Positions 1-64,000 of a stretch of 64,000 bases of DNA are shown here, piece by piece (position 1 is the stretch's first letter; the number at the start of each line of letters is the position of its first letter). The position numbers and the translations under genes were made by a program. The notes below the pieces were generated by a model that had not been told where the DNA came from, made no database searches, and worked only from the letters and a program-made list of their open reading frames with translations. The stretch is from Dehalococcoidia bacterium (GTDB taxonomy: Bacteria > Chloroflexota > Dehalococcoidia > Plut-88900), in contig CBDFLQ010000007.1 in assembly GCA_965249275.1 (NCBI GenBank), positions 96,001-160,000 on the forward strand, read 5' to 3'.

Positions 1-2121
1 CTCGATGATCAGGGCCTGGACTCCACCCTTGCCAAACGCCCGAGCCAGCTCTTCGTAGCTCCCCTTCTCCCGAGTGGCGCGGTTGAACTGGATCCTCTGG
101 ACTTTGGCCCTATCCTCCAAGGCTCGGATTGCCTGGAGCCGCTCCCGCAGGCCTGCGAGTCGGTCCCGACGCTCCCTCAGGTTTCGGCCAACCCCTTCCA
201 ACAACGACTGCCCCTCTCTCAACCTCCGGACCAAACCGGGCAACTGTGCGGCCTGCTCTTCGATTCCTTGAAGACTCGTCCGCTCGGCTTCAATACGGGA
301 TTGCAGTTCGGTCCTGCGGGCCTCTGCCAAGCGAAGGTCATCCCGAGCCTCATCGCTGCGGCTCCTAGCCTCCTGCAGCTTCAACCAGGCGAGGTCCGAG
401 CCTTGAAGAGACCGGACCTGCTCGGAAACTTGCTGGTGGGCATCGGGATCGTACGCCAGGGCCCCGAGCCGGCGATTCAACTCAGAGAGCTCATCGCGCA
501 CTCCCTGATTGAACGTGTCTTCTTCAAGGAGCGCCGAGACCGCAGATCGCTCTGCCTGTAGGGGCACTAGCTGACCCGCTGCCTCCTTCCCCTCCCTGAC
601 GTCCCTTTCCAGGACCACAACCCGAGCCTGCAGGTCCCTCCGCTCCCTCTCCGCCTCGGCTTGCGCTCTCTGTGTGCCCGTCTTCGACTTGTCCCGCTCA
701 GCAGTCATCTCCGTGATCCGACGACGGTTTTCATCGTACTTGCGGCGTCGTTGCTCACCCTCGGAATTCAGCGCCGAGCGAACGTGCTCGATTCCCGCCT
801 CCGCCAGCGATGTCCCACACGTCGGGCATTGAGAGACCCCTTCTGTGAGAAGGTCCACCTTCTTGCGCAGCTCCTTCATCTCTTCGACCAGGTTGCGATT
901 GTCGGATTCCAGGCTGCGTATGGCCACGGACATCTCTTCCTCGCGGCGGGACTCCTCGTTCAGTTCGAGGAAGCGTTCGTCCAGGGCCGCGAGCCTCTCG
1001 GCGCTCTGGGTCAGCCTCTCCTCCGAGACCTCTATCCTCGACTGCTTCTCTTCCAAGGCCCGACACTCGGCCTTGAGCCGTTCCAGCTTGGCATTGAGTT
1101 GGACACGCTCGGCATCCAATTGCCGTTCCAACTTATTCCGCTGGTCGGTGAGCCGGCTGTGCTCCCTCAATCCGTCAGCGAATTCCTTTTCCGCCTCGAC
1201 TGCGTGTCGAAAGCGGGCATACCGGTCTTCCAGCGCGTCGGCGTCCTGGAGTAGGCGGTCGTAGTCAGACAGCCGAGACCTGTGCCGGTCCACGTCCCCA
1301 CGGGTGCGAGACAAGTCCTCTTCCAGCCCGCGCAGCCGACCCCTTAGTGAGTCCAGTTCCGAAACACTGGACTCGATGCGGATCTTCCGGGCCGTCAACC
1401 CCTGTACAGCTTCTCGCCGCCTGCTTTCCTCAGTTTCCAGTCCTCCCACTTCTTCCAAAAGCCGGCTGACGTCGGCCTCCAAATCCGGCCTTTTCTCAGA
1501 TTCCCTTTCGATTTCGGTCAAAGAGTGCTCAAGCTGCGCCGACTCCCTCTCCCTGCTCCGCGCCTTCTGCCGCGATAACTCTTCGAGGATGTCGTAGTAG
1601 GAAAGGTCCAGTATGTCGGCGAGGACTTCTTTGCGCTCCTTGGGCGTTCGTAGGGTGAATTCGTCCGCCCGGCCCTGGCGAAGAAAGGCGCTGTTGACGA
1701 AGGTCTCGTATTCAAGGCGCAGGAGTTGGTTGATCTGGGCCTGGGTATCGGCGATGGTGTTCCCGGTGATGGGCCTGAACTGTCCCCCACCCCCCGACCC
1801 CGCAACCTGAAGCTCCAGCACGCTCGCCCCCGACCCGCGGCCTCTGGCCCTTTTCCGTTTCCTTATCACCCGGTACACGTCCTCCCCGTTGGAGAATTCC
1901 AGCTCCACCTCCATGTCCGATTCACCGATGTGAATAAGGTCGTCGACTCCCCTTCCCCTCGCCTTTCCCCACAATGCCCAGGTCATCGCATCCAACAGCG
2001 CCGATTTACCGTGTCCGTTGTCGCCGCAGATACAGGCTACGTGGATCCCTGTCAGATCCAGCGGGTCCGGGACGTCCCGGTAGCACATGAAGTTCTTGAG
2101 GCGCAGCCTGAGAGGAATCAC
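1..2121 (-). CDS. sbcC: SbcC/Rad50-like SMC-family ATPase (3' end runs off window)
   Basis: Not in ORF track. Minus-strand GTG at 2121 reads MIPLRLRLKNFMCY...ICGDNGHGKSALLDAMTWALWG (Walker A), then FLRQGRADEFT and a long coiled coil. Confidence 0.9.
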   Translation of the reverse strand, partial: MIPLRLRLKNFMCYRDVPDPLDLTGIHVACICGDNGHGKSALLDAMTWALWGKARGRGVDDLIHIGESDMEVELEFSNGEDVYRVIRKRKRARGRGSGASVLELQVAGSGGGGQFRPITGNTIADTQAQINQLLRLEYETFVNSAFLRQGRADEFTLRTPKERKEVLADILDLSYYDILEELSRQKARSRERESAQLEHSLTEIERESEKRPDLEADVSRLLEEVGGLETEESRRREAVQGLTARKIRIESSVSELDSLRGRLRGLEEDLSRTRGDVDRHRSRLSDYDRLLQDADALEDRYARFRHAVEAEKEFADGLREHSRLTDQRNKLERQLDAERVQLNAKLERLKAECRALEEKQSRIEVSEERLTQSAERLAALDERFLELNEESRREEEMSVAIRSLESDNRNLVEEMKELRKKVDLLTEGVSQCPTCGTSLAEAGIEHVRSALNSEGEQRRRKYDENRRRITEMTAERDKSKTGTQRAQAEAERERRDLQARVVVLERDVREGKEAAGQLVPLQAERSAVSALLEEDTFNQGVRDELSELNRRLGALAYDPDAHQQVSEQVRSLQGSDLAWLKLQEARSRSDEARDDLRLAEARRTELQSRIEAERTSLQGIEEQAAQLPGLVRRLREGQSLLEGVGRNLRERRDRLAGLRERLQAIRALEDRAKVQRIQFNRATREKGSYEELARAFGKGGVQALIIE

Positions 2122-2167
2122 TTCGCGGCTCCCGAGACTTTCATCGGAAACGTGGAAGCGGAATACA

Positions 2168-2851
2168 TCAGTTGGGCTTGACGATGATCTTGCTGGCCGT
2201 ATCCGTGCTTATCACGATCTCGTGGTGGTCTACTTCCAGCGTGATCGTGCCCTTGAAGCCGGCCACGTCCAGCACTCTCATCGTCCATGAAGGGGACACG
2301 TTGTGCTCGTCCAGGTACTGAAGGAGCTCGGCGTCCTCTTCCGGAACGCGTTTGACGGTGACGTGGGTGCCTTTGGGAATCTCGCTCAGGGACTTGAGGT
2401 GGGACCGGATGTGCCGTGCCCTGGCATATCCCTCGCTTCCCGGTATCGGATACCCGTGAGGGCAAGTGGTCGGGTTGTTCAGCAGCTTTACTAGCCTATC
2501 GCCAACTTCCTGCGAAATGCCGTGCTCCAGCCGGTGGGCCTCCGAGTAGGCCTTATGCCAGGCCAGGTCCAGCACGTCGGTCAAGAAGCGCTCCGCCAGA
2601 CGATGCCTGCGTATGACCTCCTCAGCAATCTTGTTGCCGGCCACCGTGAGCGCTATCTCCTTCTTCCGAGAGACCTTGATGTGGCCATCTCGGGCCATTC
2701 TGCGCACCGTCCCGAATGCCGTGGCAGGAGACACGCCCAGAGTCTCTGCAAGCCGAGCCGAGATAACGGGCTTACCTTCCTCCACGAATCGGAAGATCGT
2801 CGTCAGGAAATCATCCGTCGCCACCGAGGTCGGTTTTGCTATTCCCGGCAT
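2168..2851 (-). CDS. DtxR/IdeR/MntR-family metal-dependent repressor with C-terminal FeoA/SH3-like domain
   Basis: N-terminal wHTH (LAETLGVSPAT), RRHRLAERFL, EAHRLEHG and PTTCPHGYPIP motifs. Confidence 0.93.
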   Translation of the reverse strand: MPGIAKPTSVATDDFLTTIFRFVEEGKPVISARLAETLGVSPATAFGTVRRMARDGHIKVSRKKEIALTVAGNKIAEEVIRRHRLAERFLTDVLDLAWHKAYSEAHRLEHGISQEVGDRLVKLLNNPTTCPHGYPIPGSEGYARARHIRSHLKSLSEIPKGTHVTVKRVPEEDAELLQYLDEHNVSPSWTMRVLDVAGFKGTITLEVDHHEIVISTDTASKIIVKPN

Positions 2852-2945
2852 TGCAAAGCCTTATTTGTGCATTGGTTCTCAAGCGTATTCATTATTTGCC
2901 ACATGCAATCGCGTAAATTCGCACGAAAATTGCGTGAAAAAGGTA

Positions 2946-2976
2946 TTGACAGGTCTTATTTGTTAGCCTAGCCTAA
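2946..2976 (+). promoter_or_regulatory. Sigma70-type promoter overlapped by a DtxR/IdeR-type operator
   Basis: TTGACA at 2946-2951, 17-nt spacer, TAGCCT at 2969-2974. ATTTGTTAGCCTAGCCTAA (2958-2976) matches the DtxR/IdeR consensus TTAGGTTAGCCTAACCTAA at 15/19. Lies between the repressor and the iron transporter. Confidence 0.75.
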
Positions 2977-3048
2977 CTCCCAAGTTTCTCTTTATGAAGT
3001 TACCCTCATGGTGAAACGCAAATCAAATGAATTATAGCACGAGCCCTT

Positions 3049-4179
3049 TTGACGAACCGAAGTAAAGAAGGGACGGCAAACCGAGTGAATCCTTTAGGGT
3101 CCAAAAAATCAATCGTTCCCCTGACCGCCTTGGCTCTGGTTTTGGTGTTTCTGTCGACACTAGCTTTGGCATGTGGCGCCGAACCCACTCCTACGCAGGC
3201 ATCTCAGCCAAACCCCACGCAACCCCCCACAATAGACGAAGGTCAAGATGACCCCGGAGAACTCGTCATTTACTCCGGTCGAGAAGAAGACCTCATAGGC
3301 CCGATCGTCGAACAGTTCGCCACGGCCACCGGAATTGATGTCAAGGTCAACTACGGCTCTAACGCTGCCCTTGTGGCGACCATCCACGAAGAGGGCCAGA
3401 ACAGCCCCGCCGACATCTACTACGGCTCCGACCCCGGCTCCTTGGGCGCTTTGGAGTCGAGACTCCAGGACCTGCCGGACTCGATACTGTCCAAGGTAGA
3501 CCCGAAGCTTGCATCCCGGCAAGGCAAGTGGGTCGGAATTTCCGGGCGGGCTCGGACCGTTGTATACAACACCGAGACCCTTGCTGAGGCCGACCTGCCC
3601 CCCTCAATTCTTGACTACACCGATCCTAAGTGGAAGGGTCGCATCGGCTGGGCCCCTACAAACGGCTCCTTTCAGGCCTTCGTGACTGCCCTGCGATTGA
3701 CGGAGGGAGAGGACGCGGCCAGGGCGTGGCTGGAGGGCATCCAGGCCAACGAGCCCAGGGTCTATCCCAAGAACACTCCCATAGTCCAGGCGGCCGCCGA
3801 TGGTGAGATCGATGTCGGCTTTGTGAACCACTACTACCTGTTCAGGTTCCTCGCCGAGGAGGGTGAAGGGTTCAAGGCGAGAAACCACTTCCCCACGGGA
3901 GGCGACGTCGGGTCCACGATCCTGGTGTCGGGCGCAGGGATAGTTGACTCTTCCGACAATAAAGAAAATGCGGAAAGGTTCATCGAATTCCTGCTCTCGA
4001 CCGTCAGCCAGCAATACTTTGCAAGCCAGACCTTTGAATACCCGGTAATAGAGGGAGTCACGCTCCATCCGGAGCTGCTCCCTCTGTCCGAGATCGATGT
4101 CCCAGACGTAGACCTGGGCTCCTTGCAGGATTTGGAGGGGACACTGAAACTGTTACGGGACACGGGGATAGTCCCATAG
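3049..4179 (+). CDS. Fe(III) ABC transporter substrate-binding lipoprotein (FutA/FbpA/SfuA family)
   Basis: Lipobox LALAC, LVIYSGR, EGQNSPADI and NHYY iron-ligand motif. True start may be slightly downstream. Confidence 0.9.
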   Translation: MTNRSKEGTANRVNPLGSKKSIVPLTALALVLVFLSTLALACGAEPTPTQASQPNPTQPPTIDEGQDDPGELVIYSGREEDLIGPIVEQFATATGIDVKVNYGSNAALVATIHEEGQNSPADIYYGSDPGSLGALESRLQDLPDSILSKVDPKLASRQGKWVGISGRARTVVYNTETLAEADLPPSILDYTDPKWKGRIGWAPTNGSFQAFVTALRLTEGEDAARAWLEGIQANEPRVYPKNTPIVQAAADGEIDVGFVNHYYLFRFLAEEGEGFKARNHFPTGGDVGSTILVSGAGIVDSSDNKENAERFIEFLLSTVSQQYFASQTFEYPVIEGVTLHPELLPLSEIDVPDVDLGSLQDLEGTLKLLRDTGIVP

Positions 4180-4207
4180 TCTTCCCACTGGGTTATCAAA
4201 TCAGGCC

Positions 4208-5872
4208 GTGAGGGTAACGCGGGCAGCCAACGGCGCAGCGTTCCTCCGAGGTCCCATAGCCGGGGCCCTAAGGCAAATCATGCCTGGGGCCCCGGCCTTC
4301 ATCTGGGTCCCTGCCCTCCTGATTGCCGCCGCTCTCGCCCTGCCATTGGTCTACCTCATTCTGCGGGCCCTTGGCACGGAGAATGGCATATGGGAAGTGC
4401 TGGTCAGATGGCGCACCCTGCAAATCTTGGGACGCTCCGCGTTGCTGGCCGCATCGGTTACCGGGTTGTGCATTGCGTTGTCCGTGCCCCTGGCGTGGCT
4501 CACCGTCAGGACCGACCTCCCACTGAAGCGGTTCTGGTCGGTTGTTACGGCTCTTCCCTTGGTCATCCCCAGCTATCTGGGGGCCTTCGCCCTCATAGCG
4601 GCCCTCTCGCCGCGTGGAATGTTCCAGCAGCTTCTCGGTGGTGTCTTTGGCATTGAACGGCTCCCCGATATCCATGGGTTTTGGGGCGCGACCCTGACCC
4701 TGACAGCGCTCAGCTTTCCTTACGTCCTGCTCCCCGTGCGGGCAGCAATGCGAAACCTGGGCCCGGGGGTCGAGGAGTCAGCCCGGGTGCTGGGTCACGG
4801 GCCCTGGTCGGTCTTCTACCGCATCACCCTGATGCAGCTCCGCCCTGCCATTGTCGCCGGTGCGCTCCTCGTATCCCTCTACACCCTGAGCGATTTCGGG
4901 GCCGTTTCCCTCCTCCAATACGAGACCTTCACCTGGGCCATATATCTCCAGTTCAACTCCGCTTTCGACCGTGGCATAGCCGCAAGCCTTTCTCTGGTCC
5001 TTGTTGGTACGGCTCTGGCGATACTGCTTTTCGACTCGTATACCAGGGGCCTCGCCCGGTACTCAAGCAAGGGTGTGGGTGGCAAGAAACGCACCCCAAT
5101 GGTGAGCCTTGGCAGGTGGAAGTGGGTCGGTGTAGGGTTCTGCTCTCTCGTCGGGCTTGTGAGCATTGGCATGCCCCTCTCGGTCCTATCCTACTGGCTG
5201 GTCAGAGGCCTGGCTGCCGGCGAACAGATCAGTTCTTTCTGGGGCGCCGCCGCAAACTCCGTTTATGTATCGTTGCTGGCCGCTGCCGTGTGCGTGCTCG
5301 CCGCGGTACCCGTTGCCATGCTCAGCGTCCGATACCCGAGCCGCTTCTCCTCCATGGTCGAACGATTCAGCTATCTGGGATTCGCGTTGCCAGGGGTCGT
5401 GGTCGCCTTGGCCCTCGTCTACTTCGGCGCTAACTACGCTCTGCCTCTCTATCAGACCCTCGCCATGCTCATATTCGCCTACGCCATCCTCTTTCTGCCC
5501 CCAGCCGTGGGAGCGATAAGGGCCCAGCTGCTTCAGATAGACCCGAGAATCGAGGAGGCAGCCCGGGGCCTCGGCCTTTCCCCCCCGAGGGTCTTCCTGT
5601 CGGTAACTCTCCCCCTCATCAGGAGTGGGGTCCTGGCGGGGGGCGCACTGGTGTTCTTGATCACCATGAAGGAACTTCCGGCGACCCTCCTGCTCGGCCC
5701 TATCGGCTTCAAAACTCTGGCTACCAGCGTCTGGGGCGCCTCCGAGGCTGCCTTCTTCGCCAAGGCTGCTCTTCCCGCTCTGCTGCTGGTGCTCCTTTCC
5801 TCCGTGCCGATGGCCCTGCTGGTCCTCGCGGACAAAGGCCGAGACCAGACCCTTCAACGGGCCAAGAGGTGA
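4208..5872 (+). CDS. Fe(III) ABC transporter permease (FbpB-like)
   Basis: Two EAA loops (EESARVLG, EEAARGLG), KELPATLLL and many TM segments. Confidence 0.92.
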   Translation: MRVTRAANGAAFLRGPIAGALRQIMPGAPAFIWVPALLIAAALALPLVYLILRALGTENGIWEVLVRWRTLQILGRSALLAASVTGLCIALSVPLAWLTVRTDLPLKRFWSVVTALPLVIPSYLGAFALIAALSPRGMFQQLLGGVFGIERLPDIHGFWGATLTLTALSFPYVLLPVRAAMRNLGPGVEESARVLGHGPWSVFYRITLMQLRPAIVAGALLVSLYTLSDFGAVSLLQYETFTWAIYLQFNSAFDRGIAASLSLVLVGTALAILLFDSYTRGLARYSSKGVGGKKRTPMVSLGRWKWVGVGFCSLVGLVSIGMPLSVLSYWLVRGLAAGEQISSFWGAAANSVYVSLLAAAVCVLAAVPVAMLSVRYPSRFSSMVERFSYLGFALPGVVVALALVYFGANYALPLYQTLAMLIFAYAILFLPPAVGAIRAQLLQIDPRIEEAARGLGLSPPRVFLSVTLPLIRSGVLAGGALVFLITMKELPATLLLGPIGFKTLATSVWGASEAAFFAKAALPALLLVLLSSVPMALLVLADKGRDQTLQRAKR

Positions 5873-5948
5873 CTTGGGCGGGCAAGTTGATATGGAATGG
5901 TCGGCGTGAGACACTGAGGACGCTCAAAGCGAAAGGACGCTGCCGCCC

Positions 5949-7067
5949 TTGCCTGCCAACTCTAATACGGCGCACTCAGTCGTAGAGCTAAGAAACACCT
6001 CGAAGACCTACCCGGGTACCACCTTCCCAGCGGTTAGCGAACTTTCTTTCTGTTTGGCCGAGGGCGAGATCTTGTCGATCCTCGGGCCCAGCGGTTGCGG
6101 TAAGAGCACCACTCTCCGGCTGATAGCCGGGTTCGAAGCGCCGGACTCCGGTGAAGTTTTCTTACGCGACAGCCGTGCATCCGGACAGGGCTGCCACGTT
6201 CCCCCCGAGAAACGAGGCGTGGCGATGGTCTTCCAGGACTACGCCCTGTTTCCTCACCTGTCTGTCGCCAAGAACATTGGCTTCGGCCTCAGGAACATGA
6301 AATCCAAAGAGCGGGCACAGCGGGTGAAGGAAGTCCTGGACATTATAGAATTGTCCTGGTTGGCCGACAGGTACCCGCACCAGATATCGGGCGGGCAGCA
6401 GCAGAGAGTCGCGTTGGGTCGGGCCCTGGCCCCCCGGCCCGTGGTGATCCTCCTTGACGAGCCCTTCAGTAATCTGGACAACGCCATGCGAGGCCAGATG
6501 AGGCGGGAGGTGCAAGCTATTCTTCGGCGGGAAAGGGCCACGGCCATCCTCGTTACCCATGACCAGCAGGAGGCGCTATCCTTCGCTGACAGAGTGGCAG
6601 TGATGCACCGGGGGAAGCTGGAGCAGATGGGGACGCCGGAGGAGATATTTCACAAGCCCGCCACCTCCTTTGTCGCAACCTTTGTCGGGCACGCCAGCTT
6701 CATCTCCGGCCGGGTGGACGGTGAAGAGATAGACACGGAGATCGGCAGTTTGGCGTATGACGGCGACCATCTGCTCACCGAGGTCATCGTCATGATCAGA
6801 CCCGATGACGTCAAACTCCTCCCCGACGCCGCAGGCCAGGGGACCATAATGTCCAGGGAGTTTCACGGCTCCCGAAACTTCTATTTCGTGGAGCTCGACT
6901 CCGGGACGACGATTCGGAGCAGACAGCCGTCTGGGACAATATACCCTCCCGGCATGAAGGTCAGGGTCTCTCCGAAAAAGTCGGCGGAAGTCGTGGTATT
7001 CCCCCAAACCCAGCAGGGCCTGATTCCTAGAGACCTTCCTATATCAGACCTCGACTTGAACCCCTGA
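5949..7067 (+). CDS. ABC transporter ATP-binding protein (FbpC/PotA-like, TOBE domain)
   Basis: GPSGCGKS, ISGGQQQRV, LLDEPFSNLD, VTHD. Confidence 0.93.
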   Translation: MPANSNTAHSVVELRNTSKTYPGTTFPAVSELSFCLAEGEILSILGPSGCGKSTTLRLIAGFEAPDSGEVFLRDSRASGQGCHVPPEKRGVAMVFQDYALFPHLSVAKNIGFGLRNMKSKERAQRVKEVLDIIELSWLADRYPHQISGGQQQRVALGRALAPRPVVILLDEPFSNLDNAMRGQMRREVQAILRRERATAILVTHDQQEALSFADRVAVMHRGKLEQMGTPEEIFHKPATSFVATFVGHASFISGRVDGEEIDTEIGSLAYDGDHLLTEVIVMIRPDDVKLLPDAAGQGTIMSREFHGSRNFYFVELDSGTTIRSRQPSGTIYPPGMKVRVSPKKSAEVVVFPQTQQGLIPRDLPISDLDLNP

Positions 7068-7093
7068 CTCCTAGATCCATAACCACTCAAAAC

Positions 7094-7774
7094 ATGCCCG
7101 AAAGCGAGTCGACTATCGCAATTGACGGCCCCGGCGCGGTGGGCAAGACTACCGTCGGTAGAATGCTTTCAGAGCGCATCGGATTCCTTTTTATTGATAC
7201 GGGAGTAATGTACCGGGCAGTAACCGCCGTGGCGATTCACAGGAACGTTGACACGGATGACGAGGACGCCGTCACCTGTCTCGCAAGGTCGGTCGACATC
7301 CGCATCACCGGAGGCCCGGGGCCAGGTTCCCAGAGGGTGATGGTGGACGGCAGTGACGTAACGGGTAGCATCCGCTCCCAGGCCGTCGACAAGCGCGTCT
7401 CTGCCGTTTCCAGCTACTCCGGTGTTCGAGAGGCTATGGTCGACCAGCAGCGTGCCTTGGCGTCTCGAGAGGGAGTAGTGATGGTGGGCCGGGACATCGG
7501 CACCGTCGTCCTGCCCGATGCAAAGCTCAAGATTTACCTGACCGCAACTGCAGAGGCTCGAGCCAGGCGGCGTTACGCTGAGTTGGGGGATGCAGGTTCT
7601 GACGTGAGCTTCGAATCCGTTCTCCAGGCCCTAGAACGCCGAGACAAGACCGACTCCGAAAGGGCCCATTCGCCCCTGAAACCCGCGCTCGACTCCATAA
7701 TCGTCGACACTTCCCATCTCACTGCCGACCAGGTCGTCGACCGCATCATGGAGCTCTGGCGCACCGTGAACTGA
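7094..7774 (+). CDS. cmk: Cytidylate kinase
   Basis: IAIDGPGAVGKTT, DTGVMYRA, GRDIGTVVLPDA, RRDKTD. Confidence 0.95.
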   Translation: MPESESTIAIDGPGAVGKTTVGRMLSERIGFLFIDTGVMYRAVTAVAIHRNVDTDDEDAVTCLARSVDIRITGGPGPGSQRVMVDGSDVTGSIRSQAVDKRVSAVSSYSGVREAMVDQQRALASREGVVMVGRDIGTVVLPDAKLKIYLTATAEARARRRYAELGDAGSDVSFESVLQALERRDKTDSERAHSPLKPALDSIIVDTSHLTADQVVDRIMELWRTVN

Positions 7775-7786
7775 TACTACTCGCCT

Positions 7787-9631
7787 ATGTGTGGAATCGT
7801 AGGATACGTGGGCAATCGCCCCGCTGGGCCGATACTGTTCGATGCCCTCAGCCGCCTTGAATACCGAGGCTACGACAGCGCGGGAATCGCCGTAATCGAC
7901 GGTACGGGCAAGGCCGTGGTCGAGAAACAGGCCGGCAAGCTGGGAGCTTTGGTAGCGAGCGTCGGAACTCGGGTCCCGGAGGGATGTACGGGCATTGGGC
8001 ACACCCGCTGGGCCACCCACGGCAAACCCACGACCCCAAATGCCCATCCCCACTCCGACTGTACCGGTAAATTCCTGGTCGTACACAATGGCATCATCGA
8101 AAACTATCGCATACTCAAAAAAGCGCTAATCGGGGCTGGGCACAAGTTCACCTCGGAGACGGACTCGGAGGTGATAGCTCACCTGGTTGAGGAGAATAGG
8201 AGCGCGGGCATCGGGCTAGTGGAGGCCGTAAGGAAGAGCCTCGACCTCCTGGAAGGCGCATTCTCGGTGGCTGTAACGGCCGCCGACGAGCCCGGCAAGA
8301 TAATAGCGGCGCGGGTTGGCAACGGCGGTGGAATAGTGGTCGGGTATGGAGAAGGTGAGATGTTTCTCGCCAGCGACCTTCCTGCCATCTCTCCATATAT
8401 CCGAAACGCGATCTATCTAAAGAACGGCGAATTGGCTCTCGTCGAACCCTGCGGCTCCCGCTACTTTGATGAAAGCGGCACTCAATTGGCACGGACCCCC
8501 ACCCCCGTCTCCCACGGTGACGTAGCCTTTGCCAAGGGCGGCTACAAGCACTTCATGCTCAAGGAGATAATGGAGCAACCGGAGTCGCTAACCAACCTTC
8601 TCCGGGGACGCATCAGCTTCGACCCCGCAGGCATCCTTCTCCCCGAGCTCTCTGATGCCGCCGGCATGCTTGCGAAAACCGAACGGGTAATCATCGTAGG
8701 CATGGGTACAAGCTTGCACGCCGCCGCCGTGGGAGCGCGAATGTTTGAGGCGCTCGCCCGGGTCCCCGCCGAGGCGGAGAACGCCTCCGAGTTCCGCTAT
8801 CGGGACCCGGTGATCAGCTCTACGACACTCGTAATATCCGTCTCGCAGTCCGGCGAAACCGTGGACACCCTCGCGGCGATGGAGGAGGCCAAGTCCCGTG
8901 GCGCGGGCCTTATCGCCGTTACGAACAACGAACTCAGCCAGGCCACCGTCCTCGCCGACGCAACGCTCGACATAAGAGCAGGTGCGGAGATTGGAGTTGC
9001 CAGCACCAAGTGTCTAACCAATTCCATATTGGCCCTTTATCTGGTAGCCTCTTATATGGGACGGGCGCGGGGCCTGCTTTCTGGCGGACAGGTCACCCAA
9101 ATGGTAGATGATCTGGCCAGGCTCCCGAGCCTCATAAGCCGAGCCCTGGAGACTGACAACGCGGCCCGGGAAATAGCCCGGCGGCTATACCGGACCAACA
9201 ATTACCTCTACTTGGGGAGGGGAATCAGTTATCCCGTAGCCATGGAAGGTGCGCTTAAGCTGAAAGAGATCAGCTACTGCCACGCCGAGGGTTACCAGGC
9301 CGGGGAGATGAAACACGGGCCCATAGCCCTCATTGACGAGGACATGCCCGTCGTAGCTCTGGCCTTGCAAGACTGCCTATACCCGAAGATGCTCGGCAAC
9401 ATCGAAGAAGTGAAGGCGCGCGACGGTAAGGTCATTGCAATCGCGACCGAAGGTGACGAGGACATCGCGGCGAGGGTCGACCACGTCATATATGTCCCCC
9501 CAACCCCCGAGCTTCTTTCACCCCTCGTATCCGTGATTCCCCTGCAGCTGTTTGCCTATCATGTCGCCGTGACCCGGGGCTGTGACGTTGACCAGCCCAG
9601 AAATCTCGCAAAATCCGTGACCGTTGAATAA
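7787..9631 (+). CDS. glmS: Glutamine-fructose-6-phosphate transaminase (isomerizing)
   Basis: MCGIVG, EYRGYDSAG, GHTRWATHG, SQSGET, C-terminal DQPRNLAKSVTVE. Confidence 0.98.
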   Translation: MCGIVGYVGNRPAGPILFDALSRLEYRGYDSAGIAVIDGTGKAVVEKQAGKLGALVASVGTRVPEGCTGIGHTRWATHGKPTTPNAHPHSDCTGKFLVVHNGIIENYRILKKALIGAGHKFTSETDSEVIAHLVEENRSAGIGLVEAVRKSLDLLEGAFSVAVTAADEPGKIIAARVGNGGGIVVGYGEGEMFLASDLPAISPYIRNAIYLKNGELALVEPCGSRYFDESGTQLARTPTPVSHGDVAFAKGGYKHFMLKEIMEQPESLTNLLRGRISFDPAGILLPELSDAAGMLAKTERVIIVGMGTSLHAAAVGARMFEALARVPAEAENASEFRYRDPVISSTTLVISVSQSGETVDTLAAMEEAKSRGAGLIAVTNNELSQATVLADATLDIRAGAEIGVASTKCLTNSILALYLVASYMGRARGLLSGGQVTQMVDDLARLPSLISRALETDNAAREIARRLYRTNNYLYLGRGISYPVAMEGALKLKEISYCHAEGYQAGEMKHGPIALIDEDMPVVALALQDCLYPKMLGNIEEVKARDGKVIAIATEGDEDIAARVDHVIYVPPTPELLSPLVSVIPLQLFAYHVAVTRGCDVDQPRNLAKSVTVE

Positions 9632-9640
9632 GGAGAACGT

Positions 9641-9859
9641 TTGATGGACATTTCCAAGTTCGGCATATACGTTAATGCCAGTGAGAAGAAGGCTGTGAGA
9701 ATCAACTCGCCCTACTGGATTCCACCCGCCGAGGAATGGACTTACCTGACCCCTGAAGTGAACATGACACTGCTCAAGATACGAGACCTTGCCAAGGAAA
9801 AAGGCTTGTCCGATTCCCCTGACGAGATCGTGTGGACATCAATCCCCCTGCTTGACTGA
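9641..9859 (+). CDS. Small hypothetical protein
   Basis: AAGGAG RBS overlaps the glmS stop; 72 aa with natural composition. Confidence 0.7.
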   Translation: MMDISKFGIYVNASEKKAVRINSPYWIPPAEEWTYLTPEVNMTLLKIRDLAKEKGLSDSPDEIVWTSIPLLD

Positions 9860-9909
9860 GGGCTGACCATGATTTTGGATATAAGGGATGGTGATGTGAG
9901 TAAAGTCGG

Positions 9910-10293
9910 GTGAGGTCGGCAAGCGGCCCCGAACGACTGTGCCCCCGCTGCAAGGGCGGTGAGTTCAGACGAGGCTTCAGCTCGGTTACCGGGTACTGGG
10001 CCGGCCAGGTTCTAGTGCCCGTTATATGCTCTCGCTGCTATTACAACGTCGGTTTCGGCATCCAGACTGCGCTTCCCCGCTTCGAACCGGCGGAGGCAGG
10101 GACACCGCAGGCCGCAGGACGAGTGCACTCGCCGGGCACGACTCAAGACGATGGCCCACGCATGGTCTGGAGCGGAGGCCAGCGCGTCGGGCCCCTTCGC
10201 CGAGGAGCGATTCGGGACTGGGTGGTACTTGGAGCGGCTGCGCTCATAGTAGCCGGGATATTCTTCGTGTTCAGGTCTATCGGTTCAGGATAG
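9910..10293 (+). CDS. Hypothetical protein with CxxC...CxxC zinc-finger-like N-terminus and C-terminal TM helix
   Basis: CPRC...CSRC and a hydrophobic C-terminus; fills the gap before pckA. Confidence 0.5.
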   Translation: MRSASGPERLCPRCKGGEFRRGFSSVTGYWAGQVLVPVICSRCYYNVGFGIQTALPRFEPAEAGTPQAAGRVHSPGTTQDDGPRMVWSGGQRVGPLRRGAIRDWVVLGAAALIVAGIFFVFRSIGSG

Positions 10294-10311
10294 GAAGGAG
10301 GGGAGAACTTC

Positions 10312-11871
<1,560 letters not shown>

Positions 11872-11915
11872 CCGGTGCCCCGAGCACGAAACCCAATGAA
11901 CCGGCGAGTCCCGCA

Positions 11916-12821
11916 GTGATGGGCCAACTGGTAAGCCTCCTCGCCGCGATGCGGCCCAGGCAGTGGACCAAGAACTTTGTTGTCTTTCTGCCCATGGCCT
12001 TCACCATCAACCTGGCCTGGGACCCGGGCAACGTCGACGAGGTGCTCGATGTCCTGGCTTCAGCGGCGTCGGCCTTCGGCCTCTTCTGCCTCCTCTCCTC
12101 CGCCGTCTACCTCCTCAACGACCTCGCTGACGCCAAAAAAGACCGCCTGCATCCGAAGAAGGCGTTGAGGGGCGTGGCCTCGGGCCGGTTGTCCAAGGGG
12201 CTTGCCGCATTCGCTGCGATGCTCTTTGTCGGTGCGGCGCTGCCCCTCGGCTTTCTTGTCGAAGTCAGCTACGGCTGGGCCCAGCTTGCCTATGTGGGCA
12301 TATCTGTCGTTTACATAAGCATAGTGCGGCAGCTTGTCATTCTCGACGTGTTCGCCATATCTGCAGGGTTTATCGTGAGAGCCGCCGCCGGGGCCCTGGT
12401 CATTTCCGCCGACCCCTCACCTTGGCTGTACATCTGCACGGGGCTCGGGGCCCTCTTCATCGGGTTTGCCAAGCGGCGGCAGGAGATGCTGACGCTGAAA
12501 GAGGATGGAACGGAGCATCGGGCCAGCCTGGGCGGCTACTCCCTCCCGATGCTCGACCATCTCATCACTATGCTCATGGCCTCCACCCTCATCGCATACA
12601 TCCTCTACACCTTCACCGCCGACAACCTGCCTCCCAACGATGCGATGATGTTCACCATTCCCTTTGTTGCCTTTGGCATAGCCCGCTACTTCTACCTGAT
12701 TCATGCCAAACAGGCGGGAGGCAACCCCGAGGATATCCTGCTCAAGGACGTGCCGATACTGCTGTCAGTGGCGGGCTGGCTGGCCGCAACCGTAGGCATC
12801 CTGTTAGCGTTTCGGGGGTGA
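11916..12821 (+). CDS. UbiA-family prenyltransferase (decaprenyl-phosphate phosphoribosyltransferase-like)
   Basis: RPRQWTKN, YLLNDLADAKKDRLHPKK, ILDVFAI, KRRQE. Confidence 0.9.
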   Translation: MMGQLVSLLAAMRPRQWTKNFVVFLPMAFTINLAWDPGNVDEVLDVLASAASAFGLFCLLSSAVYLLNDLADAKKDRLHPKKALRGVASGRLSKGLAAFAAMLFVGAALPLGFLVEVSYGWAQLAYVGISVVYISIVRQLVILDVFAISAGFIVRAAAGALVISADPSPWLYICTGLGALFIGFAKRRQEMLTLKEDGTEHRASLGGYSLPMLDHLITMLMASTLIAYILYTFTADNLPPNDAMMFTIPFVAFGIARYFYLIHAKQAGGNPEDILLKDVPILLSVAGWLAATVGILLAFRG

Positions 12822-12876
12822 GGTGGTCCCCCACCCCCGACTCCCCATTCTGTCAACGAATTACCTAACACTTACA

Positions 12877-12903
12877 ATTCCCGTGCCCCGACACGGGAAT
12901 CCA
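12877..12903 (+). repeat. Palindromic repeat family C ((GTC)ATTCC...GGAATC)
   Basis: ATTCCCGTG-CCCCGA-CACGGGAAT-CCA. Related copies at 16657-16685, 23820-23847, 39714-39740, 59246-59271, 59379-59406. Confidence 0.6.
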
Positions 12904-13044
12904 TCCCAGCCCCCAGCCCCGAAACCCGCGGCCTACACAGGTCTTCATGGCTCCGGCGAGTAAGTGGACGGCGAAGAACAGCTTTGGTACACCGCTGGAA
13001 GCGCCTATACTTTGGTGTAACTACTGAGGGACAAGAAGGGGTTT

Positions 13045-14082
13045 ATGCGATTATTGCTCATATTGCCAGTCTTTTTCCTGTTGGCCTGTTCCTCCGCCCC
13101 CGCAGACTCCCCTGATCCCGACCAGTACCTGGACCGCGTCCGCCGGATGCACGCAGAGAACCGGGCGCAGTTCGAGCATCTAACCACTGTCACGTTTGCC
13201 CCACCCGTTGCACAAAGTAGCAGCGACCCGAACGAGCCCAATCCCACTTACGACGAATGGAAATTGTATGTCTTGTCAGGACTTCTCCCGCACCTCAATG
13301 ACCTGTCCAAGACCAGCACGTTCTTGTGGGCACAGCTTAACGAGCTAAACACTATGGCAGTGCCGGAGGAACACACTGGCCTTCACGCCGACTTGGTCAC
13401 CATGTGGGAGGCAGGAATAGCTTGGGTGGATGAGCGGCTTAGGACTGCGCAACAGGCGGCAACATACCTGCAGGCCGACGATTGGGAGGGGTTTGACGAA
13501 GCCAATATGGTTGATGAGGAAGATATGGAGAGGGCACACACGTTAATTGACCGCCACGTAGACGCTGTTAATCGGGTGAACTTCGTCCTGTTTGGTACGC
13601 CGGAACCCGAGCCGTTTGACATTTCAGGGTCGTCCACCGCATGGGCCCTAACGCCTCTTCCCGATGTGCCCACCGCCACACTGGGGCCAATCTCCCAGCT
13701 CACCCCGACAGCAGCGTATGTAGATCCCATGGTCCGAAAGGAAGCAATACGGAGGTATGCTAATGATGCCTGCGGCCCCGAAAAGTTGGACTATCCGGCT
13801 ATTGGCTGGCCTAAACTGGCAGGTGAACTTTCATGGGCAATTTCACTGTTGAGGTATGACCCGCCGCGAGGGTTGGGGGGCTTCCGAGATGTCTTATGGG
13901 ACTACTACGAGACCCTAAAAATATTTGCCGAAGAACAAGACCGTTCTCTCAAGGTTGATCAGGCCTTGTTCTCGTCTGACCCGGACGTTCTGCAAAAGCG
14001 GATGGAAGTAGAAAAGACGGTCAGTGCCCTGCCGGAGTCCGACCGTCAAGTGCTGAACGACGCGGGATGCACTTTCTCGTGA
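13045..14082 (+). CDS. Hypothetical lipoprotein
   Basis: Signal peptide with lipobox LLAC; 345-aa ORF; no recognised catalytic motif. Confidence 0.75.
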   Translation: MRLLLILPVFFLLACSSAPADSPDPDQYLDRVRRMHAENRAQFEHLTTVTFAPPVAQSSSDPNEPNPTYDEWKLYVLSGLLPHLNDLSKTSTFLWAQLNELNTMAVPEEHTGLHADLVTMWEAGIAWVDERLRTAQQAATYLQADDWEGFDEANMVDEEDMERAHTLIDRHVDAVNRVNFVLFGTPEPEPFDISGSSTAWALTPLPDVPTATLGPISQLTPTAAYVDPMVRKEAIRRYANDACGPEKLDYPAIGWPKLAGELSWAISLLRYDPPRGLGGFRDVLWDYYETLKIFAEEQDRSLKVDQALFSSDPDVLQKRMEVEKTVSALPESDRQVLNDAGCTFS

Positions 14083-14177
14083 CAAGTAAGGGCCGCTATC
14101 TCCCCAGTCTTTGTGCGCGCCGTGACCATTGAACAGGAATACGGCGACAGGCTGGAGAGGTTATTGGAGGCGGTGGA

Positions 14178-14585
14178 GTGCCCGAACTAATGAAGGAGAC
14201 CGAGAAGAGCTTGACTAACAAACTGGCAATAGGAGCTGGCGTGGTGGCCCTCATCCCTTACCTCGCACTGCTGTCCACCTCGGGTATCAGTGCGTTTCTG
14301 CTTACGACGCCCCTCTGGTGGAGCGCGGAGTCATGGGGGGCGTCCGTGACCATCGGCTCGACGGTCGGGATGGTGGGGGTCGTGGCCTCCGCCCTGGTTC
14401 TCTGGTCGTCCCGTCACGAGGGACGGCGCTCGGGCCTGGGCCTGGCGCTGGGGGGTCTCTACGCCATCCCCCTGATCGTCTCACCCTTCGGACTGGCCCC
14501 TTTCCACCTATTCACAGGCCCGGTACTCCTGGTACTGGTGGCGGCGGTCGTCAACCATCGACGGAAATTCGCCGAATTAAACTGA
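14178..14585 (+). CDS. Hypothetical membrane protein (about 4 TM)
   Basis: GGAGG RBS upstream; four hydrophobic segments. Confidence 0.65.
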   Translation: MPELMKETEKSLTNKLAIGAGVVALIPYLALLSTSGISAFLLTTPLWWSAESWGASVTIGSTVGMVGVVASALVLWSSRHEGRRSGLGLALGGLYAIPLIVSPFGLAPFHLFTGPVLLVLVAAVVNHRRKFAELN

Positions 14586-14693
14586 CGCACTACCCCTTGG
14601 CGCGGGTGCATGCCTCTGTTCTTCTCTCTCCCTCTACCCCTGCCCGTAAGGGCGACCGGCGGGGCCTCCCCCCCAAAAAGTGACACGAACCCA

Positions 14694-14723
14694 TTGACTA
14701 ACCTAGTACACATATTCTATATT
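14694..14723 (+). promoter_or_regulatory. Promoter with LexA-like box upstream of the terminase pair
   Basis: TTGACT (14694-14699) and TATATT (14718-14723). AGTAC-ACAT-ATTCT (14705-14718) is two mismatches from AGAAC-N4-GTTCT and overlaps the -10. Confidence 0.5.
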
Positions 14724-14806
14724 GCACTCCAACTCGGGCCCGCATAAGGGCCGGGCCCCTTGCCGAAACCAACTGAATTGCTGAAAAGACCGAAAGGAAC
14801 TGCCGT

Positions 14807-15220
14807 ATGACCAAACGACCCCGCTACCCCTCCCGGACCCCTAAGCCCGATTCAAGTGGCCCTTGGGAAGACTCGCTCGATCAGGCCGGCCTCCCCGGTG
14901 GCCCCTATTACTCCGCCAGGCTTAGTAATCTCGAATCGAGACAAAGACTTGGCCGAGCTTCCAAAGTCCAGGGCGTTGACCAGGAACTCGCTATCCTCCG
15001 CTGGCGCCTTGAGGAATTGATTGCCAAGGAAGACAACAAAGAAACCAAAGACCACTCCCTAGTGCTCAAGACCATCGAACTCATAGTTCGAGCCTACTCC
15101 GCCAAGGCACGCTCCTCCGACGATTCCAACGCCCCCACCGAAAAAGGCATCGAAAACCTTCTGCGGGACGCCTCTCGCAAGTTCGGACTAAAGACAATCC
15201 CCTGGAACTCCACCCACTAG
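14807..15220 (+). CDS. Putative terminase small subunit-like protein
   Basis: 137 aa, ends 8 nt upstream of the large subunit. Basic N-terminus and helical core (YYSARL...GVDQELAILRWRLEELI). Call is mainly positional. Confidence 0.55.
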   Translation: MTKRPRYPSRTPKPDSSGPWEDSLDQAGLPGGPYYSARLSNLESRQRLGRASKVQGVDQELAILRWRLEELIAKEDNKETKDHSLVLKTIELIVRAYSAKARSSDDSNAPTEKGIENLLRDASRKFGLKTIPWNSTH

Positions 15221-15228
15221 AGAACGCC

Positions 15229-16617
15229 TTGATAGACATTTATTCCCTAAGGCCCTACCAGCTGCAGATAGCCAAAGCTATACTGAGTAGCGTTCAGGAC
15301 GGCATGGGCTTCTCCTTCTCCGTCATGATCGCCCGTCAGGGCGGCAAGAACGAGCTCTCCGCCTGGCTTGAGGCCGTCCTCCTCTCCGCCGCCTCCCACG
15401 ACGGCGGCAGCGCCATCAAGGCCACCCCCACCTTCCACCCCCAGGCCCGGATCAGCATCTCTCGCCTCCAGGACACCCTTCGGCGCAGCCGCATCTATTA
15501 TGAATTCCAACACGGCAACCTCTTCGCCGTAGGCCGCGCCCGCCAGCTCTTCCTCAGCTCCCACCCCACCAGCAACGTCCTCGGCAACACCGCCAGTCTC
15601 CTCCTCGAGATCGACGAGTCCCAGGACGTCTCCCCCGATAAATTCAACCGCGACTTCATGCCTATGGGCGCCTCCTCCAACGCAACCACCGTCCACTACG
15701 GCACCGCATGGGACGACCATTCCCTCCTCGAGCAGGTCAAACAGTCCAACCTCGATCTCCAACGCACCGACGGCATCCGTCGCCACTTCGAGTTCGACTG
15801 GCAGGCCGTCGCTCGCTACAACCCTCACTACAAGCGCTACGTAGAGGCCGAACGTCTCCGGCTCGGTAGCGATCATCCATTGTTCCGCTCTCAGTATTGC
15901 CTGGTTCCCGTGACCGGCAAAGGAAGGTTCATCGACCATAACAGGCAGGCCCTGCTGCGGGGCAGCCACCTCCGAATCAGCGCCCCCGTCAAGGGGCGTA
16001 CTTACGTCGCCGGCGTAGACCTTGCCGGCGAGTCCGAACAGTCGGACAACCTCCAGTTCAAAGCAAACGCACCATTTAAGGATTCCACCGTCGTCACCAT
16101 CGGAGAGCTCCGGTCTACGAACGCCGGTCACGGGTCCCCGCTCCCATCCCTTAGGGTGGTCGAGCACTTCTGGTGGACGGGACTGCCCCAAACCGAGAAT
16201 TTCTCGCGTCTCCTCCACATCCTCTCGGAAGTCTGGGGCTGTCGCAGAGTCGTCGTCGATGCAACGGGCATCGGAGCAGGCGTCGCCGATTTCTTGCGCA
16301 AATCTATCGGGCCTTCCATCGTCAAGCCCTTCACCTTTACCGCCCGCAGCAAATCGGACCTCGGCTTCGACCTCCTCGCCGCCATCAACTCCGGCAGGCT
16401 CAGGATGTACAAGCCCGACGGCTCCCCCGAGTCCACCGAGTTCTGGTCCCAAATCTCCAAAGCAAGGAGGACCGTAAGACCCAACCAGACCATCAACTTC
16501 TTCGTAGACCCCTCCCAAGGCCACGACGACTTCCTGTCATCCCTCGCCCTCCTCGTCAAAGCCTCCGAATACATCCCCCGCCGCGCCTCCGGTCGCCTGC
16601 GAGAGGGCTATGAATAA
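15229..16617 (+). CDS. Phage terminase large subunit-like ATPase/nuclease
   Basis: Q-motif LRPYQ, Walker A ARQGGKNE, Walker B LLEIDESQD, coupling motif YGTA, RNase H-like nuclease motifs AGVDLAG, VVVDATGIG and HDD. Confidence 0.85.
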   Translation: MIDIYSLRPYQLQIAKAILSSVQDGMGFSFSVMIARQGGKNELSAWLEAVLLSAASHDGGSAIKATPTFHPQARISISRLQDTLRRSRIYYEFQHGNLFAVGRARQLFLSSHPTSNVLGNTASLLLEIDESQDVSPDKFNRDFMPMGASSNATTVHYGTAWDDHSLLEQVKQSNLDLQRTDGIRRHFEFDWQAVARYNPHYKRYVEAERLRLGSDHPLFRSQYCLVPVTGKGRFIDHNRQALLRGSHLRISAPVKGRTYVAGVDLAGESEQSDNLQFKANAPFKDSTVVTIGELRSTNAGHGSPLPSLRVVEHFWWTGLPQTENFSRLLHILSEVWGCRRVVVDATGIGAGVADFLRKSIGPSIVKPFTFTARSKSDLGFDLLAAINSGRLRMYKPDGSPESTEFWSQISKARRTVRPNQTINFFVDPSQGHDDFLSSLALLVKASEYIPRRASGRLREGYE

Positions 16618-16694
16618 GCCCCCACCCCCGAGGGGAGCCTGTCCGCCTCAGGCGGATCATTCCGAGGCCCCCCCCCGAGGAATCTGGGGCGGGG

Positions 16695-16741
16695 CATTCC
16701 GCTCGCCCTGAGCAGAGTCGAAGGGTCTCAAGAGCGGAATG
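16695..16741 (+). repeat. Palindromic repeat family A (CCGCTC..CTGAG..TCGAAG..GAGCGG)
   Basis: CATTCCGCTC/GAGCGGAATG stem. Copies at 46061-46185 (two), 47624-47656, 49415-49447, 50558-50590, 54318-54385, 57715-57748, 59287-59320. Confidence 0.8.
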
Positions 16742-16756
16742 GGCGGGGTGTCCCAT

Positions 16757-16808
16757 CCCCCCTCTCCCTTATTGGCCCTAAGGGAGAGGGGGATCAAGGG
16801 GGTGAGGG
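16757..16808 (+). repeat. Palindromic repeat family B (CCCTCTCCC..GGGAGAGGG..GGGTGAGGG)
   Basis: Copies at 49459-49497, 50600-50638, 55382-55420; interrupted copies near 47570 and 54243. Confidence 0.8.
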
Positions 16809-16838
16809 TTATCCCGGGGCGGAGGCCGGGTGGTGAGA

Positions 16839-16867
16839 TTGACAGGGAGAGGGTGGCAAACTATAAT
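16839..16867 (+). promoter_or_regulatory. Consensus sigma70 promoter of the rpmH operon
   Basis: TTGACA (16839-16844), exactly 17 nt, TATAAT (16862-16867). Confidence 0.9.
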
Positions 16868-16893
16868 CGGCATTCCTAAACGAGTCTGAAAAC

Positions 16894-17031
16894 ATGCCTA
16901 AAAGAACCTACCAACCTAAGAGGTTGCCCCGAAAGAGGAAGCACGGGTTCCGTGCCCGAATGAGTACCCGAGGCGGACGTGACGTTATACACCGCCGAAG
17001 GGCCAAGGGCAGGACCAGTCTGAACGTTTAG
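16894..17031 (+). CDS. rpmH: 50S ribosomal protein L34
   Basis: Not in ORF track (45 aa): [45 protein letters not shown]. Confidence 0.97.
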
Positions 17032-17071
17032 GGCTTACAATTTTGAACACTAAAGAAAGGGGAGCCCGCTG

Positions 17072-17431
17072 CTGAAGGGTACGGCCAGGGATCGAAGGCT
17101 CAAAAAGAGCCGCGACTTTGATCGGGTCCTCAGGAGGGGCAAGCGCAGGGCAAACGGGTTTCTGGTACTCGGCGCCATTCCCAACGGCCTTGAAGTCAGC
17201 AGGTTCGGCTTCTCGGTCGGAAAGAGAGTCGGCAACGCTGTCCGGCGGAACCTAGTAAAGCGTAGACTGCGGAACATCATGACTGAGCTGTGCGGCCAGG
17301 ACGGATGGGATCTCGTAGTCATCGCCAGAAAGACCGCCTCAGAGGCCGGATACCGTGACCTTAAAATGGCATTGACCGGCCTGTTGCGATCGAGCGGCCT
17401 GCTCGGTAAACGTAACGCCAGCGCAGTTTAA
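17072..17431 (+). CDS. rnpA: Ribonuclease P protein component (apparent CTG start)
   Basis: Not in ORF track. RLKKSRDFDRV...RFGFSVGKRVGNAVRRNLVKRRLR. In-frame TAA at 17051 leaves only CTG codons (17069/17072) behind the AAGGGGAG RBS. Confidence 0.92.
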   Translation: MKGTARDRRLKKSRDFDRVLRRGKRRANGFLVLGAIPNGLEVSRFGFSVGKRVGNAVRRNLVKRRLRNIMTELCGQDGWDLVVIARKTASEAGYRDLKMALTGLLRSSGLLGKRNASAV

Positions 17432-17433
17432 GC

Positions 17434-17655
17434 ATGGTCCCTAAACGGCTTGTCCTGGCCCTGATCGGCTTTTATCGCCAGTTTGTATCTCCTTACTATG
17501 GCCCCGGCCCCACCTGCCGCTACCTCCCAACTTGCTCTGAATACGGCCAGGACGCAGTCGTAAGATACGGAGCCCTCAAAGGCGGCTGGTTGACTATCCG
17601 GCGGATCGGCCGGTGCCATCCACTATCAGCAGGCGGGTACGACCCAGTACCTTGA
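17434..17655 (+). CDS. yidD: Membrane protein insertion efficiency factor YidD
   Basis: YRQFVSP, CRYLPTCSEY, RCHPLSAGGYDPVP. Confidence 0.95.
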   Translation: MVPKRLVLALIGFYRQFVSPYYGPGPTCRYLPTCSEYGQDAVVRYGALKGGWLTIRRIGRCHPLSAGGYDPVP

Positions 17656-17789
17656 AAGGCCATCACGTAATTCCCGGCAATAACCTCCTCCCTCAAGAGG
17701 CGTCTGTCCGCGATATGATTTCTCGGGTATCACCGACGCCCGTATTGGCGTCGGATGAGGTTCCCGTCTCTCGCATCCGGTCGCGAAAA

Positions 17790-19022
17790 GTGACCGGCAA
17801 ACTTCTGTTGATCCTTCTACTGGTTGGGCTGCTTGCTACTCTTGCCTGCAGCCGAGCCGGTCTGGGCATCAACTTCGAGGGTTGGGGTGGCCCGACCTTC
17901 ATCGGCAACTCTGTTTACGTACCCACAAAGAAGGACGCCGATCAGGCCAGCATTCGAGTTATCGATGCGGTCTCCGGAGCTGTTAACGGCATGTTCACGG
18001 CGACCGGTGAGTCCACGTCCATTTACGGCGCACCCGTCCAGGGACCCGGAGCTGATGGTCAAACTACCTTCGTCACGGTAATCTACACCGCCGAGGGTAC
18101 GAGCTACGGCAGGGTCTTCGCCATTGGGCCGGACGGCTTCGACAGCCCGGTATGGCAGTTCCCCGAGATCGGTATGGACTCTGTTGGCTCCATATTTGGT
18201 GGTGTGGCCTACTCACAAGCGACCAACACCGTCTACTTTGGCGCCGACGATGGCATGTTGTATGCCCTGGACGCGGGCACTGGAGAGCCGAAGCTCGGCA
18301 CGGGAGGCGTTTTCTTCCCCGCCGAGGCTCCTATCTGGTCGACACCCATGGTCGAGAACGGCGTGGTCTATTTCGGGACCATGGACGGCATCCTCTACGG
18401 CGTGGGCGAGACCGGTGGCAAGATTCTTGAGTTCAAAGCTGGGGGGGCCATTACCGCAACCCCGATAGTCGAGGAAGGAATTGCCTACGTCGGCTCCTTC
18501 GACAAAAACTTCTATGCCGTGCCCGTCAATGGAGGCCTGAACGCCACGCCCCGTTGGATATACGCCACCAACGGCTGGATCTGGGCCGACGCCCTCTTCG
18601 CCGCCGACGCAAGAGGACAAGACTTCATCTTCGTATCTTCGCTTGATGGCAGCGTACAGGCCGTAAATGCTGCCTCAGGTTCCCCACTCTGGCCCAATCC
18701 TTTCATCGCCTCGGAGGGCATCCGCGGCACACCGGCGCTGGTTAGCAAGTCGGGTGGCGGCGGCCAGTTCTCCAGCCTGGCTGACAAGGTTTTGGTAGTC
18801 GGGTCCAGGGATGGCATGTTATATGGCCTGGACCCGCAGAACGGGGCTCCTGCATGGGAGCAGCCCTTCAACACCCGGGCCCTTGGTGACAGTGACGGCC
18901 AAATCCTTGCGCCTGTCGCCTCCCGAGGCAACGCAGCCTTCGTGGTCACATCCAAATACGATATATTCGCAGTTGACGCGAATACCGGACAGGCATTGCC
19001 GGGCTTCACGTCTCTACAGTAG
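17790..19022 (+). CDS. PQQ-repeat (BamB-like) beta-propeller lipoprotein
   Basis: Signal with lipobox TLAC. Repeated blades: VYFGADDGMLYALDAGTG, IWSTPMVENGVVYFG, VGSFDKNFYAV, GSRDGMLYGLD. Start could be 17715. Confidence 0.85.
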   Translation: MTGKLLLILLLVGLLATLACSRAGLGINFEGWGGPTFIGNSVYVPTKKDADQASIRVIDAVSGAVNGMFTATGESTSIYGAPVQGPGADGQTTFVTVIYTAEGTSYGRVFAIGPDGFDSPVWQFPEIGMDSVGSIFGGVAYSQATNTVYFGADDGMLYALDAGTGEPKLGTGGVFFPAEAPIWSTPMVENGVVYFGTMDGILYGVGETGGKILEFKAGGAITATPIVEEGIAYVGSFDKNFYAVPVNGGLNATPRWIYATNGWIWADALFAADARGQDFIFVSSLDGSVQAVNAASGSPLWPNPFIASEGIRGTPALVSKSGGGGQFSSLADKVLVVGSRDGMLYGLDPQNGAPAWEQPFNTRALGDSDGQILAPVASRGNAAFVVTSKYDIFAVDANTGQALPGFTSLQ

Positions 19023-19058
19023 ACACCGACGCAGGAAAAACAGGTCTAAAGAGCAAGC

Positions 19059-19976
19059 ATGGGCATAATAATAGACATCTGGGACGCGCTCTTACTCCAG
19101 CCTATGCTGAACGCGCTGATCTTCCTGTACGGCGTCCTCGCTAGCAATTTCGGGTTGAGCATCATTGCCTTCACCATAGCGGTTCGCATAGCCATGTACC
19201 CGCTGACCCGCAAGCAGCTGAACGCCTCCCGAGCCATGTCAGGCCTCCAGCCGAAGATCCAGGAGATCCGGCAGAAGTACGGCAAGGACTCCCAGAAGGT
19301 CACCCAGGAGACCATGAAGCTGTACAAGGAGGAGGGGGTGAACCCCATCGGGTGCTTGGGCCCGATGTTCGTGCAGCTTCCTATATGGATAGGCCTTTAC
19401 CAATCGATCATCCAGGCCATGCCCCGGAACCCCGAGCGCCTTGTCGATCTCTCACAGAAGCTGTACTCATGGCTCCCCGGGGTCCACACCGCCATACCGC
19501 TGAACAAGGGTTTCCTCTGGTTCGACCTCTCGGAGCCCGACCCCACCAAGGTCATGCTGCCCTTGCTCGTCGGCGGCTCGATGTGGGTACAGCAGAAGAT
19601 GATGGCCACCGTGTCCACGGACCCGAAACAGATGCAGATGAACCGGATGATGCAGTGGATGATGCCCGTGATGTTCGGCATGATCACCATCGGGTTTCCC
19701 AGCGGCCTGGCCTTATACTGGGTCGTGTCCAACACCATAGGTATTGCCTTGCAATACCGGGCCGCGGGGTGGGGCAACCTTTTCCCCTCAGCCGACATCG
19801 CTTCTCAGCCGGCTGACGCCCGTTCTGCTAAGGCCGCCGATAGCTCAAAGGAGATGGTAGTCCATGGAGAGCCTGGAAGTGTCGGCAAAGACAGTGGAGG
19901 AAGCGATCGACCTGGCCCTGAAACAGCTCGAGGCAGATCGAGAAGAGGTCGTCGTCGTCGTCGTAACAGAGGGTAG
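19059..19976 (+). CDS. yidC: YidC/Oxa1 membrane protein insertase (short form)
   Basis: FGLSIIAFTIAVR, LQPKIQEIRQKY, LYKEEGVNPIGCL, FLWFDLSEPD, PSGLALYWVVSN. Confidence 0.95.
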   Translation: MGIIIDIWDALLLQPMLNALIFLYGVLASNFGLSIIAFTIAVRIAMYPLTRKQLNASRAMSGLQPKIQEIRQKYGKDSQKVTQETMKLYKEEGVNPIGCLGPMFVQLPIWIGLYQSIIQAMPRNPERLVDLSQKLYSWLPGVHTAIPLNKGFLWFDLSEPDPTKVMLPLLVGGSMWVQQKMMATVSTDPKQMQMNRMMQWMMPVMFGMITIGFPSGLALYWVVSNTIGIALQYRAAGWGNLFPSADIASQPADARSAKAADSSKEMVVHGEPGSVGKDSGGSDRPGPETARGRSRRGRRRRRNRG

Positions 19977-20523
19977 AGCGGGTATACTCGGCATCGGCAG
20001 CGAGCCGGCCAGGGTAAAGGTTACTCCCAGGGATAAGACCCCCAAGGCAGTCACCCTCGCCAAAGAGGTCCTTGAGGATATATTCGACAGGCTGGACGTC
20101 GACGCCGAGGTCCGGCTGAGGACCAACAGCCTTTCCGGCAAGGACCTGTCCCTGGACATTCTTGGCGACGATTCGGGCCTGCTCATAGGTCGGGGTGGCG
20201 TCACCCTGGACTCCCTCCAGTTCATGGTGAACTTCGTCGTCAGCCGCAGGCTCAACGAATGGTCCCCCGTCAACATAGACGTGGAGGGCTACCGACAGCG
20301 AAGGTACACGTACCTGGAGACTCTTGCCGAAAGGCTCGCCAAGAGGGTTCGCACCACCGGCAAACCCTTCACCCTTGACCCGTTGCCCGCCAACGAACGC
20401 CGGATAATCCACCTGGCGCTCGCCAATAACTCCCAGGTCACCACCGAAAGCACCGGCAGCGGCAGCGAACGTCGGTTATCCATCCTGCCCGCGCCCGGCT
20501 CCCGTCGTCTCTCCCGTATCTGA
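19864..20523 (+). CDS. jag: Jag/EloR/KhpB RNA-binding protein (Jag-N, KH, R3H)
   Basis: KTVEEAI, LLIGRGGVTLDSLQ, DVEGYRQRR, ERRIIHLAL. Confidence 0.93.
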   Translation: MESLEVSAKTVEEAIDLALKQLEADREEVVVVVVTEGRAGILGIGSEPARVKVTPRDKTPKAVTLAKEVLEDIFDRLDVDAEVRLRTNSLSGKDLSLDILGDDSGLLIGRGGVTLDSLQFMVNFVVSRRLNEWSPVNIDVEGYRQRRYTYLETLAERLAKRVRTTGKPFTLDPLPANERRIIHLALANNSQVTTESTGSGSERRLSILPAPGSRRLSRI

Positions 20524-20577
20524 TCCTGCGGGGCGGGACTGAATAGTAAGGGGAAGTTTAGCGAGAGGAGGCTGAAC

Positions 20578-20889
20578 ATGACTCTAACCCCGAGCGAAAA
20601 AGAAAGGCTGATAGACGAATCTTTAGAGATAATTGAGGAATTGGGTGGGGTGAAGAGTATCCGCGAGGGCCTCGCCGAAATGGACACTGCTTGGCGACGT
20701 ATGGACCGCGAGAGTGAGACCTTGCTCAAGCTATACCCCGACAAATGGGTGGCGATGAGTAAGGATGGAGTTGTGGCAGTGGGCGACTCACTGGAGGGCG
20801 TTTTCAGCAAAGTAGACACTTTGGGCTTACGCCGCAATTCCATCAATGTTAAATTCATTGCTACGCACCCTCGTACCTTGATCCTGTGA
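20578..20889 (+). CDS. Small protein, DUF5678-like C-terminus
   Basis: GAGGAGG RBS; LLKLYPDKWVAM...VVAVGDSLEGV; GTGA overlap with the next gene. Confidence 0.65.
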   Translation: MTLTPSEKERLIDESLEIIEELGGVKSIREGLAEMDTAWRRMDRESETLLKLYPDKWVAMSKDGVVAVGDSLEGVFSKVDTLGLRRNSINVKFIATHPRTLIL

Positions 20890-21311
20890 TACTGGGTGGG
20901 TTTGACGGTGACGGATGGCCTTATATAAAGGGATTTCTGGTCCTTCCTCGCCTGGGGATTTATGGTAATGTCCAATTCCTACTGGATACTGGTGCCGAAT
21001 CAACGTGCATTCATCCGGCGGACTCCCTGAAGCTAGATATACCCTTTGGTAGACTCCTTTCCCCAAGTATGTCCTACGGCGTTGGGGGAAGCTCCCTTTA
21101 CCATAAAGAACCGGCCGTCCTTTCCTTCTTAGACGATGTGGTAATGCAGTCCTATAGAATTCACCTATACATTGCCGATCCCACCACCACAAATGCTGTG
21201 TTTCCTTCCCTGTTAGGCCGGGACGTATTGAATCGTTGGCGTGTAGAGTACGATCCAACAAATTTGAGTCTCGAGTGTATAGTGCGTAGCGCCGACCGAA
21301 CTGTAGACTAA
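20886..21311 (+). CDS. Retropepsin-like (clan AA) aspartyl protease
   Basis: FLLDTGA catalytic motif and SLLGRDVL. Confidence 0.85.
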   Translation: MILGGFDGDGWPYIKGFLVLPRLGIYGNVQFLLDTGAESTCIHPADSLKLDIPFGRLLSPSMSYGVGGSSLYHKEPAVLSFLDDVVMQSYRIHLYIADPTTTNAVFPSLLGRDVLNRWRVEYDPTNLSLECIVRSADRTVD

Positions 21312-21343
21312 ACAACCCCGGCTGTTAACGCGGAGATTGCGCA

Positions 21344-21844
21344 ATGGATTGTCCTACTTGCGGGACACGGAATGATGACAGATACAGGTTCTGCGGGACC
21401 TGCGGTAAGAAATTACAAGAGCGAACATCCATATTCGGCAACCGTGACCCGATAGACCGGGAACCTCCTGCCGAAACAGGTCCCGTATTTGACCCTTACA
21501 GGGGCCCTGAACCTATAGAACAGGCACCCCCTCCCGACCCCGTTTCCGGATATGGCTCCTACCGTGCCCCGGGCACAAATCCCACCCGGATACCGAACTA
21601 CCTGGTTCCAGCCATCCTGGTTACCCTCTTCTGCTGTGTTCCTTTCGGTATCATTTCCATCGTCTACGCGGCTCAAGTGAATGGCAAAGTCGCGCTGGGC
21701 GACATAGAAGGAGCATTGCGAACATCCCGAAGCGCAAAGAAGTGGGCGTGGCTTTCGTTTGGCACGGGACTATTGATAACTGTAGGGTGGATAATCTACA
21801 TAGGGGTTGGCCTTGCCGGTTCAGACTTGGGTGGGCTTGAGTGA
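21344..21844 (+). CDS. Zinc-ribbon + CD225/dispanin family protein (copy 1)
   Basis: CPTCG...FCGTCG; PNYLVPAILVTLFCCVPFGIISIVYAAQVNGK...GDIEGA...S. Confidence 0.88.
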   Translation: MDCPTCGTRNDDRYRFCGTCGKKLQERTSIFGNRDPIDREPPAETGPVFDPYRGPEPIEQAPPPDPVSGYGSYRAPGTNPTRIPNYLVPAILVTLFCCVPFGIISIVYAAQVNGKVALGDIEGALRTSRSAKKWAWLSFGTGLLITVGWIIYIGVGLAGSDLGGLE

Positions 21845-21861
21845 ATCATGACGTTGCCGTA

Positions 21862-21960
21862 ACACACTCGCCCAACGTGCAAACCAAGACGTTCGCCCTA
21901 GACCCATGGTTCTGATTTGGAGGATGTCGGATGCACTGCCCAACCTGTGGTGCTAGAAAC
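21862..21960 (+). repeat. About 99-bp direct repeat (69-nt leader, RBS and first 10 codons); second copy 22573-22671
   Basis: ACACACTCGCCC...GTGCAAACCAAG...TTCGCCCTAGAC...CTGATTTGGAGGA..TCGGATGCACTGC...ACCTGTGGTGCTAGAAAC, colinear in both copies. Confidence 0.9.
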
Positions 21961-22263
21961 TATTTGGATGCACGGTTCTGTAGAGGTTGTGGCCAAGACC
22001 TGCACGGATCTGAGCAGATGCCGCGCATCCGCAACTATCTTGCGCTGTCGGTTCTGGTAACCTTCTTCTGTTGCCTCCCCTTGGGTATAGCTGCCATCAT
22101 TTATGCAGCCCAGGTGAACGGGAAGCTCGCCGCGGGGGATATAACAGGTGCACGGCAGGCGTCCCGTACTGCACTAAAGTTGGTAGTATTTTCCTTTTTA
22201 CTCGGGTCGATAATAATCGGGTTGCCGCTTGCGTACATGCTTGTGTGGATATTTACATATTAG
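21931..22263 (+). CDS. Zinc-ribbon + CD225/dispanin family protein (copy 2)
   Basis: CPTCG...FCRGCG; NYLALSVLVTFFCCLPLGIAAIIYAAQVNGK. Confidence 0.88.
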   Translation: MHCPTCGARNYLDARFCRGCGQDLHGSEQMPRIRNYLALSVLVTFFCCLPLGIAAIIYAAQVNGKLAAGDITGARQASRTALKLVVFSFLLGSIIIGLPLAYMLVWIFTY

Positions 22264-22307
22264 CCAGTGCCCGCAACCGCATGAGTAAAGTGCTGAATTG
22301 AAGCCTC

Positions 22308-22667
22308 ATGCCCAACAATGATGACTATTACAAGTTCCTTGACGTGTCTCCGACTGCCTCTCTTGAGGAGATCAGGAGCACCTTCCGGCGGATGGCGCTC
22401 AAGTACCACCCCGACAAGAACAAGGACCCTTGGGCCGAGACAATCTTCATGCAGATCAATGAGGCCTATCAGGTACTCGGAAACCCCAAGAAACGAGCCG
22501 CCTATGACGCAGAAAGACGAGCCGAGGCCCAACGTGCCGAGGAACGCCAACGCGGCCAACAGGGGCCTCGCTACACACTCGCCCGATGTGCAAACCAAGG
22601 CCTTCGCCCTAGACTCATTGACCTGATTTGGAGGAAATCGGATGCACTGCTCTACCTGTGGTGCTAG
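22308..22667 (+). CDS. J-domain (DnaJ-like) protein, C-terminus probably truncated or chimeric
   Basis: DYYKFLDV, KYHPDKNK (HPD motif), INEAYQVL, KRAAYD. The last about 30 codons are the duplicated leader. Confidence 0.8.
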   Translation: MPNNDDYYKFLDVSPTASLEEIRSTFRRMALKYHPDKNKDPWAETIFMQINEAYQVLGNPKKRAAYDAERRAEAQRAEERQRGQQGPRYTLARCANQGLRPRLIDLIWRKSDALLYLWC

Positions 22668-23064
22668 AAACGATGACAACGCCCGGTTCTGTGTCAACTG
22701 CGGCCAAAAACTGGAAGCTGAGGAGTCGCTACCCGGTGGCAGTCCTCCCTATCAACGATTCGGAGGTTCCACCTATGAACCTTTCGGGGATTCCGACAGC
22801 CACCCACAGCACATTCCCAACTACCTAGTACCGTCAATCCTGGTTACCATCTTCTGCTGCCTGCCGTTGGGCATAGCGGCCATCATCTTTGCAGCCCAGG
22901 TGAATGGGAAGGTCGCCGCCGGCGACATCGCTGGGGCACAGTCGTCATCCCGCACGGCTAGAACCTTGGTAATAGTTCCCGTCGTAGTGGGAGCGGTAGT
23001 AATCGGCATAGCACTGCTGGCAGGACTCTTGGGAGATCCTCCTCCCGAGTTGATCAATGAATGA
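22642..23064 (+). CDS. Zinc-ribbon + CD225/dispanin family protein (copy 3)
   Basis: CSTCG...FCVNCG; PNYLVPSILVTIFCCLPLGIAAIIFAAQVNGK. Confidence 0.88.
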   Translation: MHCSTCGARNDDNARFCVNCGQKLEAEESLPGGSPPYQRFGGSTYEPFGDSDSHPQHIPNYLVPSILVTIFCCLPLGIAAIIFAAQVNGKVAAGDIAGAQSSSRTARTLVIVPVVVGAVVIGIALLAGLLGDPPPELINE

Positions 23065-23067
23065 ACC

Positions 23068-23520
23068 ATGTCGTTAAGTACACAAACTAAAGACTTCCTA
23101 CAGCCGATTCGCGGATACGTACTCTCCGAGAGGGCCATCTATGTAGCCGCAGGCCTCTTGGCCCTTGGCGCTGCCGCTATGCTTTACGTCCTCGACCCCC
23201 GGGAGCCGGGCAACTACCCCATCTGTCCCTTCCTGGGCCTGACCGGCTACCACTGCCCCGGCTGTGGCACACTTCGGGCTTTGCACCAGCTTCTCCACGG
23301 CAGCCCCTTGAATGCAATAGGGTACAACCCACTCACGATACTCTCGCTGCCTTTCCTTGCGTATGCCTTCGTTGCAGGTGGGTTGAGAGCCTTCCGGGCC
23401 CCGGCGCCCGCGCCCATCATTATCCACCCCAAGCTTATATGGGCCATGCTCTTCGGCATAGCGGCCTTCTGGGTCCTGCGAAACATCCCTATCCAGCCCC
23501 TCTCCATCCTCGCTCCCTAG
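23068..23520 (+). CDS. DUF2752-family membrane protein
   Basis: CPFLGLTGYHCPGCGTLRALHQLLHG...YNPL...FWVLRNIP. Confidence 0.85.
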   Translation: MSLSTQTKDFLQPIRGYVLSERAIYVAAGLLALGAAAMLYVLDPREPGNYPICPFLGLTGYHCPGCGTLRALHQLLHGSPLNAIGYNPLTILSLPFLAYAFVAGGLRAFRAPAPAPIIIHPKLIWAMLFGIAAFWVLRNIPIQPLSILAP

Positions 23521-23552
23521 TCCCGCTCACATAGAGGGGTGACATCACCCCC

Positions 23553-23581
23553 TTGACTGCATAAGACAAATGTTCTATTAT
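23553..23581 (+). promoter_or_regulatory. Promoter with LexA-like box, no clear downstream gene
   Basis: TTGACT, 17 nt, TATTAT. AGAC-AAAT-GTTC (23564-23575) abuts the -10. TAAGGAGG follows at about 23610 without a start codon. Confidence 0.5.
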
Positions 23582-24445
23582 TGGGCTGGTCTAGACCCGA
23601 CACCCACCTTAAGGAGGAACCAAAAACCCAGGGGAAGCCCACCAGACCCACCCGAGGACTCAACGCCCAAGCCCATCCCAACGGCCCTCGCGCAGGCCCG
23701 AGGCTCAAGCAAAAGATGTCATCTCCTCATCCCACCGGGTCCCGTGCCCCCTTCCCTGACCCCCAGGCGATGGAAGAAGCCCTGGCTTTCTACTCCCACC
23801 CCTCTCCCGCCACCCCCCCGTCATTCCGGCCCCCGAGCCGGAATCCAGGGGCAGGGTGCGCAGAGAGATTACAACAAGGGTGACAGGAGCTGTACTCGCG
23901 GACCGTGTGACCCCCATAGAGAACCGTCTCGAAGTTCGGACCGCATTGCAAGAGTTAGCGCGCTACGGCGAGGGGGTGCCGGAGGATTTGCTCCGTATCG
24001 CTCCGGCAAAGTAGGACAAATATAGTTTGGCTTGTGGGGCCACAGCTGGATCCCTGGCCCACGAGATGCCCATAGTGGCATACAGCCCAAAAATGGAGCC
24101 TCTGACGGACATCCTGCCCTGGATCGGTCCGTGCATATAATCGAGCAAAGGGCACGGCCGGCTGCAAGTCCCTCCCTCTCAGGCGGGGCCTGCTCTCCAG
24201 GTCCCCCGACAGCCGGAACACCCGCAAAGAGAGATGCAAAGCCAATTAGAGGGCAAGAGGGCCTCTTCCATCGCCAACCCAAAACCCAACAAACAGAACG
24301 GAACCCGAAACCCCACAACTGAATAGAAACCCGGCGTGTCACTAACCTGCCGAACGAGTGCACTCCCTAGTCCTTCCATCTGCCTAACAGGTAAACTTAC
24401 TCTGCCCCACTCGCTCCCCGCCCTTCCATCAATAGGAGTTCACCG

Positions 24446-25828
24446 ATGCCCAATGCAACCGTGAAGATAGAAAACGTCCGCTTCATCCTTACCCTGGACC
24501 CGGAAAGAAGGATCATCCGGGACGGGTCGATTATCGTTGAAGGTTCGAGGATTACCCAGGTCGGCAAGGCCGCCGACCTCAAGGACGTCCCCGCAGACAG
24601 GGTGATCGATGGCTCTGAAATGGTGGCGACACCCGGCTTCATCAACGGTCATCTCCACATCTCCTACGCCCACGCCACGCGAGGCATATTCCCCGATTCC
24701 CTCGACCCGGTCGACTACTTGGGTAACGTCTTCCGCCTCGCCCTCCAGATGCGCCCCGAGGAGGAGTACAACACCTCCCTCCTCGCCCTCACCGAGGCCC
24801 TTAAATACGGCACTACCACCGTCGTAGACCCGGGCACCACCCGCTATCCCGACTCCTGCATCAAGGCGTACGAGGAGTCCGGGGCGAGAGTCATCATCGG
24901 GGCATCGGTTACCGATCTTCCCAACGCGATCAACGTACCTCTAGTCAGCCTGCAAGATGCAGAGCAATTGATGGAGAGCACGGTCAAGCAGTTCGACGGC
25001 GCACTGGACGGCCGAGTCCGGGCCTGGACCATGCCCGCCGACGTTAGCTCCTCGTCCAAGGAGCTGCTTCAGGCCGCCAAGCGCATAGCCGACGAAAACG
25101 GCACCCGGATGACCATCCACTGCGTTAATTCACCCCAGGCGGTGGAGGCCTTTCTTAGCAACTATGGTAGGCGACCCATCGAGTGGCTGGAGGACATCGG
25201 CGTCCTTGGCCCCAACCTCCTGCTCGCCCACGTGGTCGGCCTCAACGACTCGGAGGTTGACTGTGTGGCCAGGACAGACACCAAGATGGTAATGTGCCCG
25301 ACCGCGGCCGTGAAGATGGGTGCAGGCACCTCTTCGCGGGGCCGTTTGCCGGAGATGATAGAGAGCGGAGTCACTGTCGGCCTGGGCACCGACTCTGCGA
25401 ACAACTCCTGTGTCGCCGAAGTTTTGCGGTCGATGTACTTAGCCGCGGTCCTATACAAGGATGGCCGGGGCTCGACCAGCATGGTCCCTGCGGAGAAGGC
25501 CCTGGAGATGGCCACAATCGACGGCGCGCGGGCCCTGGGGCTCGAGTCGGACATCGGCTCCATCGAGACCGGCAAGAAGGCCGATATTGTCCTCTTCGAC
25601 ACCCGCCGCCCCGAGTGGCGCACCCTGTTCAATCCCGTCAACAGCCTGGTATACAATGCCGATGGCAGGAGCGTGCACACGGTTCTCGTCGACGGCAGGA
25701 TAGTGGTAGCGGACCAAAAGCCAACCTACGTGGACGAGTGGGAGTTGATCCAGAAGGTGCAGGCCATAGGCGCAGACATGCTCTCCCGCACTAACACCCA
25801 CTTCCCGCAGTCTTGGCCCATTGTCTAA
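24446..25828 (+). CDS. Amidohydrolase (MTA/SAH deaminase, SsnA/AtzA-like)
   Basis: PGFINGHLH, TIHC, LLAHVV, LGTDS, GSIETGKKADIV. Confidence 0.88.
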   Translation: MPNATVKIENVRFILTLDPERRIIRDGSIIVEGSRITQVGKAADLKDVPADRVIDGSEMVATPGFINGHLHISYAHATRGIFPDSLDPVDYLGNVFRLALQMRPEEEYNTSLLALTEALKYGTTTVVDPGTTRYPDSCIKAYEESGARVIIGASVTDLPNAINVPLVSLQDAEQLMESTVKQFDGALDGRVRAWTMPADVSSSSKELLQAAKRIADENGTRMTIHCVNSPQAVEAFLSNYGRRPIEWLEDIGVLGPNLLLAHVVGLNDSEVDCVARTDTKMVMCPTAAVKMGAGTSSRGRLPEMIESGVTVGLGTDSANNSCVAEVLRSMYLAAVLYKDGRGSTSMVPAEKALEMATIDGARALGLESDIGSIETGKKADIVLFDTRRPEWRTLFNPVNSLVYNADGRSVHTVLVDGRIVVADQKPTYVDEWELIQKVQAIGADMLSRTNTHFPQSWPIV

Positions 25829-26587
25829 ATGTCGAAACTAGCTCTGATAATTCGTCACGCCGCCCCCGAGACCCTGGCCGGGAACTACACCTCGGTCCTA
25901 CAGGAGCGCGGCTTCGAGTTCCACCCCCGTAACATCTTCGAGAGTGCCCCTGCTTTCGACAAATTCGACCCACCTTCGCTTGAAGACACCGATCTGATCA
26001 TTGCCATCGGCGGCCCACAATCGGCCAACGACAGCTATCCCGCCCTGCACGCGGAACGTCAGTTTCTTGGAGACGCTATGGCTTCTGGCAAGCCCGTGTT
26101 TGGTGTTTGTCTGGGAGCGCAAATCATGTCCAAGGCACTGGGTGGAGAAGTAGCTCCGACAGGCGGTTACGAGTTCGGCCTGCGCAAAATCTGGGTCACC
26201 GAGGAAGGAAGCCGGGACCCGGTCTTCAGCAAGTTCCGCGTGCCCCTTGTCCCGACCCTCCACGGCGAGTGCTTCATCGTTCCTCCCGGCGCAACCGAAC
26301 TGGCATACGGCTACATGCTCTGCAAAGACGGAACCTTCAAAAGGCAAAGCATGGCTTTTCGACACGGCAACTCCTATGCCTTCCAGTTCGAACCCCAGCT
26401 CACTCTTGATGAACTGAAAGTCTGGAATCGAGACCTCGCCGCCGACTACAAATTGATGGGCCCTTCATTCGATCCGGCCTTTGAAGCCGCGACTAACCTC
26501 CGGGAATTCACAGCCTATTCGCCGATATATGAAGCCCAGTCCAGGGAGATGCTGGTGGCCTTTCTTGAAAATGCGGGCCTGGCCTAG
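25829..26587 (+). CDS. Class I glutamine amidotransferase-like protein
   Basis: GGPQSAND and FGVCLGAQ nucleophile elbow. QFEPQ stands where QFHPE is usual. Confidence 0.82.
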   Translation: MSKLALIIRHAAPETLAGNYTSVLQERGFEFHPRNIFESAPAFDKFDPPSLEDTDLIIAIGGPQSANDSYPALHAERQFLGDAMASGKPVFGVCLGAQIMSKALGGEVAPTGGYEFGLRKIWVTEEGSRDPVFSKFRVPLVPTLHGECFIVPPGATELAYGYMLCKDGTFKRQSMAFRHGNSYAFQFEPQLTLDELKVWNRDLAADYKLMGPSFDPAFEAATNLREFTAYSPIYEAQSREMLVAFLENAGLA

Positions 26588-26607
26588 GGCCGAGGAAGAG
26601 TGAAGAT

Positions 26608-27834
26608 ATGAAAGCACTGACGAACGCCAACCTGATAGATGGCACCGGAGCTCCTGCGAAGGCGGGACACACAGTGCTGATAGATGAAGATAGGATCGTT
26701 GAAGTCGGGCCCTGGGAGAAGACCACCATTCCACCTACGGCGGACGTCACGGACCTGCAGGGGATGACCCTTATGCCGGGCCTCATCGACTGCCATGACC
26801 ACATCGCCGGTTCCGTATACGGTCTAGTCGGCAGATGGGAACTCGATGCCCCTCCCAGCCTGAGACACCTGCGTACTGCTGAAACCCTGAGAAAAACCCT
26901 CAATATGGGCTATACGGCATTCAGAGATGCCGGCGGCCTGGACCAGGGATTCAAAATGGCTATAAAGGAGGGGCTTATCCCTGGACCTCGCCTGGTATTG
27001 AGCTTGAGCATCATCTCTCCCACCGGCGGCATTGGTGATTGGTCGAGTCCCTCGGGTCATCATCGACCGGATCCCGGTAATGTCAGCTTGCCTCGCGGCG
27101 TTGCCAATGGCGTCGATGCCATCCGTGCGAAGGTCAGGGAGATTGCCCGCATGGGCGCAGACGTCATTAAGTTTGCTACAACCGGTGGGGCCAGTTCGCG
27201 CCCGGGCCACGGGCCCAAGGACATCGCATTCGGAAAGGATGAGATTTTTGCCATAGTGGAAGAGGCTCACGCCTTGGGCAAACGTGCCATGTGTCATGCC
27301 ATCGGTGGCCCGGGCCTCAAGCTCGCCGTTGAAGCAGGCGCCGACAGCATCGAACACGGCAGCTATGTTGACGAAGACCCGGAAATAATTCCCATGATGG
27401 CGGAAAAAGGCATCTTCCTGGTCCCCACATTGACCGTGTATGCCTTCCATCGCGATGCACCTGAGCCTCACTTCAGTTCCCGTGCCCAGGCGATGTACGC
27501 GCATCAGGTCGAAAGCATCCAGAAGGCGCTGGAAGCGGGAGTAAAGGTCGTGGCGGGCACCGACGCCGGCGGCTACGAACATTACATAAACGCCCAGGAG
27601 TTGCAATGGCTTGTGGAACAAGGTGGCATGACCAACAGCCAGGCCATCGTGTCGGCGACGGGATGGGCGGCGGAGTGTCTCGGTTTGGAGAAGGACATCG
27701 GCACCGTGGAGCCGGGAAAGCTCGCCGACCTGATAGTCGTGGACGGCGATCCAATTCTTAACATAAAGCTTCTACAGGACCAGTCTCGTATCAGGGCCGT
27801 AATCAAAGGCGGCGTCACTCACCTATCCAAGTAA
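26608..27834 (+). CDS. Metal-dependent amidohydrolase (prolidase-like subgroup)
   Basis: MPGLIDCHDH, GADVIKF, MCHAIG, SIEHG, AGTDAG, GKLADLIVVDGDP. Confidence 0.9.
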   Translation: MKALTNANLIDGTGAPAKAGHTVLIDEDRIVEVGPWEKTTIPPTADVTDLQGMTLMPGLIDCHDHIAGSVYGLVGRWELDAPPSLRHLRTAETLRKTLNMGYTAFRDAGGLDQGFKMAIKEGLIPGPRLVLSLSIISPTGGIGDWSSPSGHHRPDPGNVSLPRGVANGVDAIRAKVREIARMGADVIKFATTGGASSRPGHGPKDIAFGKDEIFAIVEEAHALGKRAMCHAIGGPGLKLAVEAGADSIEHGSYVDEDPEIIPMMAEKGIFLVPTLTVYAFHRDAPEPHFSSRAQAMYAHQVESIQKALEAGVKVVAGTDAGGYEHYINAQELQWLVEQGGMTNSQAIVSATGWAAECLGLEKDIGTVEPGKLADLIVVDGDPILNIKLLQDQSRIRAVIKGGVTHLSK

Positions 27835-27924
27835 TCCACCCCGGCACGAAGCTTTGTCCTATCGTTCTTTCGTCCAAACGGGTTTGGCGCGACCGCCAAC
27901 GACAGGCTAGAATTACCTGCGCTC

Positions 27925-28002
<78 letters not shown>

Positions 28003-28264
28003 ATTCCCAGCACGGCACGTGCATTTTGAAAGGTTCAACCGAATATCTAAAGAGATATCACCGCGCCCACTTTTGCTATAAGATAGTCTTTTAGGCATCA
28101 CACCAGCATGTCATAGACCTGATACGCATTTGATACTACCATTGACCTTGGTCATACAACCCGCAAAGATTGGCCGGTACAATCAGGTTACCCTAACTCT
28201 GTTAAAGATACCCTTGCCTCCCAAGTTCACTCTCCATTGCCCATCGAGCGATTAATCCCACAAG

Positions 28265-28960
28265 GTGTGCCCTTTGAACCTGGATATTCTTTCTAAGCTG
28301 CTGGAATCCGCAACATGCGGCGCCTACGCCGTGTCAATAGATCAGACCATCGTACTCTGGAACCGTAATGCCGAGCGCATCCTCGGTCACTCGTCCCAAA
28401 ACGTGCTGGGCCGCAAGTGCTACGAGGTTATGGAAGGCGTCACTTCAATCGGTCTGACGCCCCAGTGCCTGGGCGGCTGCCCGTCAATGCACTACCTGCG
28501 TGCTGGGCTGATACCGGCTATGGCGCGGCTTCAAATGCTATGTTCCACCGGGGAACGCAAGTGGCTGTCCCTCACTCCCATGGTGGTTGCCGGTATCCTT
28601 AGAGACGCGCCTCTGCTGGTCCACTTGTTCGACGACGGCGAGCAAGAGGAGGATTTTGATCAGACTAGAGACTCAGTGCACGATGCACTGGCAGAGAGCG
28701 GCGCTCAGATCATCTCTGACCACCCCCCTGCCCCCCTCGGGGAGGACCCTGCACTTTCACGGCGAGAATTGGAAGTGTTGCGTTTAGTCGCACTGGGTTG
28801 GGATACTCCGCGTATAGCCGCCGAGCTGGGCATCAGCCGACACACCGTGCGCAACCATATCCGAAATCTAAGGCACAAACTCAACGCAACCACCAAGCTG
28901 GATGCTGTGATGAAAGGCATACGGTTAGGCATCCTGGCAATGGGCCGGTCATCGCGCTAG
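28265..28960 (+). CDS. PAS-domain LuxR-family transcriptional regulator
   Basis: WNRNAERILG PAS motif; LSRRELEVLRLVALG...LGISRHTVRNHI LuxR HTH. Confidence 0.88.
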   Translation: MCPLNLDILSKLLESATCGAYAVSIDQTIVLWNRNAERILGHSSQNVLGRKCYEVMEGVTSIGLTPQCLGGCPSMHYLRAGLIPAMARLQMLCSTGERKWLSLTPMVVAGILRDAPLLVHLFDDGEQEEDFDQTRDSVHDALAESGAQIISDHPPAPLGEDPALSRRELEVLRLVALGWDTPRIAAELGISRHTVRNHIRNLRHKLNATTKLDAVMKGIRLGILAMGRSSR

Positions 28961-29112
28961 CAAACTCGCCTGCCGACCGTGCTGCACGATATGTATCGAC
29001 GAAACCGGCAACTTGTGCGTCGCTTGAGGTATTTCCCCCTTCCCTTAGAATGAATCCTGATTCAACTGCGCCACTTGGCCAAGATTCTTAACCTTCCTGC
29101 AAGAGGTCTCAC

Positions 29113-30591
29113 GTGTTCTTAGTTCCAAGGGTGATGAGCACCCAGCACCCCGACAACGCCGTTCCTGCTCCCTTCGCAGACTCTGAAGGAGTCCTTCGCG
29201 GCAATGGTGAGGTCAACGAGGCCTTCCACATCTTTTCCTTGGGCTGCGACGAGCAGATGTGGGACTCAGAGGGCAAGGAAGCCGACAACCACGTCGTCCA
29301 GAAATTGCTGACCGGCTTCCCCGAGTTCTTCCATAATGAGCGCCGACTTGGGCGCGACGTTATCCTCACCCTGCGCGTCCCCAACCCCGGCATCGAACGG
29401 GACATGCGGAAATCCATGGTCGAAGCCCTTCAGAGCGTGCCTTCCGCCCGGGATGTTGCCGACAGCTTCTACGGCGGCATGGAAGATGCCTCGGCGCCCA
29501 TCCAGGAGGTTATACTTCCCTTCACCACCTCTGCCGAGGAACTGTTTCTCGTTGAGGCCTACTACCGTAATGTCATCGTTGGGCAGGAAACTCTCTCCCT
29601 CCTCGACGGCCAAGTCGTGAAAGACTGGGTAGGCGAGTTCTTTCCCAAGCACATCCGTGTCATCCCCCTGATAGAGGATATAGAGCACCTCTACCAGTGC
29701 GATAGCATAGTGGAGGAATATCTGAAAGGAAGAGATTTGCCGGGCCAAAGGGTCTTTCTTGCCCGGAGCGACCCGGCCCTCAACTACGGCAATGTGGCCG
29801 CGGAACTGGCGCTGAAAGTAGCCCTTGTCCGCCTCCACGAACTTGGAGGTAGATTGGGCGTGCCCATTTTCCCCATCATTGGGGTTGGCTCCGTTCCCTT
29901 CCGAGGTCACCTGACTCCCCTTAATGTCGACCGGGCCCTTCGAGAATACCCCAGCGTGCATACATTTACCGTTCAGTCCGCCTTCAAGTACGACTACGAT
30001 ATCGACGCTGTCCGTAGTGGCATCGCTCAGCTCCACGCACACGAGCCTCGTGATCCGGTCCCCATAGATCAAACCCGAGCTCGTGAAGTCATAGACAAGA
30101 CCACTGTGGAGTACCAGGCCCGCGTCCATGACCTGCTCGAAGTGATCACTAGCGTGGCAGGACACGTTCCCAGGCGCCGCGAGCGCAAAATGCATGTCGG
30201 ATTATTCGGATACGGCCGCTCTCTTGGCGGCCTCGGCGGAGCTACTCTCCCACGCGCTATCGGATTCGCAGCTTCCCTCTATTCCATAGGCGTTCCACCG
30301 GAGCTGTTGGGCCTCGCTGCCCTTGATGAGGCCGACCTTGCCTTTGTCCGGGAGTCGTGTCCCAGCCTCAATGAGGACCTGCGCGCCGCCCTGCGCTTCA
30401 CCAACGAGCGTCACGTCCTGGACCTCCTCGGCGAAAACTATCTCCGCATAGTCGCCCAATTCACCGACGAGCTGGACCGTGTCCACGAAGGTCTAACCAG
30501 TGCAATTTGGGCCGGCATCAGCCAGGAGGCCCCCGTTCACATCTCCCACTACGTGCAAGAGGCGGCTCTCCTGCGTCGCTTCCTTGGGTAA
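29113..30591 (+). CDS. ppcA: Archaeal-type phosphoenolpyruvate carboxylase
   Basis: PRVMSTQHPDN, MWDSEGK, VIPLIED, FLARSDPALNYG, GSVPFRG, TFTVQSAFKYD, LPRAIGF; 492 aa. Confidence 0.92.
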   Translation: MFLVPRVMSTQHPDNAVPAPFADSEGVLRGNGEVNEAFHIFSLGCDEQMWDSEGKEADNHVVQKLLTGFPEFFHNERRLGRDVILTLRVPNPGIERDMRKSMVEALQSVPSARDVADSFYGGMEDASAPIQEVILPFTTSAEELFLVEAYYRNVIVGQETLSLLDGQVVKDWVGEFFPKHIRVIPLIEDIEHLYQCDSIVEEYLKGRDLPGQRVFLARSDPALNYGNVAAELALKVALVRLHELGGRLGVPIFPIIGVGSVPFRGHLTPLNVDRALREYPSVHTFTVQSAFKYDYDIDAVRSGIAQLHAHEPRDPVPIDQTRAREVIDKTTVEYQARVHDLLEVITSVAGHVPRRRERKMHVGLFGYGRSLGGLGGATLPRAIGFAASLYSIGVPPELLGLAALDEADLAFVRESCPSLNEDLRAALRFTNERHVLDLLGENYLRIVAQFTDELDRVHEGLTSAIWAGISQEAPVHISHYVQEAALLRRFLG

Positions 30592-30607
30592 GCGTCTACT
30601 TTGATGA

Positions 30608-30901
30608 TCAAGTTCGAATGCGTAGAGAGTTATACCCCCTGTAGACATCGCTCCTGTGTGCAATTCGAACAACCAGCACTACAAGCTCGTTGTCCAGCGG
30701 TGTGTAGACAATTCGATAGTCTCCGACTCGCAACCTGCGCAACCCTCTTAATCCACCCCTCAGCACACTTCCAGCCAAGGGTTAATCGCCGAGACTATTG
30801 ATAACTGAGGTTACGCGTAACCTATTCTGCTGAGGGAAACTCGTCAGTTCCTTCGCAGCGCTGCGCTTAATCCGAACCGAGTATGCCGGGCCTGACATCA
30901 T
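30608..30901 (-). pseudogene. RelE/StbE-type toxin interrupted by in-frame TAA
   Basis: Not in ORF track. MMSGPAYSVRIKRSAAKEL...SLGD*PLAGSVLRGGLRGLRRLRVGDYRIVY...VVRIAHRSDVYR; TAA at 30782-30784. Confidence 0.85.
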
Positions 30902-31088
30902 CCCAGTCCAGAATAAGGTCAGACGGGTCTCGCAGCCGGTCTAATGCTGCGGGCAGGTCATCAAAATCTTCCAAATATTGCTCCAGGGCTTGGCGCATCA
31001 CATCAGCTCGGCTGCGTCTCAGCTTGGCCGCTGCCGCATCCAAAGCTTCCACCATCTCATCCGACACACGCGTTGTAATTCTAGTCAT
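30867..31088 (-). CDS. Ribbon-helix-helix (CopG/RelB-like) antitoxin
   Basis: MTRITTRVSDEMVEALD...RSRADVMRQALEQYLED; acidic tail; overlaps the toxin start. Confidence 0.82.
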   Translation of the reverse strand: MTRITTRVSDEMVEALDAAAAKLRRSRADVMRQALEQYLEDFDDLPAALDRLRDPSDLILDWDDVRPGILGSD

Positions 31089-31208
31089 TGGACATGCTCC
31101 GTGAGGCACTAGGAGCTATGGAATCCCATTTACAATTCTTAGGATTACGATAGCCTTAACAGTAGTGACTGTCAAAGGACCGCCGACTCACGAAAAACCT
31201 CAACGCGA

Positions 31209-31241
31209 TAAGGCGGGAGCGCCAAGAGCGCTCCCGCCTTA
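31209..31241. terminator. Perfect 14-bp hairpin, possible terminator
   Basis: TAAGGCGGGAGCGC-CAAGA-GCGCTCCCGCCTTA; no strong U tract. Confidence 0.5.
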
Positions 31242-31493
31242 ATCTGGAATTGCCCTCCCGCTTTTCGGGCCCGATCTACTCCCTTATACCAACGGGCAAC
31301 TCGGGATCGCAGAATGCCAGATCCAAACTGTCAAAGTCGCTTTCGGGCACGTCCTGTAGCTGCTTTTGACCGGCCGTTTACATCATCCTGATATCCGGTG
31401 CTGTGAGGCAATAAAGGTCGGTTTTCTGTGTAAATCGCCTTACATACACCTATTTTGCTCCATCACCTGTTACCGTTTATCATTCAACTGGTG

Positions 31494-32003
31494 ATGCATT
31501 ACGGGATTAGAATACGCCGATTCGCTCTTGCGATTGCATTCCTGATCGTTTCCCTGACCCTGGTGGTCGCCTGCTCTTCGCCCCCGAGCATTGATGGACC
31601 AACCCCCACCCCAGCCCCGCCCACAGGGCAGGAACTCTTCGCAGCTACTTGCGCCACGTGCCACGGCGCCGAGGGCCAAGGCCAGTCCGACTGGCATATC
31701 CGCAAGCCTGATGGCATCTTCCCCGCCCCTCCCCTGAACGGAGATGGCCACACTTGGCACCACGGAGATGGGCTGCTCTACAGTATAGTGAGCCAGGGCG
31801 GACAGCTCTGGGAAGACCCTAACTTGCCACAGTTCAAGAGTGGCATGCCTGCATTTGGAGAACAGTTCACCCACGATGAGATTGTTGCAGTGCTCGAATA
31901 CGTCAAGAGTCTCTGGGATGACAAAGAAATCCGCGGCGTCTCCATCATCGAGCACCAGGCCCTCATGAGCGAAACCGACCCTTTTCCTTCCGACGGAAGC
32001 TAG
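31494..32003 (+). CDS. Monoheme c-type cytochrome lipoprotein
   Basis: Lipobox VVAC, CATCHG, PAPPLNGDGHTWHH, MPAFG. Start uncertain (31455-31494). Confidence 0.88.
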   Translation: MHYGIRIRRFALAIAFLIVSLTLVVACSSPPSIDGPTPTPAPPTGQELFAATCATCHGAEGQGQSDWHIRKPDGIFPAPPLNGDGHTWHHGDGLLYSIVSQGGQLWEDPNLPQFKSGMPAFGEQFTHDEIVAVLEYVKSLWDDKEIRGVSIIEHQALMSETDPFPSDGS

Positions 32004-32219
32004 CCTTCCACCGCCCGTTCCCTACGTCTTTACTCTCTCCTATGCCCGCACTTTGGCAAAAATAGGGTGGGTCTTCCAACAGGTTCTTGACCGGCCTATG
32101 AGCTTCTAATAAACTGCCAGTCACTCGGCCCCTTGACCATCCGTCTCGATACTATTCATGGCAATAGCCCGAGGTTAGCGCATTTAGGGTAACCCACCTG
32201 CCAGGAAGGAGCGTGCCGG

Positions 32220-33050
32220 TTGAAGAATCCAAACAACAACCCCGAGAAGCAAAAGGGCAGACCGACGCGCATAATGAGTGGCATCGAAGGTCATTTCCAG
32301 GGCAAGGTGCTTGCCGGTCTTCTGGAGCTCGTCCCCCTGCTGGTGACCGCAATTGTCGTTCTATTCATTGTAGGTAAGACGGATAGTTACGTCCGTGACC
32401 TGCCGTTCGTAAAAGAAGAGCCTTGGGATGTACCGGGCATCGGCTTAGCAGCCTTCGTCGTTGCGTTATATGTAATTGGGTTGCTGATTTCCTTCCGGCT
32501 CGGCAAGTGGGTTATCTCCCTCATCGGCGTCGTCCTTCTACGCGTTCCCGTGATCAAGGTCATCTACAGGCTCATGCTGCAGGTCACCAACGTAGTGGCT
32601 TCTGAATACGGTTTTAGTAGGGTGGTTTTCATAGAATGGCCCAGGGACGGTATGGTGGCCTTGGGATTCGTCACAGGCCGAGTACAGTCTAAGGACCGCG
32701 AGCATTCCCTGGTTACTGTCTATATTCCCACCATACCAAATCCCACATCCGGCAACATGGCCTTTGTAAACGAGGATGACGTTATGGAGACTGACATCTC
32801 CGTAGACTCTGCCATGAAGCTCGTTTTCTCCGGGGGGTTCGTACTGCCGGACACTCTTGCTATTGCACGCGTACCCAGAACTGACACCGACACCGACGCC
32901 GACGCCGATTTTCTGGGCGCTTTCGAAGCAGACAACAGTGCAAGGGACGGAGAGAACCAACAGCGGGATTCCGCATCTAAGGGCGAGTCCGGCGCTCCTG
33001 CCGTAGGAGGCCTGATGCCCAAAGGGACCGAGTCGGGGAAGTCTTCCTGA
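32220..33050 (+). CDS. DUF502-family membrane protein
   Basis: RVPVIKVIY, VVFIEWPRDG, GFVTG, VYIPTIPNPTSG, AMKLVFSGG. Confidence 0.85.
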   Translation: MKNPNNNPEKQKGRPTRIMSGIEGHFQGKVLAGLLELVPLLVTAIVVLFIVGKTDSYVRDLPFVKEEPWDVPGIGLAAFVVALYVIGLLISFRLGKWVISLIGVVLLRVPVIKVIYRLMLQVTNVVASEYGFSRVVFIEWPRDGMVALGFVTGRVQSKDREHSLVTVYIPTIPNPTSGNMAFVNEDDVMETDISVDSAMKLVFSGGFVLPDTLAIARVPRTDTDTDADADFLGAFEADNSARDGENQQRDSASKGESGAPAVGGLMPKGTESGKSS

Positions 33051-33156
33051 CAGGCGCCGTGCTTTGGACTCCTTGAAAGAGTGCAAAGTCTCGGCGCCAC
33101 TTTGGGTAATAAAGGCCTGCCCACGGATCAAGAAATGCCCTGCACGTGCTATAGGG

Positions 33157-35334
33157 TTAGGATGTAACCCCCGAAGCCGTTGCCTCTTCCACCATCTCTG
33201 TTGGGCGTTCCAGGGGCAGGGCCACAATCATCGTAGTGCCCTCCCCCGGCTCGGTTTCCACCCGTATCGCCCCCCCGTGCCGCCGCACGATGTCGTTTGA
33301 TATAGCCAGTCCAAGCCCCGTGCCCTGGTCCGTGGGCTTGGTAGTGAAGAATGGGTTGAATATCTTCTCTACCACGTCGGGGGGCATGCCCGTGCCGTTG
33401 TCCCGGATCCGAATTTCCACCCCATCCTCTTTTCGTATAGTAGACATCCACAAAGTCGGTTCGAAAGGTACTCCTTCCGCCATGGAAGCGCGGCGCCTCT
33501 GGTCGGTAGCATAGCAGGCGTTGCTGACTATGTTGAGGAAGACACGACCTAGTTGCTGGGGGACAACCTCTAGTTTCCCAACATCGGGGTTCAAGTCCCA
33601 TTGGAGGTCTACCTGGAACTCCTGGTTCGTGGCCCTGGTGCTGTGATAGGCCAGCCGGGCATGCTGGTCCACCAGTCCGTTGATGTCTGATTCCTGCCAG
33701 TCTCCCGAGTCTCTTCCCATCCTCAGCATATCGTGGACTATGCGGTTTGCCCGCTCGCCGTGAGAGCGTATCCGGACGACATTGCTCGTCAGGTCATCGG
33801 TGATCTCTTTCACCAGGCCCCGCTGTTCGTCGGGCAGGACTACACCCTCCTCCTCCAATATCTCCCGCAACTCTTCGATCAGCTCTCCCGACGCCTCGGA
33901 GAAGTTGTTGACGAAGTTCAACGGGTTGCGTATCTCATGCGCAACCCCCGCCGTTAGCTCACCGAGAGCGGCCAGCTTCTCCCGCATCACTATCTGGTCC
34001 TGTGCCTTCCGAAGCTCGGTTAGGACGCTCTCCAACTGCCCATTCTTGTCCTGAAGCTCGCCCGCTAGCTTCTCCACCTCGTTTAGCCGTAACGCCTCCA
34101 GGGCATTACGACGGAACACTTCAAGCGCAGCGGCCATGTCGGCAACCTCATCCTTGCCGCTCATCTCGACTCGCGCCTCCAGGTCTCCCCCCGCCATCCG
34201 GCGCATCCACTCGGAAAGCATCCCCAGCCGCCGCAGCAGCACCCTGCCGATAAACAGCCAGATAATTAGCGTCGCACCAATAATGCTTAAACCACTAATT
34301 ACCAGCAGCAGCGTACGTCCCGTGAATATCGCCTGGGTTGACGCCTGCGTCGCAACTGCCGCGCTGGCTTCTGCCGCGCTGACCAGACCGTCAACCTCCT
34401 CTACCAGGTCTACGGATATGTCCCGGTTAAAGGCCAGCAAGTCTCCTTGTTGCTGCGCTATCTGCAGCTCTCTTGCGAACACGTTGAAAATGCTGTCTTC
34501 ACCTGTCCCCAACTCAAACAACCTGGCGTAAATCGGTGCCGCCTCTTCGTAGAAACCCAATGCCCTCTGGGCTTCCAGGTTCCGGTCGATCCTTTCCACC
34601 GCCGCCTCGAACCGTTCCCTCAACGGCTCTATAAAAGATTCATCCGAAAGTGTGAATGCGTTGGCCAGAAGTTCGGTGGCGATGTTGGTGTCGGCCTGCA
34701 TCTCCGTAAGCCTTCGATAGCGGACGACCTGTTGCTCCGACAAGTGGGCCGGACGGGATACAGCACTGCCCTCGACGGTAACGTGCCCGGTGAGGACATA
34801 GAAGAGTTGATCGTCTATGGCAGGGGCCAATAGGGCGTCCAACTGGCTCCGCAGATCTGCGAGCTCAGCCTGCAAGCTCAATCTGTTTTCAGTTAGCTGG
34901 AACACCTCCGCCATGCTGAACTTTAGGTCATTGATATTGGTGATCAGTGTCTCTGCGTGAGTCAGGATCTCCTCTACCCGCTCCCTTCCTGCACTTTCGC
35001 TCTCTTCAAGAACGGTGATCTGCTCTTCGAATGATAGAAAAGCGTGATCAATGTTCCCCGCCACAAGGGCCAGTTCCAGTGGATTAGCGGCTGTAGTAAG
35101 GCTGGGCGCTGCGGCCACTAGAGTACTGCCGTACTGTGCCACTTCAAACGCAGCGGCCAATTCCGGCACACTTCCTTCGTTCACCCTGCTTTGCACTTCC
35201 CCTACCCGGTTGAACGAAAACCATCCGACCAAACTGGCTGCGATAGTCATGACCACAGCGCCGCCAACCGCGAGGTACAGCTGCGTGGATATCCTTGATC
35301 GCCTGGCCAGTATCCGCTTTAGTTGCTCGACCAT
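33157..35334 (-). CDS. Membrane sensor histidine kinase (large helical extracellular domain, HAMP)
   Basis: Two TMs, HAMP, LTAGVAHEIRNPLN, RVFLNIVSNA, DNGTGM, PFFTTK, GTGLGL. Confidence 0.93.
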   Translation of the reverse strand: MVEQLKRILARRSRISTQLYLAVGGAVVMTIAASLVGWFSFNRVGEVQSRVNEGSVPELAAAFEVAQYGSTLVAAAPSLTTAANPLELALVAGNIDHAFLSFEEQITVLEESESAGRERVEEILTHAETLITNINDLKFSMAEVFQLTENRLSLQAELADLRSQLDALLAPAIDDQLFYVLTGHVTVEGSAVSRPAHLSEQQVVRYRRLTEMQADTNIATELLANAFTLSDESFIEPLRERFEAAVERIDRNLEAQRALGFYEEAAPIYARLFELGTGEDSIFNVFARELQIAQQQGDLLAFNRDISVDLVEEVDGLVSAAEASAAVATQASTQAIFTGRTLLLVISGLSIIGATLIIWLFIGRVLLRRLGMLSEWMRRMAGGDLEARVEMSGKDEVADMAAALEVFRRNALEALRLNEVEKLAGELQDKNGQLESVLTELRKAQDQIVMREKLAALGELTAGVAHEIRNPLNFVNNFSEASGELIEELREILEEEGVVLPDEQRGLVKEITDDLTSNVVRIRSHGERANRIVHDMLRMGRDSGDWQESDINGLVDQHARLAYHSTRATNQEFQVDLQWDLNPDVGKLEVVPQQLGRVFLNIVSNACYATDQRRRASMAEGVPFEPTLWMSTIRKEDGVEIRIRDNGTGMPPDVVEKIFNPFFTTKPTDQGTGLGLAISNDIVRRHGGAIRVETEPGEGTTMIVALPLERPTEMVEEATASGVTS

Positions 35335-36578
35335 GCCTCCGCCTCTTGCAGGTTGTCGACAGCATGGTACGCACCGTCGTTACCTATAACCGTAAGAAAC
35401 ACTTTGTCCGATCCCTGGTTGTCGCCTTCCCCAAACTGCAACTCAAACCCTCCGATGTCGATCTGGCTGGAGCCCAAGATGCTATCCATAAAACATTCTC
35501 GGTTTACGTCTCGCCCACACTTTTCCAGCCCGGCTATTGCCATTCGGCCTGCCAGGTATCCTTCAAGGGAGACGAATCCCGGCGTCGTCTCCGGGGCATG
35601 TGCCCCAAGAGCCTCCTGGTAGGCCTCTACCACCGGGAGAGAATCGTCCCAGGGGAACGGCACCACTTGCGTCACAATCACCCCCGCGCCATTGATTCCC
35701 AGCTCTTCCCTCAGCGCATTGCTCCCGACGAACGATACGTTCAGGAATATCGAGTCGAAGCCCAGGCGTCGGGCCCAGATTATCAGCTCCGCACATGGCT
35801 CGTAGGCCCCAATCATGATCACGGCCTCGGGCTCCCCTTCCATCAGGTCGAGCAGGGCAGTTTTTACCGCTGTCGTGTTGCGCTGGTACAGTCCCACCGC
35901 AACGGGTTCCATGCCGTGAGGTTCAAGCGCGGCAACCACTCCCCTATATCCGCTTCGACCATAGGAATCGTCCTGGTACATTACGCCGATCCTGGTGATG
36001 TCCAAGTCCTCCATTAGCCGAGCCACCATCTCCGCCGTCTCCTGCTGGTAAGACGAACGCAAGTTGATGATATTGTCCCAGCTCGGGTCTCGCAGGAATC
36101 CTGCGCCCGTAAACGGGCCTATGAAGGGCACGTTGGACGCGGCCGCTACCGGTGTAGCTGAGCGGGACGTGGGTGTGCCCACTTCCCCTATCAAGGCAAA
36201 GACCTCGTCTTCATCTATTAGACGGTGGGTGTTGGCTATGGAAGCCTCGGGTTCGTAGGAGTCGTTATAGGATACGAGTTCGAGGCGCCGCCCGTGGACT
36301 CCCCCGTTCGCATTCGCCTCGGCAAATGCAACTTCAATGCCCAGCCGCATATTCTTGCCCAGTTCTTGCGCGGGCCCCTCAAACGCTGCCGACTGCCCAA
36401 AAAGCACCCTATCGTCCGATACTCCATGATTATCGGGCGTTGCCGGCACGGCGGTTGCCCTGGGTGTGGGGAGGGGCGTGCCCTCCGGTCCGTTGCAGCC
36501 CGAGACTACCAGTAAGGCCAGGACGCTCACCAGAAAAAACGCCAGGAGCATTGGGATTACGGGACGGGTGCCTCTCAT
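35319..36578 (-). CDS. Branched-chain amino acid-type solute-binding lipoprotein without cognate permease
   Basis: Lipobox VSGC, GQSAAFEGP, GGVHGRRLEL, DSYEP, LIGEVGTPTS. Confidence 0.88.
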   Translation of the reverse strand: MRGTRPVIPMLLAFFLVSVLALLVVSGCNGPEGTPLPTPRATAVPATPDNHGVSDDRVLFGQSAAFEGPAQELGKNMRLGIEVAFAEANANGGVHGRRLELVSYNDSYEPEASIANTHRLIDEDEVFALIGEVGTPTSRSATPVAAASNVPFIGPFTGAGFLRDPSWDNIINLRSSYQQETAEMVARLMEDLDITRIGVMYQDDSYGRSGYRGVVAALEPHGMEPVAVGLYQRNTTAVKTALLDLMEGEPEAVIMIGAYEPCAELIIWARRLGFDSIFLNVSFVGSNALREELGINGAGVIVTQVVPFPWDDSLPVVEAYQEALGAHAPETTPGFVSLEGYLAGRMAIAGLEKCGRDVNRECFMDSILGSSQIDIGGFELQFGEGDNQGSDKVFLTVIGNDGAYHAVDNLQEAEAWSSN

Positions 36579-36626
36579 CAGAGTCTAAAGCCCTCCGATC
36601 CCTGCGTTACACAGGATCAGTTGCCT

Positions 36627-37802
36627 CTAAACGGCGTAACAGCCCAGGGTAAGACATGTGATGTCATCGTGCTGGGGTGCATTCTCAGCAAAGTGGTTCA
36701 CGGCTTTGACTACCTCTATCCCAACCTCTGCCGCGTCTCTAGGCGTAGTGTTTGCGAATATCCGCTGTACCCGTTTGATTCCCAGTTGCACGCCTTCGCT
36801 GTTCATTGCCTCGGTTACTCCGTCAGTATAAAGCACTAACGTATCACCCGAAGATAGATATACGGTCTCCTGCCGGTACTCAAAATCCGCAAGGACGCCC
36901 AGAGCTAGGCCCCCTGTAAGGGGAAGAAGGGAGGAGGTACCGTCGCTGTGGAGCAGTAGAGGCGGATCGTGGCCGCCGCTTGCATAGGTCAAGGCGCGGG
37001 TGTCGGGGTTGTACACCGCATAAAGCATCGTAACAAACATTTCGGCGCTGTTGTCCTCGTGGAGCAGGTTGTTTACTTCGGAAAGCACCGCCCCGGGCCC
37101 GTCCATTCCAATAGCCGCGCCCTTCAGCAGTGTACGGCTCGACATCATGAACAATGCAGCCGGCACCCCCTTGCCCGACACATCCGCTATGGCCAGACCT
37201 ATCTGCCCATTCTGCAGCCGTATGACGTCATAGAAGTCTCCTCCCACGTTCCGGGCCGGTTGCATCGTCCCAAATACTTTGTACCTGTCGCTGATAGGAA
37301 ATGCAGTGGGCAGAATGGACTGTTGCATGGTGCTAGCGACATTCAGCTCGTTCTGAAGGACCACCAGTTTATCGCGCGCATTGAGGGCGTCTCGTAGCTC
37401 CTCTATGTGCTGCAACGTCCTGTCTATAGTGAAGCGGAGATCGTCGAAGTCCACCGGCTTGGTCACGAAGTCGAACGCACCTCTGTTCATGGCCGTCCGG
37501 ATGTTCTTCATGTCGCCGTATGCCGAAATAATCACCGACCGCAGATTTGGGCTTACCTTCGGTATCTGCTCAAGCAGCGAAAGCCCGTCCATTCTCGGCA
37601 TGTTGATGTCCGACAGGACCATGTCGATCTCTTCGTCTGCCTCTAGCATCTCCAGGGCCTCGACTCCGTCCCCAGCGAAGCAAAACTGATAGCGCCCCGA
37701 CCGGATATCGCGCCGCATCCGCTGAAGCATGAGGGGTTCCAGGTCAGGCTCGTCGTCGACCACTAGGATTTTGTAGGGCTTAAGCCTGTCTGCCGTTGTC
37801 AT
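36627..37802 (-). CDS. Response regulator receiver fused to SpoIIE/PP2C phosphatase
   Basis: ILVVDDE, SDINMPRMDG, GGDFYD, ADVSGKG, YTDGVTEA, DDIT. Confidence 0.92.
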   Translation of the reverse strand: MTTADRLKPYKILVVDDEPDLEPLMLQRMRRDIRSGRYQFCFAGDGVEALEMLEADEEIDMVLSDINMPRMDGLSLLEQIPKVSPNLRSVIISAYGDMKNIRTAMNRGAFDFVTKPVDFDDLRFTIDRTLQHIEELRDALNARDKLVVLQNELNVASTMQQSILPTAFPISDRYKVFGTMQPARNVGGDFYDVIRLQNGQIGLAIADVSGKGVPAALFMMSSRTLLKGAAIGMDGPGAVLSEVNNLLHEDNSAEMFVTMLYAVYNPDTRALTYASGGHDPPLLLHSDGTSSLLPLTGGLALGVLADFEYRQETVYLSSGDTLVLYTDGVTEAMNSEGVQLGIKRVQRIFANTTPRDAAEVGIEVVKAVNHFAENAPQHDDITCLTLGCYAV

Positions 37803-38134
37803 CTGTGCCTTTTTATATCCGTCTTGGCAAATGGGGTATCGGACACAAGCCACCAGCATTGAAGAAATAGTAGGTTAAGTTGGCAGAGAAACTGTGCCTG
37901 GTCAACATGGTCCACGCGGTCATTGCACCTCGTAAGTAGTGGGTTTCGCTCTTCCTTTCGGCGCTGAGTATCGCGTGCCGAGACAGTCTACAACATGGTA
38001 GCTACGTGCGACAATGTATTGCACTTGTTTAATACTTTTGTTTTGTTCCAGTTGCACCCAATGTCCCGACCGACTAAAGTTGGCCTGTATCTATCAGTTT
38101 GGCCCTCCCCGTCATTCAGGTAAGGAGCATACTA

Positions 38135-39682
38135 ATGAGATACGACCATATAATTGTTGGCGCTGGCTCGGCAGGCGCTGCCCTCGCCGCCCGACTCACC
38201 GAAGACCCCGACCGCTCCGTTCTCCTCCTCGAAGCTGGCGGCGACTACCCCGAGTTCGAGCGCATTCCCGAGGAGGTCAGACTGGCCTACGGCAGCAAGG
38301 TGCCCATCTGGGACAGCGACCACATCTGGAATTTCAGCGCCCGTGCCACCGACCTTGCACGCATAGACATTCCCCGCGGCAAGATCACTGGCGGCTCCAG
38401 CGGAGTCAACGGCGCCCAGTTCCTCAGGGGTGTCCGGGAGGACTACGACCGATGGGCTGAGTGGGGCAACGAAGAATGGTCCTTCGAAAACGTGTTCCCC
38501 TACTTCAAGCGCATGGAGGCCGATCAGGATTTCCGTGACGAGTTCCACGGCAACGACGGCCCAATAATGGCCCGCCGCTACCCCGAGGACGAGTGGCCGC
38601 CCCACGCCCATGCCTTCTACCAGGCCTGCCGTGACGCCGGCTTTCCAGACTGCCCCGACCACAACCGCACAGACTCCACGGGCGTCGGTCCCCTGACCTT
38701 TAACATCATCGATGGCGTGAGGATGAGTACTGCCATCGGCTATCTGAATCCTACCCGGCACCGCCTCAATCTGACTGTCAGACCCCAGTGTCATGTCCAC
38801 GGCATCATCTTCGATGGCAACCGGGCAGCCGGTTTGCTTGTCATAAGCGGGCGAGAGATGTTCTCAGTATATGGAGACGAAATCATCCTCTGCGCCGGAG
38901 CCGTGGGCACCCCACACATCCTGCTGCTCTCGGGCATTGGACCTGGAGACCAGTTAAGGAATCTAGGCATTCCGGTGGTCCAGGACTTGCCGGGCGTTGG
39001 CCGAAACCTTAGAGACCACCCGGATGTGCCCCTGTGCTGGTACACGAAGGAGGATTACCCTCTGAACATCGATCAGGTCACCTCCGGCACGGTGACCCTG
39101 AGGCACACGGCCCCGGGATCGCCCTTCGTGAACGACATGATCCTGTACGTCGGCAACTATTTGGCAGCGAGACCCTTCAGGGGCCTGGACGAGAAGGCCC
39201 CCGTCGGCGTCGGAGTCAGCCAATGCCTCTACCTGGCCTTGAGCGAGGGCGAGCTCAGGCTCCAGTCCACCGACCCGCGCCAGCAGCCCATCCTCGACTA
39301 CAACCTCCTCGACGACCCATTCGACCTGAAGCGCATGCGGGATGGCCTTAGGCTCTGCAATGAGCTATTCAGCCACGACGCATTCAGTGACATCGTCGAG
39401 AGCCGTACCGCCCCTTCGGACGAAGTCTTGGATTCCGACACTCTCCTGGATGAGTGGATGAAGACCGAGGTTGTAACGGCCCACCACATCTCCAGCACCT
39501 GCAAAATGGGCCCTTCCAGCGATCCCCTCGCCGTCTGCGACCAGTACGGCAAGGTCTACGGCGTCGATGGCCTCCGCATTGTGGACGCCTCCATCATGCC
39601 CGACACCGTACGCGCCAACCTCAACGTCACCGTCATTACAATGGGCGAAAAGGTCGCCGACTTCATAAAACAGGGCCGCTAA
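38135..39682 (+). CDS. GMC-family oxidoreductase (choline dehydrogenase/MftG-like), paralog 1
   Basis: IIVGAGSAG, RGKITGGSSGVN, GVGRNLRDHP, HHISSTCKMG, LRIVDASIMP; AAGGAG RBS. Confidence 0.92.
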   Translation: MRYDHIIVGAGSAGAALAARLTEDPDRSVLLLEAGGDYPEFERIPEEVRLAYGSKVPIWDSDHIWNFSARATDLARIDIPRGKITGGSSGVNGAQFLRGVREDYDRWAEWGNEEWSFENVFPYFKRMEADQDFRDEFHGNDGPIMARRYPEDEWPPHAHAFYQACRDAGFPDCPDHNRTDSTGVGPLTFNIIDGVRMSTAIGYLNPTRHRLNLTVRPQCHVHGIIFDGNRAAGLLVISGREMFSVYGDEIILCAGAVGTPHILLLSGIGPGDQLRNLGIPVVQDLPGVGRNLRDHPDVPLCWYTKEDYPLNIDQVTSGTVTLRHTAPGSPFVNDMILYVGNYLAARPFRGLDEKAPVGVGVSQCLYLALSEGELRLQSTDPRQQPILDYNLLDDPFDLKRMRDGLRLCNELFSHDAFSDIVESRTAPSDEVLDSDTLLDEWMKTEVVTAHHISSTCKMGPSSDPLAVCDQYGKVYGVDGLRIVDASIMPDTVRANLNVTVITMGEKVADFIKQGR

Positions 39683-39828
39683 GCCCATCTATTCGACGGA
39701 TCTCGTTTACCCTGTCATTCCGAGGCTCCGCGGGGAATCTAAGGCGTATATCGCACCTCTCTACTCCTGTCCTTCGCCAACGAGGACTGAAGAACTGGGG
39801 ACGCCACCCCTCAAGAAAGGACCACACC

Positions 39829-41373
39829 ATGAAATACGACCACATCATAGTAGGCGCAGGCTCCGCCGGAGCGACCCTCGCCGCCCGACTCACCGAAGAC
39901 CCCGACCGCTCCGTCCTCCTCCTCGAAGCCGGCAGCGACTTCCCGGAATTCGAGCGTATTCCTGAAGAGGTTAGGCTGGCCTACGGCGGCAGGACTATTT
40001 ACGACTCCGAGCACATCTGGAACTTCAGCGCTCGCGCAACCTCCAAGGCCCACATGGACATCCCGCGCGGCAAGATCACCGGCGGGTCCAGTTCCGTCAA
40101 CGACGCCCAGTTCCTCCGCGGCGTCCGCGAGGACTACGACCGATGGGCGGAATGGGGCAACGACCAGTGGTCCTTCGACAACGTCTTCCCCTATTTCAAA
40201 CGCATGGAGGCCGACCAGGACTTCCGAGACGAATTCCACGGCAATGACGGCCCCATCATGTGCCGCCGTCATCCCGAGGATGAGTGGCCGCCCCACCAGC
40301 AGGCCTTCTACGAGGCTGCCCGAGACAAGGGCTTCCCACACTGCCCCGACCACAACCGCACCGACAGCACTGGCGTCGGCCCCCTCGCCTTCAACATCAT
40401 AGACCGCGTCCGGATGAGTACCGCCCTCGGCTACCTGAACCCCGCCCGTCACCGACTCAACCTCACCATCCGACCCAATTGCCTGGTCCACGGCATCATA
40501 TTCGATGGCAACCGGGCCGCTGGTCTGCTTGTCATAAGCGGTAAAGAGATGTTTTACGTCTACGCTGATGAGATCACTCTCTGCGCTGGGGCCGTCGGCA
40601 CGCCTCACATTCTCCTCCTCTCCGGGGTCGGGCCCGCCGACCAGCTTGACTCCTTCGGCATTCCCGTTGTCCAGGACCTTCCGGGGGTCGGTCACAACCT
40701 CCGCGACCACCCTTACGTTCCCTTGTGTTACCTGACCAAGCCCGACTACCCCCTGGACCTCCCCACCCCCGCTTCGGGCGCGGTCACCCTACGCTACACC
40801 GCCTCCGGCTCCCCTTTCGTCAACGACATGATCATTTACATGGGCAACTACGCCGCCAGGCGGCCTTCCAGGGGCCTCGATGACAAAGACCCGATCGGTA
40901 TCGGAGTTGGTCCCGCCCTTTACCTGGCCGTCAGCCAGGGCGAGCTCCGACTCCAGTCCACCAACCCCCGACAGCAGCCAGTCCTCGACTACAACCTTCT
41001 CGACGACCCCTTCGACCGTCAACGAATGCGCGAATGCCTCAGGCTCACCGACTCCCTTTTCCAACACTCCGCATTCTCCGACATCGTCGACAGGCGCAAC
41101 GCCCTCTCCGACGAGGCACTCAATGACGACGACCTCCTGGACGACTTCATGCTCCACGAGGTCATGACCGCCCACCACATCTCCAGCACCTGCAAGATGG
41201 GCCCTTCCAGCGATCCCCTAGCCGTCTGTGACCAGTACGGCAAAGTCTACGGTCTCGATGGCCTCCGCATCGTCGACGCCTCCATCATGCCCGACACCGT
41301 CCGTGCCAACCTCAACGTCACCGTAATGACCATGGGCGAAAAAGTCGCCGACTTCATCAAACAGGGTAACTAG
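39829..41373 (+). CDS. GMC-family oxidoreductase, tandem paralog 2
   Basis: Same motifs, colinear with paralog 1; start MKYDHII after GAAAGGA. Confidence 0.92.
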   Translation: MKYDHIIVGAGSAGATLAARLTEDPDRSVLLLEAGSDFPEFERIPEEVRLAYGGRTIYDSEHIWNFSARATSKAHMDIPRGKITGGSSSVNDAQFLRGVREDYDRWAEWGNDQWSFDNVFPYFKRMEADQDFRDEFHGNDGPIMCRRHPEDEWPPHQQAFYEAARDKGFPHCPDHNRTDSTGVGPLAFNIIDRVRMSTALGYLNPARHRLNLTIRPNCLVHGIIFDGNRAAGLLVISGKEMFYVYADEITLCAGAVGTPHILLLSGVGPADQLDSFGIPVVQDLPGVGHNLRDHPYVPLCYLTKPDYPLDLPTPASGAVTLRYTASGSPFVNDMIIYMGNYAARRPSRGLDDKDPIGIGVGPALYLAVSQGELRLQSTNPRQQPVLDYNLLDDPFDRQRMRECLRLTDSLFQHSAFSDIVDRRNALSDEALNDDDLLDDFMLHEVMTAHHISSTCKMGPSSDPLAVCDQYGKVYGLDGLRIVDASIMPDTVRANLNVTVMTMGEKVADFIKQGN

Positions 41374-41403
41374 CTACTATGGCCATTGCGAACCCCATTC
41401 CCC

Positions 41404-41437
41404 TCATCCCCTCCCCACAAACGGCATCTTCGTAGCC
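41404..41437 (-). repeat. Orphan copy of the SDR gene 3' end (partner 42831-42864)
   Basis: 30 identical bp CCCCTCCCCACAAACGGCATCTTCGTAGCC; encodes [10 protein letters not shown] in both copies (GGA TGA vs GGT TAA). Confidence 0.9.
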
Positions 41438-42187
41438 TACCCCCCATTCCGTGCCTAAAACACAGGTGGGGGGTCTCTTGTCCCTAGTATTTCCCTAGAA
41501 ATCATCCCTAGCCCTTTTTGGGCCTTTACGCGAATTGGCCCTCCCCCCGGCGTCCCAAGCCATGCCGCAAATCGTCGAAACCTACAGACGGCGCCGGTCG
41601 GGTTTCGATACCAGGCGGTCGGTCGATGAACGGGGGAGAGGGCCAACTCTCCAAAACAAGGGGAGGGGGCCGCTATCAACTGCCCTCCCCGCGATCATTC
41701 TACACGATAGACCGGCAATCGCGATAGACCGGACAACCTTTTCCCCACCCGCAACCCCGGCATAGGCGGAACAATCAGACGGGGAAAGGTAAACGTTGAT
41801 ATCGCCGCCTTGCTAGCGAGTCTAAACAATGAGCAAGGCAAATGGGATTCTCAGTAATGGGAATGGAGAAAATATGATGGGTTGTACCAGCCGGAAGCAG
41901 GGGGGATTCCCCCATGGGTAGGGATGGGTGGGGCATGTCCTGGGGTATGGAATCCGGTACGGGGCCATACCCCATCCCCTCAACTCCTTCATCTTCAGCT
42001 CCCCAGCCCGTATAGGAGCCAAACGTGCCGGTCACTCCCTGTCACAATCGTCGCGGCCTCTTGTGCAGTGAAAACAAGTCGCGGCAAGGATTGAGTTTGC
42101 TGGCGTGAATCCATACCCGCCATTTTCAGCACTCACCACAGGGTGGGCAATGGCGTCCGCGCACCCGGTTTGCTGAACGTGTCAATA

Positions 42188-42577
42188 TCAGTTGAACAAT
42201 GACGTTAACAACACTGTAACTAGAGAACCTACCGCTGCGCTAACGAGGCTAGTACATACCATTGTCAAAACTGGGCTATTGCGTTTCAGTCTTGCGAGGT
42301 ACCGGTGTTCCAATTCATAAAGCCGGTCTTCGCCCTCGGGCGTTATTCCTTGGGCAGTCAGATTCACAACCTCGCCTCCATTCTTAGTGAAAGGTAGTAA
42401 ATAGCCCGCGTCTACGAGAAACCTAAAGGTGGTGATAAGTTGGTCTATTTCGTGTCTTTTGACGTATGTCCTGTTTAACCATTGCACCCCCTCCGAAGAA
42501 TCCCCGGCGTAAAGCATAATGCTCCCGTGGTCTCTGACTACCCTCAAAATGTCTAGTTCGGTGTTCCTCTTTGGCAT
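42188..42577 (-). CDS. Hypothetical protein (winged-helix-like N-terminus, C-terminal TM), lower GC
   Basis: 129 aa; FLVDAGYL...ITPEGEDRL; hydrophobic C-terminus; lies inside the repeat-bounded segment. Confidence 0.65.
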   Translation of the reverse strand: MPKRNTELDILRVVRDHGSIMLYAGDSSEGVQWLNRTYVKRHEIDQLITTFRFLVDAGYLLPFTKNGGEVVNLTAQGITPEGEDRLYELEHRYLARLKRNSPVLTMVCTSLVSAAVGSLVTVLLTSLFN

Positions 42578-42830
42578 AATTCTCTCGACGATTCTCTGCT
42601 GTTCCTAGGTCATTTTTGTCCTGTTCTTCAAAGGGCCCCCCGGAATGGCGTTACCGGAGGGCCTTCTAGGTCTTTTGGTATGCCTAGCTTGTGACCCAAA
42701 GGGGGCAGTCGAAGGGCAAGAATCAATTGCCCCTCAAATTATAATCGCACCCCACACCCCGCTGGCTGATTGAAGCTCACGAGGGGTCGGGCGAGGCTGG
42801 GTTATCATCGAAGATTGCCGAGCAGAAATA

Positions 42831-43589
42831 TTAACCCCTCCCCACAAACGGCATCTTCGTAGCCATGATGTTCATGAAAAGCACGTTGGTGTCCAATGGC
42901 AGATTCGCAATGAAAAGCACAGCCTCCGCCACCTTCTCCACATCAAAGGTCGGCTCCACCATCCGGCTCCCGTCCGGCTGAGGCACCCCCTTCGACATCT
43001 TCGCAGTCATCTCCGTCACCGCGTTGCCAATGTCTATCTGGCTGCAGGCGATGTCGTATTTCCTCCCGTCCAGAGCCGTCGATTTCGTCAATCCCACCAT
43101 CCCGTGCTTTGTAGCCGTGTAAGGCGCGGAGTTTGGCCTCGGGGTCTGGGCGGATATCGACCCGTTGTTGATTATCCGACCCCCCATCGGCGTCTGCTCC
43201 TTCATCATCCTGAACGCCTCCTGCGTGCAGAGGAATGGCCCCGTGAGGTTTGCATCGACTACCGTCTTCCACTGCTCATAGGTCAGGTCTTCCAGCGGGC
43301 GCCCCGGGGCCCCGACCCCCGCGTTGTTAAATAGCACGTCCAGCCGCCCGAATGCCTCCTTCGTCTTGGCAAACAACTCCCTAACCGCTTCCGGGTCTCC
43401 TACGTCTGTCCTCACCACTATGGCATTCTTCTCCTCTTCTCCTACCTGTTCCCGCGTCTTCTCCAACAGTTCCGCCCGACGTCCGGCCAGCGCTACCGAC
43501 CAACCGTCGTTCAGCAACGCCAATGCACTGCTCTTCCCGATTCCCGTCCCCGCACCCGTGATTATCGCGACCTTGCCCGTGGAACTCAT
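42831..43589 (-). CDS. Short-chain dehydrogenase/reductase
   Basis: [24 protein letters not shown]. Confidence 0.93.
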
Positions 43590-43707
43590 TTACATAACCT
43601 CCGAAGTTAGCCTTGTGAAACGACATAACGATAGAACTGGCTGTTTGCCATCTCCGACTGCCGACGATAGTATATCCGCAAGCCGAATCCCTTTCGAGGA
43701 GCGCAAC

Positions 43708-44859
43708 ATGAACGATTCCATCACCTACGTCGATGTCGACGGCCACATCCTCGAACCACCCAACATGTGGCTCGACTACATAGAGCCCGAGTACCGTGAC
43801 GGCGCCGTCCAGATTCTACTCGACGATAAGGGCCTGGAATATCTGAGCGTCGCCGGGGCGACCTCATGGTTCATGCAGGGTGGTGTCCTCGGCAACATTG
43901 CCGGCATTGGACAGGACGTCCGGGAGCACCTAACGCCCGGCTCCATCACCTACGAAGAGTCCCTGCTCCCCGGCGGCTATGACCCCCACGAGCGTATCAA
44001 GATCATGAACGAGGAGGGCATCGACGTCTCGATCCTCTACCCCTCCCTGGGCCTCTGCTGGGAAGACGTATGTTCCGACCCCAAGCTCGCCGCCGCCAAC
44101 TGCCGCGCCTATAACAACTGGATGATCGACTTCTGTCGCCCCTATCCCGACCGTCTCCACGCCGCCGCCCACATCCCCGCCCTGGACGTCGAGGAAGCGG
44201 TGAAGGAGCTTAGGAGGGTGGCAGGTCTGGGCGTCAGGTCGGCCATGCTGATCTCCGCCGCCCCCGACGGCCTCGCTTTCGGCAACCCACGCTTTGATCC
44301 CCTCTGGGCCGAGGCCCAGGAGATCGGCATCCCCATCTCCTTCCACCCCACCGGCAGCTTCACGTCCATCGGAAACCGCTTCTACCCCACCCCCGAAGAT
44401 TCATCGGTCTGGTGGGTCTACGTCGTCGCCTCCGACGAAGTCAAATACCAGTACACGTCCCTGCTCGGCGACGGCGTCCTGGAGAAATTCCCGGAACTCA
44501 AAATCGTCTTACTGGAGTCGGGGGTCGGGTGGCTCGCCTTCTGGATCGACCGCATGGACCAGAAATACGAGGTCAACGGCTTCACAACTCCTATGAAGAT
44601 GCTGCTCAGCGAGTATTTCCAGAGGCAGACCTGGATTGCCATAGAACCCGACGAACGCCTGGCCCAATTCAGCATCGAAACCCTCGGCGCGGACAAGTTC
44701 TTCTGGGCCTACGACTATCCTCACTCGGACTCAGTGACCGAGCCGCTCAGCAAGCTAAAGGAAACCCTAGCCCCCCTCCCCGAAGCCTCCCAGCGCATGG
44801 TCGCCGGCGAAAACGCCATCACCCTCTACGATCTTAAGGTGGGGGCAATACAAAGCTAA
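43708..44859 (+). CDS. Amidohydrolase-2 family protein
   Basis: DVDGHILEP, EGIDVSILYPS, SFHP, LESGVGW, DYPHSD; GAGGAG RBS before ATG 43708. Confidence 0.9.
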   Translation: MNDSITYVDVDGHILEPPNMWLDYIEPEYRDGAVQILLDDKGLEYLSVAGATSWFMQGGVLGNIAGIGQDVREHLTPGSITYEESLLPGGYDPHERIKIMNEEGIDVSILYPSLGLCWEDVCSDPKLAAANCRAYNNWMIDFCRPYPDRLHAAAHIPALDVEEAVKELRRVAGLGVRSAMLISAAPDGLAFGNPRFDPLWAEAQEIGIPISFHPTGSFTSIGNRFYPTPEDSSVWWVYVVASDEVKYQYTSLLGDGVLEKFPELKIVLLESGVGWLAFWIDRMDQKYEVNGFTTPMKMLLSEYFQRQTWIAIEPDERLAQFSIETLGADKFFWAYDYPHSDSVTEPLSKLKETLAPLPEASQRMVAGENAITLYDLKVGAIQS

Positions 44860-44867
44860 GCTGAGGG

Positions 44868-45851
44868 CTAGAAAATCCACTCTGTTTTCACTATAGCCAC
44901 TGGAGGAACCGAACAGCCGTACTTTACACCAATGGTTTCAGTTGATGCTTTATCGGCTGTACGGTGGGCTTTAATCAATTCTGGTATCGAGGTGCCTGAT
45001 GGTGGTTGTAGAACGATCTTCTCGATCTTGACTGAAAGTTCGTATGAGTCTGGAAATAGAGATAACCCAAACTTAGATAATCCACCCAATGTTATTACGA
45101 TGAGTTCCATCAACAATTCGGGGGGAATGTCAGATTCCTCTGGTTGCACCATATCTCTGAGTTGCGGGTGGATGCTCCGACTTCCCAAGTCATAGACCCG
45201 CAATTCTGCAATATGCCCTGTATTGTCAGCGAGGTCTTCGATTTTGGGGCGCTCCCAATAGGACCCATGAGCTTTAGGTGATTTGTTTTCAAAGTACTTC
45301 GCCCGTATGAGCCCCATCATTTACTTGGATGCTTCTAAATCGCATTTGCTGTAAGTATTTCGCAAATCAAAGTCGTTAAGACCTTTTCCAGCCCGATGAT
45401 AGACTTCTGAATAGAAGGCTTTGGCAAAGGCTTCATACTGATTATTGGTCTCGATGTGTCTGAGGGTCATCTCTCTTTCCAATAGCATCCGATAATTCGC
45501 AAATGCATCAGAAAAGCTACCCAGAGCTAATGAGAGGCAAGATAACCGTGCCAAACTAACTCCTCGAGCCATCATGCTGGTCACAGCCCATCCCTTGCTT
45601 TGGGCCACGTCGTCTGCTTGGTGTATCAGAGTTATTCCTTGCATTGTTAAATCCGAAATTAGTGCCAACTGTGTGTATTTTGGTGAGTTCCACACAGTTT
45701 TCCAGTTTTCTTCATCGACAGCCCAAGAGTTAAATACATTCATTAGCAGGTATTGCATCAAGGGAGATTCCATCATGCCGGCTAACTGCTCTTCAATTTC
45801 ATCGTTCTTTGATATGTCCATTCTCCCTTTTGATTCTTCGGATTTTCTCAT
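44868..45851 (-). pseudogene. AT-rich DUF5677-like gene split by in-frame TAA
   Basis: ORFs 45321-45851 and 44868-45320 share one frame (AAG TAA ATG). YRMLLE and YDLGSRSIHP resemble the RxxxE and YxxxSxxxH motifs; family call tentative. Confidence 0.6.
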
Positions 45852-45935
45852 TTATGTGACCTTTGAAATAAGTTCTGATTTGCCGCGGTTGCAGCATAGC
45901 ACGCGCTCTGTAATTGCCCTCGTGGTTACCAACAG

Positions 45936-46045
45936 GCAAGCTCAAAGACACCCTTGCCCCCCTCCCCGAAGCCTCCCAGCGCATGGTCGCCGGAGATAAC
46001 GCCATCGCCCTCTACGATTTAAAGGTAGGTGCCGCACGGGTTTAA
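45936..46045 (+). repeat. Orphan diverged copy of the amidohydrolase 3' end (partner 44750-44859)
   Basis: 110 bp colinear without gaps: KLKDTLAPLPEASQRMVAGDNAIALYDLKVGAARV* vs KLKETLAPLPEASQRMVAGENAITLYDLKVGAIQS*. Confidence 0.92.
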
Positions 46046-46209
46046 CGTAAGGGCAGGGCAATCCGTTCGCCCTAATGCTCTCGAAGGGTCGAGCGGGGGG
46101 AGCCCGTCAAAGGGTCTACCGAGCAGATTTGGGGGCGGGGTAATCCGTTCGCCCTGAGCCGAGTCGAAGGGTCTCCCGAACGGATGGGTGTGGGGGTACA
46201 AACCCTCCA

Positions 46210-47367
46210 CTACTCAATAAACCCGTAGAGCTTACCCGCATTCGTACGAGTGATCTTTTCCCGTGCCCCGGCAGGAACACCCGCCAGATTCTCCTCAATG
46301 GTGGCCAGGGAGTCGGGCCAGACGCCGTCCGGGTGCGGGTAGTCGGAGCCCCAGATGATGTTGTCCTCTCCCATAAGAGGCACCATGCCCGGATCGATGG
46401 TCTCCTTCTGGTAGGTGGAGAAGCCCTGCCTGAGCCAGAACTCGCGGGGCGTCATCGATAAGTTCAGGTGATAGAAGCGGTCCTCGTACTCATGGTCCAT
46501 CCTGTCCAGCACGTAGGGTAGCCAGCTCACCCCGCTCTCACCCAGCACGAACCTCAGCCCCGGGTGCCGATCGCACGCCCCCGAGAATATGACGCTCGCC
46601 AGGTACTCCACCCCCGATAGCTGGAACATTGTGATCCGTACCGCCTTGTATCGCCTCTCGTACTCTTCCGCCTCTTCAGGGTCCGGCTGCCGAGGCGTGA
46701 ACCCGACAGTGTGGAAGGATATCGGGGCCTGCGTCTCCTCCGCTGCTTCCCATAACACGTCCCAGTCCTCGTGGTACATCGGCTTACTCGCCGAGGCCAC
46801 TGCAAAGTCCGCCCCCCGCAGTCCCAGCCCCGAGGCCCTTCTGAGCTCCGATGCCGCTTCCGCAGGATCATGGTTGGGAATGCAGGCCAGCGCCCTGAAT
46901 CGCTCGGGGTTCGACTTGCAGAAGTCCGCCGCCCAGTCATTGTAAATGCGATAGACCAGGGACATCGCCTCGGGGTCCTTTAGGTTCAGCCCGACCCCAA
47001 GGATGCCGTATATGACCTCCGCCTCCACGCCGTCCAGGTCCTGGTCCTTCGCCCTGAGCTCCGGGGTGGTTGGGTGAAACAACCCCTTTGCCCCGTCCTC
47101 GTAGAAGCCCAGCGATATCATCCGGTCCAACCGTTTGGACCAGCCCTTCTCCACTTTTTCACCCGTGAACCCCAGCCCCCCGACCCCTCCCAGCTCAATC
47201 CCGTTCGCCCTCCACGATTTTCCCCGCTCGTCCTCCACCACCCGGGGCATCTTCGCCGCCATGTCGGCGGGGGCATTTGAAGCGAACAGGTCGCCCGGCA
47301 GCCAGGTCAAATCAACGTGAGAGTCCCCTGAGATAATCGTATACTCCATCGCACTCATCCCTCCCAA
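46210..47367 (-). CDS. Amidohydrolase-2 family protein
   Basis: ISGDSHV, DLDGVEAEVIY, ISFH, ESGVSW, WGSDYPHPD. Confidence 0.9.
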   Translation of the reverse strand: MGGMSAMEYTIISGDSHVDLTWLPGDLFASNAPADMAAKMPRVVEDERGKSWRANGIELGGVGGLGFTGEKVEKGWSKRLDRMISLGFYEDGAKGLFHPTTPELRAKDQDLDGVEAEVIYGILGVGLNLKDPEAMSLVYRIYNDWAADFCKSNPERFRALACIPNHDPAEAASELRRASGLGLRGADFAVASASKPMYHEDWDVLWEAAEETQAPISFHTVGFTPRQPDPEEAEEYERRYKAVRITMFQLSGVEYLASVIFSGACDRHPGLRFVLGESGVSWLPYVLDRMDHEYEDRFYHLNLSMTPREFWLRQGFSTYQKETIDPGMVPLMGEDNIIWGSDYPHPDGVWPDSLATIEENLAGVPAGAREKITRTNAGKLYGFIE

Positions 47368-47829
47368 TCGTCGCTAGTTGCCCCGCATATGTCCTAGGCC
47401 ACCACAATCCGATCCACTGGATTATATACAATCCCGCCCGAGCATACTCGTGAGCTTACAACATCATCTCCCGCAGGGGCGATTCCCGAATCGCCCTCCC
47501 CCTAACCTCAGCGAAAGTCCACCCTGACAGCTTAAAGAACGCGTGGAATATCGTGGGAGGGGAAGTCCAGTCCCTCCTCCCTCGATTAGACCTTTGCATA
47601 ACCTGTGTAGGAGGGACGTGGGGCCGCTCGTGCCGAGGCTCTCGAAGTATGAGCGGGGGTGTTAGGCGATCTGGACAGAACGACATGTGAGATCTGCAGC
47701 TACACAAAGCTCCCCCGGTCGGCCGCGGGTGCGCCTCTGTCGCGAAGGGATTGAGGGGGAGGGTGTTTCGAGAACCCCAATCAGAACCATTCGCAGCCGC
47801 GCATCGGCCTCATGGGGAAAAGGGGTGAT

Positions 47830-47880
47830 AAAAAAGAAGAGAAAAAGAAGGGGCCTCTCCCGACACGAGAAGCCCTCTTC
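47830..47880 (-). terminator. Intrinsic terminator of the RRM gene
   Basis: Minus-strand GGGCTTCTC/GAGAGGCCC stem followed by a long T-rich tract. Confidence 0.75.
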
Positions 47881-47905
47881 AATTAGCGGTCAGTTAGGGG
47901 TTTGG

Positions 47906-48184
47906 TTACCAGGAACGTCGGTTGTTCGAAGGCGCACGGTTGGCCCGGGGCCTCGCTTCGTTTACTGTCACGTTGCGACCGTCGATTGCGGTGCCGTTCA
48001 GCCCTTCGATAGCTGACCTTGCGGCAGAGTCGTCACCAATTTCAACGAAACCGAAGCCGCGGGAACGGCCCGTCTCCCTGTCCGTGATGACTACGGCGTC
48101 GTCGATGGTGCCGTAAGGCGCAAAGGCCTCCCTCAGATTTTCTTCCCGAGTGTCGTAGTTTAGGTTTCCTACGTAAATCTTCAT
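47906..48184 (-). CDS. RRM-domain RNA-binding protein
   Basis: IYVGNL (RNP2), RGFGFVE (RNP1), VNEARPR. Confidence 0.95.
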   Translation of the reverse strand: MKIYVGNLNYDTREENLREAFAPYGTIDDAVVITDRETGRSRGFGFVEIGDDSAARSAIEGLNGTAIDGRNVTVNEARPRANRAPSNNRRSW

Positions 48185-48466
48185 AGCGGTTCTCCTTATT
48201 TTTGTATCCGTCGATTGCTGGAGGAACCGCCGGCGCTCAGTGTGTCGGTCCGAGGGGGCAGGGGTAACTCTCGATATCTCTGGACTCCAGTATTATACAC
48301 CACATAGCAATAACGCGATCAATATCCCGGACACTGCCTCGTATTGCGCTAGTTTGCCACTCGAAAAGTGACACCATTTACTCTTTCAACATACCGGGTA
48401 CAATTGACTCCCGTGCAAAGGACTCACGAAACAAATTAACCCACACGAGATTAATAGGAGGCCCCA

Positions 48467-49306
48467 ATGCCCAGCAGAATGTCTATAGGCAACGCCGAGC
48501 TCGTCGGAGTCCTCGACATGATTCCCCCCACCCGGGACCCCACCGCCTTCTTCAACACAACCACCCGTCACTCCTGGGCCCCTTACGCCGATGATGTTCT
48601 CGAAGAAGGCCGGCTCCAGCTCTATTTCGGCTGCTTCTTCGTCCGCACCCCTGACAAATGCGTCCTGGTCGACACCGGCATGGGCCCCGGCCCCCACCCC
48701 GACCGCGAGAACCGCACCGGCGACCTTATCAACCAGCTCAAGGGCCAGGGCCTCCAGCCCGAGGACGTGGACATCGTCGTCCACACTCACCTCCACCCCG
48801 ACCACGTAGGCTGGAACCTCCATTTCGAAAACGGCGAAGCAATCCCCTTCTTCCCGAACGCCGAGTACCTCGTCCCCCAAAAGGACTGGGACCACTTCAC
48901 CGACCCGGAAAACCTGAAGTCGGCGTCCTACGTTCGGGACTACGTCGTCCCCCTTGAGAAGCTCGGCTGCATGAGACTCATCGACGGGGAGGCCGCCGTC
49001 ACCGACCTGATTTCCACCCTCCCCACCCCCGGCCACACCCCCGGACATCAGGTAATCCTCATCACCTCCCAGGGCGAGAAGGCCATGGTAGTCGGGGACG
49101 TGCTGCACAATGTGGTCCAGGTCCAGGAACCCGAGTGGTGCCCTCGCGTCGACATCAACAAGGACGACAGCCGTAGCAGCCGGGAAAAAATCCTCTCTAA
49201 AGCCGAAAACGAGGGCTACACCATAGCCGCCGGCCACTTCCACCCTGACCGCCACACCGGCCGCATAGTCCGCATGTCCGGCCGCCGCTACTGGCAAGCC
49301 TTGTAG
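48467..49306 (+). CDS. Metallo-beta-lactamase-fold hydrolase
   Basis: LVDTG, THLHPDHVG, PGHTPGH, GDVLH, GHF. Confidence 0.9.
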   Translation: MPSRMSIGNAELVGVLDMIPPTRDPTAFFNTTTRHSWAPYADDVLEEGRLQLYFGCFFVRTPDKCVLVDTGMGPGPHPDRENRTGDLINQLKGQGLQPEDVDIVVHTHLHPDHVGWNLHFENGEAIPFFPNAEYLVPQKDWDHFTDPENLKSASYVRDYVVPLEKLGCMRLIDGEAAVTDLISTLPTPGHTPGHQVILITSQGEKAMVVGDVLHNVVQVQEPEWCPRVDINKDDSRSSREKILSKAENEGYTIAAGHFHPDRHTGRIVRMSGRRYWQAL

Positions 49307-49557
49307 TTACTCTTTGGACACACCTCTGCTGGCTCCCATGGCGGGAGACAGGGGCCAATCGTGCTGACGTAGATCCGCCGAGGCATGACCTCCGTATAAC
49401 TGGGGGTGGTGGGGCCGCTCGTGCTGAGGCTCTCGAAGTATGAGCGGGGGGCTCCTATCCCCTCTTCCTCGACGGGAGAGGACTAGGGTGAGGGTGATCG
49501 TAAACTTGCAATAACCGCAACGAAAAAGTTGCAATGCTCCGAATTGGAGACACCACC

Positions 49558-50520
49558 TTGGAAAAAATCCTCGTAACCGGCGCCGCAGGCCAAATAGGCT
49601 CCGACCTCGTCCCCGAGCTCCGACACCTCTACGGCAACGACAACGTTATCGCTGCGGGCCACGTCACCCCCCTGCCCGAGGACATCCGAGCCTCAGGCCC
49701 TTGCATCACCCTCGACGTCCGGAGCTACGAAGACGTGGAACGCGTCATCAAGGAGTACGGCATCACCGTCATATACCATCTCAGCTCCCTGCTCTCCGTC
49801 CTCGCTGAGGCCAACCGACCCCTCGCATACGCCGTCAACTTCACCGGCAACTTCAACATCCTCGAAGCTTCCCTGTCCAACGGGGTCAAGAGAGTCAACC
49901 TGCCGAGCTCTATCGCCGTCTTCGGCGCAGACGCCCCCAGCCTCCACACACCCAACGACGTATCCCTGAACCCGACATCCCTCTACGGCGTATCCAAGGT
50001 CTACGGCGAGAATATGGGCACCTACTACCGGCACCTCGGCCTCGACGTGCGCGGCACCCGGCTCCCCGGCATCATAAGCTGGAAAACCGAGCCCACCGCC
50101 GGAACCACCGACTACGCCGTCGCCATCTTCTACGGCGCAATCTCCGAGGGCCGCTACACCTGCTACCTCCGCCCTGACACCGCCCTCCCCATGATGTACA
50201 TGCCCGACGCCATCCGCTCCCTCATCCTCCTCGACCAGGCCGACCCCTCCCGCCTAATTCACTCCGCCAACTTTAACCTCACCGCCTTCTCCTTCACCCC
50301 CGCTGAGATCGCCCGCGAGATCGAGGCGCGCGTCCCCGGCTTCCAGATCGACTACAAAGTAGACCCCTTACGCCAAGCCATCGCAGACTCGTGGCCCGAC
50401 TCCATAGACGACTCCCCCGCACGCGACGAATGGGGCTGGAAACCCGAATACGACCTACCCACCATGGTCGACGACTTGCTAGCCAACCTCCGCCCCAAAC
50501 TCATGGCCGGTCTCCCGTAA
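49558..50520 (+). CDS. L-threonine 3-dehydrogenase-like (extended SDR/epimerase family)
   Basis: ILVTGAAGQIG, PSSIAVFG, YGVSK, GTTDYAVAIF, LPMMYMPDA, RQAIADSWP; TTG start after GGAG. Confidence 0.85.
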   Translation: MEKILVTGAAGQIGSDLVPELRHLYGNDNVIAAGHVTPLPEDIRASGPCITLDVRSYEDVERVIKEYGITVIYHLSSLLSVLAEANRPLAYAVNFTGNFNILEASLSNGVKRVNLPSSIAVFGADAPSLHTPNDVSLNPTSLYGVSKVYGENMGTYYRHLGLDVRGTRLPGIISWKTEPTAGTTDYAVAIFYGAISEGRYTCYLRPDTALPMMYMPDAIRSLILLDQADPSRLIHSANFNLTAFSFTPAEIAREIEARVPGFQIDYKVDPLRQAIADSWPDSIDDSPARDEWGWKPEYDLPTMVDDLLANLRPKLMAGLP

Positions 50521-50521
50521 A

Positions 50522-50682
50522 GAGACCTTTGCATAAAACGTCCCGGAGGTGCCGGGGCCGCTCGTGCTGAGGCTCTCGAAGTATGAGCTGAGGTCCAGTC
50601 CCATCTACCTTGATGGGAGAGGGCTAGGGTGAGGGTGATTCCTGGCTCACAAAATGCACGCTTGAAATTTTGTATAGGTCTC
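50522..50682. mobile_element. MITE-like unit with IS-type imperfect terminal inverted repeats enclosing A and B palindromes
   Basis: GAGACCTTTGCATAAAA ... TTTTGTATAGGTCTC. Related ends at 47588 and 54261-54430. Confidence 0.5.
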
Positions 50683-50707
50683 CGTGGCGGTGCGCTTACC
50701 CCTCCCC

Positions 50708-50730
50708 GTAGGGGCGACCGGCCGGTCGCC
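50708..50730 (+). repeat. GTAG-type REP-like palindrome (family D)
   Basis: GTAGGGGCGACCGGCCGGTCGCC; related copies at 14646-14670 and 47473-47497. Confidence 0.6.
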
Positions 50731-50757
50731 TTCCCTGCCGTCAGCCCCCTACCCCCC

Positions 50758-51798
50758 CTACCCCAATCCCTCCACCGCACCAAACCCGACAGGCAACTCC
50801 CCCCGCTCCACAGCCTTGACCTTCTTCACTAGCCCCTCGTTGATCGAGACGTTCACCCCCGCCTCCCGACCCTTCGCCACCACCAACCCGTTCAGGTACT
50901 CGATCTCCAGCCGACGCCCCTTCTCCATGTCCTGCGCCGTCGAAGACCGCCCCGATTCCTGATATTTCTCTGCCGCCTGCATTAGCGATAGCTCAAGCTC
51001 CTCCAGCCCCTCACCCCGCCCCGCGGCCAGCCAAACTTCCGGGGCCTTTCCACCTATGGAGACCAGCGTGTGGCCGATGGCCTGCCCGACTTCCACCGCC
51101 TCAGCCGCCAGGCGTATCGTCAGCCTCCTGACCTCGGCAGTCATGGCCATCTCCCGGCTGCTTAGGCCTGTGATCGCCTGCAGGCCGTTCCCCATCGAGT
51201 TCGCCACAAGCTTGCTCCACCTCTCGCCTCCCAGATTAGTCGTAACCTTTGTGCTGTCCACCATCTCCAGCAGCGCCGCCACCTCTTCGACCCTGGGCGT
51301 AACCTTACCGTCCATCTCTCCGACCCGGAACACCGTGTGCGCCGCGCCACCCGCCGCCGTCGTCCGAGTCACGTGCCCCGGCCCCAGAAGCCCCACGCCT
51401 ATGTTGCTCGCGATGCATCCCAGCACCCTCTCCCGCCCCAACGCTCCCGCTATCGTGTCTTCGTTTATCCCGTTCTGGATCGACACCGCAAACCCGTCCT
51501 CCGCTAGGTAGTCTCGAATTAAATGCGAAGCCCAGGCCGTGTCGTAGGACTTGGTGCAGATGAACGCGATGTCCACCGGCGACTTGATGAGGCTCTGTAC
51601 CTCGTTGATGTGCAGGGCTCGGGGCCGAGAGTGGTGTTCTCCCTGCGTCCCCGACACCTGCAACCCGCCCTCCTTGATCGCGTTAACATGGTCGGGCCAC
51701 GGGTCTATCAAGATGACTTCCTCACCTGCCGCCGAGATCAACCCTCCGACAAAGCTCCCCACCGCCCCCGCCCCGACAAACACTAGCCGTTTACTCAA
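50758..51798 (-). CDS. Ketopantoate reductase family protein
   Basis: VGAGAVG, TKSYDT, SIQNG, WSKLVAN, SSTAQD...LEIEYLNG. Confidence 0.88.
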   Translation of the reverse strand: MSKRLVFVGAGAVGSFVGGLISAAGEEVILIDPWPDHVNAIKEGGLQVSGTQGEHHSRPRALHINEVQSLIKSPVDIAFICTKSYDTAWASHLIRDYLAEDGFAVSIQNGINEDTIAGALGRERVLGCIASNIGVGLLGPGHVTRTTAAGGAAHTVFRVGEMDGKVTPRVEEVAALLEMVDSTKVTTNLGGERWSKLVANSMGNGLQAITGLSSREMAMTAEVRRLTIRLAAEAVEVGQAIGHTLVSIGGKAPEVWLAAGRGEGLEELELSLMQAAEKYQESGRSSTAQDMEKGRRLEIEYLNGLVVAKGREAGVNVSINEGLVKKVKAVERGELPVGFGAVEGLG

Positions 51799-51856
51799 CT
51801 GTATGCCCCTTCCTGATTGTTTTTCTTACCCTGATCATTCGGTTCGAAAACCGTGG

Positions 51857-52207
51857 TTAACTGTGTGACAGTATATTAACGAGCTTCCCGTAAGGGTCAC
51901 GAGTGTAAAACCGGCGTACACCCCAAGGCTCGTCCGTGAGAGGATAAACGATCTCGAATCCCGCGCAACGAGTCCGATCGTATGCCGCATCGACATCGTC
52001 AACTTCGATCGAAAGGTCCGGGACCTGAGTACCCGATCCTCCCTCACGCGCCACGCTGATCTGAGCGGGTGCATTCGAGCCGGAAGTGAAGGTCACGATC
52101 CACCCGAGATCCATCACGACCTCAAGTCCCAAAACATCACAGTAAAACCGACGCGCATCCTCGACTCGATCCACCGCGATGTTTGCGACAATGCGTTTTA
52201 CTTCCAT
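51857..52207 (-). CDS. VOC/glyoxalase family protein
   Basis: FYCDVLGL, SIEVDDVDAAY, EPWGVRRFYTRDPYG. Confidence 0.9.
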   Translation of the reverse strand: MEVKRIVANIAVDRVEDARRFYCDVLGLEVVMDLGWIVTFTSGSNAPAQISVAREGGSGTQVPDLSIEVDDVDAAYDRTRCAGFEIVYPLTDEPWGVRRFYTRDPYGKLVNILSHS

Positions 52208-52261
52208 CTCTATCTTGTTCTCGAAAGATACGGCGACAGTCCTCGGAGATCTCCCACCGAC

Positions 52262-53410
52262 CTACTTCTCACCCGCCCCGAACTCCGGCATCACCTCTTC
52301 ATGGAACCGAGTCAGTTGCTCCGAGTACTCCGCCAACGGCATCCCTTCCGGCCAGTGTAGGATCACGTGCTCCAGCCCCGGGTACCGTGCCTCGTACTCC
52401 TTCAGAACGCTGACCACGTAATCGGAGTCTCCGCAAAGCCACACTTTCTGGTCTACCCCATCCTCAAGAGTTGGGACGCGGCTCGGTGCGCCGGGCGTCC
52501 CCCAAGGCCGACCCTCCGCATCCGTATACCGCACCAGCCCGAAGGGCGCGAACCACTTGTACCGCTCATCGTGGAACAGCCTGGCCCGCTCCATAGCCTT
52601 TTCCTGGCTCTCGTCGATGTAGAAGAACAGACCCAGCGCAAGGTCCTCTCCCAGGACCAACTCCCTCCCGACTTCCGCCGCCGCATCCTGGTACTCGTGG
52701 ATGACCTCGTCCGCCAGCTTCTCCCCGGTCCCGTGCACCACTCCCTTGATCCCAATTTGAGCTATGTACCGCAGTGTCCGGCGGCTCGCAATCGGCTGCC
52801 ACACGTCGACGGGCCTGTGCAGAGGTCTCGGGACCAAGGTGATGTCCTTGAGGTCATATCCCCGGTATGGGACCTCGGCCGGGAGAGTGTAGTGCTTACC
52901 CTTGTGGGTGAAGGATTCTTCGTTGAACGCCTTGAAGATGATCTCCATCTGCTCCATGAACAGCTCTTTGTTGGCGTCGTTGTCCAGCATCGGCGAGCCG
53001 AACGTCTCCACTTCCCGGGTGTGATACCCCCTCCCCACCCCAAAGATCACCCGCCCCCCCGACAGGATGTCCGCCATCGCGAAGTCCTCGGCCAGCCGCA
53101 AAGGGTGCCACATCGGCACGATGTTGAACGCGCACCCGAACTTGAGCCGCTTGGTCTGCGTCGAAAGGTAGGTGCTGAGCATAAGCAAGTTCGGGATGCA
53201 CTCGTATCCCTCCCTCTGGAAGTGATGCTCCGCCATCCACAACGCATAGTATCCCTGCGAGTCCATCTGCCTGGCGATGGATTCCGCCATCCCGAAGCAC
53301 TCCGTCAGCCTTTCGTTGGGATACCGCCGGTCCTCCGGCGCCGTCCCTTCCGATCCGACGTTGTCCAACTCGATATGGCCCACATACAGGGACGAGAAAT
53401 GCTTGATCAT
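52262..53410 (-). CDS. Luciferase-like (LLM class) flavin-dependent oxidoreductase
   Basis: WMAEHHF, WHPLRLAEDFAMADILSGGRVIFGVGRGY. Confidence 0.92.
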   Translation of the reverse strand: MIKHFSSLYVGHIELDNVGSEGTAPEDRRYPNERLTECFGMAESIARQMDSQGYYALWMAEHHFQREGYECIPNLLMLSTYLSTQTKRLKFGCAFNIVPMWHPLRLAEDFAMADILSGGRVIFGVGRGYHTREVETFGSPMLDNDANKELFMEQMEIIFKAFNEESFTHKGKHYTLPAEVPYRGYDLKDITLVPRPLHRPVDVWQPIASRRTLRYIAQIGIKGVVHGTGEKLADEVIHEYQDAAAEVGRELVLGEDLALGLFFYIDESQEKAMERARLFHDERYKWFAPFGLVRYTDAEGRPWGTPGAPSRVPTLEDGVDQKVWLCGDSDYVVSVLKEYEARYPGLEHVILHWPEGMPLAEYSEQLTRFHEEVMPEFGAGEK

Positions 53411-53448
53411 CTATCTGGCCTCTTCAATAAAATGCCTTGGAATTCTTG

Positions 53449-54213
53449 CTAGGTTGCCATGTAGCCGCCGTCTATCGGGAGAACGTGCCCCGTGACGTAG
53501 GACGCTGCATCCGTGCACAGCCACACCACCACCTCCGCTATCTCCTCCGGCTTTCCCATCCTCCCGATGGGCTGGTCGTTGTGCAGCTCTTCCTGCGGCG
53601 TGTTATTCGATTCCATTATCAAGTCCATCATCGGCGTCATGATCACACCCGGCGCCACCGCATTCACCCGGATCCCTTGCCGCGCATAGTCCATCGCCGC
53701 GCTCTTGGTCAGCCCCGCTACCCCGTGCTTGCTCGCCGTGTACGCCGACGTTCCACTCGACGCCACCAACCCTGCCACCGACGAAGTGTTCACTATCGCC
53801 CCACCCCCCTGCGCCAGCATCTGCGGGAGTTCATACTTGATGCAGAGCCACACCCCCTTCAAGTTCACTCCGATCACCCGGTCCCATTCATCCTCGGGGT
53901 ATTCGTGGAACGGGATGCGGGTCCCTGTGTGGATTCCGGCGTTGTTGAAGGCCGCGTCTATCCGACCGAACCGCGACACCGTCTCCGACACCATCCGCTG
54001 CACTTCATCGGCCTTGGACACGTCCGCCGTCATCCCCGACGCCTCCCCTCCCCCACCGACGATCAAGTCCACCGTCGCCTGTGCCGGCTCTTCCGCCAGG
54101 TCCACCGCCATCACCTTCGCCCCTTCCCTGGCAAACACCAGCGAAGTCGCCCTCCCAATCCCAGACCCCGCCCCCGTCACCAGGGCCACTCTGTCTTTCA
54201 TACTATCGCCCAT
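53449..54213 (-). CDS. Short-chain dehydrogenase/reductase
   Basis: TGAGSGIG, FNNAG, YTASKHG, RVNAVAPG, IDGG. Confidence 0.93.
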   Translation of the reverse strand: MGDSMKDRVALVTGAGSGIGRATSLVFAREGAKVMAVDLAEEPAQATVDLIVGGGGEASGMTADVSKADEVQRMVSETVSRFGRIDAAFNNAGIHTGTRIPFHEYPEDEWDRVIGVNLKGVWLCIKYELPQMLAQGGGAIVNTSSVAGLVASSGTSAYTASKHGVAGLTKSAAMDYARQGIRVNAVAPGVIMTPMMDLIMESNNTPQEELHNDQPIGRMGKPEEIAEVVVWLCTDAASYVTGHVLPIDGGYMAT

Positions 54214-54454
54214 GTTTCTCCTCCTGTGTCGTTCCTATTCGGCCCACTCTCCCCTGACGAAGACTTTGCATAACCGTCATTCTCTCAGTGTCTGGCACCC
54301 CATCCGCAGGAGTGGGGCATTCCGCTCGCCCTGTCGCAGATGCGCCGTGGCGTAAGCTGAGTCGAAGGGTCTCAAGAGCAGAATGGGCGGGGCGTACCGC
54401 GCCCACACCCGGAGTCATGCAAAGACCTCTCGGCGAGTGAGAGTGAAAATCCCC

Positions 54455-55363
54455 TCACCCCTCAATCCCCGCGTAATGCAAACTTTGCCCGACAATATCC
54501 ACGCCCACAAGCTCGCTGTGCGCCGCCAGCAGTTGCCGAGTCACCGGCCCCGGTATCTCTCCCCCAATCGGCCTCTTGTCGACCCGGGACACGGGCATGA
54601 TCCTCGGGCTGGTACGGCTAAAGAACACCTCGTCGGCAGTGTATAGGTCGTATGGCTGAAGGTCTTCCTCGTAGGCCGGGATGCCGAGACCCTCGGCCAA
54701 CTCGAACACCACCTGCCTCGATACTCCCTGGAGAATGTTGTCGTCCTTCGGCGTCTTGAGAACTCCGTCGTTGACGATGAACACGTTGTACCCTAGCCCC
54801 TCGGTGACATTTCCTTCTACGTCCAGCAGAAGGGGCAGTCCCTCCGGGTCGACGTCCCGTGCCTCCAGCTCAGCCAGCACGAAGTTCATCCTGCTGTGGT
54901 GCTTCACCTTGGCGTCGAGCATCGAGCTGGAGTAGCTGCGCACCTTGGTGATGATGGCGTGCGCCCCGTCCATGTAAAACCTTGCAAATTCCTCGAAGTG
55001 TATCGGCTTGATAATCACGCACACACTCGGTGGCCCGTCCACCGAGGCCCCGCGAGTGATAATCGGGTTGATCGCAAAGTCCCCAACCTCGGCCCTCCGG
55101 TGGTCGTTCCTCGCCACTCCCTCGCGGCACACCTCTAACATCTCCTCCTCCCCGAATCCCGGGTCAACCCGCACGTACTTCAAAGACCGGTAAAGCCTGT
55201 TCACGTGGTCTTCCAGCCGGAACGGCACCCCACCGAATGTCCGCCCTTGATCGAAGACCACATCCGCCACCGCAAAGCCCCGATCGTGGGGCGGGAACAG
55301 TACCTCGCTATAAGGCACCCACTCCCCATTGAAATATGCCGTGTAGTCGTCGTAGTTTCCCAT
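54455..55363 (-). CDS. Aminotransferase class IV (IlvE/D-amino acid/ADC lyase family)
   Basis: FRLEDHVNRL, AKVKHHSR (PLP lysine), TEGLGYNVF, ILQGVSR, ADEVF; AGGAGG RBS before ATG 55363. Confidence 0.9.
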   Translation of the reverse strand: MGNYDDYTAYFNGEWVPYSEVLFPPHDRGFAVADVVFDQGRTFGGVPFRLEDHVNRLYRSLKYVRVDPGFGEEEMLEVCREGVARNDHRRAEVGDFAINPIITRGASVDGPPSVCVIIKPIHFEEFARFYMDGAHAIITKVRSYSSSMLDAKVKHHSRMNFVLAELEARDVDPEGLPLLLDVEGNVTEGLGYNVFIVNDGVLKTPKDDNILQGVSRQVVFELAEGLGIPAYEEDLQPYDLYTADEVFFSRTSPRIMPVSRVDKRPIGGEIPGPVTRQLLAAHSELVGVDIVGQSLHYAGIEG

Positions 55364-55433
55364 CAATCTCCTCCTGATTTTCCCCTCTCCCTTGACGGGA
55401 GAGGGGTAGGGTGAGGGTGATCCTGCCCCCACA

Positions 55434-56600
55434 TTAACCAACAAATAACTTCACCGGAGCAACGGATTCGGTAGACCCATCCCCCACCAACTCAAACAAC
55501 TCCACCCCCTGCTCCCGAGCCATCCTCCTCAAAAACGCCTCCGCATCCACCCACCCCTCCGGACTCCCGACTCCCCTCCGCCCAATCTCCCCCGACGCCA
55601 CCATCAACGTCGCCAACGCCGCCACAGAGGTAGTTCCCCTCCTCGAATAGTCCTGCGCCTCGAATACCCGCTGGCACTGCTTCCCGTCCTTCTCTCCCTC
55701 CACCCTGACCCGCACAGCCATAGGTTCGTCCAACGGCTCGATGTCGAAATACGGCTTCCCCTCCTCCGACGACAGGAACGTCATCAGAAATTCCATCGGG
55801 TTGGTCTCGAGCCCCGGAACCTTCTCATACGACGAGAATCCCCACCGCACCATCGTCTCCATGAAGTTGTTCCCCTCGGCCTGGTGCAGCCCGCCGCTTG
55901 CCGTCACTTCGGTCAGGCTGGGTATCGACTGTGAGATGGTCACCGGGTCTGGAACGCCCGTGTAATACACCTCCTTCACCCCGACTGGCGGCAGAAACTC
56001 GATCTCTTCCCTATTGGCGAATGCCCCGGGTTTTACATAAGCACCATTGACAAACTGGGGCGCGAGCCCGCTGTTGATCCTCAGAAAGTGCTGTATCGCC
56101 GCCGGGTAGTTCAGCGAATAGTTCCACGAAAACCAGATATTCACCCGACGCGGGACGTCCATCCCGTCGCAGCCGTATCGAGCCAGCACTCCACTTAGCC
56201 CCGGCATGATCCCGCATCCCGTCAGCGCAGCGACTCCTGCCTCTTTTGCCCTGCGGTCCCAGTCCGGGTTGAAGAACAGCTCCTCCGTCGGTTCGTGGTC
56301 GTCGCCCATGTCCACGTAGTGCGTCCCCGACTCTATCGCCGCCTCTACTACCTTCAACCCATGCAGATGATAAGGCCCGACCGCGTTGAACACCGCGTCG
56401 ACTTTGCTTAGCGCCTCTTTCAACCCTACCCTGTCGTCCACGTCCAGCGTCATCCACTCGGCCCCCGTCCTCTCCGATACCCGCCGCGCCCGGTCCCCGT
56501 CCTTGTCCGCCGCTACCAGCTCTACTCCCTTTCCCTCTGCCGCGATCTGGTATGCGATCCCCCGGCCGTGGAACCCGCACCCCAGCACCATTACCTTCAT
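55434..56600 (-). CDS. Saccharopine dehydrogenase-like oxidoreductase
   Basis: MKVMVLGCG, NAVGPY, HYVDMGDD, GCGIMPGLS; ATGA overlap with the upstream gene. Confidence 0.85.
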   Translation of the reverse strand: MKVMVLGCGFHGRGIAYQIAAEGKGVELVAADKDGDRARRVSERTGAEWMTLDVDDRVGLKEALSKVDAVFNAVGPYHLHGLKVVEAAIESGTHYVDMGDDHEPTEELFFNPDWDRRAKEAGVAALTGCGIMPGLSGVLARYGCDGMDVPRRVNIWFSWNYSLNYPAAIQHFLRINSGLAPQFVNGAYVKPGAFANREEIEFLPPVGVKEVYYTGVPDPVTISQSIPSLTEVTASGGLHQAEGNNFMETMVRWGFSSYEKVPGLETNPMEFLMTFLSSEEGKPYFDIEPLDEPMAVRVRVEGEKDGKQCQRVFEAQDYSRRGTTSVAALATLMVASGEIGRRGVGSPEGWVDAEAFLRRMAREQGVELFELVGDGSTESVAPVKLFVG

Positions 56601-57592
56601 TGTCTCCCCAACAAAGGCGCCACCTCTTCGACGTACCGACCCAGCTGTTCCGTCATGTCCGGCCCCACGAAACGCAGCACGGGCGTCGTACACCCGACAT
56701 CCACGTAGGACTGGATCTTCTCCGCCACCTCTTCCGGCGGCCCGTACGCCACCCACAGGTCGATAAGTCCCGGTGTCACGAATGCGGGCCCGTAGTAAGA
56801 GACAAGGAATTGGTGGGCCTGTTCGTAGGCCACGTCCCTGTCATTGTGGATGTTCACCATCAGGTGCAGGCACGAGTCCAAAGCCCCCGCGTCCCGACCC
56901 ATCCCCGCTGCATACTCCCGTATCCTGTCGAATCTTTCCCTGAATTCCTGCGGTTCTATCGCGTCCGTCTGCCAACCGTCGGAATGCTTCGCCACCCGAC
57001 GCAGCACCCGTTCCATCAACTCCGGGCTATAGTCACCCTTGGGGTTTACAGCCAGCCACAGCGGGACCCGGGCCTGGACGGGCTTGGGTAGCGCGTCTAC
57101 TTCCTCGAACTGGAAGAAGCGCCCTTTGTGGGTAACCTTCTCCTCCGACCAGAGCCTCCGCAATATCTCCATCCCCTCCAGCACCCGGCCCACCCTCTCC
57201 CCCGACGCCACACCCATCACCTCTAGCTCTTGAGCGTATTGCGGCCCGTACCGGGCCGACCCGCCGTTTCAGACAGCCAGTATCGTTCTGCCCCCCGACA
57301 GCACGTCCAGGCTCGCCCACTGGATCGCCAGTTGGACGGGGTTGCGGAGTGGGAAGCTGGCCAGGCATATAGTGCCCAGCTTTACGTAACTGGTACGTGC
57401 AGCAATGGCTGACAGGAGAACAAGGTAGTCGAGCCTCGGCTTGGACAGCAGATTATCCCCGACCCAAACCCCGTCGAAGCACCCCGACTCCTCCGCCGCC
57501 ACCGCCGCATCCACCAACTCAGACACCGTCGTCCCCCCAGACACCACCGATCTGTTCGAAAGGCTTATTCCATAATTAACTTTGCTTACGAT
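56597..57592 (-). pseudogene. LLM-class oxidoreductase with in-frame TGA and non-canonical start (pseudogene or recoded gene)
   Basis: One frame: (I/V)SKVNYGISLSNR...WVGDNLLSKPRL...SLDVLSGGRTILAV*NGGSARYG...PKPVQ. TGA at 57269-57271; ATC/GTA where the start is expected. Confidence 0.75.
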
Positions 57593-57876
57593 GTTGTTAC
57601 CTTCCCTTTTCTGCTACGCCAACGCCGTATTCAGTGTCACTACTCGGCCCCGCGAGAACCTGAAGAGCTCCCCTGACCGACCACCCCTGGAGATCCCTTC
57701 CTTGGGCGGCGGGGCCGCTCACCCTGAGGTTCTCGAAGGGTCGAGTGGGGGGAGGCCCTGGACTGCCTTTCCGTTCCGTCCGACAACCCCTCACACCCTA
57801 AGGTACAACCATGCGGAATGTTATCATATCGCCCAGGCTAATCTAGCAGTACCCGCTATGTAATATCGGAGTTCCC

Positions 57877-59220
57877 ATGACAACCACCCACCCCAAAACC
57901 CTCGACACCATAATCGTAGGCGGCGGCATCGCCGGCCTAACTATCGCCTACCGACTCCAAAACCAGGACATCCTGCTCCTGGAAAAAGAGGACTACTGCG
58001 GCGGTCGCACCCTCTCCAAGCAGATGGGCGAGTACGTCTACAACATGGGCGCCCAGGTCGTAAACGGCGACGACAGCCTTGTCGCTCCCCTCGCCAACGA
58101 GCTAGGAGTGACCCGTAGCCTCATCAACAAGACCAAGCTCCCGATTATCATGAAGGGCAAGCTGGTAGCCGCCTCCAATGAGCCCTCCTTCCTCTGGCAG
58201 CTTCCCATTTCTCTCTCCGACAAGATCAAGCTCGGCTGGCAGGTGCTCAACCTCAGGCGCAAGTACGGCGAAGTGCGCAAAGACTTCCCCGACATCAACG
58301 ACCCCGATATCGTCCACCTCAACTCCATGACCCTCGCCCAGTACATGAATCTCGAATCCGGGGACCTCCGAGACATCTGGGACACTGTCGCCCTCGCCAC
58401 TACTACTACCCACGCCGGCGAGTCCTCTGCCTACCACCCCATCAGCACCTTCCTCCACTTCATGGCGAAGGAGTATTTCGTCAACGGCGGCACCTGGCAG
58501 ATCACCCGTGCCCTCTGGGACCGACTCTCCGACAGGATCGAGACCTCCGCCGAGGTTGCAAGGGTCGAGCAGGGCTCAGACGGCGTCACAATCACCTATT
58601 CCCAAGGGGGTCAGACCCACACCGTGCGCGCCCGAAAATGCGTCATGGCTGTCCCCGCGCCTGTCGCACTCCCCATAATCGACCCTCTTCCCGACTGGAA
58701 ACGCGAGGCCCTGGCCGCCGCCCGATACGGCTCCATAACCAGCGCCGGGTTCCTCCTCGACCGCAACTCAGAGGACTTTCTCGGAAAGGGTGTTTGGCGG
58801 GTCCCGACCGTGCGCAGCCGGCTCGTATCCGTTACAAACCCCACCATCACCTTCCCGCAGGAGGTAAAGGAAAGGACGGGCCAGGGTCTCCTGCGCGTCT
58901 ACACCGCCGACACAGAGTCCAAGCGGCTCTCCAAGCTCTCCGACGGCGAGTCCGTCGAGTCCCTCATGGAAGAGCTCTACGCCGTCCTCCCCGACACCCG
59001 TGGCCACGTAATAACCGGCGCCCTGAAACACTGGGAACACGGCGGAAGCCCTTGGCTTGTTGGTCGCCTGGCCCACGTCCCCAACATCCAGGCCCCCACC
59101 GACAACATCCACTACGCCGGCGACTACACCGCCGGCTCCGGCATGGACGCCGCCGTCCACTCCGCCTCCCGAGTCCTCACCGAACTAGGCCACGCCCCCC
59201 TCTTCCCCACCCCCGCCTAA
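57877..59220 (+). CDS. FAD-dependent oxidoreductase (amine oxidase/protoporphyrinogen oxidase family)
   Basis: IIVGGGIAGL, LLEKEDYCGGR, IHYAGDY, GMDAAVHS. Confidence 0.85.
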   Translation: MTTTHPKTLDTIIVGGGIAGLTIAYRLQNQDILLLEKEDYCGGRTLSKQMGEYVYNMGAQVVNGDDSLVAPLANELGVTRSLINKTKLPIIMKGKLVAASNEPSFLWQLPISLSDKIKLGWQVLNLRRKYGEVRKDFPDINDPDIVHLNSMTLAQYMNLESGDLRDIWDTVALATTTTHAGESSAYHPISTFLHFMAKEYFVNGGTWQITRALWDRLSDRIETSAEVARVEQGSDGVTITYSQGGQTHTVRARKCVMAVPAPVALPIIDPLPDWKREALAAARYGSITSAGFLLDRNSEDFLGKGVWRVPTVRSRLVSVTNPTITFPQEVKERTGQGLLRVYTADTESKRLSKLSDGESVESLMEELYAVLPDTRGHVITGALKHWEHGGSPWLVGRLAHVPNIQAPTDNIHYAGDYTAGSGMDAAVHSASRVLTELGHAPLFPTPA

Positions 59221-59490
59221 CCCCCTCGCGACGCCGCCCTTTACCGTCACTCCTGCCTCCACAGGAATCCATCCAGCGGGGTCGGGCCGCTCACCCTGAG
59301 CGGAGTCGAAGGGTCGAGCGTGGGGGGCTCCGCGTCTCACCAACCCGCCACGCCCGCCTACCCTAACCCATTTGTCATGTCATCCCGAGGCCCCGCGAGG
59401 GATCTCAAGCGCATCTTCCGCCAAACATTGAATTGTAGAGGCAACTCACACCTCTCTACTGGGGTGGCGAGGGGGAACTCCCCCCGAAAC

Positions 59491-59874
59491 CTAACTAGGT
59501 ATACAAGCCGTCACCATAATCTCCACCAACAGGTCCGGCCTGTTTAACATCACCTCCACCGTGGCCCTGGGCGGCTTGCTCACCGTAAAGTGCTTGCCAT
59601 ACTCCTCATTGAAATCGGCAAGGTCCTCCCTCTTCGTAAGCCAGCAGTTCACCGACAATACGTTCTCCAAGTTCGTGCCCGCCGCGTCCAACACCCTCTT
59701 GATCCGCTCGATCGTGAAGCGAGTCTGCTCCGCCACGCCCTCTCCCAGCTTCCCGGTATCCGGGTGCGTCCCCGTCTGCCCCGCCACGAAAACCAGGTCT
59801 CCAAATCTCGCACCCGGCGAAAGGTTCGGGTTCCCGCCCTTCATATCGACGTTGATAATTTCCTTCTTCGGCAT
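59491..59874 (-). CDS. RidA/YjgF family protein
   Basis: VFVAGQTG, NEEYGKHF, PPRATVEV, LVEI. Confidence 0.9.
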   Translation of the reverse strand: MPKKEIINVDMKGGNPNLSPGARFGDLVFVAGQTGTHPDTGKLGEGVAEQTRFTIERIKRVLDAAGTNLENVLSVNCWLTKREDLADFNEEYGKHFTVSKPPRATVEVMLNRPDLLVEIMVTACIPS

Positions 59875-60011
59875 TTCGATTCCTCCTGTACGGTTGTATT
59901 AGCTCCGGATCGACACGAGTCCAATGTCTTCCGCCTCGACCCAATGGGATACTATATGTACGGCACGACAAGCGCAATCTAGGCACGAAACGGCATCAGG
60001 GCGTTCAGCAA

Positions 60012-60569
60012 TCAGGGTGGGCGGACCATCCGGGTTTCCATGGCCCTAGCAGCAGGCAGATTACCCCTTCCAGCAAAGCTTTCTAAGGCCGTCAAGTATT
60101 GGATTAGGTCGACTCGCTGCTGTAAGTTGTCCAAATCGACGGTTATTGGAACCCATATACCGAGAATGGACAAATGGTTGAACAGTTGAAACAACTCAAC
60201 GTTCAATCGCTCCCGCTCCGCCACATCACTTAGGTCAAAGATGATTGGAGAAGGGTCGTCCAATTGGACTAGAACCCTCTTGCATTCTGTTAAATCCCAA
60301 CTAAGGTTCCGAAACTTCCGCTCGGCCGCATAACGCCATCTACGATACAACTTACGGGCAATAACCCAGGAAAATGCAGCAGATACCGCTGCGAACAAGG
60401 ATCCTAGGACGATGACCACAAATGGAAATACCGCTCCGAGAAGTGGCGCAATATCATTCAGGGCCGAGTCCAAACTGGACGCAAAACCTCCGACATTAAT
60501 GAAGTAAACCATGCATGCCGGAAGTCCGGTGAAGGCAAGCCAGATGAGAACCTTCCATAATGTACGCAC
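60012..60569 (-). CDS. Hypothetical membrane protein, lower GC
   Basis: Two N-terminal TM segments; codon usage unlike its neighbours. Confidence 0.6.
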   Translation of the reverse strand: MRTLWKVLIWLAFTGLPACMVYFINVGGFASSLDSALNDIAPLLGAVFPFVVIVLGSLFAAVSAAFSWVIARKLYRRWRYAAERKFRNLSWDLTECKRVLVQLDDPSPIIFDLSDVAERERLNVELFQLFNHLSILGIWVPITVDLDNLQQRVDLIQYLTALESFAGRGNLPAARAMETRMVRPP

Positions 60570-60679
60570 CCGGCCATGCTAACTTGCCCTAGTGGCAGTG
60601 GCAAGGAGTGAATCACCGTTTTTCTAGCGTACGTATGAATCGAAGTCACGCCTCAGTCTCAATGAGATTCCACCCCACC

Positions 60680-61753
60680 ATGAACACCCACACCCTCCGA
60701 TGCACCGCCTGCTCCCGAGACCACGCCCCCGACATGCGTACTCTGCACTGCCAAGAGTGCGCCTCCCCCCTCGTCGTGGCCTATCCCTCTGATGCAGAAC
60801 CCGTCCTCAATGCTTGCCCCGTCTCCCTCGGCGAAGGACACGCACCAGTCGTAACCCTGCCGACCATCGCTGACTCCCTTGGCCTGAAATCCCTCTACAC
60901 CAAGCTGGAGTTCGCCTCCCCGACCGGCTCCTTCAAAGACCGAGGCACCGCGGCCATGATTGCCGCCGCCCGAGAGTTCGGTATCAACGAGCTAGTCGAG
61001 GACTCCTCCGGCAACGCCGGGGCCTCCGTAGCTGCCTACTCCGCCCGATGTGGCATCAAGGCCCACGTCTTCGCCCCCGACTCCGCCCCCGATACCAAGC
61101 TCCGCCAGATCAAGGTCTATGGTGCAGAGCTGCACCTGGTCCCCGGCCCCCGAGAAACCGCCGCCGAGGCCGCCCTCGCCTTCTGCGAAGAACACAACCT
61201 CGTCTACGCCTCCCACAACCTGAGCCCCTACTTCCTGGAGGGCACAAAGACCTTCACCCACGAGCTTCCCGCAAACTTCCCGGACGGTCTCCCCGACCAC
61301 ATCGTCATGCCCGTCGGCAACGGCTCCCTCTTCCTGGGCGCGTGGCTCGGGCTACGAGAGCTCCAACGCCGCGGCGCTATAAACACCCTCCCGAAGCTCC
61401 ACGTAGTCCAGGCCGAGCCCGTCATGCCCATCGTCGCCGCCTTCCGAGGCCAAACCTGGGCCCCGTCTCCCGGCGCCCGCACCATTGCCGGCGGCATCTC
61501 CGTCGCCAACCCACCAAGACTCACCCACGTCCTCAGCATCCTCCGAGAGTCCGGCGGCAACGCCGTCGCCATCCCGGACTCCGAGATCAAAACCTGGCAG
61601 ACCCGCCTCGCGCAATCCGAAGGCCTCTTCTGCGAACCCACTTCCGCCGCCGCCTTTGCCGGCCTCCCAGCTCTCATCGCGTCTGGTGCAATATCGCCTA
61701 CCGAGACCGTCCTGGTCCCGATTACAGGCTCAGGCCTGAAGGACCCTACCTGA
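60680..61753 (+). CDS. Threonine synthase-like PLP enzyme with N-terminal zinc ribbon
   Basis: CTAC...CQEC, SLGEG, PTGSFKDRG, DSSGNAGAS, PVGNG, EPTSA, TGSGLK. Confidence 0.88.
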   Translation: MNTHTLRCTACSRDHAPDMRTLHCQECASPLVVAYPSDAEPVLNACPVSLGEGHAPVVTLPTIADSLGLKSLYTKLEFASPTGSFKDRGTAAMIAAAREFGINELVEDSSGNAGASVAAYSARCGIKAHVFAPDSAPDTKLRQIKVYGAELHLVPGPRETAAEAALAFCEEHNLVYASHNLSPYFLEGTKTFTHELPANFPDGLPDHIVMPVGNGSLFLGAWLGLRELQRRGAINTLPKLHVVQAEPVMPIVAAFRGQTWAPSPGARTIAGGISVANPPRLTHVLSILRESGGNAVAIPDSEIKTWQTRLAQSEGLFCEPTSAAAFAGLPALIASGAISPTETVLVPITGSGLKDPT

Positions 61754-61803
61754 TCCCGATGTTGTATCATGAAACTCCTCGTATAACGCCATAGGAGCCA
61801 ACC

Positions 61804-63381
61804 ATGCCCACCCCCCTCCGCCCCTCCCTAGCCCCTTACGAGGCCTACCCTCTCTTCAAGGTCCTTCAGCGCACCGCCACCCGCCTCCCCGACAAAACTG
61901 CCGTCATCGACGGTGACCGCACCTTCACCTTCTCGCAGCTTGACGAACAGAGCGACAGGTTCGCCGCCGCCCTCGCGGGTCTCGGCGTGGTAAAGGGGGA
62001 CCGAGTCGGTCTCTTTGCTCCAAACTGCGCCGAGTTCGTCACCGCCTACTTCGGCATCCTGAAAACCGGCGCAGTCGTAGCCCCGGCAAACGCCGCCTAC
62101 CGCGCCCGAGAGCTAACCCACCAGATGGACAACTCAGATGTGAAAGTGCTCGTATCGCATCAGGCCAACCTCCCCGTGGTGGAAGCCGCCCGCCCCGACC
62201 TTCCCGGCTTGAAAACCGTCATCAACGTTGGACCCAATGCCCCCGACACCCTGAACTTTGACCAACTCATCTCCGAATCCGAACCCACCCCTCCTTCCGT
62301 CACCATCGATCCGAAGGAAGACCTTGCCGCCTTGCCTTCTTCCAGCGGCACCACCGGTCTCCCCAAGGGCGTCATGCTCACCCACTTCAACCTCACCAGC
62401 AACCTCGAACAGACCCTCAAGCGTCCCGGCGAAGCCTCTGCCCCCACCGAAGACGATGTCCTTTTGGTCCACCTCCCGCTCTTTCACAGCTACGGCATGA
62501 CCGTTCTGATGAACACCGCCATCGCCGCGGGGGCCACCCAGGTCCACATGGGCCGCTTCGACATGGACCTCTTCCTCGACCTCGTTCCTCGACACCATAT
62601 CACCATGCTCTTCACCGTCCCGCCCGTCGTCCTAGGCGTGGCCCAGGTCCCGGGCATCGAGTCCCATGACCTCTCTTCCCTCCGAGTCTGCCTCTCCGGC
62701 GCTGCCCCCCTCTCCGAGGAGCTTCAGACCCGGTTCGAGCGGCTGACCGGAGTCCCGACCGTCCAGGGCTACGGCCTAACCGAGACCTCCCCCGTCACAA
62801 ACATGGATTTCGTAGACCCCGCGCGCCGGCGCCCCGGCTCCATCGGTCCGCCAACCGCAGACACCGATGAGAAGATTGTCGACCCCGAAGACGGTTCTCG
62901 TGAACTTGCGCCCGGAGAGATCGGCGAGTTGATCATCCGCGGCCCTCAGGTCATGAAGGGCTACTGGCGCAACCCAGAGGCCACCGCCGAGACCATAAAG
63001 GACGGTTGGCTTTACACTGGCGACATGGCCCACATGGACGCCGACGGCTACGTCTACATCGTCGACCGGAAGAAGGAGCTGATCAAGTACAAGGGCTTCC
63101 AGGTCGCCCCCGCCGAGATGGAGGCCCTCCTCCTCGAGCACCCCAATGTCGCCGACGTTGCCGTCGTCGGCAAGCCCGATGAAGAGGCCGGCGAGCTTCC
63201 CAAGGCCTACGTTGTCGCCAAGGATTCGTCCCTAACCGCCGCCGACGTCATGTCCTTCGTCGCCGAGCGCGTGGCCGGTTTCAAGAAGATCCGTGAGGTC
63301 GAGTTCATCGACGAAATCCCCAAGAGCCCTTCAGGCAAGATCCTCCGCCGCGTCCTCAGCGACATGGAAAAGGCCCGTTAA
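61804..63381 (+). CDS. Acyl-CoA ligase (4-coumarate/long-chain fatty acid-CoA ligase-like)
   Basis: SSGTTGLPKG, QGYGLTETSP, WLYTGD, DRKKELIKYKG, PKSPSGKILRR. Confidence 0.93.
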   Translation: MPTPLRPSLAPYEAYPLFKVLQRTATRLPDKTAVIDGDRTFTFSQLDEQSDRFAAALAGLGVVKGDRVGLFAPNCAEFVTAYFGILKTGAVVAPANAAYRARELTHQMDNSDVKVLVSHQANLPVVEAARPDLPGLKTVINVGPNAPDTLNFDQLISESEPTPPSVTIDPKEDLAALPSSSGTTGLPKGVMLTHFNLTSNLEQTLKRPGEASAPTEDDVLLVHLPLFHSYGMTVLMNTAIAAGATQVHMGRFDMDLFLDLVPRHHITMLFTVPPVVLGVAQVPGIESHDLSSLRVCLSGAAPLSEELQTRFERLTGVPTVQGYGLTETSPVTNMDFVDPARRRPGSIGPPTADTDEKIVDPEDGSRELAPGEIGELIIRGPQVMKGYWRNPEATAETIKDGWLYTGDMAHMDADGYVYIVDRKKELIKYKGFQVAPAEMEALLLEHPNVADVAVVGKPDEEAGELPKAYVVAKDSSLTAADVMSFVAERVAGFKKIREVEFIDEIPKSPSGKILRRVLSDMEKAR

Positions 63382-63459
63382 CCTCGGCTCGGATCACCGT
63401 GGCGCGTGCCTGTTGACTCTACATAATGGCCTTACCGACGAGAGGATACCCCTAGCCCC

Positions 63460-64000
63460 ATGCCTCGGCTCTTGGAAGTCCTCCTCATCGCCACCCGACT
63501 GGGCCTAACCTCCTTCGGCGGCCCCATTGCCCACATCGGCTACTTCCGCGATGAGTACGTAGTCCGGCGCGCCTGGCTCACCGAGCAGCGCTTCGCCGAG
63601 CTAGTAGTCCTCTGCCAGTTCTTGCCCGGCCCGGCCAGCAGCCAGCTTGGCATGGCCATAGGAATGCGTCGTGCCGGAATCTTCGGTGCCTTGGCCGCGT
63701 GGCTCGGTTTCACCCTCCCTTCAGCTATCGCCCTCGTCCTCTTCGCATATGGTGTAGAGGAACTCGGCGGAGAGGCCACAGAATGGTTGCACGGCCTGAA
63801 GGTCGTGGCCGTTGCAGTTGTCGTCCTCGCCTTGTGGGGCATGGGCAAAACCCTCGCCCCCGACAGGTCCCGAGTCACCATCGCCGTCTTGGCCGCAGCA
63901 GCGCTCCTTTTCACAGAAGGCGTGCTGATTCAGCTCGCCGTCATTGCCGGCGGTGCCGTCCTCGGCCTCACCTTCCTCCGCCCGACCACCCCCACCCAAG
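63460..64000 (+). CDS. chrA: Chromate efflux transporter (3' end runs off window)
   Basis: Not in ORF track. LGLTSFGGPIAHIGYF...WLTEQRF...CQFLPGPASSQLG...GFTLPS. Confidence 0.9.
   Translation, partial: MPRLLEVLLIATRLGLTSFGGPIAHIGYFRDEYVVRRAWLTEQRFAELVVLCQFLPGPASSQLGMAIGMRRAGIFGALAAWLGFTLPSAIALVLFAYGVEELGGEATEWLHGLKVVAVAVVVLALWGMGKTLAPDRSRVTIAVLAAAALLFTEGVLIQLAVIAGGAVLGLTFLRPTTPTQ

What the first reader, a model, noticed from the sequence alone, without database searches (positions are those of the whole stretch)
14694..16617. Intact orphan terminase pair under an SOS-like promoter beside rpmH: candidate domesticated DNA-packaging (GTA-like) module
Seen: a 137-aa gene and a 462-aa gene with a full set of terminase ATPase and nuclease motifs, no stops or frameshifts, and C-rich codon usage like the host + strand genes. 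I recognise no portal, capsid, tail, integrase or att site anywhere in the 64 kb. The pair has its own promoter with a LexA-like box and is followed by host palindromes and the rpmH operon. Known: gene transfer agents derive from phage packaging genes, can be split across loci and are host-regulated. Inference: this is a vertically kept, damage-inducible packaging module whose head genes lie elsewhere, or a terminase repurposed for a cellular role.
Basis: partly seen in the sequence, partly recalled or inferred. Interest (0 to 1): 0.82.

Follow-up and report, generated by a model that had tools for sequence, protein, structure and literature searches.

The report
Spare terminase cassette of grounded phage
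The two genes are an intact extra copy of a phage DNA-packaging enzyme whose matching capsid genes sit elsewhere in related Dehalococcoidia genomes, so a long-kept virus-derived particle system with swappable packaging cassettes is a real possibility.

Summary
Window 14807-15220 (137 aa) and 15229-16617 (462 aa) are intact. The large protein folds as a full-length large terminase (TerL) with conserved ATPase and nuclease residues. The 64 kb holds no integrase, and the assembly holds no portal or capsid gene.

The pair is not an orphan.
- Relatives of TerL occur in 33 of 41 Dehalococcoidia genomes searched.
- There they go with one portal, scaffold, HK97-type capsid, adaptor and tail-like gene.
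- All 8 sister genomes keep that head set at another locus, under purifying selection (omega: portal 0.06-0.14, capsid 0.14).
- In two close sisters the scaffold-capsid operon has the same promoter type as the window pair.
- Our own assembly breaks inside its second TerL copy, so its head genes are unseen.

The window pair is a genus-specific second cassette in a variable 4-kb block between a UbiA-family gene and rpmH. It lies in either orientation in 7 of 8 sisters and is absent in one. Its alleles are shuffled and evolve fast (omega 0.29-0.40). The promoter dyad matches the box upstream of recA in 14 of 16 bases.

Best reading (0.45): an SOS-type-controlled spare packaging cassette of a grounded podovirus-like module, GTA-like or cryptic. 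Particles and DNA transfer are untested.

The parts
12815..16836 (.). Variable 4.0-kb block between the UbiA-family gene and the rpmH promoter. It holds a lipoprotein-like gene, a membrane gene, the promoter, the small gene, TerL and REP-like repeats.
   Evidence: In G003 the same two flanks (92-93% nucleotide identity) are 948 bp apart with no cassette. A contig of run X1 joins 12803 to 16859, but its shorter side is only 24 letters, so this is a weak hint.
13045..14082 (+). 345-aa protein of unknown family. Its N-terminus looks like a lipoprotein signal (my reading of the sequence). It travels with some cassettes.
   Evidence: No Pfam, PHROG or NCBIfam hit. Homologues sit next to the small gene in G003 (primary locus) and G001 (rpmH locus). 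Omega is 0.40 against the G005 orthologue.
14178..14585 (+). 135-aa hydrophobic protein of unknown family, upstream of the cassette.
   Evidence: ORF. Only chance-level NCBIfam hits. A 38%-identical homologue sits at the same relative place in G003.
14680..14723 (+). Promoter: upstream motif GTGACACGAACC, -35 TTGACT (14694-14699), -10 TATATT (14718-14723).
   Evidence: Consensus scan. The motif GTGACACG[AG]ACC..TTGAC occurs at 29 places in the genome. It also lies upstream of the primary small gene and of the scaffold-capsid operon in G005 and G002.
14704..14719 (+). Dyad TAGTACACATATTCTA (core GTAC-N4-ATTC) in the promoter spacer. Candidate LexA-type operator.
   Evidence: 14 of 16 bases match the box upstream of recA. 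lexA's own upstream region has AGAACGCCCGTTCC. In the promoter copies I read by eye, the same position holds [GA][AT]AC-N4-GT[AGT]C with a variable N4. Binding was not tested.
14807..15220 (+). Small protein (137 aa), small-terminase-like by position only.
   Evidence: A gene of this family lies upstream of TerL in 9 of 15 relatives' loci, directly or with one ~75-aa gene between. It has 24 database relatives. The model is helical with a disordered N-terminus, pLDDT 60.7. No family or fold match.
15229..16617 (+). Large terminase subunit (462 aa): N-terminal ATPase, C-terminal RNase-H-like nuclease.
   Evidence: Omega 0.29 against the G005 orthologue.
15806..16345 (+). Part of TerL (codons about 194-372) that recurs as decayed, dispersed fragments in the genome.
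   Evidence: 18 partial tblastn matches. blastn identities are 62-89%. The translations are P/S/R-rich.
16617..16836 (.). REP-like palindromic repeats, including a perfect 14-bp stem at 16758-16792.
   Evidence: Dozens of copies genome-wide. Inverted repeat I7.
16839..17031 (+). rpmH promoter (TTGACA-17-TATAAT, 16839-16867) and rpmH (16894-17031). This is the host operon that bounds the block.
   Evidence: Sequence read.

Best explanation
The pair is an intact spare cassette: a small-terminase-like protein plus the large terminase. It belongs to a podovirus-like head-and-neck gene set that sits fixed in the chromosome of most Dehalococcoidia sampled. That set comprises the small protein, a ~75-aa membrane-like protein, TerL, an HTH protein, an SPP1-type portal, a scaffold, an HK97-type capsid, an SU10-type adaptor and a ~660-aa tail-like protein.

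Shown: TerL has a complete terminase fold and conserved catalytic residues. In sister genomes the head genes exist once, lie elsewhere, and are under host-like purifying selection. In the two close sisters G005 and G002 they share the cassette's promoter type.

Inferred mechanism:
- A sigma-70-type promoter with a LexA-type dyad is derepressed on DNA damage.
- The small protein marks DNA.
- TerL docks on portal-bearing procapsids made from the other locus, pumps DNA in by ATP hydrolysis, and cuts it with its nuclease.
- The product would be a GTA-like or cryptic-phage particle.

In this genus the terminase cassette has been copied to a hot spot beside rpmH and to other sites. Alleles are exchanged between loci and species, and many decayed, promoter-bearing fragments have been left behind.
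For: TerL itself:
- Fold and motifs are those of a large terminase.

Distribution in 41 relatives' genomes:
- TerL in 33 of 41, portal in 34 of 41, capsid in 30 of 41.
- All three are missing together in the same 6 genomes.
- Portal and capsid are mostly single copy. In G001, G016, G017, G030 and G037 they lie far apart or on separate contigs.

Identity of the partner genes:
- Portal: PF05133 2.8e-16 and phrog_64 5.7e-32.
- Capsid: phrog_212 2.8e-77.
- Adaptor: PF24175 3.7e-11.

Not a complete prophage:
- 0 of the 41 fetched loci of relatives (L013-L053) hold the integrase, HNH or methylase of the related phage-like contigs.
- Host-type genes lie within the set: ECF sigma, anti-sigma, cupin, ankyrin, MFS, M60 peptidase.

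Selection within the genus:
- Omega is 0.06-0.14 for portal and 0.14 for capsid.
- The flanking HIT and HD genes give 0.05-0.22.
- Mean capsid distance across families is 0.355, against 0.313 for an RpoB fragment.

Shared history of the module genes (Mantel r):
- Capsid-portal 0.85, portal-TerL 0.70, capsid-TerL 0.60.

Agreement with the host tree:
- The TerL tree shares the main RpoB split for 19 of 21 genomes.

Regulation:
- The same promoter type heads the primary terminase operon, the rpmH-locus cassette and the scaffold-capsid operon in G005 and G002.
- The dyad resembles the recA box in 14 of 16 bases.

The window pair:
- Window TerL omega is 0.29 against its G005 orthologue. Its dS (0.12) lies within the neighbours' range of 0.04-0.35.
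- Codon use is host-like.
Against: - The own assembly shows no portal, capsid, adaptor or scaffold. It is 87% complete, and contig C5 ends inside the second TerL copy, so this is absence of view, not shown presence.
- Omega of the window TerL (0.29) and small gene (0.37-0.40) is 2-30 times that of 7 neighbours (0.01-0.18). This fits relaxed constraint as well as diversification.
- The genome holds 18 decayed TerL fragments.
- The block is dispensable: it is absent in G003.
- Deep co-phylogeny with the host is weak. With one genome per genus, Mantel gives TerL r=0.20 (p=0.12), capsid r=0.20 (p=0.23) and portal r=0.47 (p=0.025).
- Related integrase-bearing phage-like contigs of about 14-22 kb exist and nest inside the TerL tree. 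Repeated lysogeny followed by decay is therefore not excluded.
- The small protein has no family or fold match.
- LexA binding, transcription, particles and DNA transfer are all untested.
Confidence: 0.45

Rival explanations
1. Decaying duplicate. The window pair is a recent, functionless copy of the terminase genes of an old grounded prophage. It was spread by repeat-mediated recombination and is on its way to the same fate as the many fragments.
For: - 18 partial TerL-like stretches in the own genome, with P/S/R-rich translations.
- Omega 0.29-0.40, against 0.01-0.18 for neighbours.
- The block is absent in G003.
- The window/G005 TerL lineage sits on a long stem branch of 0.26.
- This cassette has lost the ~75-aa gene that 3 of the 8 rpmH-locus cassettes keep.
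Against: - All 22 full-length TerL rows taken from the genus and one outgroup are free of stops.
- Omega stays well below 1 over 462 codons. The orthologue in G005 is intact, with dS 0.12.
- All 32 invariant-motif positions are kept.
- The promoter, leader and Shine-Dalgarno region are conserved across cassettes.
Confidence: 0.2
2. Hijacker or defence cassette. The extra small-protein/TerL pairs do not serve the cell's own capsids. They redirect capsids of infecting, related podophages to host or island DNA, in the manner of phage satellites. This blocks the phage and spreads host DNA.
For: - Related integrase-bearing phage-like contigs with the same structural module exist in metagenomes: 8 of 16 contigs looked at carry the integrase.
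- Within the genus, TerL (77-79% identity) and the small protein (about 35-55%) diverge much faster than portal (85-96%) and capsid (91%). An arms race would give this pattern.
- There are several cassette alleles per genome.
Against: - No satellite hallmarks (integrase, replication genes) lie near the cassette.
- The cell's own head genes are kept under strong selection and share the promoter type. This points to a self-contained system.
- No phage of this genus is known from my searches.
Confidence: 0.15
3. Repurposed enzyme. TerL, with its small partner, now works without capsids as an SOS-induced DNA translocase and nuclease in repair or chromosome processing.
For: - A LexA-type dyad like that upstream of recA.
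- The position is in a housekeeping region beside rpmH.
- No head genes are seen in the own assembly.
Against: - All 8 sister genomes keep portal, scaffold and capsid. In G005 and G002 these share the promoter type.
- TerL evolves together with portal and capsid (Mantel r 0.60-0.70).
- The block is missing in G003, which is odd for a repair function.
Confidence: 0.05
4. Part of a complete, inducible prophage in this genome.
For: Terminase genes under a damage-type promoter are typical of temperate phages (general knowledge). Related integrase-bearing contigs exist.
Against: - No integrase in the window.
- No capsid or portal in the assembly.
- The flanks are housekeeping genes that are syntenic in sister genomes.
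- The block is only 4 kb long.
Confidence: 0.03

Closest known systems
Gene transfer agents (RcGTA of Rhodobacter, BaGTA, VSH-1, Dd1, VTA). Recalled, not read here.
   Same: Phage head and packaging genes are fixed in the chromosome without integration or replication genes nearby. They are sometimes split over loci, are under purifying selection, and appear to be under host-type regulation.
   Different: - The known GTAs are siphovirus-like as I recall. This set is podovirus-like (SU10-type adaptor, SPP1-type portal, no tape-measure gene seen).
- No known GTA, to my recollection, has several exchangeable terminase cassettes.
- Particle production and random DNA packaging are untested here.
- Vertical descent is only partly supported.
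Large terminases of HK97, D6E, Sf6, T4 and Thermus phages P74-26/G20c (PDB 6z6d, 5oe8, 4idh, 3cpe, 5m1f)
   Same: Two-domain ATPase plus nuclease fold: Foldseek E 3e-17 to 9e-14 for the full-length chains and TM 0.74-0.79 on the nuclease domains. A weak profile match to the Thermus phage nuclease domain, E 0.013-0.02.
   Different: Only 10-17% identity to the solved chains. The best cultured-phage relative, Bacillus phage vB_BboS-125, is 31% identical. The gene is chromosomal, multi-copy and starts with TTG.
Small temperate podophage-like contigs in IMG/VR (for example L209, L201, L173)
   Same: The same module in compact order: small protein, TerL, portal, scaffold, capsid, adaptor, tail-like protein. 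TerL is 49-55% identical to the window's over the 80 contigs kept.
   Different: These contigs also carry a tyrosine integrase (8 of 16 looked at), an HNH endonuclease, a DNA methylase and a lectin-type fibre. The window and the 41 fetched loci of relatives (L013-L053) carry none of the first three.
Capsid-forming phage satellites (cf-PICI). Recalled, not read here.
   Same: Own capsid and terminase genes. Possible dependence on, or interference with, a related phage.
   Different: No integrase, regulator or replication module lies near the cassette or the head genes. The position is conserved across species.

Membership tests
Large terminase subunit (TerL) | Two-domain fold: N-terminal P-loop ATPase and C-terminal RNase-H-like nuclease | tested here: met
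   Model pLDDT 88.3. The top Foldseek hits are full-length terminases, E 3e-17 to 9e-14.
Large terminase subunit (TerL) | Conserved Walker A/B-type and nuclease acidic residues | tested here: met
   R36-Q37-G39-K40-N41, E127/D129/E130, D264, D344 and D433/D434 are invariant in 32 of 32 sequences. Assigning them to the named motifs rests on recalled terminase literature. The HMM alignment to chain 5tge puts the query's GHDD on the chain's GHDD.
Large terminase subunit (TerL) | Curated family model match | tested here: inconclusive
   Pfam and NCBIfam gave 0 hits. PHROGs gave three terminase families at 2.6e-6 to 2.5e-4. PF17289 is precomputed on 3 of the 120 listed relatives.
Large terminase subunit (TerL) | Works with a portal gene | tested here: inconclusive
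   No portal in the window or the own assembly. A portal lies next to or near one TerL copy in all 8 sister genomes.
Small terminase subunit (TerS) | Small gene directly upstream of TerL and co-transcribed with it | tested here: met
   There is an 8-nt gap between the two genes. The same family lies upstream of TerL in 9 of 15 relatives' loci.
Small terminase subunit (TerS) | Family or fold match to known small terminases | tested here: not met
   No Pfam, PHROG or NCBIfam hit. No Foldseek match at E<=0.001, on a model of pLDDT 60.7. The Atlas gave only leads below 0.9, with T5 small terminase at 0.83.
Small terminase subunit (TerS) | Binds TerL and DNA as a ring | not testable with these tools
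   No usable computational result; see Tried and rejected.
Gene transfer agent | Head and packaging genes in the chromosome without integration, replication or lysogeny genes | tested here: met
   0 of the 41 fetched loci of relatives (L013-L053) hold the integrase, HNH or methylase of the related phage-like contigs. There is no integrase in the window. Only about +/-8 kb around each gene was examined.
Gene transfer agent | Purifying selection on structural genes over long times | tested here: met
   Omega is 0.06-0.14 for portal and 0.14 for capsid within the genus. Mean capsid distance across families is 0.355, against 0.313 for RpoB.
Gene transfer agent | Vertical inheritance with the host | tested here: inconclusive
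   The main RpoB split is shared by 19 of 21 genomes. HIT/HD synteny is seen in 4 of 15 loci, from two families. Mantel with one genome per genus is significant only for portal. Phage-like relatives nest inside the tree.
Gene transfer agent | Particles that package host DNA and transfer it | not testable with these tools
   Needs a culture or enrichment.
LexA (SOS) regulon | Dyad of the GAAC-N4-GTTC type overlapping the promoter | tested here: inconclusive
   The window has GTAC-N4-ATTC, 2 mismatches to the recalled consensus. lexA's own upstream region has GAAC-N4-GTTC. The recA box matches the window box in 14 of 16 bases. Other cassettes have GTAC-N4-GTTC or GCAC-N4-GTGC.
LexA (SOS) regulon | LexA present and binding the site | not testable with these tools
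   lexA is present at 180.9 bits, above the cut-off of 110.95. Binding needs a gel-shift or footprint experiment.
Intact temperate prophage | Integrase, att sites, and replication and lysis genes contiguous with the structural genes | tested here: not met
   The block is 4 kb long between housekeeping genes. att sites were not searched.

The most novel reading that the evidence does not exclude
This genus runs a multi-cassette packaging system. Several exchangeable small-protein/TerL pairs all sit behind one LexA-type promoter and a conserved leader that serves as a recombination anchor. They feed a single set of capsids, so the cassette in use decides which DNA is packaged. This would be a programmable gene transfer agent, or an anti-phage capsid hijacker. 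The dozens of repeats that carry the same promoter would be part of its control: TerL-derived fragments and a ~600-nt highly structured element acting as regulatory RNAs or decoy packaging sites.
Probability: 0.12. Interest if true: 0.9.

Novelty: new variant of a known kind. Interest (0 to 1): 0.66.

Why it matters
If the reading is right, most Dehalococcoidia carry a long-kept, podovirus-derived particle system. This group is widespread and hard to culture, and it includes dehalogenating bacteria. No gene transfer agent has been described for this phylum in the papers I could search. The GTAs I recall are all siphovirus-like.

Such a system would give a route of gene exchange in organisms with few other mobile elements. 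It would also be a natural case in which the packaging enzyme, usually the most conserved phage gene, is the fast-evolving, multi-copy, swappable part.

It is also a practical warning. Virus-mining pipelines file these chromosomal modules as viral contigs: 140 relatives are in IMG/VR.

Tried and rejected
Small protein and its partner.
- Complex prediction on TerL plus the small protein gave 'no answer' (score 0.00 against a mark of 0.32). It counts neither for nor against binding.
- Foldseek on the small-protein model gave no match at E<=0.001. The model is poor (pLDDT 60.7).
- The ESM Atlas gave only unnamed Chloroflexota clusters at 0.96. Named leads were below 0.9: T5 small terminase 0.83, DUF1804 0.81. 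For the 345-aa neighbour it gave nothing above 0.88.

RNA families.
- Rfam found nothing in the window except tRNA-Ala.
- Rfam found nothing credible in four repeat loci.

Public runs.
- All runs laid were contigs, so they show neither expression nor level.
- A run labelled viral metagenome (X9) holds a ~96%-identical relative of the pair and also the rpmH region at similar depth, so there is no enrichment signal.
- An RNA run (X20) holds only short pieces, at 15757-15936 and 16147-16264, which lie in the repeated part of TerL.
- Parts without cover mean nothing.

Repeats flanking the block.
- No long inverted repeats flank it, so I cannot explain the inversions by flanking repeats.

Co-phylogeny.
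- My first RpoB distance matrix was wrong. For G012, G030 and G040 the longest open frame was an antisense frame. I corrected this, and the first Mantel figures are void.

Frame errors in my scripts.
- In the scripts, rpmH and rnpA were given in a wrong frame. The true rpmH is 16894-17031. The rnpA frame runs from about 17069.
- Synteny still holds, because the DNA is near-identical.
- Their two omega rows are dropped.

Rows left out of trees.
- The TerL and RpoB trees use 21 of the 33 TerL-positive genomes.
- G021 and G023 had no RpoB match. I did not fetch the others.

Literature (listings and abstract starts only; no paper was opened).
- 'Dehalococcoidia' + 'gene transfer agent': 2 papers hold both terms, 1 was listed, and it is off topic.
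- 'Dehalococcoidia' + terminase + portal + capsid: 0 papers.
- 'Chloroflexi' + 'gene transfer agent' + terminase: 5 papers hold the terms, 4 were listed.
- 'Dehalococcoides' + terminase: 9 papers listed.
- No listed title or abstract start concerns this module.
- Supplements were not consulted and are closed. Subscription journals are not covered.

Tool not available.
Full report
**What is there.**
The two ORFs are real and intact: 14807-15220 (137 aa, ATG) and 15229-16617 (462 aa, TTG), 8 nt apart. A 425-aa ORF on the opposite strand inside TerL is the usual open antisense frame of G+C-rich DNA.

The 462-aa protein has no Pfam or NCBIfam hit and only weak PHROG terminase hits. Its AlphaFold model (pLDDT 88.3) matches full-length large terminases of HK97, D6E, Sf6 and T4 at E 3e-17 to 9e-14, and the nuclease domains of Thermus phages at TM 0.74-0.79.

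In an alignment of 32 relatives the following are invariant: the P-loop-like RQGGKN, the LLEIDESQ acidic pair, YGT, and the acidic residues D264, D344, D433 and D434. Naming them as Walker and nuclease motifs rests on recalled literature.

The 137-aa protein has no family or fold match. Its model is helical after a disordered, basic, proline-rich N-terminus. It is 'small terminase' by position only.

**The pair is not an orphan.**
- TerL relatives occur in 33 of 41 related genomes.
- More than 4000 database proteins match it. Those that carry a name are called hypothetical proteins of Dehalococcoidia or Chloroflexi.
- At least 505 stretches of the species-representative genomes encode a relative. 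The 80 kept are all labelled Dehalococcoidia or Chloroflexota MAGs, or a lower taxon of these such as Chloroflexia, Dehalococcoidales or Dehalococcoides.

In other genera TerL sits in a conserved cassette:
- the small protein;
- a ~75-aa membrane-like protein;
- TerL;
- an HTH protein;
- a portal (PF05133 2.8e-16; phrog_64 5.7e-32);
- a coiled-coil scaffold-like protein;
- an HK97-type capsid (phrog_212 2.8e-77);
- an SU10-type adaptor (PF24175 3.7e-11);
- a ~660-aa protein with a weak tail hit (phrog_1887 1.6e-5);
- a ~71-aa protein.

The portal is found in 34 of 41 genomes and the capsid in 30 of 41. All three genes are missing together in the same six genomes.

**The genus.**
Each of the 8 sister genomes has one 'primary' locus: HIT, HD, then the small protein, the ~75-aa protein, TerL, HTH, portal, scaffold, capsid, adaptor and tail-like gene.

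In G005 an ECF sigma factor, an anti-sigma factor and a cupin lie between portal and scaffold, and an ankyrin protein lies upstream.

Seven of the 8 also have a second cassette between the UbiA-family gene and rpmH, as the window does. Counting the window, 4 of the 8 cassettes at that site point the same way as ubiA and rpmH, and 4 are inverted. Three of the 8 keep the ~75-aa gene.

G003 has no cassette there. The same flanks are 948 bp apart, against 4022 bp in the window. G004 and G007 carry two further cassettes each.

Our own genome holds:
- a second cassette cut by the end of contig C5, with HIT and HD beside it, so it is the primary locus;
- a solo small gene on C6;
- 18 partial TerL-like stretches.

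No head gene is seen in this assembly. The assembly is 87% complete. It breaks inside the primary TerL copy (start of contig C5) and at a repeat of the promoter-bearing kind (start of C7).

**Evolution.**
TerL copies do not group by locus on the genus tree. G002 has an RpoB fragment identical to ours and flanks 98-99.7% identical. Yet at the rpmH site it carries an inverted cassette whose TerL is 73% and small protein 41% identical, behind a nearly identical promoter. Cassettes are therefore exchanged faster than species diverge.

Selection on the window pair against its G005 orthologue:
- omega is 0.29 for TerL and 0.37-0.40 for the small gene;
- seven neighbours give 0.01-0.18; the rpmH and rnpA rows are dropped as explained under Tried and rejected;
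- the TerL dS of 0.12 lies within the neighbours' range of 0.04-0.35.

Selection within the genus:
- portal omega 0.06-0.14 and capsid 0.14, like the flanking HIT (0.05-0.08) and HD (0.19-0.22);
- primary-locus TerL omega 0.32-0.35, with only 77-79% identity where portal keeps 85-96%.

The head genes are clearly maintained. The terminase is the fast-moving part, which is the reverse of what is usual in phages (recalled).

**Is the module host-inherited or a phage?**
The evidence is mixed, and I report both sides.

For inheritance:
- The TerL tree shares the main RpoB split for 19 of 21 genomes and several inner clades.
- HIT/HD synteny spans two families.
- The capsid is about as conserved as RpoB across families.
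- Capsid, portal and TerL distances correlate with each other (r 0.60-0.85), even where the genes are dispersed.
- None of the 41 fetched loci of relatives (L013-L053) holds phage integration or early genes.

Against:
- With one genome per genus, Mantel correlation with RpoB is significant only for portal (r 0.47, p 0.025). TerL gives r 0.20 (p 0.12) and capsid r 0.20 (p 0.23).
- IMG/VR holds 140 relatives.
- Of 16 contigs I looked at, 8 carry a tyrosine integrase. On the contig I scanned (L209) an HNH endonuclease, a DNA methylase and a lectin-type fibre lie with it beside the compact module. These are genuine small temperate podophage-like genomes.
- The 8 integrase-bearing contigs and 5 of the 8 others fall in one clade of 14 rows, which also holds G024 and is nested in the TerL tree next to G025.

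An old phage lineage that has been grounded in most Dehalococcoidia, and is perhaps still active in one order, fits best. Repeated lysogeny followed by decay is not excluded.

**Regulation.**
The promoter at 14694-14723 is a good sigma-70 match. It is preceded by GTGACACGAACC, and this composite motif occurs at 29 places in the genome. Eight of the 29 are followed by TerL-like sequence: two full cassettes and six fragments. This count comes from comparing.

At least 12 others head a ~600-nt repeat that is non-coding, since its indels are not multiples of three. The repeat is very stably folded:
- MFE z-scores of -5.5 to -7.1 against mononucleotide shuffles;
- 147 consensus pairs, 6 with changes on both sides;
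- a 14-15-bp closing stem.

In G005 and G002 the same promoter type stands before the primary small gene, the rpmH-locus small gene and the scaffold-capsid operon.

In the copies I read by eye, the spacer holds a dyad [GA][AT]AC-N4-GT[AGT]C with a variable centre. The window version is GTAC-ACAT-ATTC. It matches the box upstream of recA in 14 of 16 bases. lexA's own upstream region carries GAAC-GCCC-GTTC.

The LexA consensus for Gram-positive bacteria and for Chloroflexus is recalled, not read here. The box is a reasonable LexA candidate, no more.

**Verdict.**
This is a domesticated-looking packaging module whose head genes lie elsewhere, with a damage-type promoter. But the window pair is a dispensable, exchangeable spare cassette of a multi-copy family. 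It is not a unique, vertically fixed gene pair.

I found no published description in four literature searches (listings only). I rate it a new variant of a known kind: GTA-like or grounded prophage. The open and more exciting possibility is that cassette multiplicity has a function.

Noticed in passing
G000 C7:460844, C6:500069, C5:644792 and at least 9 more places (loci L216, L217); none in the window: A ~600-nt dispersed repeat that starts with the same promoter motif as the terminase cassette. It is non-coding (indels are not multiples of three) and very stably folded: z-scores -5.5 to -7.1, 147 consensus pairs and a 14-15-bp closing stem. It has no Rfam match. Contig C7 begins inside a related repeat of this kind.
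   Followed up: partly
G000 C6:946494, C5:735580, C7:724605, C6:128975 and others (locus L218); they correspond to window 15806-16345: Decayed copies of the middle of TerL (codons about 194-372) are fused behind the cassette promoter and the first codons of the small gene. Some are followed by a copy of the ~45-nt sequence that precedes the promoter in the window (14621-14667). Sister genomes have 8-36 TerL matches each. The three other genera of the same family have 1-2.
   Followed up: partly
G000 C6:411243-411650 (L221:744-1151): A solo small-terminase-like gene, 37% identical to the window's, with no TerL beside it.
   Followed up: partly
L028:2856-4473 (G005) and L014:4951-6350 (G011): In G005 an ECF sigma factor and a zf-HC2 anti-sigma factor lie between the portal and the scaffold-capsid operon. 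G011 has homologues at the same place by sequence clustering; only the G005 pair was scanned against Pfam. They are possible regulators of the module.
   Followed up: no
window 17069-17431: The rnpA reading frame is open from about 17069, but its first ATG, GTG or TTG is at 17279. The gene probably starts at a non-standard codon (CTG at 17069 or 17072).
   Followed up: no
L209, L201, L173, L171, L188 (IMG/VR contigs of about 17-23 kb): Small podophage-like genomes related to the Dehalococcoidia module. L209, the one scanned, holds a tyrosine integrase, an HNH endonuclease, a DNA methylase, the same structural module in compact order and a lectin-type fibre; four of the five named here carry that integrase, L188 does not. 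They are candidates for living phages of this class.
   Followed up: partly
window 16617-16836, and also near 12881-12895: Several families of REP-like palindromic repeats with dozens of copies genome-wide fill the intergenic space. They sit at both edges of the variable block.
   Followed up: partly
L020 (G014) and G015 contig C199: Portal and capsid are broken into pieces in G014. The portal has a TGA stop and fragments in G015. The module is decaying in some lineages.
   Followed up: no
L028:10110-12071 (G005): A 653-aa ankyrin-repeat protein lies between the terminase operon and the HIT/HD genes of the primary locus.
   Followed up: no
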